The notes under the pieces: generated by a model | Databases searched by the model: none | Told to the model about the DNA's origin: nothing | Seen by the model: only the letters and a program-made list of their open reading frames with translations | Translations under genes and position numbers: made by a program | Part shown: piece after piece, positions 1 to 64,000 of the stretch | Layout: every line of letters begins with the position of its first letter | Numbering within the stretch: the stretch's first letter is position 1 | Origin: Eledone cirrhosa | Taxonomy: Eukaryota | NCBI GenBank assembly: GCA_964016885.1 | Contig: OZ024740.1 | Location: 50,716,001 to 50,780,000 of the forward strand | DNA: 64,000 nt | Direction of reading: 5' to 3'

Positions 1-3000
1 GTCATTACAAAAAGCATCTAGTCCACATTGTTAAGTGATCTTGTAGGTGTCATTACAAAAAGCACCTAGTCCAAACTGTAAAGTGGTCTTGTAGATGTCA
101 TTACAAAAAGCACCCAGTCCAAACTGTAAAGTGGTCGTGTAGGTGTCATTACAAAAAGCACCTAGTCCACACTGTAAAGTGATCTTGTAGGTGTCATTAT
201 AAAAAGCATCTAGTTCACATTGTAAAGTGATCATGTAGGTGTCATTACAAAAAGCACCTAGTCCAAACTGTAAAGTGGTCTTGTAGATGTCATTACAAAA
301 AGCACCCAGTCCACACTGTAAAGTGGTCTTGTAGGTGTCATTACAAAAAGCACACAGTCCACACTCTAAAGTGGTCTTGTAGGTGTCATTACAAAAAGCA
401 CCCAGTCCACACCGTAAAGTGGTCTTGTAGGTGTCATTACAAAAAGCACCCAGTCCAATCTGTAAAGTGGTCGTGTAGGTGTCATTACAAAAAGCACCTA
501 GTCCACACTGTAAAGTGATCTTGTAGGTGTCATTATATAAACACCTAGTCCACACTGTAAAGTGATCTTGTAGGTGTCATTACAAAAAGCACCTAGTCCA
601 CATTGTAAAGTGATCTTGTAGGTGTCATTACAAAAAGCACCAAGTCCACACTGTTAAGTGGTCTTGTAGGTCTCATTACAAAAAGCATCTAGTCCACACT
701 GTAAAGTGGTCTTGTAGATATCATTACAAAAAGCACCCAGTCCAAACTGTAAAGTGATCTTGTAGGTGTCATTACAAAAAGCACCCAGTCCACACTGTAA
801 AGTGGTCTTGTAGGTGTCATTACAAAAAGCACCTAGTCCACACTGTAAAGTGATCTTGTAGGTGTCATTACAAAAAGCACCCAATCCACATTGTAAAGTG
901 GTCTTCTAAGTGTCATTACAAAAAGCACCCAGTCCACAATGTAAAGTGGTCTTGTAGGTGTCATTACAAAAAGCACCCAGTCCACACTGTAAAGTGGTCT
1001 TGTAAGTGTCTTTACAAAAAGCACCTAGTCCACACTGTAAAGTGGTATTGTAGATGTCACTACAAAAAGCACCCAGTCCAAACTGTAAAGTGGTCGTTAA
1101 GGTGTGATTACAAAAAGCATCTAGTCCACATTGTAAAGTGAAATTGTAGGTGTCATTACAAAAAGAACCTAGTCCAAACTGTAAAGTGGTCTTGTAGACG
1201 TCATTACAAAAAGCACCCAGTCCACACTGTAAAGTGGTCTTGTAGGTGTCATTACAAAAAGCACCCAGTCCACACTCTAAAGTGGTCTTGTAGGTGTCAT
1301 TACAAAAAGCACCCAGTCCACACTCTAAAGTGGTCTTGTAGGTGTCATTACAAAAAGCACCTAGTCCTCACTGTAAAGTGATCTTGTAGGTGTCATTACA
1401 AAAAGCACCTAGTCCACATTGTAAACTGATCTTGTAGGTGTCATTAAAAAAAGCACCCAGTCCACACTGTAAAGTGGTCTCGTAGGTGTCATTACAAAAA
1501 GCACCTAGTCCACACTGTAAAGTGGTCTTGTAGATGTCATTACGAAAAGCACCCAGTCCACACTGTAAAGTGGTCTTGTAGGTATCATTACAAAAAACAC
1601 CCAGTCCACACTGTAAAGTGGTCTTGTAGGTGTCATTACAAAAAGCACCCAGTCCAAACTGTAAAGTGGTCTTGTAGGTGTCATTAAAAAAAGCACCTAG
1701 TCCACACTGTAAAGTGATCTTGTAGGTGTCATTACAAAAAGCACCTAGTCCACACTGTAAAGTGATCTTGTAGGTGTCATTACAAAAAGCACCTAGTCCA
1801 CATAGTAAAGTGATCTTGTATGTGTCATTACAAAAAGCACCTAGTCCACACTGTAAAGTGATCTTGTAGGTGTCATTACAAAAAGCACCTAGTTCACACT
1901 ATAAAGTGATCTTGTAGGTGTCATTACAAAAAGCACCTAGTCCACATTGTAAAGTGATCTTGTAGGTGTCATTACAAAAAGCACCTACTCCACACGGTAA
2001 AGTGATCTTGTAGGTGTCATTACAAAAAGCACCCAGTCCACACTGTAAAGTGGTCTTGTAGGTGTCATTACAAAAAGCACCCAGTCCACACTGCAAAGTG
2101 GTCTTGTAGATGTCATTACAAAAAGCACCCAGTCCACACTGCAAAGTGGTCTTGTAGGTGTCATTACAAAAAGCACCCAGTCCACACTGTAAAGTGGTCT
2201 TGTAGGTGTCATTACAAAAAGCACCCAGTCCAAACTGTAAAGTGGTTTTGTAGGTGTCATTACAAAAAGCACCTAGTCCACACTGTAAAGTGATCTTGTA
2301 GGTGTCATTACAAAAAGCACCTAGTCCACACTGTAAAGTGATCTTGTAGGTGTCATTACAAAAAGCACCTAGTCCACATAGTAAAGTGATCTTGTATGTG
2401 TCATTACAAAAAGCACCTAGTCCACACTATAAAGTGATCTTGTAGGTGTCATTACAAAAAGCACCTAGTTCACATTGTAAAGTGATCTTGTAGGTGTCAT
2501 TACAAAAAGCACCTACTCCACACTGTAAAGTGATCTTGTAGGTGTCATTACAAAAAGCACCCAGTCCACACTGTAAAGTGGTCTTGTAGGTGTCATTACA
2601 AAAAGCACCCAGTCCACACTGCAAAGTGGTCTTGTAGATGTCATTACAAAAAGCACCCAGTCCACACTGCAAAGTGGTCTTGTAGGTGTCATTACAAAAA
2701 GCACCCAGTCCACACTGTAAAGTGGTCTTGTAGGTGTCATTACAAAAAGCACCCAGTCCAAAATGTAAAGTGGTTTTGTAGGTGTCATTACAAAAAGCAC
2801 CTAGTCCACACTGTAAAGTGATCTTGTAGGTGTCATTACAAAAAGCACCTAGTCCACACTGTAAAGTGATCTTGTAGGTGTCATTACAAAAAGCACCTAG
2901 TCCACATAGTAAAGTGATCTTGTATGTGTCATTACAAAAAGCACCTAGTCCACACTGTAAAGTGATCTTGTAGGTGTCATTACAAAAAGCACCTAGTTCA

Positions 3001-6000
3001 CATTGTAAAGTGATCTTGTAGGTGTCATTACAAAAAGCACCTACTCCACACTGTAAAGTGATCTTGTAGGTGTCATTACAAAAAGCACCCAGTCCACACT
3101 GTAAAGTGGTCTTGTAGGTGTCATTACAAAAAGCACCCAGTCCACACTGCAAAGTGGTCTTGTAGATGTCATTACAAAAAGCACCCAGTCCAATCTGTAA
3201 AGTGGTCTTGTAGGTGTCATTACAAAAAGCACCCAGTCCAAACTGTAAAGTGGTCGTGTAGGTGTCATTACAAAAAGCACCTAGTCCACACTGTAAAGTG
3301 ATCTTGTAGGTGTCATTATATAAACACCTAGTCCACACTGTAAAGTGATCTTGTAGGTGTCATTACAAAAAGCACCTAGTCCACACTGTAAAGTGATCTT
3401 GTAGGTGTCATTACAAAAAGCACCCAGTCCACACTGTAAAGTGGTCTTGTAGGTGTCATTACAAAAAGCACCTGTAAAGTGATCTTCTAGGTGTCATTAC
3501 AAAAAGCACCTAGTCCACACTGTAAAGTGGTCTTGTAGGTGTCATTACAAAAAGCACCCAGTCAAAACTGTAAAGTGGTCGTGTAGGTGTCATTACAAAA
3601 AGCATCTAGTCCACATTGTAAAGTGATCTTGTAGGTGTCATTACAAAAAGCACCTAGTCCAAACTGTAAAGTGGTCTTGTAGATGTCATTACAAAAAGCA
3701 CCCAGTCCACACTGTAAAGTGGTCTTGTAGGTGTCATTACAAAAAGCACCCAGTCAAAACTGTAAAGTGGTCGTGTAGGTGTCATTACAAAAAGCATCTA
3801 GTCCACATTGTTAAGTGATCTTGTAGGTGTCATTACAAAAAGCACCTAGTCCAAACTGTAAAGTGGTCTTGTAGATGTCATTACAAAAAGCACCCAGTCC
3901 AAACTGTAAAGTGGTCGTGTAGGTGTCATTACAAAAAGCACCTAGTCCACACTGTAAAGTGATCTTGTAGGTGTCATTATAAAAAGCATCTAGTTCACAT
4001 TGTAAAGTGATCTTGTAGGTGTCATTACAAAAAGCACCTAGTCCAAACTGTAAAGTGGTCTTGTAGATGTCATTACAAAAAGCACCTAGTCCACACTGTA
4101 AAGTGATCTTGTAGGTGTCATTACAAAAAGCACCCAATCCACATTGTAAAGTGGTCTTCTAAGTGTCATTACAAAAAGCACCCAGTCCACAATGTAAAGT
4201 GGTCTTGTAGGTGTCATTACAAAAAGCACCCAGTCCACACTGTAAAGTGGTCTTGTAAGTGTCATTACAAAAAGCACCTAGTCCACACTGTAAAGTGGTA
4301 TTGTAGATGTCACTACAAAAAGCACCCAGTCCAAACTGTAAAGTGGTCGTTAAGGTGTGATTACAAAAAGCATCTAGTCCACATTGTAAAGTGAAATTGT
4401 AGGTGTCATTACAAAAAGAACCTAGTCCAAACTGTAAAGTGGTCTTGTAGACGTCATTACAAAAAGCACCCAGTCCACACTGTAAAGTGGTCTTGTAGGT
4501 GTTATTACAAAAAGCACCCAGTCCACACTCTAAAGTGGTCTTGTAGGTGTCATTACAAAAAGCACCCAGTCCACACTCTAAAGTGGTCTTGTAGGTGTCA
4601 TTACAAAAAGCACCTAGTCCTCACTGTAAAGTGATCTTGTAGGTGTCATTACAAAAAGCACCTAGTCCACATTGTAAACTGATCTTGTAGGTGTCATTAA
4701 AAAAAGCACCCAGTCCACACTGTAAAGTGGTCTCGTAGGTGTCATTACAAAAAGCACCTAGTCCACACTGTAAAGTGGTCTTGTAGATGTCATTACGAAA
4801 AGCACCCAGTCCACACTGTAAAGTGGTCTTGTAGGTATCATTACAAAAAACACCCAGTCCACACTGTAAAGTGGTCTTGTAGGTGTCATTACAAAAAGCA
4901 CCCAGTCCAAACTGTAAAGTGGTCTTGTAGGTGTCATTAAAAAAAGCACCTAGTCCACACTGTAAAGTGATCTTGTAGGTGTCATTACAAAAAGCACCTA
5001 GTCCACACTGTAAAGTGATCTTGTAGGTGTCATTACAAAAAGCACCTAGTCCACATAGTAAAGTGATCTTGTATGTGTCATTACAAAAAGCACCTAGTCC
5101 ACACTGTAAAGTGATCTTGTAGGTGTCATTACAAAAAGCACCTAGTTCACACTATAAAGTGATCTTGTAGGTGTCATTACAAAAAGCACCTAGTCCACAT
5201 TGTAAAGTGATCTTGTAGGTGTCATTACAAAAAGCACCTACTCCACACGGTAAAGTGATCTTGTAGGTGTCATTACAAAAAGCACCCAGTCCACACTGTA
5301 AAGTGGTCTTGTAGGTGTCATTACAAAAAGCACCCAGTCCACACTGCAAAGTGGTCTTGTAGATGTCATTACAAAAAGCACCCAGTCCACACTGCAAAGT
5401 GGTCTTGTAGGTGTCATTACAAAAAGCACCCAGTCCACACTGTAAAGTGGTCTTGTAGGTGTCATTACAAAAAGCACCCAGTCCAAACTGTAAAGTGGTT
5501 TTGTAGGTGTCATTACAAAAAGCACCTAGTCCACACTGTAAAGTGATCTTGTAGGTGTCATTACAAAAAGCACCTAGTCCACACTGTAAAGTGATCTTGT
5601 AGGTGTCATTACAAAAAGCACCTAGTCCACATAGTAAAGTGATCTTGTAGGTGTCATTACAAAAAGCACCTACTCCACACTGTAAAGTGATCTTGTAGGT
5701 GTCATTACAAAAAGCACCCAGTCCACACTGTAAAGTGGTCTTGTAGGTGTCATTACAAAAAGCACCCAGTCCACACTGCAAAGTGGTCTTGTAGATGTCA
5801 TTACAAAAAGCACCCAGTCCAATCTGTAAAGTGGTCTTGTAGGTGTCATTACAAAAAGCACCCAGTCCAAACTGTAAAGTGGTCGTGTAGGTGTCATTAC
5901 AAAAAGCACCTAGTCCACACTGTAAAGTGATCTTGTAGGTGTCATTATATAAACACCTAGTCCACACTGTAAAGTGATCTTGTAGGTGTCATTACAAAAA

Positions 6001-9000
6001 GCACCTAGTCCACACTGTAAAGTGATCTTGTAGGTGTCATTACAAAAAGCACCCAGTCCACACTGTAAAGTGGTCTTGTAGGTGTCATTACAAAAAGCAC
6101 CTGTAAAGTGATCTTCTAGGTGTCATTACAAAAAGCACCTAGTCCACACTGTAAAGTGGTCTTGTAGGTGTCATTACAAAAAGCACCCAGTCAAAACTGT
6201 AAAGTGGTCGTGTAGGTGTCATTACAAAAAGCATCTAGTCCACATTGTAAAGTGATCTTGTAGGTGTCATTACAAAAAGCACCTAGTCCAAACTGTAAAG
6301 TGGTCTTGTAGATGTCATTACAAAAAGCACCCAGTCCACACTGTAAAGTGGTCTTGTAGGTGTCATTACAAAAAGCACCCAGTCCAAACTGTAAAGTGGT
6401 CGTGTAGGTGTCATTACAAAAAGCATCTAGTCCACATTGTTAAGTGATCTTGTAGGTGTCATTACAAAAAGCACCTAGTCCAAACTGTAAAGTGGTCTTG
6501 TAGATGTCATTACAAAAAGCACCCAGTCCAAACTGTAAAGTGGTCGTGTAGGTGTCATTACAAAAAGCACCTAGTCCACACTGTAAAGTGATCTTGTAGG
6601 TGTCATTATAAAAAGCATCTAGTTCACATTGTAAAGTGATCTTGTAGGTGTCATTACAAAAAGCACCTAGTCCAAACTGTAAAGTGGTCTTGTAGATGTC
6701 ATTACAAAAAGCACCTAGTCCACACTGTAAAGTGATCTTGTAGGTGTCATTACAAAAAGCACCCAATCCACATTGTAAAGTGGTCTTCTAAGTGTCATTA
6801 CAAAAAGCACCCAGTCCACAATGTAAAGTGGTCTTGTAGGTGTCATTACAAAAAGCACCCAGTCCACACTGTAAAGTGGTCTTGTAAGTGTCATTACAAA
6901 AAGCACCTAGTCCACACTGTAAAGTGGTATTGTAGATGTCACTACAAAAAGCACCCAGTCCAAACTGTAAAGTGGTCGTTAAGGTGTGATTACAAAAAGC
7001 ATCTAGTCCACATTGTAAAGTGAAATTGTAGGTGTCATTACAAAAAGAACCTAGTCCAAACTGTAAAGTGGTCTTGTAGACGTCATTACAAAAAGCACCC
7101 AGTCCACACTGTAAAGTGGTCTTGTAGGTGTTATTACAAAAAGCACCCAGTCCACACTCTAAAGTGGTCTTGTAGGTGTCATTACAAAAAGCACCCAGTC
7201 CACACTCTAAAGTGGTCTTGTAGGTGTCATTACAAAAAGCACCTAGTCCTCACTGTAAAGTGATCTTGTAGGTGTCATTACAAAAAGCACCTAGTCCACA
7301 TTGTAAACTGATCTTGTAGGTGTCATTAAAAAAAGCACCCAGTCCACACTGTAAAGTGGTCTCGTAGGTGTCATTACAAAAAGCACCTAGTCCACACTGT
7401 AAAGTGGTCTTGTAGATGTCATTACGAAAAGCACCCAGTCCACACTGTAAAGTGGTCTTGTAGGTATCATTACAAAAAACACCCAGTCCACACTGTAAAG
7501 TGGTCTTGTAGGTGTCATTACAAAAAGCACCCAGTCCAAACTGTAAAGTGGTCTTGTAGGTGTCATTAAAAAAAGCACCTAGTCCACACTGTAAAGTGAT
7601 CTTGTAGGTGTCATTACAAAAAGCACCTAGTCCACACTGTAAAGTGATCTTGTAGGTGTCATTACAAAAAGCACCTAGTCCACATAGTAAAGTGATCTTG
7701 TATGTGTCATTACAAAAAGCACCTAGTCCACACTGTAAAGTGATCTTGTAGGTGTCATTACAAAAAGCACCTAGTTCACACTATAAAGTGATCTTGTAGG
7801 TGTCATTACAAAAAGCACCTAGTCCACATTGTAAAGTGATCTTGTAGGTGTCATTACAAAAAGCACCTACTCCACACGGTAAAGTGATCTTGTAGGTGTC
7901 ATTACAAAAAGCACCCAGTCCACACTGTAAAGTGGTCTTGTAGGTGTCATTACAAAAAGCACCCAGTCCACACTGCAAAGTGGTCTTGTAGATGTCATTA
8001 CAAAAAGCACCCAGTCCACACTGCAAAGTGGTCTTGTAGGTGTCATTACAAAAAGCACCCAGTCCACACTGTAAAGTGGTCTTGTAGGTGTCATTACAAA
8101 AAGCACCCAGTCCAAACTGTAAAGTGGTTTTGTAGGTGTCATTACAAAAAGCACCTAGTCCACACTGTAAAGTGATCTTGTAGGTGTCATTACAAAAAGC
8201 ACCTAGTCCACACTGTAAAGTGATCTTGTAGGTGTCATTACAAAAAGCACCTAGTCCACATAGTAAAGTGATCTTGTATGTGTCATTACAAAAAGCACCT
8301 AGTCCACACTATAAAGTGATCTTGTAGGTGTCATTACAAAAAGCACCTAGTTCACATTGTAAAGTGATCTTGTAGGTGTCATTACAAAAAGCACCTACTC
8401 CACACTGTAAAGTGATCTTGTAGGTGTCATTACAAAAAGCACCCAGTCCACACTGTAAAGTGGTCTTGTAGGTGTCATTACAAAAAGCACCCAGTCCACA
8501 CTGCAAAGTGGTCTTGTAGATGTCATTACAAAAAGCACCCAGTCCACACTGCAAAGTGGTCTTGTAGGTGTCATTACAAAAAGCACCCAGTCCACACTGT
8601 AAAGTGGTCTTGTAGGTGTCATTACAAAAAGCACCCAGTCCAAAATGTAAAGTGGTTTTGTAGGTGTCATTACAAAAAGCACCTAGTCCACACTGTAAAG
8701 TGATCTTGTAGGTGTCATTACAAAAAGCACCTAGTCCACACTGTAAAGTGATCTTGTAGGTGTCATTACAAAAAGCACCTAGTCCACATAGTAAAGTGAT
8801 CTTGTATGTGTCATTACAAAAAGCACCTAGTCCACACTGTAAAGTGATCTTGTAGGTGTCATTACAAAAAGCACCTAGTTCACATTGTAAAGTGATCTTG
8901 TAGGTGTCATTACAAAAAGCACCTACTCCACACTGTAAAGTGATCTTGTAGGTGTCATTACAAAAAGCACCCAGTCCACACTGTAAAGTGGTCTTGTAGG

Positions 9001-12000
9001 TGTCATTACAAAAAGCACCCAGTCCACACTGCAAAGTGGTCTTGTAGATGTCATTACAAAAAGCACCCAGTCCAATCTGTAAAGTGGTCTTGTAGGTGTC
9101 ATTACAAAAAGCACCCAGTCCAAACTGTAAAGTGGTCGTGTAGGTGTCATTACAAAAAGCACCTAGTCCACACTGTAAAGTGATCTTGTAGGTGTCATTA
9201 TATAAACACCTAGTCCACACTGTAAAGTGATCTTGTAGGTGTCATTACAAAAAGCACCTAGTCCACACTGTAAAGTGATCTTGTAGGTGTCATTACAAAA
9301 AGCACCCAGTCCACACTGTAAAGTGGTCTTGTAGGTGTCATTACAAAAAGCACCTGTAAAGTGATCTTCTAGGTGTCATTACAAAAAGCACCTAGTCCAC
9401 ACTGTAAAGTGGTCTTGTAGGTGTCATTACAAAAAGCACCCAGTCAAAACTGTAAAGTGGTCGTGTAGGTGTCATTACAAAAAGCATCTAGTCCACATTG
9501 TAAAGTGATCTTGTAGGTGTCATTACAAAAAGCACCTAGTCCAAACTGTAAAGTGGTCTTGTAGATGTCATTACAAAAAGCACCCAGTCCACACTGTAAA
9601 GTGGTCTTGTAGGTGTCATTACAAAAAGCACCCAGTCAAAACTGTAAAGTGGTCGTGTAGGTGTCATTACAAAAAGCATCTAGTCCACATTGTTAAGTGA
9701 TCTTGTAGGTGTCATTACAAAAAGCACCTAGTCCAAACTGTAAAGTGGTCTTGTAGATGTCATTACAAAAAGCACCCAGTCCAAACTGTAAAGTGGTCGT
9801 GTAGGTGTCATTACAAAAAGCACCTAGTCCACACTGTAAAGTGATCTTGTAGGTGTCATTATAAAAAGCATCTAGTTCACATTGTAAAGTGATCTTGTAG
9901 GTGTCATTACAAAAAGCACCTAGTCCAAACTGTAAAGTGGTCTTGTAGATGTCATTACAAAAAGCACCGAGTCCACACTGTAAAGTGGTCTTGTAGGTGT
10001 CATTACAAAAAGCACACAGTCCACACTCTAAAGTGGTCTTGTAGGTGTCATTACAAAAAGCACCCAGTCCACACCGTAAAGTGGTCTTGTAGGTGTCATT
10101 ACAAAAAGCACCCAGTCCAATCTGTAAAGTGGTCTTGTAGGTGTCATTACAAAAAGCACCCAGTCCAAACTGTAAAGTGGTCGTGTAGGTGTCATTACAA
10201 AAAGCACCTAGTCCACACTGTAAAGTGATCTTGTAGGTGTCATTATATAAAAACCTAGTCCACACTGTAAAGTGATCTTGTAGGTGTCATTACAAAAAGC
10301 ACCTAGTCCACATTGTAAAGTGATCTTGTAGGTGTCATTACAAAAAGCACCAAGTCCACACTGTTAAGTGGTCTTGTAGGTGTCATTACAAAAAGCATCT
10401 AGTCCACACTGTAAAGTGGTCTTGTAGATATCATTACAAAAAGCACCCAGTCCAAACTGTAAAGTGATCTTGTAGGTGTCATTACAAAAAGCACCCAGTC
10501 CACACTGTAAAGTGGTCTTGTAGGTGTCATTACAAAAAGTACCTAGTCCACACTGTAAAGTGATCTTGTAGGTGTCATTACAAAAAGCACCCAATCCACA
10601 TTGTAAAGTGGTCTTCTAAGTGTCATTACAAAAAGCACCCAGTCCACAATGTAAAGTGGTCTTGTAGGTGTCATTACAAAAAGCACCCAGTCCACACTGT
10701 AAAGTGGTCTTGTAAGTGTCATTACAAAAAGCACCTAGTCCACACTGTAAAGTGGTATTGTAGATGTCACTACAAAAAGCACCCAGTCCAAACTGTAAAG
10801 TGGTCGTTAAGGTGTGATTACAAAAAGCATCTAGTCCACATTGTAAAGTGAAATTGTAGGTGTCATTACAAAAAGAACCTAGTCCAAACTGTAAAGTGGT
10901 CTTGTAGACGTCATTACAAAAAGCACCCAGTCCACACTGTAAAGTGGTCTTGTAGGTGTCATTACAAAAAGCACCCAGTCCACACTCTAAAGTGGTCTTG
11001 TAGGTGTCATTACAAAAAGCACCCAGTCCACACTCTAAAGTGGTCTTGTAGGTGTCATTACAAAAAGCACCTAGTCCTCACTGTAAAGTGATCTTGTAGG
11101 TGTCATTACAAAAAGCACCTAGTCCACATTGTAAACTGATCTTGTAGGTGTCATTAAAAAAAGCACCCAGTCCACACTGTAAAGTGGTCTCGTAGGTGTC
11201 ATTACAAAAAGCACCTAGTCCACACTGTAAAGTGGTCTTGTAGATGTCATTACAAAAAGCACCCAGTCCACACTGTAAAGTGGTCTTGTAGGTATCATTA
11301 CAAAAAACACCCAGTCCACACTGTAAAGTGGTCTTGTAGGTGTCATTACAAAAAGCACCCAGTCCAAACTGTAAAGTGGTCTTGTAGGTGTCATTAAAAA
11401 AAGCACCTAGTCCACACTGTAAAGTGATCTTGTAGGTGTCATTACAAAAAGCACCTAGTCCACACTGTAAAGTGATCTTGTAGGTGTCATTACAAAAAGC
11501 ACCTAGTCCACATAGTAAAGTGATCTTGTATGTGTCATTACAAAAAGCACCTAGTCGACACTGTAAAGTGATCTTGTAGGTGTCATTACAAAAAGCACCT
11601 AGTTCACACTATAAAGTGATCTTGTAGGTGTCATTACAAAAAGCACCTAGTCCACATTGTAAAGTGATCTTGTAGGTGTCATTACAAAAAGCACCTACTC
11701 CACACGGTAAAGTGATCTTGTAGGTGTCATTACAAAAAGCACCCAGTCCACACTGTAAAGTGGTCTTGTAGGTGTCATTACAAAAAGCACCCAGTCCACA
11801 CTGCAAAGTGGTCTTGTAGATGTCATTACAAAAAGCACCCAGTCCACACTGCAAAGTGGTCTTGTAGGTGTCATTACAAAAAGCACCCAGTCCACACTGT
11901 AAAGTGGTCTTGTAGGTGTCATTACAAAAAGCACCCAGTCCAAACTGTAAAGTGGTTTTGTAGGTGTCATTACAAAAAGCACCTAGTCCACACTGTAAAG

Positions 12001-15000
12001 TGATCTTGTAGGTGTCATTACAAAAAGCACCTAGTCCACACTGTAAAGTGATCTTGTAGGTGTCATTACAAAAAGCACCTAGTCCACATAGTAAAGTGAT
12101 CTTGTATGTGTCATTACAAAAAGCACCTAGTCCACACTGTAAAGTGATCTTGTAGGTGTCATTACAAAAAGCACCTAGTTCACATTGTAAAGTGATCTTG
12201 TAGGTGTCATTACAAAAAGCACCTACTCCACACTGTAAAGTGATCTTGTAGGTGTCATTACAAAAAGCACCCAGTCCACACTGTAAAGTGGTCTTGTAGG
12301 TGTCATTACAAAAAGCACCCAGTCCACACTGCAAAGTGGTCTTGTAGATGTCATTACAAAAAGCACCCAGTCCACACTGCAAAGTGGTCTTGTAGGTGTC
12401 ATTACAAAAAGCACCCAGTCCACACTGTAAAGTGGTCTTGTAGGTGTCATTACAAAATGCACCTAGTCCACACTGTAAAGTGGTCTTGTAGATGTCATTA
12501 CAAAAAGCACCCAGTCCACACTGCAAAGTGGTCTTGTAGGTGTCATTACAAAAAGCACCCAGTCCACACTCTAAAGTGGTCTTGTAGGTGTCATTACAAA
12601 AAGCACTCAGTCCACACTCTAAAGTGGTCTTGTAGGTGTCATTACAAAAAGCACCTAGTCCTCACTGTAAAGTGATCTTGTAGGTGTCATTACAAAAAGC
12701 ACCTAGTCCACATTGTAAACTGATCTTGTAGGTGTCATTAAAAAAAGCACCCAGTCCACACTGTAAAGTGGTCTCGTAGGCGTCATTACAAAAAGCACCT
12801 AGTCCACACTGTAAAGTGGTCTTGTAGATGTCATTACAAAAAGCACCCAGTCCACACTGTAAAGTGGTCTTGTAGGTATCATTACAAAAAGCACCCAGTC
12901 CAAACTGTAAAGTGGTCTTGTAGGTGTCATTAAAAAAAGCACCTAGTCCACACTGTAAAGTGATCTTGTAGGTGTCATTACAAAAAGCACCTAGTCCACA
13001 CTGTAAAGTGATCTTGTAGGTGTCATTACAAAAAGCACCTAGTCCACATAGTAAAGTGATCTTGTATGTGTCATTACAAAAAGCACCTAGTCCACACTGT
13101 AAAGTGATCTTGTAGGTGTCATTACAAAAAGCACCTAGTTCACACTATAAAGTGATCTTGTAGGTGTCATTACAAAAAGCACCTAGTCCACATTGTAAAG
13201 TGATCTTGTAGGTGTCATTACAAAAAGCACCTACTCCACACGGTAAAGTGATCTTGTAGGTGTCATTACAAAAAGCACCCAGTCCACACTGTAAAGTGGT
13301 CTTGTAGGTGTCATTACAAAAATCACCCAGTCCACACTGCAAAGTGGTCTTGTAGATGTCATTACAAAAAGCACCCAGTCCACACTGCAAAGTGGTCTTG
13401 TAGGTGTCATTACAAAAAGCACCCAGTCCACACTGTAAAGTGGTCTTGTAGGTGTCATTACAAAAAGCACCCAGTCCAAACTGTAAAGTGGTTTTGTAGG
13501 TGTCATTACAAAAAGCACCTAGTCCACACTGTAAAGTGATCTTGTAGGTGTCATTACAAAAAGCACCTAGTCCACACTGTAAAGTGATCTTGTAGGTGTC
13601 ATTACAAAAAGCACCTAGTCCACATAGTAAAGTGATCTTGTATGTGTCATTACAAAAAGCACCTAGTCCACACTGTAAAGTGATCTTGTAGGTGTCATTA
13701 CAAAAAGCACCTAGTTCACATTGTAAAGTGATCTTGTAGGTGTCATTACAAAAAGCACCTACTCCACACTGTAAAGTGATCTTGTAGGTGTCATTACAAA
13801 AAGCACCCAGTCCACACTGTAAAGTGGTCTTGTAGGTGTCATTACAAAAAGCACCCAGTCCACACTGCAAAGTGGTCTTGTAGATGTCATTACAAAAAGC
13901 ACCCAGTCCACACTGCGAAGTGGTCTTGTAGGTGTCATTACAAAAAGCACCCAGTCCACACTGTAAAGTGGTCTTGTAGGTGTCATTACAAAATGCACCA
14001 AGTCCACACTGTAAAGTGGTCTTGTAGATGTCATTACAAAAAGCACCCAGTCCACACTGCAAAGTGGTCTTGTAGTTGTCATTACAAAAAGCACCCAGTC
14101 CACACTGGAAAGTGGTCTTGTAGGTGTCATTACAAAATGCACCTAGTCCACACTGTAAAGTGGTCTTGTAGATGTCATTACAAAAAGCACCCAGTCCACA
14201 CTGCACAGTGATTTTGTAGGTGTCATTACAAAAAGCACCCAGTCCACACTGCAAAGTGGTCTTGTAGGTGTTATTACAAAAAGCACCCAGTCCACACTGT
14301 AAAGTGATCTTGTAGGTGTCATTACAAAAAGCACCAAGTCCACTCTGTTAAGTGGTCTTGTAGGTGTCATTACAAAAAGCACCCAATCCACATTGTAAAG
14401 TGGTCTTGTAGGTGCCATTACAAAAAGCACCTAGTCCACACTGTAAAGTGATCTTCTAGGTGTCATTACAAAAAGCACCCAGTCCACACTGTAAAGTGGT
14501 CTTGTAGGTGTCATTACAAAAAGCACCCAGTCCACACTGTAAAGTGCTCTTGTAGGTGTCATTAGAGAAAGCACCTAGTTCACACTGTAAAGTGATCTTC
14601 TAGGTGTCATTACAAAAAGCACCCAGTCCACACTGTAAAGTGGTCTTGTAGATGTCATTACAAAATGCACCTAGTCCACACTGTAAAGTGGTCTTGTAGA
14701 TGTCATTACAAAATGCACCTAATCCACACTGTAAAGTGGTTTTGTAGGTGTCATTACAAAAAGCACCCAGTCCACACTGTAAAGTGGTCTTGTAGGTGTC
14801 ATTACAAAAAGCACCTAGTCCACACTGTAAAGTGATCTTCTAGGTGTCATTACAAAAAGCACCTAGTCCACACTGTAAAGTGATCTTCTAGGTGTCATTA
14901 CAAAAAGCACCCAGTACACACTGTAAAGTGGTCTTGTAGGTGTCATTACAAAAAGCACCTAGTCCACACTGTAAAGTGATCTTCTAGGTGTCATTACAAA

Positions 15001-18000
15001 AAGCACCCAGTCCACACTGTAAAGTGGTCTTGTAGGTATCATTACAAAAAGCAACTAGTCCACACTGTAAAGTGATCTTCTAGGTGTCATTACAAAAAGC
15101 ACCCAGTCCACACTGTAAAGTGGTCTTGTAGGTGTCATTACAAAAAGCACCTAGTCCACACTGTAAAGTTATCTTCTAGGTGTCATTACAAAAAGCACCC
15201 AGTCCACACTGTAAAGTGGTCTTGTAGGTGTCATTACAAAAAGCACCCAGTCCACACTGTAAAGTGGTCTTGTAGGTGTCATTACAAAAAGCACCTAGTC
15301 CACACTGTAAAGTGATCTTGTAGGTGTCATTACAAAAAGCACCTAGTCCAAACTGTAAAGTGGTCTTGTAGATGTCATTACAAAAAGCACCCAGTCCAAA
15401 CTGTAAAGTGGTCGTGTAGGTGTCATTACAAAAAGCACCTAGTCCACACTGTAAAGTGATCTTGTAGGTGTCATTATAAAAAGCATCTAGTTCACATTGT
15501 AAAGTGATCTTGTAGGTGTCATTACAAAAAGCACCTAGTCCAAACTGTAAAGTGGTCTTGTAGATGTCATTACAAAAAGCACCCAGTCCACACTGTAAAG
15601 TGGTCTTGTAGGTGTCATTACAAAAAGCACACAGTCCACACTCTAAAGTGGTCTTGTAGGTGTCATTACAAAAAGCACCCAGTCCACACCGTAAAGTGGT
15701 CTTGTAGGTGTCATTACAAAAAGCACCCAGTCCAATCTGTAAAGTGGTCTTGTAGGTGTCATTACAAAAAGCACCCAGTCCAAACTGTAAAGTGGTCGTG
15801 TAGGTGTCATTACAAAAAGCACCTAGTCCACACTGTAAAGTGATCTTGTAGGTGTCATTATATAAACACCTAGTCCACACTGTAAAGTGATCTTGTAGGT
15901 GTCATTACAAAAAGCACCTAGTCCACATTGTAAAGTGATCTTGTAGGTGTCATTACAAAAAGCACCAAGTCCACACTGTTAAGTGGTCTTGTAGGTGTCA
16001 TTACAAAAAGCATCTAGTCCACACTGTAAAGTGGTCTTGTAGATATCATTACAAAAAGCACCCAGTCCAAACTGTAAAGTGATCTTGTAGGTGTCATTAC
16101 AAAAAGCACCCAGTCCACACTGTGAAGTGGTCTTGTAGGTGTCATTACAAAAAGCACCTAGTCCACACTGTAAAGTGATCTTGTAGGTGTCATTACAAAA
16201 AGCACCCAATCCACATTGTAAAGTGGTCTTCTAGGTGTCATTACAAAAAGCACCCAGTCCACACTGTAAAGTGGTCTTGTAGGTGTCATTACAAAAAGCA
16301 CCCAGTCCACACTGTAAAGTGGTCTTGTAAGTGTCATTACAAAAAGCACCTAGTCCACACTGTAAAGTGGTATTGTAGATGTCACTACAAAAAGCACCCA
16401 GTCCAAACTGTAAAGTGGTCGTTAAGGTGTGATTACAAAAAGCATCTAGTCCACATTGTAAAGTGAAATTGTAGGTGTCATTACAAAAAGAACCTAGTCC
16501 AAACTGTAAAGTGGTCTTGTAGACGTCATTACAAAAAGCACCCAGTCCACACTGTAAAGTGGTCTTGTAGGTGTCATTACAAAAAGCACCCAGTCCACAC
16601 TCTAAAGTGGTCTTGTAGGTGTCATTACAAAAAGCACCCAGTCCACACTCTAAAGTGGTCTTGTAGGTGTCATTACAAAAAGCACCTAGTCCTCACTGTA
16701 AAGTGATCTTGTAGGTGTCATTACAAAAAGCACCTAGTCCACATTGTAAACTGATCTTGTAGGTGTCATTAAAAAAAGCACCCAGTCCACACTGTAAAGT
16801 GGTCTTGTAGATGTCATTACAAAAAGCACCCAGTCCACACTGCAAAGTGGTCTTGTAGTTGTCATTACAAAAAGCACGCAGTCCACACTGGAAAGTGGTC
16901 TTGTAGGTGTCATTACAAAATGCACCTAGTCCACACTGTAAAGTGGTCTTGTAGATGTCATTACAAAAAGCATCTAGTCCACACTGCACAGTGATTTTGT
17001 AGGTGTCATTACAAAAAGCACCCAGTCCACACTGCAAAGTGGTCTTGTAGGTGTTATTACAAAAAGCACCCAGTCCACACTGTAAAGTGATCTTGTAGGT
17101 GTCATTACAAAAAGCACCAAGTCCACTCTGTTAAGTGGTCTTGTAGGTGTCATTACAAAAAGCACCCAATCCACATTGTAAAGTGGTCTTGTAGGTGCCA
17201 TTACAAAAAGCACCTAGTCCACACTGTAAAGTGATCTTCTAGGTGTCATTACAAAAAGCACCCAGTCCACACTGTAAAGTGGTCTTGTAGGTGTCATTAC
17301 AAAAAGCACCCAGTCCACACTGTAAAGTGCTCTTGTAGGTGTCATTAGAGAAAGCACCTAGTTCACACTGTAAAGTGATCTTCTAGGTGTCATTACAAAA
17401 AGCACCCAGTCCACACTGTAAAGTGGTCTTGTAGATGTCATTACAAAATGCACCTAGTCCACACTGTAAAGTGGTCTTGTAGATGTCATTACAAAATGCA
17501 CCTAATCCACACTGTAAAGTGGTTTTGTAGGTGTCATTACAAAAAGCACCCAGTCCACACTGTAAAGTGGTCTTGTAGGTGTCATTACAAAAAGCACCTA
17601 GTCCACACTGTAAAGTGATCTTCTAGGTGTCATTACAAAAAGCACCTAGTCCACACTGTAAAGTGATCTTCTAGGTGTCATTACAAAAAGCACCCAGTAC
17701 ACACTGTAAAGTGGTCTTGTAGGTGTCATTACAAAAAGCACCTAGTCCACACTGTAAAGTGATCTTCTAGGTGTCATTACAAAAAGCACCCAGTCCACAC
17801 TGTAAAGTGGTCTTGTAGGTATCATTACAAAAAGCAACTAGTCCACACTGTAAAGTGATCTTCTAGGTGTCATTACAAAAAGCACCCAGTCCACACTGTA
17901 AAGTGGTCTTGTAGGTGTCATTACAAAAAGCACCTAGTCCACACTGTAAAGTTATCTTCTAGGTGTCATTACAAAAAGCACCCAGTCCACACTGTAAAGT

Positions 18001-21000
18001 GGTCTTGTAGGTGTCATTACAAAAAGCACCCAGTCCACACTGTAAAGTGGTCTTGTAGGTGTCATTACAAAAAGCACCTAGTCCACACTGTAAAGTGATC
18101 TTGTAGGTGTCATTACAAAAAGCACCTAGTCCAAACTGTAAAGTGGTCTTGTAGATGTCATTACAAAAAGCACCCAGTCCAAACTGTAAAGTGGTCGTGT
18201 AGGTGTCATTACAAAAAGCACCTAGTCCACACTGTAAAGTGATCTTGTAGGTGTCATTATAAAAAGCATCTAGTTCACATTGTAAAGTGATCTTGTAGGT
18301 GTCATTACAAAAAGCACCTAGTCCAAACTGTAAAGTGGTCTTGTAGATGTCATTACAAAAAGCACACAGTCCACACTCTAAAGTGGTCTTGTAGGTGTCA
18401 TTACAAAAAGCACCCAGTCCACACCGTAAAGTGGTCTTGTAGGTGTCATTACAAAAAGCACCCAGTCCAATCTGTAAAGTGGTCTTGTAGGTGTCATTAC
18501 AAAAAGCACCCAGTCCAAACTGTAAAGTGGTCGTGTAGGTGTCATTACAAAAAGCACCTAGTCCACACTGTAAAGTGATCTTGTAGGTGTCATTATATAA
18601 ACACCTAGTCCACACTGTAAAGTGATCTTGTAGGTGTCATTACAAAAAGCACCTAGTCCACATTGTAAAGTGATCTTGTAGGTGTCATTACAAAAAGCAC
18701 CAAGTCCACACTGTTAAGTGGTCTTGTAGGTGTCATTACAAAAAGCATCTAGTCCACACTGTAAAGTGGTCTTGTAGATATCATTACAAAAAGCACCCAG
18801 TCCAAACTGTAAAGTGATCTTGTAGGTGTCATTACAAAAAGCACCCAGTCCACACTGTGAAGTGGTCTTGTAGGTGTCATTACAAAAAGCACCTAGTCCA
18901 CACTGTAAAGTGATCTTGTAGGTGTCATTACAAAAAGCACCCAATCCACATTGTAAAGTGGTCTTCTAGGTGTCATTACAAAAAGCACCCAGTCCACACT
19001 GTAAAGTGGTCTTGTAGGTGTCATTACAAAAAGCACCCAGTCCACACTGTAAAGTGGTCTTGTAAGTGTCATTACAAAAAGCACCTAGTCCACACTGTAA
19101 AGTGGTATTGTAGATGTCACTACAAAAAGCACCCAGTCCAAACTGTAAAGTGGTCGTTAAGGTGTGATTACAAAAAGCATCTAGTCCACATTGTAAAGTG
19201 AAATTGTAGGTGTCATTACAAAAAGAACCTAGTCCAAACTGTAAAGTGGTCTTGTAGACGTCATTACAAAACGTACCCAGTCCACACTGTAAAGTGGTCT
19301 TGTAGGTGTCATTACAAAAAGCACCCAGTCCACACTCTAAAGTGGTCTTGTAGGTGTCATTACAAAAAGCACCCAGTCCACACTCTAAAGTGGTCTTGTA
19401 GGTGTCATTACAAAAAACACCTAGTCCTCACTGTAAAGTGATCTTGTAGGTGTCATTACAAAAAGCACCTAGTCCACATTGTAAACTGATCTTGTAGGTG
19501 TCATTAAAAAAAGCACCCAGTCCACACTGTAAAGTGGTCTCGTAGGTGTCATTACAAAAAGCACCTAGTCCACACTGTAAAGTGGTCTTGTAGATGTCAT
19601 TACAAAAAGCACCCAGTCCACACTGTAAAGTGGTCTTGTAGGTATCATTACAAAAAACACCCAGTCCACACTGTAAAGTGGTCTTGTAGGTGTCATTACA
19701 AAAAGCACCCAGTCCAAACTGTTAAGTGGTCTTGTAGGTGTCATTAAAAAAAGCACCTAGTCCACACTGTAAAGTGATCTTGTAGGTGTCATTACAAAAA
19801 GCACCTAGTCCACATAGTAAAGTGATCTTGTATGTGTCATTACAAAAAGCACCTAGTCCACACTGTAAAGTGATCTTGTAGGTGTCATTACAAAAAGCAC
19901 CTAGTTCACACTATAAAGTGATCTTGTAGGTGTCATTACAAAAAGCACCTAGTCCACATTGTAAAGTGATCTTGTAGGTGTCATTACAAAAAGCACCTAC
20001 TCCACACGGTAAAGTGATCTTGTAGGTGTCATTACAAAAAGCACCCAGTCCACACTGTAAAGTGGTCTTGTAGGTGTCATTACAAAAAGCACCCAGTCCA
20101 CACTGCAAAGTGGTCTTGTAGATGTCATTACAAAAAGCACCCAGTCCACACTGCAAAGTGGTCTTGTAGGTGTCATTACAAAAAGCACCCAGTCCACACT
20201 GTAAAGTGGTCTTGTAGGTGTCATTACAAAAAGCACCCAGTCCAAACTGTAAAGTGGTTTTGTAGGTGTCATTACAAAAAGCACCTAGTCCACACTGTAA
20301 AGTGATCTTGTAGGTGTCATTACAAAAAGCACCTAGTCCACACTGTAAAGTGATCTTGTAGGTGTCATTACAAAAAGCACCTAGTCCACATAGTAAAGTG
20401 ATCTTGTATGTGTCATTACAAAAAGCACCTAGTCCACACTGTAAAGTGATCTTGTAGGTGTCATTACAAAAAGCACCTAGTTCACATTGTAAAGTGATCT
20501 TGTAGGTGTCATTACAAAAAGCACCTACTCCACACTGTAAAGTGATCTTGTAGGTGTCATTACAAAAAGCACCCAGTCCACACTGTAAAGTGGTCTTGTA
20601 GGTGTCATTACAAAAAGCACCCAGTCCACACTGCAAAGTGGTCTTGTAGATGTCATTACAAAAAGCACCCAGTCCAATCTGTAAAGTGGTCTTGTAGGTG
20701 TCATTACAAAAAGCACCCAGTCCAAACTGTAAAGTGGTCGTGTAGGTGTCATTACAAAAAGCACCTAGTCCACACTGTAAAGTGATCTTGTTGGTGTCAT
20801 TATATAAACACCTAGTCCACACTGTAAAGTGATCTTGTAGGTGTCATTACAAAAAGCACCTAGTCCACACTGTAAAGTGATCTTGTAGGTGTCATTACAA
20901 AAAGCACCCAGTCCACACTGTAAAGTGGTCTTGTAGGTGTCATTACAAAAAGCACCTGTAAAGTGATCTTCTAGGTGTCATTACAAAAAGCACCTAGTCC

Positions 21001-24000
21001 ACACTGTAAAGTGGTCTTGTAGGTGTCATTACAAAAAGCACCCAGTTAAAACTGTAAAGTGGTCGTGTAGGTGTCATTACAAAAAGCATCTAGTCCACAT
21101 TGTAAAGTAATCTTGTAGGTGTCATTACAAAAAGCACCTAGTCCAAACTGTAAAGTGGTCTTGTAGATGTCATTACAAAAAGCACCCAGTCCACACTGTA
21201 AAGTGGTCTTGTAGGTGTCATTACAAAAAGCACCCAGTCAAAACAGTAAAGTGGTCGTGTAGGTGTCATTACAAAAAGCATCTAGTCCACATTGTTAAGT
21301 GATCTTGTAGGTGTCATTACAAAAAGCACCTAGTCCAAACTGTAAAGTGGTCTTGTAGATGTCATTACAAAAAGCACCCAGTCCAAACTGTAAAGTGGTC
21401 GTGTAGGTGTCATTACAAAAAGCATCTAGTCCACATTGTTAAGTGATCTTGTAGGTGTCATTACAAAAAGCACCTAGTCCAAACTGTAAAGTGGTCTTGT
21501 AGATGTCATTACAAAAAGCACCCAGTCCAAACTGTAAAGTGGTCGTGTAGGTGTCATTACAAAAAGCACCTAGTCCACACTGTAAAGTGATCTTGTAGGT
21601 GTCATTATAAAAAGCATCTAGTTCACATTGTAAAGTGATCATGTAGGTGTCATTACAAAAAGCACCTAGTCCAAACTGTAAAGTGGTCTTGTAGATGTCA
21701 TTACAAAAAGCACCCAGTCCACACTGTAAAGTGGTCTTGTAGGTGTCATTACAAAAAGCACACAGTCCACACTCTAAAGTGGTCTTGTAGGTGTCATTAC
21801 AAAAAGCACCCAGTCCACACCGTAAAGTGGTCTTGTAGGTGTCATTACAAAAAGCACCCAGTCCAATCTGTAAAGTGGTCGTGTAGGTGTCATTACAAAA
21901 AGCACCTAGTCCACACTGTAAAGTGATCTTGTAGGTGTCATTATATAAACACCTAGTCCACACTGTAAAGTGATCTTGTAGGTGTCATTACAAAAAGCAC
22001 CTAGTCCACATTGTAAAGTGATCTTGTAGGTGTCATTACAAAAAGCACCAAGTCCACACTGTTAAGTGGTCTTGTAGGTCTCATTACAAAAAGCATCTAG
22101 TCCACACTGTAAAGTGGTCTTGTAGATATCATTACAAAAAGCACCCAGTCCAAACTGTAAAGTGATCTTGTAGGTGTCATTACAAAAAGCACCCAGTCCA
22201 CACTGTAAAGTGGTCTTGTAGGTGTCATTACAAAAAGCACCTAGTCCACACTGTAAAGTGATCTTGTAGGTGTCATTACAAAAAGCACCCAATCCACATT
22301 GTAAAGTGGTCTTCTAAGTGTCATTACAAAAAGCACCCAGTCCACAATGTAAAGTGGTCTTGTAGGTGTCATTACAAAAAGCACCCAGTCCACACTGTAA
22401 AGTGGTCTTGTAAGTGTCATTACAAAAAGCACCTAGTCCACACTGTAAAGTGGTATTGTAGATGTCACTACAAAAAGCACCCAGTCCAAACTGTAAAGTG
22501 GTCGTTAAGGTGTGATTACAAAAAGCATCTAGTCCACATTGTAAAGTGAAATTGTAGGTGTCATTACAAAAAGAACCTAGTCCAAACTGTAAAGTGGTCT
22601 TGTAGACGTCATTACAAAAAGCACCCAGTCCACACTGTAAAGTGGTCTTGTAGGTGTCATTACAAAAAGCACCCAGTCCACACTCTAAAGTGGTCTTGTA
22701 GGTGTCATTACAAAAAGCACCCAGTCCACACTCTAAAGTGGTCTTGTAGGTGTCATTACAAAAAGCACCTAGTCCTCACTGTAAAGTGATCTTGTAGGTG
22801 TCATTACAAAAAGCACCTAGTCCACATTGTAAACTGATCTTGTAGGTGTCATTAAAAAAAGCACCCAGTCCACACTGTAAAGTGGTCTCGTAGGTGTCAT
22901 TACAAAAAGCACCTAGTCCACACTGTAAAGTGGTCTTGTAGATGTCATTACGAAAAGCACCCAGTCCACACTGTAAAGTGGTCTTGTAGGTATCATTACA
23001 AAAAACACCCAGTCCACACTGTAAAGTGGTCTTGTAGGTGTCATTACAAAAAGCACCCAGTCCAAACTGTAAAGTGGTCTTGTAGGTGTCATTAAAAAAA
23101 GCACCTAGTCCACACTGTAAAGTGATCTTGTAGGTGTCATTACAAAAAGCACCTAGTCCACACTGTAAAGTGATCTTGTAGGTGTCATTACAAAAAGCAC
23201 CTAGTCCACATAGTAAAGTGATCTTGTATGTGTCATTACAAAAAGCACCTAGTCCACACTGTAAAGTGATCTTGTAGGTGTCATTACAAAAAGCACCTAG
23301 TTCACACTATAAAGTGATCTTGTAGGTGTCATTACAAAAAGCACCTAGTCCACATTGTAAAGTGATCTTGTAGGTGTCATTACAAAAAGCACCTACTCCA
23401 CACGGTAAAGTGATCTTGTAGGTGTCATTACAAAAAGCACCCAGTCCACACTGTAAAGTGGTCTTGTAGGTGTCATTACAAAAAGCACCCAGTCCACACT
23501 GCAAAGTGGTCTTGTAGATGTCATTACAAAAAGCACCCAGTCCACACTGCAAAGTGGTCTTGTAGGTGTCATTACAAAAAGCACCCAGTCCACACTGTAA
23601 AGTGGTCTTGTAGGTGTCATTACAAAAAGCACCCAGTCCAAACTGTAAAGTGGTTTTGTAGGTGTCATTACAAAAAGCACCTAGTCCACACTGTAAAGTG
23701 ATCTTGTAGGTGTCATTACAAAAAGCACCTAGTCCACACTGTAAAGTGATCTTGTAGGTGTCATTACAAAAAGCACCTAGTCCACATAGTAAAGTGATCT
23801 TGTATGTGTCATTACAAAAAGCACCTAGTCCACACTATAAAGTGATCTTGTAGGTGTCATTACAAAAAGCACCTAGTTCACATTGTAAAGTGATCTTGTA
23901 GGTGTCATTACAAAAAGCACATACTCCACACTGTAAAGTGATCTTGTAGGTGTCATTACAAAAAGCACCCAGTCCACACTGTAAAGTGGTCTTGTAGGTG

Positions 24001-27000
24001 TCATTACAAAAAGCACCCAGTCCACACTGCAAAGTGGTCTTGTAGATGTCATTACAAAAAGCACCCAGTCCACACTGCAAAGTGGTCTTGTAGGTGTCAT
24101 TACAAAAAGCACCCAGTCCACACTGTAAAGTGGTCTTGTAGGTGTCATTACAAAAAGCACCCAGTCCAAACTGTAAAGTGGTTTTGTAGGTGTCATTACA
24201 AAAAGCACCTAGTCCACACTGTAAAGTGATCTTGTAGGTGTCATTACAAAAAGCACCTAGTCCACACTGTAAAGTGATCTTGTAGGTGTCATTACAAAAA
24301 GCACTTAGTCCACATAGTAAAGTGATCTTGTATGTGTCATTACAAAAAGCACCTAGTCCACACTGTAAAGTGATCTTGTAGGTGTCATTACAAAAAGCAC
24401 CTAGTTCACATTGTAAAGTGATCTTGTAGGTGTCATTACAAAAAGCACCTACTCCACACTGTAAAGTGATCTTGTAGGTGTCATTACAAAAAGCACCCAG
24501 TCCACACTGTAAAGTGGTCTTGTAGGTGTCATTACAAAAAGCACCCAGTCCACACTGCAAAGTGGTCTTGTAGATGTCATTACAAAAAGCACCCAGTCCA
24601 ATCTGTAAAGTGGTCTTGTAGGTGTCATTACAAAAAGCACCCAGTCCAAACTGTAAAGTGGTCGTGTAGGTGTCATTACAAAAAGCACCTAGTCCACACT
24701 GTAAAGTGATCTTGTAGGTGTCATTATATAAACACCTAGTCCACACTGTAAAGTGATCTTGTAGGTGTCATTACAAAAAGCACCTAGTCCACACTGTAAA
24801 GTGATCTTGTAGGTGTCATTACAAAAAGCACCCAGTCCACACTGTAAAGTGGTCTTGTAGGTGTCATTACAAAAAGCACCTGTTAAGTGATCTTCTAGGT
24901 GTCATTACAAAAAGCACCTAGTCCACACTGTAAAGTGGTCTTGTAGGTGTCATTACAAAAAGCACCCAGTCAAAACTGTAAAGTGGTCGTGTAGGTGTCA
25001 TTACAAAAAGCATCTAGTCCACATTGTAAAGTGATCTTGTAGGTGTCATTACAAAAAGCACCTAGTCCAAACTGTAAAGTGGTCTTGTAGATGTCATTAC
25101 AAAAAGCACCCAGTCCACACTGTAAAGTGGTCTTGTAGGTGTCATTACAAAAAGCACTCAGTCAAAACTGTAAAGTGGTCGTGTAGGTGTCATTACAAAA
25201 AGCATCTAGTCCACATTGTTAAGTGATCTTGTAGGTGTCATTACAAAAAGCACCTAGTCCAAACTGTAAAGTGGTCTTGTAGATGTCATTACAAAAAGCA
25301 CCCAGTCCAAACTGTAAAGTGGTCGTGTAGGTGTCATTACAAAAAGCACCTAGTCCACACTGTAAAGTGATCTTGTAGGTGTCATTATAAAAAGCATCTA
25401 GTTCACATTGTAAAGTGATCTTGTAGGTGTCATTACAAAAAGCACCTAGTCCAAACTGTAAAGTGGTCTTGTAGATGTCATTACAAAAAGCACCCAGTCC
25501 ACACTGTAAAGTGGTCTTGTAGGTGTCATTACAAAAAGCACACAGTCCACACTCTAAAGTGGTCTTGTAGGTGTCATTACAAAAAGCACCCAGTCCACAC
25601 CGTAAAGTGGTCTTGTAGGTGTCATTACAAAAAGCACCCAGTCCAATCTGTAAAGTGGTCTTGTAGGTGTCATTACAAAAAGCACCCAGTCCAAACTGTA
25701 AAGTGGTCGTGTAGGTGTCATTACAAAAAGCACCTAGTCCACACTGTAAAGTGATCTTGTAGGTGTCATTATATAAAAACCTAGTCCACACTGTAAAGTG
25801 ATCTTGTAGGTGTCATTACAAAAAGCACCTAGTCCACATTGTAAAGTGATCTTGTAGGTGTCATTACAAAAAGCACCAAGTCCACACTGTTAAGTGGTCT
25901 TGTAGGTGTCATTACAAAAAGCATCTAGTCCACACTGTAAAGTGGTCTTGTAGATATCATTACAAAAAGCACCCAGTCCAAACTGTAAAGTGATCTTGTA
26001 GGTGTCATTACAAAAAGCACCCAGTCCACACTGTAAAGTGGTCTTGTAGGTGTCATTACAAAAAGCACCTAGTCCACACTGTAAAGTGATCTTGTAGGTG
26101 TCATTACAAAAAGCACCCAATCCACATTGTAAAGTGGTCTTCTAAGTGTCATTACAAAAAGCACCCAGTCCACAATGTAAAGTGGTCTTGTAGGTGTCAT
26201 TACAAAAAGCACCCAGTCCACACTGTAAAGTGGTCTTGTAAGTGTCATTACAAAAAGCACCTAGTCCACACTGTAAAGTGGTATTGTAGATGTCACTACA
26301 AAAAGCACCCAGTCCAAACTGTAAAGTGGTCGTTAAGGTGTGATTACAAAAAGCATCTAGTCCACATTGTAAAGTGAAATTGTAGGTGTCATTACAAAAA
26401 GAACCTAGTCCAAACTGTAAAGTGGTCTTGTAGACGTCATTACAAAAAGCACCCAGTCCACACTGTAAAGTGGTCTTGTAGGTGTCATTACAAAAAGCAC
26501 CCAGTCCACACTCTAAAGTGGTCTTGTAGGTGTCATTACAAAAAGCACCCAGTCCACACTCTAAAGTGGTCTTGTAGGTGTCATTACAAAAAGCACCTAG
26601 TCCTCACTGTAAAGTGATCTTGTAGGTGTCATTACAAAAAGCACCTAGTCCACATTGTAAACTGATCTTGTAGGTGTCATTAAAAAAAGCACCCAGTCCA
26701 CACTGTAAAGTGGTCTCGTAGGTGTCATTACAAAAAGCACCTAGTCCACACTGTAAAGTGGTCTTGTAGATGTCATTACAAAAAGCACCCAGTCCACACT
26801 GTAAAGTGGTCTTGTAGGTATCATTACAAAAAACACCCAGTCCACACTGTAAAGTGGTCTTGTAGGTGTCATTACAAAAAGCACCCAGTCCAAACTGTAA
26901 AGTGGTCTTGTAGGTGTCATTAAAAAAAGCACCTAGTCCACACTGTAAAGTGATCTTGTAGGTGTCATTACAAAAAGCACCTAGTCCACACTGTAAAGTG

Positions 27001-30000
27001 ATCTTGTAGGTGTCATTACAAAAAGCACCTAGTCCACATAGTAAAGTGATCTTGTATGTGTCATTACAAAAAGCACCTAGTCGACACTGTAAAGTGATCT
27101 TGTAGGTGTCATTACAAAAAGCACCTAGTTCACACTATAAAGTGATCTTGTAGGTGTCATTACAAAAAGCACCTAGTCCACATTGTAAAGTGATCTTGTA
27201 GGTGTCATTACAAAAAGCACCTACTCCACACGGTAAAGTGATCTTGTAGGTGTCATTACAAAAAGCACCCAGTCCACACTGTAAAGTGGTCTTGTAGGTG
27301 TCATTACAAAAAGCACCCAGTCCACACTGCAAAGTGGTCTTGTAGATGTCATTACAAAAAGCACCCAGTCCACACTGCAAAGTGGTCTTGTAGGTGTCAT
27401 TACAAAAAGCACCCAGTCCACACTGTAAAGTGGTCTTGTAGGTGTCATTACAAAAAGCACCCAGTCCAAACTGTAAAGTGGTTTTGTAGGTGTCATTACA
27501 AAAAGCACCTAGTCCACACTGTAAAGTGATCTTGTAGGTGTCATTACAAAAAGCACCTAGTCCACACTGTAAAGTGATCTTGTAGGTGTCATTACAAAAA
27601 GCACCTAGTCCACATAGTAAAGTGATCTTGTATGTGTCATTACAAAAAGCACCTAGTCCACACTGTAAAGTGATCTTGTAGGTGTCATTACAAAAAGCAC
27701 CTAGTTCACATTGTAAAGTGATCTTGTAGGTGTCATTACAAAAAGCACCTACTCCACACTGTAAAGTGATCTTGTAGGTGTCATTACAAAAAGCACCCAG
27801 TCCACACTGTAAAGTGGTCTTGTAGGTGTCATTACAAAAAGCACCCAGTCCACACTGCAAAGTGGTCTTGTAGATGTCATTACAAAAAGCACCCAGTCCA
27901 CACTGCAAAGTGGTCTTGTAGGTGTCATTACAAAAAGCACCCAGTCCACACTGTAAAGTGGTCTTGTAGGTGTCATTACAAAATGCACCTAGTCCACACT
28001 GTAAAGTGGTCTTGTAGATGTCATTACAAAAAGCACCCAGTCCACACTGCAAAGTGGTCTTGTAGGTGTCATTACAAAAAGCACCCAGTCCACACTCTAA
28101 AGTGGTCTTGTAGGTGTCATTACAAAAAGCACTCAGTCCACACTGTAAAGTGATCTTGTAGGTGTCATTACAAAAAGCACCTAGTCCACACTGTAAAGTG
28201 ATCTTGTAGGTGTCATTACAAAAAGCACCTAGTCCACATAGTAAAGTGATCTTGTAGGTGTCATTAAAAAAAGCACCCAGTCCACACTGTAAAGTGGTCT
28301 CGTAGGTGTCATTACAAAAAGCACCTAGTCCACACTGTAAAGTGGTCTTGTAGATGTCATTACAAAAAGCACCCAGTCCACACTGTAAAGTGGTCTTGTA
28401 GGTATCATTACAAAAAACACCCAGTCCACACTGTAAAGTGGTCTTGTAGGTGTCATTACAAAAAGCACCCAGTCCAAACTGTAAAGTGGTCTTGTAGGTG
28501 TCATTAAAAAAAGCACCTAGTCCACACTGTAAAGTGATCTTGTAGGTGTCATTACAAAAAGCACCTAGTCCACACTGTAAAGTGATCTTGTAGGTGTCAT
28601 TACAAAAAGCACCTAGTCCACATAGTAAAGTGATCTTGTATGTGTCATTACAAAAAGCACCTAGTCCACACTGTAAAGTGATCTTGTAGGTGTCATTACA
28701 AAAAGCACCTAGTTCACACTATAAAGTGATCTTGTAGGTGTCATTACAAAAAGCACCTAGTCCACATTGTAAAGTGATCTTGTAGGTGTCATTACAAAAA
28801 GCACCTACTCCACACGGTAAAGTGATCTTGTAGGTGTCATTACAAAAAGCACCCAGTCCACACTGTAAAGTGGTCTTGTAGGTGTCATTACAAAAAGCAC
28901 CCAGTCCACACTGCAAAGTGGTCTTGTAGATGTCATTACAAAAAGCACCCAGTCCACACTGTAAAGTGGTCTTGTAGGTGTCATTACAAAAAGCACCTAG
29001 TCCACATAGTAAAGTGATCTTGTATGTGTCATTACAAAAAGCACCTAGTCCACACTGTAAAGTGATCTTGTAGGTGTCATTACAAAAAGCACCTAGTTCA
29101 CATTGTAAAGTGATCTTGTAGGTGTCATTACAAAAAGCACCTACTCCACACTGTAAAGTGATCTTGTAGGTGTCATTACAAAAAGCACCCAGTCCACACT
29201 GTAAAGTGGTCTTGTAGGTGTCATTACAAAAAGCACCCAGTCCACACTGCAAAGTGGTCTTGTAGATGTCATTACAAAAAGCACCCAGTCCACACTGCGA
29301 AGTGGTCTTGTAGGTGTCATTACAAAAAGCACCCAGTCCACACTGTAAAGTGGTCTTGTAGGTGTCATTACAAAATGCACCAAGTCCACACTGTAAAGTG
29401 GTCTTGTAGATGTCATTACAAAAAGCACCCAGTCCACACTGCAAAGTGGTCTTGTAGTTGTCATTACAAAAAGCACCCAGTCCACACTGGAAAGTGGTCT
29501 TGTAGGTGTCATTACAAAATGCACCTAGTCCACACTGTAAAGTGGTCTTGTAGATGTCATTACAAAAAGCACCCAGTCCACACTTCAAAGTGATTTTGTA
29601 GGTGTCATTACAAAAAGCACCCAGTCCACACTGCAAAGTGGTCTTGTAGGTGTTATTACAAAAAGCACCCAGTCCACACTGTAAAGTGATCTTGTAGGTG
29701 TCATTACAAAAAGCACCAAGTCCACTCTGTTAAGTGGTCTTGTAGGTGTCATTACAAAAAGCACCCAATCCACATTGTAAAGTGGTCTTGTAGGTGCCAT
29801 TACAAAAAGCACCTAGTCCACACTGTAAAGTGATCTTCTAGGTGTCATTACAAAAAGCACCCAGTCCACACTGTAAAGTGGTCTTGTAGGTGTCATTACA
29901 AAAAGCACCCAGTCCACACTGTAAAGTGCTCTTGTAGGTGTCATTAGAGAAAGCACCTAGTTCACACTGTAAAGTGATCTTCTAGGTGTCATTACAAAAA

Positions 30001-33000
30001 GCACCCAGTCCACACTGTAAAGTGGTCTTGTAGATGTCATTACAAAATGCACCTAGTCCACACTGTAAAGTGGTCTTGTAGATGTCATTACAAAATGCAC
30101 CTAATCCACACTGTAAAGTGGTTTTGTAGGTGTCATTACAAAAAGCACCCAGTCCACACTGTAAAGTGGTCTTGTAGGTGTCATTACAAAAAGCACCTAG
30201 TCCACACTGTAAAGTGATCTTCTAGGTGTCATTACAAAAAGCACCTAGTCCACACTGTAAAGTGATCTTCTAGGTGTCATTACAAAAAGCACCCAGTACA
30301 CACTGTAAAGTGGTCTTGTAGGTGTCATTACAAAAAGCACCTAGTCCACACTGTAAAGTGATCTTCTAGGTGTCATTACAAAAAGCACCCAGTCCACACT
30401 GTAAAGTGGTCTTGTAGGTATCATTACAAAAAGCAACTAGTCCACACTGTAAAGTGATCTTCTAGGTGTCATTACAAAAAGCACCCAGTCCACACTGTAA
30501 AGTGGTCTTGTAGGTGTCATTACAAAAAGCACCTAGTCCACACTGTAAAGTTATCTTCTAGGTGTCATTACAAAAAGCACCCAGTCCACACTGTAAAGTG
30601 GTCTTGTAGGTGTCATTACAAAAAGCACCCAGTCCACACTGTAAAGTGGTCTTGTAGGTGTCATTACAAAAAGCACCTAGTCCACACTGTAAAGTGATCT
30701 TCTAGATGTCATTACAAAAAGCACCTAGTCCACACTGTAAAGTGATCTTGTAGGTGCCATTACAAAAAGCACCCAGTCCACACTGTAAAGTGGTCTTGTA
30801 GGTGTCATTACAAAAAGCACCTGTAAAGTGATCTTCTAGGTGTCATTACAAAAAGCACCTAGTCCACACTGTAAAGTGGTCTTGTAGGTGTCATTACAAA
30901 AAGCACCCAGTCAAAACTGTAAAGTGGTCGTGTAGGTGTCATTACAAAAAGTATCTAGTCCACATTGTAAAGTGATCTTGTAGGTGTCATTACAAAAAGC
31001 ACCTAGTCCAAACTGTAAAGTGGTCTTGTAGATGTCATTACAAAAAGCACCCAGTCCACACTGCAAAGTGGTCTTGTAGGTGTCATTACAAAAAGCACCT
31101 AGTCCACACTGTAAAGTGGTCTTGTAGGTGTCATTACAAAAAGCACCCAGTCAAAACTGTAAAGTGGTCGTGTAGGTGTCATTACAAAAAGCATCTAGTC
31201 CACATTGTAAAGTGATCTTGTAGGTGTCATTACAAAAAGCACCTAGTCAAAACTGTAAAGTGGTCTTGTAGATGTCATTACAAAAAGCACCCAGTCCAAA
31301 CTGTAAAGTGGTCGTGTAGGTGTCATTACAAAAAGCACCTAGTCCACACTGTAAAGTGATCTTGTAGGTGTCATTATAAAAAGCATCTAGTTCACATTGT
31401 AAAGTGATCTTGTAGGTGTCATTACAAAAAGCACCTAGTCCAAACTGTAAAGTGGTCTTGTAGATGTCATTACAAAAAGCACCCAGTCCACACTGTAAAA
31501 TGGTCTTGTAGGTGTCATTACAAAAAGCACACAGTCCACACTCTAAAGTGGTCTTGTAGGTGTCATTACAAAAAGCACCCAGTCCACACCGTAAAGTGGT
31601 CTTGTAGGTGTCATTACAAAAAGCACCCAGTCCAATCTGTAAAGTGGTCTTGTAGGTGTCATTACAAAAAGCACCCAGTCCAAACTGTAAAGTGGTCGTG
31701 TAGGTGTCATTACAAAAAGCACCTAGTCCACACTGTAAAGTGATCTTGTAGGTGTCATTAGATAAACACCTAGTCCACACTGTAAAGTGATCTTGTAGGT
31801 GTCATTACAAAAAGCACCTAGTCCACATTGTAAAGTGACCTTGTAGGTGTCATTACAAAAAGCACCAAGTCCACACTGTTAAGTGGTCTTGTAGGTGTCA
31901 TTACAAAAAGCATCTAGTCCACACTGTAAAGTGGTCTTGTAGATATCATTACAAAAAGCACCCTGTCCACACTGTAAAGTGATCTTGTAGGTGTCATTAT
32001 AAAAAGCACCCAGTCCAAACTGTAAAGTGATCTTGTAGGTGTCATTACAAAAAGCACCCAGTCCACACTGTAAAGTGGTCTTGTAGGTGTCATTACAAAA
32101 AGCACCTAGTCCACACTGTAAAGTGATCTTGTAGGTGTCATTACAAAAAGCACCCAATCCACATTGTAAAGTGGTCTTCTAAGTGTCATTACAAAAAGCA
32201 CCCAGTCCACACTGTAAAGTGGTCTTGTAGGTGTCATTACAAAAAGCACCCAGTCCACACTGTAAAGTGGTCTTGTAGGTGTCATTACAAAAAGCACCTA
32301 GTCCACACTGTAAAGTGGTCTTGTAGATGTCACTACAAAAAGCACCCAGTCCAAACTGTAAAGTGGTCGTTAAGGTGTCATTACAAAAAGCATCTAGTCC
32401 ACATTGTAAAGTGAACTTGTAGGTGTCATTACAAAAAGAACCTAGTCCAAATTGTAAAGTGGTCTTGTAGACGTCATTACAAAAAGCACCCAGTCCACAC
32501 TGTAAAGTGGTCTTGTAGGTGTCATTACAAAAAGCACCCAGTCCACACTCTAAAGTGGTCTTGTAGGTGGCATTACAAAAAGCACCCAGTCCACACTCTA
32601 AAGTGGTCTTGTAGGTGTCATTACAAAAAGCACCTAGTCCTCACTGTAAAGTGATCTTGTAGGTGGCATTACAAAAAGCACCCAGTCCACACTCTAAAGT
32701 GGTCTTGTAGGTGTCATTAAAAAAAGCACCTAGTCCTCACTGTAAAGTGATCTTGTAGGTGTCATTACAAAAAGCACCTTGTCCACATTGTAAACTGATC
32801 CTGTAGGTGTCATTAAAAAAAGCACCCAGTCCACACTGTAAAGTGGTCTTGTAGGTGTCATTACAAAAAGCACCTAGTCCACACTGTAAAGTGGTCTTGT
32901 AGATGTCATTACAAAAAGCGCCCAGTCCACACTGTAAACTGGTCTTGTAGGTATCATTACAAAAAACACCCAGTCCACACTGTAAAGTGGTCTTGTAGGT

Positions 33001-36000
33001 GTCATTACAAAAAGCACCCAGTCCAAACTGTAAAGTGGTCTTGTAGGTGTCATTACAAAAAGCACCTAGTCCACACAGTAAAGTGATCTTGTAGGTGTCA
33101 TTACAAAAAGCACCTAGTCCACACTGTAAAGTGATCTTGTAGGTGTCATTACAAAAAGCACCTAGTCCACATAGTAAAGTGATCTTGTATGTGTCATTAC
33201 AAAAAGCACCTAGTCCACACTGTAAAGTGATCTTGTAGGTGTCATTACAAAAAGCACCTAGTTCACACTATGAAGTGATCTTGTAGGTGTCATTACAAAA
33301 AGCACCTAGTCCACATTGTAAAGTGATCTTGTAGGTGTCATTACAAAAAGCACCTACTCCACACTGTAAAGTGTTCTTGTAGGTGTCATTACAAAAAGCA
33401 CCCAGTCCACACTGTAAAGTGGTCTTGTAGGTGTCATTACAAAAAGCACCCAGTCCACACTGTAAAGTGATCTTGTAGGTGTCATTACAAAAAGCACCCA
33501 GTCCACACTGTAATGTGGTCTTGTAGGTGGCATTACAAAAAGCAGCCAGTCCACACTGTAAAGTGGTCTTGTAGATATCATTACAAAAAGCACCCAGTCC
33601 AAACTGCAAAGTGGTCGTGTAGGTGTCATTACAAAAAGCATCTAGTCCACATTGTAAAGTGGTCGTGTAGGTGTCATTACAAAAAGCACCTAGTCCACAC
33701 TGTAAAGTGGTCTTGTAGGTGTCATTACAAAAAGCACCTAGTTCACATCGTAAGGTGATCTTGTAGGTGTCATGCAAAAAGCACCCAGTCCACACCGTAA
33801 AGTGGTCTTGTAGGTGTCATTACAAAAAGCACCCAATCCACATTGTAAAGTGGTCTTGTAGGTGTCATTAGAAAAAGCACCTAGTCCACATTGTAAAGTG
33901 ATTTTGTAGGTGTCATTACAAAAAGCACTCAGTCCACACTGCAAAGTGGTTTTGTAGATGTAATTACAAAAAGCACCTAGTCCACACTGTAAAGTGGTCT
34001 TGTAGGTGTCATTACAAAAAACACCCAGTCCACACTGTAAAGTGGTCTTGTAGGTGTCATTACAAAAAGCACCTAGTCCACACTGTAAAGTGGTCTTGTA
34101 GATGTCATTACAAAAAGCACCCAGTCAACACTGTAAAGTGATCTTGTAGGTGTCATTACAAAAAGCACCTAGTCCACATTGTAAAGTGGTCTTGTAGGTG
34201 TCATTACAAAAAGCACCTAGTCCACACTGTAAAGTGATCTTGTAGGTGTCATTACAAAAAGCACCTAGTCCACACTGTATAGTGGTCTTGTACGTGTCAT
34301 TACAAAAAGCACCCAGTCCACACTGTAAAGTGCTCTTGTAGGTGTCATTACAGAAACCACCTAGTCCACACTGTAAAGTGATCTTGTAGGTGCCATTATA
34401 AAAAGCACCTAGTCCACACTGTAAAGTGATCTTGTAGGTGTCATTACAAAAAGCACCTAGTCCACATTGTAAAGTGATCTTGTAGGTGTCATTACAAAAA
34501 GCACCTAGTCCACACTGTAAAGTGATCTTGTAGGTGTCATTACAAAAAGCACCCAGTCCACACTGTAAAGTGGTCTTGTAGGTGTCATTACAAAAAGCAC
34601 CCAGTCCAAACTGTAAAGTGGTTTTGTAGGTGTCATTACAAAAAGCACCTAGTCCACACTGTAAAGTGATCTTGTAGGTGTCATTACAAAAAGCACCTAG
34701 TCCACACTGTAAAGTGATCTTGTAGGTGTCATTACAAAAAGCACCTAGTCCACATAGTAAAGTGATCTTGTATGTGTCATTACAAAAAGCACCTAGTCCA
34801 CACTGTAAAGTGATCTTGTAGGTGACATTACAAAAAGCACCTAGTTCACATTGTAAAGTGATCTTGTAGGTGTCATTACAAAAAGCACCTACTCCACACT
34901 GTAAAGTGATCTTGTAGGTGTCATTACAAAAAGCACCCAGTCCACACTGTAAAGTGGTCTTGTAGGTGTCATTACAAAAAGCACCCAGTCCACACTGCAA
35001 AGTGGTCTTGTAGATGTCATTACAAAAAGCACCCAGTCCACACTGCAAAGTGGTCTTGTAGGTGTCATTACAAAAAGCACCCAGTCCACACTGTAAAGTG
35101 GTCTTGTAGGTGTCATTACAAAATGCACCTAGTCCACACTGTAAAGTGGTCTTGTAGATGTCATTACAAAAAGCACCCAGTCCACACTGCAAAGTGGTCT
35201 TGTAGGTGTCATTACAAAAAGCACCCAGTCCACACTGTAAAGTGGTCTTGTAGGTGTCATTACAAAATGCACCTAGTCCACACTGTAAAGTGGTCTTGTA
35301 GATGTCATTACAAAAAGCACCCAGTCCACACTGCAAAGTGATTTTGTAGGTGTCATTACAAAAAGCACCCAGTCCACACTGCAAAGTGGTCTTGTAGGTG
35401 TCATTACAAAAAGCACCCAGTCCACACTGTAAAGTGATCTTGTAGGTGTCATTACAAAAAGCACCAAGTCCACACTGTTAAGTGGTCTTGTAGGTGTCAT
35501 TACAAAAAGCACCCAATCCACATTGTAAAGTGGTCTTGTAGGTGTCATTACAAAAAGCACCCAGTCCACACTGTAAAGTGGTCTTGTAGGTGTCATTACA
35601 AAAAGCACCCAGTCCACACTGTAAAGTGCTCTTGTAGGTGTCATTAGAGAAAGCACCTAGTTCACACTGTAAAGTGATCTTCTAGGTGTCATTACAAAAA
35701 GCACCCAGTCCACACTGTAAAGTGGTCTGGTAGATGTCATTACAAAATGCACCTAGTCCACACTGTAAAGTGGTCTTGTAGATGTCATTACAAAATGCAC
35801 CTAATCCACACTGTAAAGTGGTTTTGTAGGTGTCATTACAAAAAGCACCCAGTCCACACTGTAAAGTGGTCTTGTAGGTGTCATTACAAAAAGCACCTAG
35901 TCCACACTGTAAAGTGATCTTCTAGGTGTCATTACAAAAAGCACCTAGTCCACACTGTAAAGTGATCTTCTAGGTGTCATTACAAAAAGCACCCAGTACA

Positions 36001-39000
36001 CACTGCAAAGTGGTCTTGTAGGTGTCATTACAAAAAGCACCTAGTCCACACTGTAAAGTGATCTTCTAGGTGTCATTACAAAAAGCACCCAGTCCACACT
36101 GTAAAGTGGTCTTGTAGGTATCATTACAAAAAGCACCTAGTCCACACTGTAAAGTGATCTTCTAGGTGTCATTACAAAAAGCACCCAGTCCACACTGTAA
36201 AGTGGTCTGGTAGGTGTCATTACAAAAAGCACCTAGTCCACACTGTAAAGTTATCTTCTAGGTGTCATTACAAAAAGCACCCAGTCCACACTGTAAAGTG
36301 GTCTTGTAGGTGTCATTACAAAAAGCACCCAGTCCACACTGTAAAGTGGTCTTGTAGGTGTCATTACAAAAAGCACCTAGTCCACACTGTAAAGTGATCT
36401 TCTAGGTGTCATTACAAAAAGCACCTAGTCCACACTGTAAAGTGATCTTGTAGGTGTCATTACAAAAAGCACCCAGTCCACACTGTAAAGTGGTCTTGTA
36501 GGTGTCATTACAAAAAGCACCTGTAAAGTGATCTTCTAGGTATCATTACAAAAAGCACCTAGTCCACACTGTAAAGTGGTCTTGTAGGTGTCATTACAAA
36601 AAGCACCCAGTCAAAACTGTAAAGTGGTCATGTAGGTGTCATTACAAAAAGCATCTAGTCCACATTGTAAAGTGATCTTGTAGGTGTCATTACAAAAAGC
36701 ACCTAGTCCAAACTGTAAAGTGGTCTTGTAGATGTCATTACAAAAAGCACCCAGTCCACATTGTAAAGTGGTCTTGTAGGTGTCATTACAAAAAGCACCC
36801 AGTCAAAACTGTAAAGTGGTCGTGTAGGTGTCATTACAAAAAGCATCTAGTCCACATTGTAAAGTGATCTTGTAGGTGTCATTACAAAAAGCACCTAGTC
36901 AAAACTGTAAAGTGGTCTTGTAGATGTCATTACAAAAAGCATCTAGTCCACACTGTAAAGTGATCTTGTAGGTGTCATTACAAAAAGCACCTAGTCCACA
37001 TAGTAAAGTGATCTTGTATGTGTCATTACAAAAAGCACCTAGTCCACACTGTAAAGTGATCTTGTAGGTGTCATTACAAAAAGCACCTAGTTCACACTAT
37101 GAAGTGATCTTGTAGGTGTCATTACAAAAAGCACCTAGTCCACATTGTAAAGTGATCTTGTAGGTGTCATTACAAAAAGCACCTACTCCACACTGTAAAG
37201 TGATCTTGTAGGTGTCATTACAAAAAGCACCCAGTCCACACTGTAAAGTGGTCTTGTAGGTGTCATTACATAAAGCACCCAGTCCACACTGTAAAGTGAT
37301 CTTGTAGGTGTCATTACAAAAAGCACCCAGTCCACACTGTAATGTGGTCTTGTAGGTGGCATTACAAAAAGCAGCCAGTCCACACTGTAAAGTGGTCTTG
37401 TAGATATCATTACAAAAAGCACCCAGTCCAAACTGCAAAGTGGTCTTGTAGGTGTCATTACAAAAAGCATCTAGTCCACATTGTAAAGTGGTCGTGTAGG
37501 TGTCATTACAAAAAGCACCTAGTCCACACTGTAAAGTGATCTTGTAGGTGTCATTACAAAAAGCACCTAGTCCACATCGTAAGGTGATCTTGTAGGTGTC
37601 ATGCAAAAAGCACCCAGTCCACACCGTAAAGTGGTCTTGTAGGTGTCATTACAAAAAGCACCCAATCCACATTGTAAAGTGGTCTTGTAGGTGTCATTAG
37701 AAAAAGCACCTAGTCCACATTGTAAAGTGATTTTGTAGGTGTCATTACAAAAAGCACTCAGTCCACACTGCAAAGTGGTTTTGTAGATGTAATTACAAAA
37801 AGCACCTAGTCCACACTGTAAAGTGGTCTTGTAGGTGTCATTACAAAAAACACCCAGTCCACACTGTAAAGTGGTCTTGTAGGTGTCATTACAAAAAGCA
37901 CCTAGTCCACACTGTAAAGTGGTCTTGTAGATGTTATTACAAAAAGCACCCAGTCAACACTGTAAAGTGATCTTGTAGGTGTCATTACAAAAAGCACCTA
38001 GTCCACATTGTAAAGTGGTCTTGTAGGTGTCATTACAAAAAGCACCTAGTCCACACTGTAAAGTGATCTTGTAGGTGTCATTACAAAAAGCACCTAGTCC
38101 ACACTGTATAGTGGTCTTGTACGTGTCATTACAAAAAGCACCCAGTCCACACTGTAAAGTGCTCTTGTAGGTGTCATTACAGAAACCACCTAGTCCACAC
38201 TGTAAAGTGATCTTGTAGGTGCCATTATAAAAAGCACCTAGTCCACACTGTAAAGTGATCTTGTAGGTGTCATTACAAAAAGCACCTAGTCCACATTGTA
38301 AAGTGATCTTGTAGGTGTCATTACAAAAAGCACCTAGTCCACACTGTAAAGTGATCTTGTAGGTGTCATTACAAAAAGCACAAAGTCCACACTGTAAAGT
38401 GGTCTTGTAGGTGTCATTACAAAAAGCACCTAGTCCAAACTGTAAAGTGATCTTGTAGGTGTTATTACAAAAAGCACCCAATCCACATTGTAAAGTGGTC
38501 TTCTAGGTGTCATTACAAAAAGCACCCAGTCCACACTGTAAAGTGGTCTTGTAGATGTCATTACAAAAAGCACCCAGTCCACACTGTAAAGTGGTCTTGT
38601 AGGTGTCATTACAAAAAGCACCCAGTCCAAACTGTAAAGTGGTCGTTAAGGTGTCATTACAAAAAGCATCTAGTCCACATTCTAAAGTGAACTTGTAGGT
38701 GTCATTACAAAAAGAACCTAGTCCAAACTGTAAAGTGGTCTTGTAGACGTCATTACAAAAAGCACCCAGTCCACACTGTAAAGTGGTCTTGTAGGTGTCA
38801 TTACAAAAAGCACCTAGTCCACACTGTAAAGTGGTCTTGTAGATGTCATTACAAAAAGCACCCAGTCCACACTGTAAAGTGGTCTTGTAGATGTCACTAC
38901 AAAAAGCACCCAGTCCAAACTGTAAAGTGGTCTTGTAGGTGTCATTACAAAAAGTACCCAGTCCACACTGTAAAGTGGTCTTGTAGGTATCATTACAAAA

Positions 39001-42000
39001 ATCACCTAGTCCACACTGTAAAATGATCTTGTAGGTGTCATTACAAAAAGCACACAGTACTCACTGTAAAGTGGTCTTGTAGGTGTAATTACAAAAAGCA
39101 CCCAGTCCACACTGTAAAGTGGTCTTGTAGATGACATTACAAAAAGCACCCAGTCCACACTGTAACGTGGTCTTGTAGGTGTCATTACAAAAAGCACCCA
39201 GTCCACACTGTAAAGTGGTCTTGTAGGTGTCATTACAAAAACCACCCAGTCCACACTGTAAAGTGGTCGTGTAGGTGTCATTACAAAAAGCACAAAGTCC
39301 ACACTGTAAAGTGGTCTTGTAGGTGTCATTACAAAAAGCACCTAGTCCAAACTGTAAAGTGATCTTGTAGGTGTTATTACAAAAAGCACCCAATCCACAT
39401 TGTAAAGTGGTCTTCTAGGTGTCATTACAAAAAGCACCCAGTCCACACTGTAAAGTGGTCTTGGAGATGTCATTACAAAAAGCACCCAGTCCACACTGTA
39501 AAGTGGTCTTGTAGGTGTCATTACAAAAAGCACCCAGTCCAAACTGTAAAGTGGTCGTTAAGGTGTCATTACAAAAAGCATCTAGTCCACATTCTAAAGT
39601 GAACTTGTAGGTGTCATTACAAAAAGAACCTAGTCCAAACTGTAAAGTGGTCTTGTAGACGTCATTACAAAAAGCACCCAGTCCACACTGTAAAGTGGTC
39701 TTGTAGGTGTCATTACAAAAAGCACCTAGTCCACACTGTAAAGTGGTCTTGTAGATGTCATTACAAAAAGCACCCAGTCCACACTGTAAAGTGGTCTTGT
39801 AGATGTCACTACAAAAAGCACCCAGTCCAAACTGTAAAGTGGTCTTGTAGGTGTCATTACAAAAAGTACCCAGTCCACACTGTAAAGTGGTCTTGTAGGT
39901 GTCATTACAAAAATCACCTAGTCCACACTGTAAAATGATCTTGTAGGTGTCATTACAAAAAGCACACAGTACTCACTGTAAAGTGGTCTTGTAGGTGTAA
40001 TTACAAAAAGCACCCAGTCCACACTGTAAAGTGGTCTTGTAGATGACATTACAAAAAGCACCCAGTCCACACTGTAACGTGGTCTTGTAGGTGTCATTAC
40101 AAAAAGCACCCAGTCCACACTGTAAAGTGGTCTTGTAGGTGTCATTACAAAAACCACCCAGTCCACACTGTAAAGTGGTCGTGTAGGTGTCATTACAAAA
40201 AGCACAAATCCACACTGTAAAGTGGTCTTGTAGGTGTCATTACAAAAAGCACCTAGTCCAAACTGTAAAGTGATCTTGTAGGTGTTATTACAAAAAGCAC
40301 CCAATCCACATTGTAAAGTGGTCTTCTAGGTGTCATTACAAAAAGCACCCAGTCCACACTGTAAAGTGGTCTTGTAGATGTCATTACAAAAAGCACCCAG
40401 TCCACACTGTAAAGTGGTCTTGTAGGTGTCATTACAAAAAGCACCCAGTCCAAACTGTAAAGTGGTCGTTAAGGTGTCATTACAAAAAGCATCTAGTCCA
40501 CATTCTAAAGTGAACTTGTAGGTGTCATTACAAAAAGAACCTAGTCCAAACTGTAAAGTGGTCTTGTAGACGTCATTACAAAAAGCACCCAGTCCACACT
40601 GTAAAGTGGTCTTGTAGGTGTCATTACAAAAAGCACCTAGTCCACACTGTAAAGTGGTCTTGTAGATGTCATTACAAAAAGCACCCAGTCCACACTGTAA
40701 AGTGGTCTTGTAGATGTCACTACAAAAAGCACCCAGTCCAAACTGTAAAGTGGTCTTGTAGGTGTCATTACAAAAAGTACCCAGTCCACACTGTAAAGTG
40801 GTCTTGTAGGTGTCATTACAAAAATCACCTAGTCCACACTGTAAAATGATCTTGTAGGTGTCATTACAAAAAGCACACAGTACTCACTGTAAAGTGGTCT
40901 TGTAGGTGTAATTACAAAAAGCACCCAGTCCACACTGTAAAGTGGTCTTGTAGATGACATTACAAAAAGCACCCAGTCCACACTGTAACGTGGTCTTGTA
41001 GGTGTCATTACAAAAAGCACCCAGTCCACACTGTAAAGTGGTCTTGTAGGTGTCATTACAAAAACCACCCAGTCCACACTGTAAAGTGGTCGTGTAGGTG
41101 TCATCACAAAAAGCACCCAGTCCACACTGTAAAGTGGTCTTGTATGTGTCATTACAAAAAGCACCTAGTCCACATTGTAAAGTGATCTTTTAGGTGTCAT
41201 TACAAAAAGCACCCAGTCCACACTGTAAAGTGGTCTTGTAGGTATCATTACAAAAAGCACCTAGTCTACACTGTAAAGTGGTCTTGTAGATGTCATTACA
41301 AAAAGCACCCAGTCGAAACTGTAAAGTGGTCTTGTAGGTGTCATTACAAAAAGCACCTAGTCCACACTGTAAAGTGATCTTGTAGGTGTCATTACAAAAA
41401 GCACCTAGTCCACAATGTAAAGTGATCTTGTAGGTGTCATTACAAAAAGCACCTAGTCCACATTGTAAAGTGATCTTGTAGATGTCATTACAAAAAGCAC
41501 CTAGTCCACACTGTAAAGTGATCTTGTAGGTGTCATTACAAAAAGCACCCAGTCCACACTGTAAAGTGATCTTCTAGGTGTCATTACAAAAAGCACCCAG
41601 TCTACACTGTAAAGTGGTCTTGTAGATGTCATTACAAAAAGCACCCAGTCCAAACTGTAAAGTGGTCTTGTAGGTGTCATTACTAAAAGCACATAGTCCA
41701 CACTGTAAAGTGATTTTGTAGGTGTCATTACAAAAAGCACCTAGTCCACACTGTAAAGTGGTCTTGTAGGTGTCATTACAAAAAGCACCTAGTCCACATT
41801 GTAAAGTGATCTTGTAGATGTCATTACAAAAAGCACCTAGTCCACATTGTAAAGTGGTCTTGTAGATGTCATTACAAAAAGCACCCAGTCCACACTGTAA
41901 AGTGGTCTTGTAGGTGTCATTACTAAAAGCACCTAGTCTACACTGTAAAGTGGTCTTGTAGGTGTCATTACAAAAAGCACGTAGTCCACATTGTAAAGTG

Positions 42001-45000
42001 ATCTTGTAGATGTCATTACAAAAAGCACCTAGTCCACATTGTAAAGTGGTCTTGTAGATGTCATTACAAAAAGCACCCAGTCCAAACTGTAAAGTGGTCT
42101 TGTAGGTGTCATTACTAAAAGCACCTAGTCCACACTGTAAAGTGATCTTGTAGGTGTCATTACAAAAAGCACCCAGTCCACACTGTAAAGTGGTCTTGTA
42201 GGTGTCATTACAAAAAGCACTCAGTCCACACTGTAAAGTGGTCTTGTAGGTGTCATTACAAAAAGCACCTAATCTACACTGTAAAGTGGTCTTGTAGGTG
42301 TCATTACAAAAAGCACCTAGTCCACACTGTAAAGTGATCTTGTAGGTGTCATTACAAAAAGCACCTAATCTACACTGTAAAGTGGTCTTGTAGATGTCAT
42401 TACAAAAAGCACCCAGTCCAAACTGTAAAGTGGTCTTGTAGGTGTCATTACAAAAAGCACTCAGTCCACACTGTAAAGTGGTCTTGTAGGTGTCATTACA
42501 AAAAGCACCTAATCTACACTGTAAAGTGGTCTTGTAGGTGTCATTACAAAAAGCACCTAGTCCACACTGTAAAGTGATCTTGTAGGTGTCATTACAAAAA
42601 GCACCTAATCTACACTGTAAAGTGGTCTTGTAGGTGTCATTACTAAAAGCACCTAGTCCACACTGTAAAGTGATCTTGTAGGTGTCATTACAAAAAGCAC
42701 CTAGTCCACACTGTAAAGTGGTCTTGTAGGTGTCATTACAAAAAGCACCTAGTCCACACTGTAAAATGGTCTTGTAGATGTCATTACAAAAAGCACCCAG
42801 TCCAAACTGTAAAGTGATCTTGTATGTGTCATTACAAAAAGCACCCAGTCCACACTGTAAAGTGGTCTTGTAGACGTCATTACAAAAAGCACCCAGTCCA
42901 CACTGTAAAGTGGTCTTGTAGGTGTCATTACAAAAAGCACCTAGTCCACACTGTAAAGTGGTCTTGTAGATGTCATTACAAAAAGCACCCAGTCCACACT
43001 GTAAAGTGGTCTTGTAGATGTCACTACAAAAAGCACCCAGTCCAAACTGTAAAGTGGTCTTGTAGGTGTCATTACAAAAAGTACCCAGTCCACACTGTAA
43101 AGTGGTCTTGTAGGTGTCATTACAAAAATCACCTAGTCCACACTGTAAAATGATCTTGTAGGTGTCATTACAAAAAGCACACAGTACTCACTGTAAAGTG
43201 GTCTTGTAGGTGTAATTACAAAAAGCACCCAGTCCACACTGTAAAGTGGTCTTGTAGATGACATTACAAAAAGCACCCAGTCCACACTGTAACGTGGTCT
43301 TGTAGGTGTCATTACAAAAAGCACCCAGTCCACACTGTAAAGTGGTCTTGTAGGTGTCATTACAAAAACCACCCAGTCCACACTGTAAAGTGGTCGTGTA
43401 GGTGTCATCACAAAAAGCACCCAGTCCACACTGTAAAGTGGTCTTGTATGTGTCATTACAAAAAGCTCCTAGTCCACATTGTAAAGTGATCTTTTAGGTG
43501 TCATTACAAAAAGCACCCAGTCCACACTGTAAAGTGGTCTTGTAGGTGTCATTACAAAAAGCACCTAGTCTACACTGTAAAGTGGTCTTGTAGATGTCAT
43601 TACAAAAAGCACCCAGTCGAAACTGTAAAGTGGTCTTGTAGGTGTCATTACAAAAAGCACCTAGTCCACACTGTAAAGTGATCTTGTAGGTGTCATTACA
43701 AAAAGCACCTAGTCCACAATGTAAAGTGATCTTGTAGGTGTCATTACAAAAAGCACCTAGTCCACATTGTAAAGTGATCTTGTAGATGTCATTACAAAAA
43801 GCACCTAGTCCACACTGTAAAGTGATCTTGTAGGTGTCATTACAAAAAGCACCCAGTCCACACTGTAAAGTGGTCTTGTAGGTGTCATTACTAAAAGCAC
43901 CTAGTCTACACTGTAAAGTGGTCTTGTAGGTGTCATTACAAAAAGCACGTAGTCCACATTGTAAAGTGATCTTGTAGATGTCATTACAAAAAGCACCTAG
44001 TCCACATTGTAAAGTGGTCTTGTAGATGTCATTACAAAAAGCACCCAGTCCAAACTGTAAAGTGGTCTTGTAGGTGTCATTACTAAAAGCACCTAGTCCA
44101 CACTGTAAAGTGATCTTGTAGGTGTCATTACAAAAAGCACCCAGTCCACACTGTAAAGTGGTCTTGTAGGTGTCATTACAAAAAGCACTCAGTCCACACT
44201 GTAAAGTGGTCTTGTAGGTGTCATTACAAAAAGCACCTAATCTACACTGTAAAGTGGTCTTGTAGGTGTCATTACAAAAAGCACCTAGTCCACACTGTAA
44301 AGTGATCTTGTAGGTGTCATTACAAAAAGCACCTAATCTACACTGTAAAGTGGTCTTGTAGATGTCATTACAAAAAGCACCCAGTCCAAACTGTAAAGTG
44401 GTCTTGTAGGTGTCATTACAAAAAGCACTCAGTCCACACTGTAAAGTGGTCTTGTAGGTGTCATTACAAAAAGCACCTAATCTACACTGTAAAGTGGTCT
44501 TGTAGGTGTCATTACAAAAAGCACCTAGTCCACACTGTAAAGTGATCTTGTAGGTGTCATTACAAAAAGCACCTAATCTACACTGTAAAGTGGTCTTGTA
44601 GGTGTCATTACTAAAAGCACCTAGTCCACACTGTAAAGTGATCTTGTAGGTGTCATTACAAAAAGCACCTAGTCCACACTGTAAAGTGGTCTTGTAGGTG
44701 TCATTACAAAAAGCACCTAGTCCACACTGTAAAATGGTCTTGTAGATGTCATTACAAAAAGCACCCAGTCCAAACTGTAAAGTGATCTTGTATGTGTCAT
44801 TACAAAAAGCACCCAGTCCACACTGTAAAGTGGTCTTGTAGACGTCATTACAAAAAGCACCCAGTCCACACTGTAAAGTGGTCTTGTAGGTGTCATTACA
44901 AAAAGCACCTAGTCCACACTGTAAAGTGGTCTTGTAGATGTCATTACAAAAAGCACCCAGTCCACACTGTAAAGTGGTCTTGTAGATGTCACTACAAAAA

Positions 45001-48000
45001 GCACCCAGTCCAAACTGTAAAGTGGTCTTGTAGGTGTCATTACAAAAAGTACCCAGTCCACACTGTAAAGTGGTCTTGTAGGTGTCATTACAAAAATCAC
45101 CTAGTCCACACTGTAAAATGATCTTGTAGGTGTCATTACAAAAAGCACACAGTACTCACTGTAAAGTGGTCTTGTAGGTGTAATTACAAAAAGCACCCAG
45201 TCCACACTGTAAAGTGGTCTTGTAGATGACATTACAAAAAGCACCCAGTCCACACTGTAACGTGGTCTTGTAGGTGTCATTACAAAAAGCACCCAGTCCA
45301 CACTGTAAAGTGGTCTTGTAGGTGTCATTACAAAAACCACCCAGTCCACACTGTAAAGTGGTCGTGTAGGTGTCATCACAAAAAGCACCCAGTCCACACT
45401 GTAAAGTGGTCTTGTATGTGTCATTACAAAAAGCTCCTAGTCCACATTGTAAAGTGATCTTTTAGGTGTCATTACAAAAAGCACCCAGTCCACACTGTAA
45501 AGTGGTCTTGTAGGTGTCATTACAAAAAGCACCTAGTCTACACTGTAAAGTGGTCTTGTAGATGTCATTACAAAAAGCACCCAGTCGAAACTGTAAAGTG
45601 GTCTTGTAGGTGTCATTACAAAAAGCACCTAGTCCACACTGTAAAGTGATCTTGTAGGTGTCATTACAAAAAGCACCTAGTCCACAATGTAAAGTGATCT
45701 TGTAGGTGTCATTACAAAAAGCACCTAGTCCACATTGTAAAGTGATCTTGTAGATGTCATTACAAAAAGCACCTAGTCCACACTGTAAAGTGATCTTGTA
45801 GGTGTCATTACAAAAAGCACCCAGTCCACACTGTAAAGTGATCTTCTAGGTGTCATTACAAAAAGCACCCAGTCTACACTGTAAAGTGGTCTTGTAGATG
45901 TCATTACAAAAAGCACCCAGTCCAAACTGTAAAGTGGTCTTGTAGGTGTCATTACTAAAAGCACATAGTCCACACTGTAAAGTGATTTTGTAGGTGTCAT
46001 TACAAAAAGCACCTAGTCCACACTGTAAAGTGGTCTTGTAGGTGTCATTACAAAAAGCACCTAGTCCACATTGTAAAGTGATCTTGTAGATGTCATTACA
46101 AAAAGCACCTAGTCCACATTGTAAAGTGGTCTTGTAGATGTCATTACAAAAAGCACCCAGTCCACACTGTAAAGTGGTCTTGTAGGTGTCATTACTAAAA
46201 GCACCTAGTCTACACTGTAAAGTGGTCATGTAGGTGTCATTACAAAAAGCACCTAGTCCACATTGTAAAGTGATCTTGTAGATGTCATTACAAAAAGCAC
46301 CTAGTCCACATTGTAAAGTGGTCTTGTAGATGTCATTACAAAAAGCACCCAGTCCAAACTGTAAAGTGGTCTTGTAGGTGTCATTACTAAAAGCACCTAG
46401 TCCACACTGTAAAGTGATCTTGTAGGTGTCATTACAAAAAGCACCCAGTCCACACTGTAAAGTGGTCTTGTAGGTGTCATTACAAAAAGCACTCAGTCCA
46501 CACTGTAAAGTGGTCTTGTAGGTGTCATTACAAAAAGCACCAAATCTACACTGTAAAGTGGTCTTGTAGGTGTCATTACAAAAAGCACCTAGTCCACACT
46601 GTAAAGTGATCTTGTAGGTGTCATTACAAAAAGCACCTAATCTACACTGTAAAGTGGTCTTGTAGATGTCATTACAAAAAGCACCCAGTCCAAACTGTAA
46701 AGTGGTCTTGTAGGTGTCATTACAAAAAGCACTCAGTCCACACTGTAAAGTGGTCTTGTAGGTGTCATTACAAAAAGCACCTAATCTACACTGTAAAGTG
46801 GTCTTGTAGGTGTCATTACAAAAAGCACCTAGTCCACACTGTAAAGTGATCTTGTAGGTGTCATTACAAAAAGCACCTAATCTACACTGTAAAGTGGTCT
46901 TGTAGGTGTCATTACTAAAAGCACCTAGTCCACACTGTAAAGTGATCTTGTAGGTGTCATTACAAAAAGCACCTAGTCCACACTGTAAAATGGTCTTGTA
47001 GATGTCATTACAAAAAGCACCCAGTCCAAACTGTAAAGTGATCTTGTATGTGTCATTACAAAAAGCACCCAGTCCACACTGTAAAGTGGTCTTGTAGATG
47101 TCATTACAAAAAGCACCCAGTCCAAACTGTAAAGTGATCTTGTAGGTGTCATTACAAAAAGCACCTTGTCCACACTGTAAAGTGATCTTCTAGGTGTCAT
47201 TACAAAAAGCACCTAGTCCACACTGTAAAGTGATGTTGTAGGTGTCATTACAAAAGCACCTAGTCCACACTGTAAACTGGTCTTGTAGGTGTCATTACAA
47301 AAAGCACCCAGTCCACACTGTAAAGTGGTCTTGTAGGTGTCATTACAAAAAGTACCCAGTCCACACTGTAAAGTGGTCTTGTAGGTGTCATTACAAAAAG
47401 CACCTAGTCCACACTGTAAAGTGGTCTTGTAGATATCATTACAAAAAGCACCTAGTCCAAACTGTAAAGTGGTCGTGTAGGTGTCATTACAAAAAGCATT
47501 TAGTCCACATTGTAAAGTGATCTTGTAGGTGTCATTACAAAAATCACCTAGTCCACACTGTAAAGTGATCTTGTAGGTGTCATTACAAAAAGCACCCAGT
47601 ACTCACTGTAAAGTGGTCTTGTAGGTGTCATTACAAAAAGCACCTAGTCCACACTGTAAAGTGGTCTTGTAGATGTCATTACAAAAAGCACCCAGTCCAC
47701 ACTGTAAAGTGGTCTTGTAGGTGTCATTACAAAAAGCACCCAGTCCACACTGTAAAGTGGTCTTGTAGATGTCATTACAAAAAGCACCTAGTCCAAACTG
47801 TAAAGTGGTCGTGTAGGTGTCTTTACAAAAAGCATCTAGTCCACATTGTAAAGTGATCTTGTAGGTGTCATTACAAAAAGCACCTTGTCCACACTGTAAA
47901 GTGGTCGTGTAGGTGTCATTACAAAAACCACCCAGTCCACACTGTAAAGTGGTCTTGTAGGTGTCATTACAAAAAGCACCCAGTCCACACTGTAAAGTGG

Positions 48001-50100
48001 TCGTGTAGGTGTCATTTCAAAAAGCACCTAGTCCATACTGTAAAGTGATCTTGTAGGTGTCATTACAAAAAGCACCCAGTCCACACTGTAAAGTGGTCTT
48101 GTAGGTGTCATTACTAAAAGCACCTAGTCTACACTGTAAAGTGGTCATGTAGGTGTCATTACAAAAAGCACCTAGTCCACATTGTAAAGTGATCTTGTAG
48201 ATGTCATTACAAAAAGCACCTAGTCCACATTGTAAAGTGGTCTTGTAGATGTCATTACAAAAAGCACCCAGTCCAAACTGTAAAGTGGTCTTGTAGGTGT
48301 CATTACTAAAAGCACCTAGTCCACACTGTAAAGTGATCTTGTAGGTGTCATTACAAAAAGCACCCAGTCCACACTGTAAAGTGGTCTTGTAGGTGTCATT
48401 ACAAAAAGCACTCAGTCCACACTGTAAAGTGGTCTTGTAGGTGTCATTACAAAAAGCACCAAATCTACACTGTAAAGTGGTCTTGTAGGTGTCATTACAA
48501 AAAGCACCTAGTCCACACTGTAAAGTGATCTTGTAGGTGTCATTACAAAAAGCACCTAATCTACACTGTAAAGTGGTCTTGTAGATGTCATTACAAAAAG
48601 CACCCAGTCCAAACTGTAAAGTGGTCTTGTAGGTGTCATTACAAAAAGCACTCAGTCCACACTGTAAAGTGGTCTTGTAGGTGTCATTACAAAAAGCACC
48701 TAATCTACACTGTAAAGTGGTCTTGTAGGTGTCATTACAAAAAGCACCTAGTCCACACTGTAAAGTGATCTTGTAGGTGTCATTACAAAAAGCACCTAAT
48801 CTACACTGTAAAGTGGTCTTGTAGGTGTCATTACTAAAAGCACCTAGTCCACACTGTAAAGTGATCTTGTAGGTGTCATTACAAAAAGCACCTAGTCCAC
48901 ACTGTAAAGTGGTCTTGTAGGTGTCATTACAAAAAGCACCTAGTCCACACTGTAAAATGGTCTTGTAGATGTCATTACAAAAAGCACCCAGTCCAAACTG
49001 TAAAGTGATCTTGTATGTGTCATTACAAAAAGCACCCAGTCCACACTGTAAAGTGGTCTTGTAGATGTCATTACAAAAAGCACCCAGTCCAAACTGTAAA
49101 GTGATCTTGTAGGTGTCATTACAAAAAGCACCTTGTCCACACTGTAAAGTGATCTTCTAGGTGTCATTACAAAAAGCACCTAGTCCACACTGTAAAGTGA
49201 TGTTGTAGGTGTCATTACAAAAGCACCTAGTCCACACTGTAAACTGGTCTTGTAGGTGTCATTACAAAAAGCACCCAGTCCACACTGTAAAGTGGTCTTG
49301 TAGGTGTCATTACAAAAAGTACCCAGTCCACACTGGAAAGTGGTCTTGTAGGTGTCATTACAAAAAGCACCTAGTCCACACTGTAAAGTGGTCTTGTAGA
49401 TATCATTACAAAAAGCACCTAGTCCAAACTGTAAAGTGGTCGTGTAGGTGTCATTACAAAAAGCATTTAGTCCACATTGTAAAGTGATCTTGTAGGTGTC
49501 ATTACAAAAATCACCTAGTCCACACTGTAAAGTGATCTTGTAGGTGTCATTACAAAAAGCACCCAGTACTCACTGTAAAGTGGTCTTGTAGGTGTCATTA
49601 CAAAAAGCACCTAGTCCACACTGTAAAGTGGTCTTGTAGATGTCATTACAAAAAGCACCCAGTCCACACTGTAAAGTGGTCTTGTAGGTGTCATTACAAA
49701 AAGCACCCAGTCCACACTGTAAAGTGGTCTTGTAGATGTCATTACAAAAAGCACCTAGTCCAAACTGTAAAGTGGTCGTGTAGGTGTCTTTACAAAAAGC
49801 ATCTAGTCCACATTGTAAAGTGATCTTGTAGGTGTCATTACAAAAAGCACCTTGTCCACACTGTAAAGTGGTCGTGTAGGTGTCATTACAAAAACCACCC
49901 AGTCCACACTGTAAAGTGGTCTTGTAGGTGTCATTACAAAAAGCACCCAGTCCACACTGTAAAGTGGTCGTGTAGGTGTCATTTCAAAAAGCACCTAGTC
50001 CATACTGTAAAGTGATCTTGTAGGTGTCATTACAAAAAGCACCCAGTCCACACTGTAAAGTGGTCGTGTAGGTGTCATTACAAAAAGTACCCATTCACCA
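1..50100. repeat. 48-bp satellite DNA array with higher-order repeat structure, continuing beyond the window's left edge
   Basis: Continuous head-to-tail copies of GTCATTACAAAAAGCACCYAGTCCACACTGTAAAGTGRTCTTGTAGGT with point variants and rare 1-bp and 10-bp deletions. About 50,100/48, or ~1,045, monomers. I saw no inversions or foreign insertions. Confidence 0.99.
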
Positions 50101-50313
50101 CTGCAAAGTGGTCTTGTAGGTGTCACGATAAAATGTACCCAGTACTCACTGTAAAAGAGGTTGGTGCTAGGAAGGGCATCCAGCTGTAGAAACCAAGCCC
50201 AAATCAGTTCTGTATAAGCAAGACATCGTCACCTGACCTGGTATTGCTTACAACAGGATAACTTGTCTAACCCACGCCAGCGTGGAAAAATGGACGTTAA
50301 ACGGTGATGATGA
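50099..50313 (+). mobile_element. 3' half of a SINE (GGAAGGGCATCCAG family) fused to the end of the satellite
   Basis: The last monomer-like unit (CACTGCAAAGTGGTCTTGTAGGTGTCACGATAAAATGTACCCAGTACTCACTGTAAA) continues into GAGGTTGGTGCTAGGAAGGGCATCCAGCTGTAGAAACC...TGGACGTTAAACGGTGATGATGAT. This matches the SINE copies at 51268, 51761 (minus) and 54058. Confidence 0.9.
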
Positions 50314-50730
50314 TATATATATATATATACTCACTTCACCTATATTCATTAATCAATGAAATAATCAATTTACCTATTTATCAAGCTATCTAGGTAATTG
50401 TTTATCAGTCTATTCTATGTATTACATAAAGCAGGTTTGCTTGCTTACTTAGAAACAGGTTTCATCTAACATGAAAAACTGTCTGTTTAACAACACTAAA
50501 CAATTCAGCAATTAGAACCACTATAAAGATATAAAAGTTCTGTTGATACTACTGTAAAAAAATATTTACCTGCATAAGCATCCCCACATATTATGCTTAT
50601 TTTATATATTGCTTCCATTCATTTCATTTCATATTACATACAGCATATGTGTGTGTGTTTATATATATATTTGATATAACCATATAACTACTTCCTGCTT
50701 GTGTTATATATATATATATATATATATATA

Positions 50731-50970
50731 AATCATACACAAAATGCCAGCTTCAACAGTTTTCCTAGGGATGGTAACATGAATGGACCTGTTATTTTTC
50801 TCTGAAAAGTTTTTCACATATCCATCCTGCTTGTCTTTTCAATCTTTCTATTTCTTCTTTAATTAATCATTTTATTTTCTGATGAAGGACTAGCAACCGA
50901 AACGTTAAGATTCTTTTATTACTATATCAAGCATAAAACTAATATATTTCTTCATTGTACTGTGTTTGCT
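50731..50970 (+). mobile_element. Probable Penelope-like element terminal-repeat fragment inserted in (TA)n
   Basis: ~240-bp AT-rich segment bounded by (TA)n on both sides. It carries a minimal hammerhead motif at 50874-50911 of the kind known from Penelope-like element termini. Confidence 0.55.
50874..50911 (+). ncRNA. Minimal type I hammerhead ribozyme motif
   Basis: ATTTT-CTGATGA-A-GG-ACTAGCAA-CC-GAAA-CG-TT-AAGAT. Conserved core CUGAUGA/GAAA, 2-bp helix II, palindromic ACGT in place of helix III, GUU triplet, and weak helix I AUUUU/AAGAU. Confidence 0.55.
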
Positions 50971-50979
50971 TATATATAT

Positions 50980-51057
<78 letters not shown>
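50971..51057. repeat. (TA)n microsatellite
   Basis: Directly visible, nearly pure TA dinucleotide run. Confidence 0.95.
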
Positions 51058-51058
<1 letters not shown>

Positions 51059-51249
51059 GTAGGTCCCGGGTTGAATCAGGGATAACCACAGTAAGTAAGG
51101 TACTCAATACATGGCAGAGTAAAATTTTTTTATTTTATAGAAGGAGCTTCTACAGGACTAGTACTGTTTCATTCAGATGAAATCTTCAGGAAGCTCTGAA
51201 GATTTCATCTGAATGAAACAGTACTAGTCATGTAGAAGCTCCTTCTATA
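51058..51249 (-). mobile_element. Penelope-like terminal fragment with an inverted duplication, flanked by (TA)n
   Basis: 54-bp inverted repeat (51136-51189 / 51196-51249) with a 6-nt spacer and 1 mismatch. Hammerhead on the minus strand, followed by AATAAA. (TA)n on both sides. Confidence 0.7.
51144..51196 (-). ncRNA. Type I hammerhead ribozyme
   Basis: Minus strand reads GAGCTTC-CTGAAGA-T-TTC-ATCT-GAA-T-GAAA-CAG-TACTAGTC-CTG-TA-GAAGCTC. This gives a 7-bp helix I, core CUGAAGA/GAAA, helix II UUC/GAA (U-U at its base), helix III ACAG/CUGU with palindromic ACUAGU in the loop, and a GUA cleavage triplet. Confidence 0.75.
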
Positions 51250-51267
51250 TATATATATATATATATA

Positions 51268-51592
51268 ATGGAGGCACATTGCTTCGTGGGCTTGCAATCA
51301 AAAGGTTGTGAGTGACCGGGTGATGTGTTGTTTCCTTGAGCAGGACACTTTATTTCACATTGTTCCAGTTTACTCAGCTGTAGAAATGAAATGATAGGGA
51401 CTGGGGTCCATATCATTCCACTGCAAAGTGGTCGTGGAGGTGCCACGGCAAAAAAGCACACAGCACACACCGTAAATGAGGTTGGTGTTAGGAAGGGCAT
51501 CCAGCTGTAAAAATCAAGCGAGAATCAGTTCCCGTCTCACCCTTGCAAGCAGGGAAAAGCGGACGTAAAATGATGATGATGATGATGATGAT
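51268..51592 (+). mobile_element. tRNA-derived SINE (family A), near full length with deletions in the head
   Basis: Colinear with the 54058-54392 copy: CCTTGAGCAGGACACTT central motif, one satellite-like unit at 51419-51476, GGAAGGGCATCCAG, and tail CACCCTTGCAAGCAGGGAAAAGCGGACGTAAAA(TGA)n. Confidence 0.9.
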
Positions 51593-51760
51593 ATATATAT
51601 GTGTATATATATAATCCAGTCAGCGCACGTAGACAGTTATGTAATTGCACAGAAACATATGTTATAGATTGAACACTCAATACAGTTCTCTTTCTGACCA
51701 CTTCTTTCTGCCTAGTTCTTCCTGTTTTTCCTGGTACCATATTTATATTTTTATATATAT

Positions 51761-51972
51761 ATCATCATCATCACCATTTTACGTCCATTCTTCCACGCTA
51801 ACATGACGAGTTGTCCTGTTGTTGGCCATTGCTAGGTCTGGTGACCATGTCTTGCTCATACAGAACTGATGCTGGCTTGGTTTCTACAGTTGGATGCCCT
51901 TCCTAACGCCAACCTCATTTACAGTGAGTACTGGGTGCCTTTTGTCGTGACACCTACAAAACCACTTTGCAA
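51761..51972 (-). mobile_element. 5'-truncated SINE, same subfamily as the element terminating the satellite
   Basis: Reverse complement reads TGCAAAGTGGTTTTGTAGGTGTCACGACAAAAGGCACCCAGTACTCACTGTAAATGAGGTTGGCGTTAGGAAGGGCATCC...TGGACGTAAAATGG(TGA)n, colinear with 50102-50313. Confidence 0.88.
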
Positions 51973-52299
51973 TCTAGGCGCAATCTTTTATACAAGCTAC
52001 TCTCACCATTACTGTGCTTCTCCACTGTAGCTAGGATCACCCTATACCCTCTTATAACTCTGTCAAATTCTACTGCACCTCTCTTACATCCATGACATAC
52101 TTTTTACACATTTCATACACTCATGACATTGAACTTGTCACTTTCCAATCCCCGTCCACATCATGTCATTACCCATGATATACTTATCATCTTTCTTACT
52201 TCCACTATCCTTTTTCAACTCTACAACTCTCTCCCATTTCTTTCGATTTAGAGAGATTCTCCATCAATTTTATTGAAGTCCATGAGGCAAGCTTGTTTC

Positions 52300-52740
52300 A
52301 AGCGCTTGTGGTATAATAAAATATACCCAGCACACTCTGTAAAGTGAGAGGTTGGTGGTAGGAAGGGCCTCCAGTCATGGAAACCATGGTAAAAAGGGTT
52401 GACCTATCCAGTTGTGAAATGACAACCTCTCTAAAAAAAAATATGCCTAGTAAACTCAGTAAGGTGGTTGGTGATAGTAAGGGCATCCAGCTGTAGAAAC
52501 CTTGCCAAAAAAGGATAGAGTGGACTCTCCTGCTGTGTTGAAGGAATGACAACCTCTTTTGTGTTGGTGATCTACATGATAAATGCACCCAGTACACTTG
52601 TAAAGTAGTTGGTGATAGGAATAGTATCTAGCCACAGAAAACAGGCCAAATAAAGGGGCCAGGAGGACTCTTCAGCTGTGTCAAAGGCATGATAACTGCT
52701 CTAGTGCTGGTGCCACAATAAAATGTAGCTGTTGCACTCT
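52300..52740 (+). repeat. Degenerate tandem repeat (~120-142 bp, ~3.5 units) of SINE family A internal sequence
   Basis: Recurring ...ACCCAGYACAC..GTAAAGTGGTTGGTGRTAGGAAGGGCMTCCAG...GAAAC-like blocks starting near 52321, 52441 and 52581, plus a partial block near 52720. Confidence 0.7.
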
Positions 52741-53131
52741 TTATGTGGGAATGTAAGTGAGATGCAGGGGCCTCGACTTCGTGACAGCTATCTAGTGTAC
52801 TGTTTAGTATTCTTTTGCTTGAGTGATTGTATCTTTTTTACTTTGCACTAATTATAGATAAATTTGCAGCTTTCAGCTAAATGCTTTGCAACATCACCCT
52901 GACCCTCAACTTATCCTCTCCATCCCACTTCTACCATGCCCTTCTCCTAAAGATGAACCCAGTCCATTCCTTGATCGACTCCCTTGACTAGCTCCTGATG
53001 AGATTGAGTTTCAGTAAGAGTTCTGAGACTTGCCAAACTAATTAAATGGAAATAGCAGACACCACAATTAATATCAAGTGTTATACAAGATATTTCAAAA
53101 ATATTTTCTGAAGAGGATAATTAAATATTTA

Positions 53132-53136
<5 letters not shown>

Positions 53137-53178
<42 letters not shown>

Positions 53179-53237
53179 GCAAGAGTTCTTCTTCTTCTTC
53201 TTTGGAGGGTCGTGGAGGCATATATACATATGTATAG

Positions 53238-53268
<31 letters not shown>

Positions 53269-53300
53269 CATACATATGTATGTGTGTACGTATGCATACT
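53137..53300. repeat. Compound (TA)n/(TTC)n/(TG)n microsatellite region
   Basis: Directly visible simple repeats. Confidence 0.85.
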
Positions 53301-53613
53301 AACATTTAAGTATCAGCTGTGCAAGAGCGAGAAATAAAATTCTAATTTTATTTTTAGTTTTCGGCAAAGCCAGCTGTAACTCGCTCGGTATGCAAATGAG
53401 GCTAATCAGCCGATGCTTACTTCAAAAGATATACATTTTCAATCATTCAACAGATTGGCTGAGCGGTAAACAGTCCTGATGAAGACAGAAACATGTTGGA
53501 CGTTCGTCAATGCCAGTTTTGAACAAATGGATGACAATTGGTCATCAGCACAGCACAGCTTTGTCTGGTTGTTTGCTTGCAAACTAGTTGAATATTATTA
53601 TTAGTGTTCCATA

Positions 53614-53791
53614 GGGTGGTGGATAGGAAGTATCGGTAGAGGGTCAGATGCAACAAAGAGTTACAGCCCTTTATGATCTGAGTTCAAATCCCTCCGAGGT
53701 TAACTTTGCCTTTCATCCTTATAAGGCCTATAAAGTAAAGTACCAGTAATACACTGGGATAATTGCTGGCCTTATGCCAAAAGTAGAAATA
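53614..53791 (+). mobile_element. tRNA-derived SINE (family B, Deu/Nin-domain-like) with a 17-bp target-site duplication
   Basis: B-box-like GAGTTCAAATCC, then GTTAACTTTGCCTTTCATCC...AAAGTACCAG (resembles the Deu/Nin domain), and an ATT tail. ATTATTAGTGTTCCATA is repeated at 53597-53613 and 53792-53808. Confidence 0.85.
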
Positions 53792-53814
53792 ATTATTAGT
53801 GTTCCATATAACCC

Positions 53815-53857
53815 ATATGTATATGTGTGTGTGTGTATGTGTGTGTATATATATATT

Positions 53858-53889
<32 letters not shown>

Positions 53890-54022
53890 TATTTGTATTT
53901 ATATATATGCATATGTATATATTCTAGCGTGGAAGATGGACGTTAAACGAAGATGATGATGATGATGATGATGATACATGTATATACATATGTATATATA
54001 CATATATATATATATCTATATA

Positions 54023-54057
<35 letters not shown>
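53815..54057. repeat. (TG)n/(TA)n/(GAT)n microsatellites surrounding a short SINE/RTE tail remnant (53924-53975)
   Basis: Simple repeats are directly visible. CTAGCGTGGAAGATGGACGTTAAACGAA(GAT)n matches the tail at 50278-50313. Confidence 0.8.
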
Positions 54058-54392
54058 GTGCACATGGCTTAGTGGTTAGAGCATTGGCCTTGCAATCGAA
54101 AGGTTGTGAGTTCAATTCTCAGACCAGGTGATGTGTTGTTTCCTTGAGCAAGACACTTTATTTCACATTGGTCCAGTTTACTCAGCTGTAGAAATGAGAT
54201 GATAGGACTGGGGTCCGTATCATTCCACTGCAAAGTGGTCGTGGAGGTGCCACGGCAAAAAAGCACCCAGCATTCACTGTAAATGAGGTTGGTGTTAGGA
54301 AGGGCATCCAGCTGTAGAAATCAAGCCAGCATCAGTTCCCGTCCCACCCTTGCAAGCAGGGAAAAAGCGGACGTAAAATGAAATGAATGAAT
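54058..54392 (+). mobile_element. Full-length tRNA-derived SINE (family A)
   Basis: Pol III A box TGGCTTAGTGG (54065-54075), B box GAGTTCAATTC (54108-54118), CORE/V-like motif CCTTGAGCAAGACACTT, one satellite-like unit at 54226-54274, and an RTE-like 3' tail ending in an (AATG)n-like repeat. Confidence 0.92.
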
Positions 54393-54437
54393 GCGCGTAC
54401 ATATATATAATAAGATGAAAGACAATAAGTCCCGGTA

Positions 54438-54501
54438 TAGGAAGAATGTCAGCAAAATCATAAACATTAGAATGTTTATGATTTTGCTGACATTCTCCCT
54501 A
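54438..54501. repeat. Near-perfect palindrome (26-bp perfect arms, 2-nt spacer) in a (TA)n-flanked insert
   Basis: AGAATGTCAGCAAAATCATAAACATT-AG-AATGTTTATGATTTTGCTGACATTCT, extending ~5 bp further with one mismatch. Confidence 0.9.
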
Positions 54502-54530
54502 AGTCAACTATTCATATATATATATATATA

Positions 54531-55172
54531 TCATCATCATCATCATCATCATCATCATGTTACGTCCGCTCTTCCCTGCTTGCAAGGGTGGGATGGGTCT
54601 TATTCAGCACAGCATCTCTCCACTCGTCATGGTCCTTCGTCATCTCCACCGTGAGCTTCAGAGTTCTGAGGTCTGTTCTCACCACTTCCACCCATGTTTT
54701 TCATGGTCTACCTCCACCACGTCTTCCCTCAACTGGCACTTCCTGGCACCTCTTCACTCATTGGCCACCCTCTATGCGCACCACACGTCCACACCACCCC
54801 AGTCTCCTCTCCCGTACACTACATTCTATCCCTCTCAGACACAGTTTCTCTCTCAACACATTCATGCTGGGTCGCCCACGCACACTGACACTGCACATCC
54901 AATGGAGCACGCCTGCCTCGTTTCTCTCCAGCCGTCGCACATCCTCCGCAGCCGCCGCTCATGCCCCACCACCATGCAGCATCGCGCCCCCCACACAGGC
55001 ATCATATAACCGGCCCCTTGCACGCAGGGAGAAACCCCTCTTCGCCAGCAGAGGAAGCAGCTCCCCAAACCTCCTCCAACCCGTCCCCACTCCAGACACC
55101 ATGGCCTCGGAACACCCCCCTCCCATGCTAATCTGATCTCTTAGGTATCGGAAGCTATCCACCACTTCTATC
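54531..55172 (-). mobile_element. 5'-truncated RTE-clade (BovB-like) non-LTR retrotransposon, decayed, with many A-to-G changes
   Basis: One minus frame translates IEVVDSFRYL..GW..F.ELLPLL..GRLYDACV..AMLHG..RRLERNE..W..V.R..GRP*KTW.EVV..DL, the post-RT C-terminus typical of RTE elements. It has three TGA stops and an (ATG)n tail. Confidence 0.88.
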
Positions 55173-55209
55173 CACCGCCTACATTTGAAAAATATATATA
55201 TATATATAT

Positions 55210-55356
55210 GTTTGGTGACATGATAAATACACCCAGTACATACTGTAAAGTGGTTGGTGATAGGAAGGGCCTCCAGCCATAAAAACCTGTCAAAAACCCA
55301 TCCAACCCATACAAGCATGGAAAAGCAGATGTAAAATAATCACGATGATGATGATA
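55210..55356 (+). mobile_element. SINE family A 3' fragment (diverged)
   Basis: CACCCAGTACATACTGTAAAGTGGTTGGTGATAGGAAGGGCCTCCAG...CCATCCAACCCATACAAGCATGGAAAAGCAGATGTAAAA...(GAT)n. Confidence 0.8.
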
Positions 55357-55779
55357 TTAGATATTAGAAAAATGGAGTTATGGATTTTCCACAATTGAAC
55401 ACAATAGTAAAAGGTTACAAACCCACTAATCTACAGTTAAGTGAACTGAATCACTAATCTAAGTATGTTGGTCATGTAGTCCAACACCTACATACAGACT
55501 CAGCCATCTGCAACAAATTTGCCTATCAAAAAACTATTCAAATTATCATATAAGCTTGTATTTTCTATGACAGATCTTTAAATAACGAACAGGGTAGGTG
55601 AGAGCAATGACATGAAAATTATCATAGAAACAAATTGTCATTAGAAGTAAATGATGTTATAGTGCTTAAGTGGGTGAACTAAAACATTATTGTTGTCATT
55701 TGTATCTTGCTAAATTGACTCATGTAGCATTAAACTACTGATAATACATTTAATCCTACTCTTTAATAATCATGTATAA

Positions 55780-55892
55780 AGGAGTGAATTGGCAGAGTCA
55801 TTAGAGTGTCTGGCTCACTGTGCTTTATGTTCAAATCCAATGAAAGTCACCTTTGCCATTCATCATTATAAGATCAATAAATAAAGTACCAA
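55780..55892 (+). mobile_element. Degraded SINE family B copy
   Basis: TTGGCAGAGTCATTAGAG A-box-like motif, GTTCAAATCC B box, and CTTTGCCATTCATC...ATAAAGTACC. Confidence 0.65.
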
Positions 55893-55907
55893 TCCAGCAA
55901 TAGAGCT

Positions 55908-55909
<2 letters not shown>

Positions 55910-55990
<81 letters not shown>
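55910..55990. repeat. (CT)n microsatellite
   Basis: Directly visible ~80-bp CT run. Confidence 0.97.
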
Positions 55991-56019
55991 TTCACTGTAA
56001 CCAAGTTTAAAATTCTCAA

Positions 56020-56154
56020 GGCTGGTACTTTATTTTATCGACTCCGTAAGGATGAAAGGCAAAGTTAACCTCGATGGGATTTGACCATAAAGAGACGTAA
56101 CTATTTTCTGCAAAGCATGGCATCAGACCCTCTACCGATACTGCCAATCCGCCA
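56020..56154 (-). mobile_element. SINE family B copy (3'-truncated)
   Basis: CTGGTACTTTATTTTATCGACTCCGTAAGGATGAAAGGCAAAGTTAACCTCG...CCCTCTACCGATACTGCCAATCCGCC is the reverse complement of the family B sequence. Confidence 0.85.
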
Positions 56155-56167
56155 TAATAATCCACTA

Positions 56168-56358
56168 TAATAATAATTGTTTATACTTTTGGCACAAGGC
56201 CAGCAATTACCCAGTGTATTACTGGTACTTTATTTTATCGACCCCGTAAGGATGAAAGGCAAAGTTAACCTCGGCGGGATTTGAACTCAGAATGGAAAGG
56301 GCCGTAACTCAATGCGTCAAAGCATGGCGTCCGACCCTCTACCGATACTGCCAATCCA
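56168..56358 (-). mobile_element. SINE family B copy
   Basis: Colinear with 59645-59835 and with the reverse complement of 53614-53791. Confidence 0.88.
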
Positions 56359-56428
56359 ATGATAATAAAGGCACACATAGTTGTGCTTGGTAAAGCAGTA
56401 TTGATGCTCAATAAAAAATAATAATGGA

Positions 56429-56460
<32 letters not shown>

Positions 56461-56461
<1 letters not shown>

Positions 56462-59400
56462 GAAATGAATGAGAATGAACTTGCCAACTTGAAGAATAAA
56501 ATTATGATCGAATGGATGAAAATGAAAGAATCTGACATGGGGGAACGAGACACTCTACTTAAGATCCAGAACTCCAAACAGAACCAAAAGATAATATACA
56601 AGACTAACATAATTCTCAAAAACATTATCATCACAACATCACAAACAAACTAAACATTACTGATCTAAATCATCTCTATTATGCATCGGCTAAAGTCACC
56701 ACTCACTTATGTGGAGTGAAAATGAAAAAAAAAAGGAATTCCCACAAGAAATCTACTTGGCAAGAGAACATCAATCGCCAAATAAACCTTCTCCGATCTG
56801 ACATAGAAATTTTAACAAACTACAAAGTAGGTGAACATGTTAAACAAGCTAAACTTAGAAAATTGAAAAGAAAATACAGTATAAAATCAACAAGTGACAT
56901 AGACATGCTGATAGAAATAATCAAGCAAAAAGTGTCGGCCAAAGCTGCTCTTATAAGGCGCTTTGAAAAACGATCTAGATTCTATGAGGGCAATAATATG
57001 TTCAAAAACAACCAAAGAAACTTCTACAGAAAAATTGGCAAGTCAACAATAACTGCTAAATCAATACCACCCAAGGAGGAAGTGCAAGAATTCTGGGAAA
57101 AGATCTGGGCCGAAGAAAAAGTTCATAATATACATGCCCCATGGATAGACAGACAAATGAAAGATACAGCTCACCTTGAGGAACAAACATGGGAAAATAT
57201 AACAGTTGAACAGTTACGTTTGGCTCTTAGAAAAACCAGCAAATGGAAATCCCCAGGAAAAGACAAAATACCAAATTTTTGGATAAATGCCTTCACAGAG
57301 TCTCATGAGCTGTTAGCCCAACTTTACAATGAAATAGTTAAGGAGCCAGAAAAGATACCACCATGGCTAGTTAACGGCATTACATTACTATTTCCGAAGA
57401 ATGATGAGACAAACAATCCAAAAAATTACAGACCGATAACTTGCTTGACCACAATGTATAAAATGTTAACATCAGTCCTAACTGAATATACATATGACCA
57501 CCTGATAACAAATGATCTATTTCCCAATGAGCAGAAAGGGTGTAAACGAGGCTCATATGGCTGTAAAGATCAGCTTTTGGTTAACAAAATGATACTGGAA
57601 GATTGTCATAATAGACACAAAAATCTATCAATTGCTTGGATAGATTATAAAAAAGCATTCGATAGTTTGCCACACAGTTGGATTGAAAAATGTTTAGAGA
57701 TTTTCAAAATATCTTCCATTGTCAGGAGGTTCCTGTCATTCAGTATGAAGACATGGAAAACGACACTCCTTTTGAATAGTGAAAAAATCAATGGAAGCTG
57801 GGGAGAAGTTAATATTAATTGTGGAATTTTTCAGGGTGACTCTTTATCACCGCTTTTATTCTGCATCGCACTTATACCATTAAGTAAAATGCTCAATGAA
57901 ACAAAACATGGATATAAAGTCTATGACAAAACCATTAATCACTTGTTCTACATGGATGACCTGAAACTATTTGTAAAAAATGATGAACAATTGCAAGGGC
58001 TATTATCCACTGTGGAGCAGTTCAGTGTTGACATTAAAATGGAGTATGGACTAGACAAATGCGCCAAAGCAACGTTCACCAGAGGAAAGCTGCTGAAAAG
58101 TTTAGACATTAATCTTGATTGGGAGGAATGTGATAAGAGAACTTGATCAAGAGGAAACTTACAAATATCTAGGTGTTTGTGAAGGAGACGGAATCAAGCA
58201 CTCGACAATGAGGGAAAGGATAAGGAAGGAATGTTACCGCAGAGTAAGAGCAATCTTAAGAACGGAATTGAATGCAAAGAATAGGATCGATGCCATAAAC
58301 ACGCTTGCCATACCAGTAGTAACCTACAGTTACAATGTCATCAACTGGTCAAGCACAGAGATCTGTAGGCTCGATACAAAAATTAGAAAATTCTTAACCA
58401 TGCACAGAATGCATCACCCTAAGGCAGATACAGGTAGAATATATCTTCCTAGGAAAGAAGGAGGACGTGGGTTAATCCAATTAGATATTGTGTTGAAAAC
58501 AGCAACAATTGGGTTATCTACATATCTAAGGGAATCACATGATTGGATGATCAAACTCGTTTTGAAACACGAAAGCATCAAAAGATCATACTCCATTACA
58601 AAAGATGCACAAAGATACAGTAATGGACTACAAATTTCAGAAGTTCCATTTACTGCTGAAATGAAAAACACAGAAAAAGCAAAGCAGGTAAAAGTAACTG
58701 CAAAGAAAGAACTGCTACAGAAACTGGCTAAGAAATGGCAAGAAAAGCCTCTGTATGGAAAACACCCAGAAAGAGCTAACAATCCTGATGTTGACAAAAC
58801 ATCAGTGGTTGGCATCCTCTGGACTGAAATCTGAGACTGAAGGACTGATTATATCAGCACAAGATCAGTGTCTGCCAACAAAAAATTACCAAGCCAACAT
58901 AATAAAAAATGGATGCAACCCATTATGCCGTGTATGTAAAAAACAACCAGAGACCATTGATCATATAATTTCAATGTGCAGTCCTATAGCTCCAACCGAA
59001 TACCTAAACAGGCATGACAGAGCTGCACAATACATACATTGGATAATGTGTAAGCATTTTGACCTGCCCCATCAAAAGAATTGGTGGGAGCATCAACCAC
59101 CTCCCATACTTGAAAAAGATCACATCTCAATCTTGTGGAACTTTAGCATCCAAACAGACCGAAAAATAGATGCAAATAGACCTGATATAATACTGAAGGA
59201 CTTTAAAAAGAGGGTATGCCTGCTAATTGATATGTCAGTTGTAATAGACAAGAATGTATCTATAAAAACATTTGAAAAATTGAGCAAGTATAAGGACCTG
59301 GAGATAGAAATTGGAAAAATGTGGAAATTGAGAACTAAAATAATACCAGTGGTTGTAGGCGTTCTAGGAATGATACCTAAGGGGTCTAATGATTACTTAT

Positions 59401-59640
59401 CACAAATCCCAGGAAACCCACGTATAGGAAGGAGAAATACAAAAGATAGTACTAATGGGAACTGCCCATATACTAAGGAAGATTCTGTCAATATAAGTAC
59501 ATCACAAGTCTAAACACTAAAGATGCATGTGTGTGTATGTATGTTCTTTCTTGAACATGGCGGACCTTGTTGTCTCTTGAGGTCACTGGTTGTGACTTGG
59601 TGATAACTCGTATGAACATAAAGCAAGATAAATGCAACTG
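56461..59640 (+). mobile_element. R4/Dong-type non-LTR retrotransposon (RT plus restriction-like endonuclease), 5'-truncated and frameshifted
   Basis: RT motifs (WKSPGKD, NYRPITCL, EQKG, IDYKKAFDS, GIFQGDSLSPLLF, FYMDDLK, YKYLG, GGRGL), CCHC knuckle CRVC..ETIDHIISMC, RHD and PD..D/K RLE motifs. (TAA)n at both ends, matching the known Dong target. Confidence 0.92.
56465..59496 (+). pseudogene. Disrupted RT-RLE ORF of the R4/Dong-type element
   Basis: ORF pieces 56465-56653, 56716-58146, 58115-58834 and 58755-59513 join through about four frameshifts (near 56645, 58120, 58800, 59430). The natural end EIQKIVLMGTAHILRKILSI* stops at 59496. Confidence 0.85.
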
Positions 59641-59644
59641 TAAT

Positions 59645-59835
59645 AATAATTGTTTCTACTTTAGGCACAAGGCCAGCAATTACTCAGTACATTACTGGTA
59701 CTTTATTTTATCGACCCCGTAAGGATGAAAGGCAAAGTTAACCTCGGCAGGATTTGAACTCAAACCGTAAAGGGACGTAACTATGCTAGAAAGCATGGCG
59801 TCCAACCCTCTACTGATACTGCCAATTCACCGCCC
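59645..59835 (-). mobile_element. SINE family B copy between the two LINE 3' ends
   Basis: Same sequence as 56168-56358, with (TAA)n on both sides. Confidence 0.88.
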
Positions 59836-59836
59836 T

Positions 59837-59837
<1 letters not shown>

Positions 59838-59877
<40 letters not shown>
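59838..59877. repeat. (TAA)n microsatellite at the Tx1-like 3' junction
   Basis: Directly visible. Confidence 0.95.
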
Positions 59878-59879
<2 letters not shown>

Positions 59880-60898
59880 TTTCATTTATTGGCCACAAGG
59901 GCCAACATGTAGGGGACAATACAAAGACACGGACAGTGGGGGTTTACAATAAGTTTTAGTAAAAGTGCACAATAGCAAATTTAAGAATGAAAATATAAAA
60001 TAAACTATGTATAAACATAACAAAATAAATTCCCCAATATGGGGGTGGACAACCCAAGGGCGACTCAGGTAACCCACCAATCCTGAACCACCCAATGCTT
60101 CTAGGGCACCCAGGGAGGGCACCCCTCTCCTCCTTAAATTAACCAGCCTACAGGCGCATGGTATGGGGGAGTGGAGCACTTCTCTCTCCACCCTCACCTT
60201 CCTTTCCAGGTGAAACTTGAAGAAGTTGATGAGGGATTGGCCGAAGAGAAAAGTGTTTGTCTTCAGTCCTTTCAACCTCGTCCACCATACAACCTCTTTC
60301 GCTACTGCCACCAGTCAGAGGAATATTGCCTGCCCTTCCTGGCCAAAAGAAGGCGGCGGGTCGATCTTCACTATGGACTCGGCCGATAGCCGGATCCGTT
60401 CTACACGCGACAACAGCTGTTCAACATAACTCCACAAGTCAGTAATGCACGGACACTGGACGAGTGCATGCAGAACGGTTTCGTCGCTCTGCGCGCATCT
60501 CGGGCAGGTCCGTCTGACAGCACTTCCGTGCCTGTAGAGTTTATCTCGAACCGGCAGTGCCCCCCCCCCCCCCGTAGCACTGCCAAGCGAGGGATTTTTG
60601 GAAATTCTCCATCGTCCCCGGCTCGAAAGTCCTCCGGTACAGACTGGTTAGTTTGACTTCGTTGACTCCCAGAGCCTCTCCGAGTGCGTCGTCGCTCTTG
60701 CTCACCACTAATCCTCTATAGAACTCGAGAGTGGAAGTTCCACTGACCGCATTTCCCGCCTGGTATAGGGCAGTGAGTGACTGGCAACATTCCAGATGCC
60801 AGTCACCCAGTCTCGGTCTCTTCTTGACCCAGGACTGCAACTCAGTCAAAGAAACGAGCTGCGGAAAGGCCCATCTGACAAACGGCGACCACACCTGT

Positions 60899-63508
60899 TC
60901 ACCGTTTAGGCAGAATATCTGGAGATGCCACATACCTGCGCATCATTAGCCACGGCATGCCCAGCCCTCCATGTAGAGGGTGCTGGCAGCAGATGGACCG
61001 CCTCACCAGCGGAACCTGACCCCTCCACAAGAATTTGAAGAGGAGCCGCTCCAAGATGGCGAGGCGCGAACGGGGGCAAGGGACGACAGTCAGACGGTAG
61101 TAGATGACGGACGCGATGTACGCGTTCGCCACCTCCGCCCGACGTTTCAGTGATAGCTTCATCCCAGCCCATTTCTGGGTGAGACTGACTACCCTGCCCG
61201 TCACCTCGTCCCAATTCTTATCCTCCTGGAGGTCTGGCCCGAACCAAACCCCTAGCAACTTTACCGGTCCGTCCGTCCAGCGCCTAACGACGCTGTTGGA
61301 CGGCATGGACTTGCCTCTCCAGGTGCCGAGTTGCCAGCCCACTGACTTTTCCGGGTTAAGTTTTGCTCCCGTCAACCTTTCATATTCCTCCAATAAGTTG
61401 CTGACCACCTCTATTTCTGAGGTGTCCGACACCATCACGGTGATGTCGTCTGCATAAGCCGACACAGCCTTTCCGCATCCCGGTTCGAGCGGGATGCCCT
61501 GCAACAGCTTCAGCTTCCGCAGTAAAGGCTCGAGAGTCAACACGTACAGAAGGGAGGAGAGAAGGCACCCTTGACGGACCGATCGGGAGACCTGAAACGG
61601 TTCCGACAGGTGGCCATTAATTTTGACCATCGAGCAGGTGCTGCTGTGCATTGCAGCGATCCAGCTTCTGAAGATGGGACCAAAGCCAGCCGTCTTGAGG
61701 ACAGCCTCCAGGTACCGATGGTCGACCCTATCGAATGCTTTCGATTGATCTAAATTGATCAGAGCCCCACCAAAGCCAGGTTTACACCCTACCCTCTCTA
61801 TGATGTATCGCATTAGGTGGAGGTTGTCGTGTATGGACCTGGTTGGGATTGCGCAAGTTTGCGTCTCCCCAACCAAATCCCCGACGACAAGCGCCAACCT
61901 CTTCGCTAACACCCTGGCCAAAATCTTAAACTCTGTGTTGAGCAGAGTTATGGGCCTGAAATTGTCTAATGTGTCCCTCTTGTTCTCGTCTTTCCTTATC
62001 AGCGTCACTACGCCCTGGCTCACAGAACTGGGAATACTCCCGTTTTGCTGCCAGTTGCAGTAGAGGGCTTCGAGGAGATTGGAGAACAAGTCTGGCATAT
62101 TTACGTAAAGCTCATAGGGCAGACCATCCAAACCAGGTGACTTGCACCTCATGTAGCCTACAAGGGCATCCTGAATCTCGGCTGAAGTAATTGGCCTTTC
62201 GCAGCGCCCAGCATCAGCCGTCGAGAGTTGCGGCAAGCCATCGAGGTAGGGACTGAAGTCCGCCACCATCTCTGACCCGCCACTTCCCCCGAACAACCGA
62301 GCAAAATGTTGGCGAAAGGCCTCACACATCCTCTTGGAATCGTTCAGCTCGTGCCCATCTCGGTCTGTCAAAGACCGAATCGTGGTTTTATTACCACGCT
62401 GCGCCTCTGCCACGTGGGCCCATCGAACAGCTTTGGTTCCCTCGTTTCTCAGAGCATGCGCCTTAGCTCTGACAATGCAACCTTCGTGTTTCGCATTGAA
62501 GAAATGGTCTAATGCCATTCTCGCCGCTAGCACATCAGTTGCAATGCCACTACCAATAGCCTCGTCTAACTTATCTACCAACTCCCCCTCCTTTCTATTT
62601 TTCTCTAATGCTACTTCTTTGCTAAACTCTATCGACATTACTCTAATCTCTCTTTTGAGAGCCCCCCACAATCTATTGTTGACGACACCCCCTGTCAACT
62701 TTTTCTTAACTAAATTGTTGACCTGGTCCCCGTAAGCCTTACGTGCCGTAAATGACATGTTTAGCTTCCAGTAACCAGGTCCTAACCTACGCATCTTATC
62801 TAGGTCGACCATACAGATCACAAACTTGTGATCTGAATAGGCGACCATTTCAAAACGTGGACAGCTTACACTATTTCTGTCTATTTTCCTAATGAATATC
62901 CTGTCTATATACGATCTAGATGACCCTATGAGGTTAGCCCAGGTCCACACTGGCGCATTAGGGAAATCTAGTCGGTACCTGTCAGACAGTTGGAACTGGC
63001 TGATCAGGTTCTTGAGGCTTTTGTACCCCCCGCTCCTATCGGATACTCCCACACAGTCCCAGCGTGCGTCTAAGATGCCGTTACAGTCCCCCGCTAACAG
63101 TAAAGGGCGAGACGTACCCAGAAAGGCTTCCAGGCGTCTAAAGAAGTCCAGCCGTCCTGCCCCAGTAGGAGCATAGACGGCCACCAGTCTAAAGGCACCA
63201 CTTTCATTATTGTTCGCGTCCAGGACCACCAACTTCCCGTCCGGGTCCCGGAAGATCGATCTTACCTCGAGATCCAGGCCTTTCCTAAACAGCACTGCCA
63301 CCCCGCCTCCCATTCCCGGCCGGCTAACAGATGCAAAGATCTGATAGTCGTCGAAAATGGGGGCTAGTGCGCGCGTGTCAGAAATCCTGGTCTCGTTGAC
63401 TGCAATTACATCCATTTCTATAGACCTGAGGTCGTTGAGCAGGTGACCCTGCTTCCAGGACGATCCCAGGCCTCGAACATTTAAACATCCTACTCTTAAT
63501 ACGGCCAT
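60899..63508 (-). CDS. Tx1-like ORF2: AP endonuclease plus reverse transcriptase (869 aa open; C-terminus continues after frameshifts)
   Basis: APE motifs LNVRGL, NET, VYAP, GDCN, IDRIF, SDH. RT motifs KSPGLDG, FRPITLLN, KAFD, VRQG, YADD, GGLG. Frameshifts near 60930 and at the poly-C run near 60560. CPRCAQSDETVLHALVQC knuckle downstream (~60455-60508). Confidence 0.88.
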   Translation of the reverse strand: MAVLRVGCLNVRGLGSSWKQGHLLNDLRSIEMDVIAVNETRISDTRALAPIFDDYQIFASVSRPGMGGGVAVLFRKGLDLEVRSIFRDPDGKLVVLDANNNESGAFRLVAVYAPTGAGRLDFFRRLEAFLGTSRPLLLAGDCNGILDARWDCVGVSDRSGGYKSLKNLISQFQLSDRYRLDFPNAPVWTWANLIGSSRSYIDRIFIRKIDRNSVSCPRFEMVAYSDHKFVICMVDLDKMRRLGPGYWKLNMSFTARKAYGDQVNNLVKKKLTGGVVNNRLWGALKREIRVMSIEFSKEVALEKNRKEGELVDKLDEAIGSGIATDVLAARMALDHFFNAKHEGCIVRAKAHALRNEGTKAVRWAHVAEAQRGNKTTIRSLTDRDGHELNDSKRMCEAFRQHFARLFGGSGGSEMVADFSPYLDGLPQLSTADAGRCERPITSAEIQDALVGYMRCKSPGLDGLPYELYVNMPDLFSNLLEALYCNWQQNGSIPSSVSQGVVTLIRKDENKRDTLDNFRPITLLNTEFKILARVLAKRLALVVGDLVGETQTCAIPTRSIHDNLHLMRYIIERVGCKPGFGGALINLDQSKAFDRVDHRYLEAVLKTAGFGPIFRSWIAAMHSSTCSMVKINGHLSEPFQVSRSVRQGCLLSSLLYVLTLEPLLRKLKLLQGIPLEPGCGKAVSAYADDITVMVSDTSEIEVVSNLLEEYERLTGAKLNPEKSVGWQLGTWRGKSMPSNSVVRRWTDGPVKLLGVWFGPDLQEDKNWDEVTGRVVSLTQKWAGMKLSLKRRAEVANAYIASVIYYRLTVVPCPRSRLAILERLLFKFLWRGQVPLVRRSICCQHPLHGGLGMPWLMMRRYVASPDILPKR

Positions 63509-63539
63509 GTTGGCAGGTTAAACAGAGAGAGAGGAAGGT

Positions 63540-64000
63540 TTACTTACCTTCCGGGCTCTTGTGAAGGTCGGGTTGTTCGACCTCCATAGTTAGTGGGGTT
63601 TCTTTTGGGAACCCCTTTAAAAGTCTTGAAGTGGGTTTTACGTTCGGGGTTCCCACGTCCCGAGGAAAGCTGTCTCGTATTTCTTTGAATATGTCGAGCG
63701 ACATTCGCACCAGAACCAAATCTTCCGGCACGCGAAATGTGCTCGATTTAAAAATTGCCGCCTCTTTTTGTATATTTTCACTTCGTGCTACGAGGGCCAT
63801 CAGTTCCTTGTTGGCCCTCCTGACGAGCACGAAGTTTTGTATGTTTTGTTGGTGTGATTTTATTTGTTTGCGTGGTTGTGGTGGTGATAGTTTTGGTGGT
63901 GTTGTTTCGGTTGTATCTGTGTTTGTTGTGAGTGCGGTGTCTGTGGTTTCAGATGTTTGTGTGTATATTTGTTCTTGCGTCTGTTTCGGTTGTTTGCGTT
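63540..64000 (-). CDS. C-terminal part of the Tx1-like ORF1 (start lies outside the window)
   Basis: The frame of the 63540-63830 ORF stays open to the window edge (RKQPKQTQEQIYTQTSETTDTALTT..., T/Q/P/K-rich). It stops 31 nt before the ORF2 ATG. Confidence 0.7.
   Translation of the reverse strand, partial: RKQPKQTQEQIYTQTSETTDTALTTNTDTTETTPPKLSPPQPRKQIKSHQQNIQNFVLVRRANKELMALVARSENIQKEAAIFKSSTFRVPEDLVLVRMSLDIFKEIRDSFPRDVGTPNVKPTSRLLKGFPKETPLTMEVEQPDLHKSPEGK

Follow-up and report, generated by a model that had tools for sequence, protein, structure and literature searches.

Can the editing of a retrotransposon RNA be written back into the genome as a heritable change? The question is raised by a truncated retrotransposon copy of Eledone cirrhosa that lies in the window analysed here, the whole stretch of 64,000 nucleotides at positions 50,716,001 to 50,780,000 of contig OZ024740.1. 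The original prediction was that a hyper-edited LINE RNA had been reverse-transcribed and inserted; this claim is supported by the recurrence of such copies, by the sense polarity of their changes, by clean flanks and by an ADAR2-like sequence context.

The window copy and its LINE family

The copy is 89-90% identical to 39 other matches (best 40 scored of 6467 candidates in the 3.0 Gb genome), and its parts are given in Table 1. The span 54560..55172 had been assigned to it; the element is indeed found there, and the copy begins at about 55193, around 20 bases 5' of the claimed end. The (TA)n tracts at its two junctions are compatible with a target-site duplication, of undefinable exact length, inside a (TA)n run. 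Elsewhere in the window, a 50-kb satellite (positions 1-50125) consists of ~1046 copies of a 48-base unit with 92% matches; the unit has a ~83% match to a portion of the SINE-like piece (55213-55254), and the array may, by sequence resemblance, be SINE-derived. An open frame of 872 aa on the minus strand (60902-63517) has a start that we take to resemble the endonuclease of another LINE, and frames of 512 and 271 aa on the plus strand (56608-59510) are presumably fragments of a third non-LTR element.

Table 1. Features of the LINE copy and its surroundings (window coordinates)
Feature	Position	Strand	Remarks
5'-truncated LINE copy (young, single-ORF, putatively RTE-type)	54531..55193	-	final ~660 nt, covering the C-terminal part of the ORF, a short 3' UTR and the tail
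Private sense-strand A>G zone	54715..55100	-	38 sites: 32 non-synonymous, 6 synonymous
Densest A>G patch of the copy	54931..55100	-	from 50-base bin counts
Element 3' end, without private A>G	54559..54714	-	G at 54571 belongs to subfamily variation
Premature stop	54959..54961	-	from G>A
(ATG)n LINE tail	54531..54558	-	from sequence
(TA)n tract, 5' junction	55194..55209	.	junction analysis
(TA)n tract, 3' junction	54514..54530	.	junction analysis
SINE-like flanking piece, opposite orientation	55223..55355	+	resembles LINE tail and 5' region; A>G excess absent
Second SINE-like flanking piece, opposite orientation	54264..54381	+	LINE-type tail; A>G excess absent

A near-intact relative, L155 (3069-6140), has a single 1024-aa frame with endonuclease and reverse transcriptase (RT) domains (PF03372/PF14529 and PF00078), and no second long coding frame was seen in it. 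The same domain layout occurs in 931 relatives, and no clade name appears among the 120 listed. LINEs of the RTE clade encode AP endonuclease and RT in one ORF of about 1000-1100 aa, have a short 3' UTR and a simple-repeat tail and are commonly 5'-truncated, traits that the family shares; we apply the label RTE provisionally, from the single-ORF layout and from motifs typical of the clade. The intact form of a 23-base family motif occurs 3757 times in the genome. Behind the RT, L155 also has a PHD-like finger (residues 757-800), which is common to many relatives.

As a reference, the majority of 29 genomic sister copies was taken, and the window copy was compared with it over 54560-55172. Against this majority the copy has A>G at 42/172 A, T>C at 3/121 T, G>A at 13/221 G and C>T at 2/99 C. 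When only private changes are counted, defined as those found in <=2 of the 29 sister copies, A>G amounts to 38/168 and T>C to 1/119 (Fisher p=7.4e-9), with private G>A at 7/219 G. The tabulation against the family thus gives the large sense-strand excess of A>G that was anticipated, and the near equality of A>G and T>C that would have spoken against it is absent. In the bins over 54931-55130, 24 of the 46 A are changed, and 19 of the 26 that lack a 5' G.

All five changes in RTE protein motifs that had been attributed to A>G are confirmed at their coordinates, and the 29-copy majority spells the expected residues at those positions, so that the motif expectation now rests on the family sequence. 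Two details of the prediction do not hold. The G at 54571 in the tail had been read as an edit; it is common to 9/29 copies and is, together with 55118 (5/29), 54863 (10/29) and 54728 (7/29), one of the 4/42 A>G differences from the majority that are shared subfamily variants. It is a G>A at 54959, and not an A>G, that creates the stop after 'HGGGA'; this is ordinary decay, outside the A>G burst.

Recurrence of A>G bursts across the family

The search for similar clusters in further family copies, proposed together with the prediction, yielded eight more copies on other contigs with separate sense-strand A>G bursts. L063 has 75 private A>G changes, 0 T>C and 2 others, with no A>C or A>T; the A>G/T>C counts are 52/0 in L034, 39/2 in L194, 34/1 in L045, 27/8 in L144, 19/7 in L033, 19/2 in L224 and 26/2 in one arm of L227. 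The nine edited copies are the seven that pass a cluster threshold of >=8 changes of one type per 200 nt, plus L224 and the L227 arm. They are spread over seven contigs; five are in the + and four in the - orientation of the assembly, and A>G always falls on the sense strand of the element. They differ in subfamily and age, L033 and L144 being older copies with several T>C besides A>G. Weak cases were kept outside the nine, namely (A>G/T>C) L053 with 8/3, L035 with 14/3, L061 with 9/0 and the short arm of L223 with 7/1 and 7 G>A.

Most edited copies came from A>G-biased queries, and so did many of the 202 distinct copies among which the threshold gave seven A>G clusters, none of T>C, one of G>A and none of C>T; the lone copy with the G>A cluster (1/202) is generally diverged. 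L145, taken up as a possible T>C-burst copy (7 T>C/200 nt), was rejected on the same ground, since its overall tally includes 24 transversions besides G>A at 21 and C>T at 11 sites. Mirror motifs were matched over the whole genome, with two TA steps turned either into TG (sense A>G) or into CA (sense T>C), and gave 3 against 0 and 5 against 0 matches; the motif sites had been picked where known copies were edited, and four matches were new (L063, L224, the L227 arm and a weak L223 arm). A position-ordered sample, the first 90 of 100 listed intact-motif copies, all C1, included 1 hypermutated copy (95% interval 0.03-6%) and 0 comparable T>C clusters. Blind evidence only comes to 5 A>G against 0 T>C copies (one-sided p ~0.03). 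Combining the 1/90 figure with the rates at which the motifs capture edited copies, we estimate that hypermutated copies number ~10-50, or ~0.2-1% of the family.

These copies do not appear to descend from one edited element. A query with the densest part of the window copy found no copy above 87% (best 40 scored of 314), and among 28 further loci that it returned, two had bursts of their own, of 45 A>G/0 T>C and of 34/1, and one more had a lesser burst. The middle part of L063 used as a query gave 1 new edited copy, and its 3' edited part gave none among 29 new loci. No daughter copies of the window copy were seen among the best 40 candidates scored per DNA search, and an edited 21-mer from it has a single exact match in the 3.0 Gb. 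The hypermutated copies have few sites in common, their overlap is not nested and they carry letters of different subfamilies; with the unique 21-mer, this rules out a single edited source as common ancestor. Nor are the G states a subfamily consensus, the sharing being sparse.

The same observations bear on an origin in GC-biased gene conversion, in ordinary drift towards GC or in a G-rich subfamily that escaped recognition, readings in which the G letters would reflect base composition or common descent. To their credit stand the 4/42 shared variants and a sharing of sites among edited copies that exceeds a context-matched null (110 vs 72+/-8), an excess that is inflated by the way in which the copies were found. 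On the other side, T>C is at background level in the window copy and in unedited copies A>G has a background of 3.5-4.9 per 1000 and depends little on context; together with the unique 21-mer and the non-nested sharing across subfamilies, these data refute such an origin, to which we give practically no weight.

L063, the most heavily edited copy, has a further feature (1345-1385, C22): 130 bases are missing from its interior, and a short stretch is duplicated where the two ends meet, as after an RT template jump.

Timing, sequence context and the probable enzyme

The sequences around the edited copies do not share the burst. Both flanks of the window copy together have A>G at 6/285 A and T>C at 4/312 T, and in the flanking repeats of eight copies the counts are 25/1003 A and 28/974 T; L223 and L227 were left out of the flank tally, their flanks holding a second, inverted family copy. 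A scan of 56,096 scored columns of non-RTE repeats in the flanks, a small sample, gave 5 matches, all microsatellite or tandem-repeat artefacts, and no edited SINE. At L227 (832-1792, C28) a head-to-head pair of 5'-truncated copies, separated by 2 bases and each ending in a tail of its own, looks like two RNAs primed on opposite strands of one target. A>G and T>C number 26 and 2 in one arm, and 3 and 2 in the other. Editing of a hairpin at the locus would mark both arms, so that the change of a single arm argues for an origin in the template; taken with the symmetric flanks, it indicates that the A>G changes likely entered with the RNA template.

The DNA could in principle also have been changed after insertion: ADAR might have worked on the DNA strand of an RNA:DNA hybrid, an edited host transcript might have served as the template for conversion, or a TpA-type mutator might have acted. 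According to the available part of a review (PMC12925331), ADARs are able to deaminate dA in model DNA:RNA hybrids, and TA sites are the most changed in our copies. Such routes nevertheless predict both polarities and spill-over into the surroundings, whereas T>C clusters number 0/202, the flanks are symmetric and the second arm of the perfect hairpin arrangement at L227 is untouched. The both-strand signature of a TpA-type mutator was likewise absent in the mirror motifs (double TA>CA 0 and 0, double TA>TG 3 and 5), many edits fall outside TA (AAG 38/110) and a very young copy, L063, already has 75 changes. We consider post-insertion change very unlikely.

The bursts might also be errors of assembly or sequencing, for instance from base-calling bias or from polishing with hyper-edited RNA reads. 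Among the sequencing runs, the best share of edited-copy words was 0.14 of 65 and no run clearly contains the copy; no RNA run was among those listed as carrying it. The X1 and X3 contigs have a 589-base piece of the flank with zero differences, which indicates that X1 and X3 are from the same species. Neither these contigs nor the RAD reads of other samples (X18, X19) gave a piece across the edited zone, where sister copies dominate. At 54875-54876 the window letters are present at a depth of 5/60 in X1 and 3/123 in X3, close to the flank's single-copy depth, a weak sign that sister copies swamp; at 54781 the depth is zero in both. An artefact would agree with the lack of a spanning piece in the genomic runs, and systematic A/G errors in Sanger traces did enter older references, as far as the accessible text of PMC2873906 goes. 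It is, however, at odds with a change that tracks the strand of the element on both assembly strands and stops at the element ends; polishing with edited host RNA would affect both orientations. Polarity, the enzyme-like context and recurrence on seven contigs make an artefact unlikely, to the point that we hold it highly improbable, and the window letters in X1 and X3 point weakly the same way.

The context of the changes resembles that of a deaminase. The sparing of A with a 5' G, noted for the window copy from the start, is borne out, 10/79 such sites being changed against 28/83 others (p=0.0016), and 9 of the 13 A that survive in 55031-55130 are preceded by G; taken by itself, the window copy shows no significant 3'-G effect (18/66 vs 20/96, p=0.35). 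In the patches of nine copies, A>G occurs after T at 91/272, after A at 107/388, after C at 30/292 and after G at 63/629 (p=1e-22), that is, at rates of 0.33, 0.28, 0.10 and 0.10, and before G at 145/610 (0.24) compared with 12-16% for the other 3' neighbours (p=1e-4). The top triplets in seven copies are TAG (48/118, 41%) and AAG (38/110), and the lowest are GAA and GAT at 0.06. Pooled, the preference is T>A>C=G on the 5' side and G on the 3' side, which is ADAR2-like, TAG and AAG being given as ADAR2 motifs in the consulted portion of PMC3197674.

The changes are also clustered. Median A>G gaps are below random in 7/7 copies, with <=1/1000 shuffles equally short (5 in the window copy, 12.5 expected), and the patches are 30-150 nt long with clean stretches between them. 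Patch positions differ from copy to copy, with 238 near pairs where 304+/-18 would be expected. In the 125 bases before the tail A>G is depleted (11/328 vs 184/1179 A in nine copies), a comparison whose boundary was set post hoc, whose sites are non-independent within a copy and whose queries favoured the upstream part. Local pairing gave no prediction of the edits (rho -0.07, p=0.10), and an internal hairpin was rejected as the duplex substrate, the longest inverted repeat in the element being 24 nt at 71%. At L156:4150-4670, immediately 5' of a family copy that is unedited, lies a near-perfect inverted repeat of 520 bases (94%), a possible source of duplex RNA.

The main rival places the change in the second strand, where an error-prone polymerase of the Pol eta/iota type, or an RT with a skewed dNTP pool, would put G opposite template T. 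It accounts for A>G on the sense strand only, for confinement to the insert, for the one-arm pattern at L227 and for the missing duplex partner. The motif of Pol eta is WA, which the 5' T/A preference resembles. Polymerases of this type nonetheless produce many other error types, and the purity is too high for them (75 A>G without A>C, A>T or T>C in L063); the 41% rate at TAG in patches and the 3'-G preference also speak against them, and a uniform dNTP pool imbalance does not fit patches of 30-150 nt between clean stretches. This rival we regard as improbable. Editing of the LINE RNA by an ADAR, probably of the ADAR2 type, with subsequent fixation of inosines as G by reverse transcription, is by contrast quite probable.

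Matches to A_deamin (PF02137) are found at four genomic places, with the catalytic motifs in one exon; dsRNA-binding domains were not found within the 10-kb stretches examined. At L228:1246-2067 (C6) an ADAR2-like deaminase domain is spread over two large exons. A serine lies in the loop of the C6 deaminase exon that we take to be the equivalent of the one with ADAR2 S486 (human numbering). In the text available of PMC5625713, 5'-G depletion was found in every species studied, and invertebrate hyper-editing, that of octopus included, prefers a 3' A and not a 3' G, a preference tied to a glycine that replaces ADAR2 S486, in one octopus ADAR. The 3'-G preference seen here conflicts with these bulk invertebrate data, and an ADAR2-type enzyme would reconcile them.

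Mechanism, known systems and significance

LINE insertion proceeds by target-primed reverse transcription of the sense RNA, and inosine templates C in reverse transcription. In the mechanism that we favour, sense LINE RNA would pair with one of the thousands of copies, in antisense or inverted form, and an ADAR, probably of the ADAR2 type, would deaminate its adenosines within the duplex. Given that 32 of the 38 edits of the window copy are missense, editing presumably took place after translation, or else the RNA was mobilised in trans. The RT of the element would likely then read inosine as G during target-primed insertion, leaving a truncated, fixed copy in DNA that was likely inherited. 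The sparing of the 3' end could reflect its binding by the RT, or a need of the RT for it. More tentatively, and on balance doubtfully, the ADAR2-type enzyme might edit LINE RNA inside the germline retrotransposition particle, once the RT exists and has gripped the 3' end, so that insertions would be born mutated and editing would act as a heritable strand-specific mutator, the visible 0.2-1% being the survivors of a larger edited pool. A putative anti-transposon role of the editing would, among inserted copies, touch only that small share; losses before insertion are invisible in DNA.

Several known systems resemble the LINE bursts in part. The closest analogy on the DNA side is APOBEC 'DNA editing' of genomic LTR retrotransposons, which in the available portion of Knisbacher and Levanon (PMC4866542) is G>A through cDNA deamination and confined to vertebrates, other cluster types being negligible and invertebrates at noise level in their LTR screen. 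As in the LINE bursts, deaminase-type changes are clustered and sense-biased and become fixed when a mutated intermediate still inserts; unlike them, the bursts described here are A>G, in a non-LTR element and with an ADAR-like context. The sense G>A expected of an APOBEC was not found, either in the window copy (7/219 G) or among the 202 copies, one of which has a G>A cluster. ADAR-type A>G hypermutation is known from avian retroviruses (Rous-associated virus as well as avian leukosis virus), as the accessible part of the review PMC12925331 relates, and there too the bursts in a retroelement become visible in DNA after reverse transcription. Those viruses are exogenous, act in infected cells and have inverted repeats or U3 as targets, whereas an endogenous LINE is concerned here, with many events fixed in an assembly.

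On the RNA side, ADAR hyper-editing of repeat RNA is reported in metazoans, cephalopods included, in the sections seen of PMC5625713 and PMC9068888. It shares with the LINE bursts the A>G clusters, the 5'-G depletion and the TAG and AAG motifs of ADAR2 (PMC5625713, PMC9068888 and PMC3197674, in the same sections); it is known from RNA only and has a 3' A in the invertebrate bulk, in contrast to bursts that are in DNA, sense-only and with a 3' G. For human L1, restriction by ADAR1 is described as editing-independent, with zero edits in >2.5 kb of L1 RNA in the one direct test on L1 (PMC5224506, in part); ADAR associates there with the LINE ribonucleoprotein, whereas here the editing itself is the footprint. 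Octopus RTE-2_OV, as presented in the available text of PMC9115989, has a single ORF of ~1100 aa with endonuclease, RT and zinc finger and was recently active; the present family is likened to it by description, not sequence, through the single ORF with endonuclease and RT, and differs in its PHD-like match after the RT. The accessible portions of PMC9115989 and PMC5974252 describe no such genomic editing footprint. A 2016 review (PMC4982230, in part) called the mutation of retrotransposons by ADAR logical but undetermined, and a literature search by title and abstract opening, excluding most subscription papers, found no report of ADAR-type hypermutated LINE or SINE copies fixed in a genome.

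The LINE bursts would amount to a route from RNA editing to heritable DNA change. A young family of >3757 copies provides its own internal reference, so that assemblies by themselves suffice to read rate, context, timing and enzyme and to compare them between animals, and the edited copies would be dated records of ADAR activity in the germline or early embryo. They also make copies seem far older than they are, as in L063 with its 75 changes against 2 others. If editing does take place in the germline particle, it would be the RNA-side twin of APOBEC editing, operating in an invertebrate.
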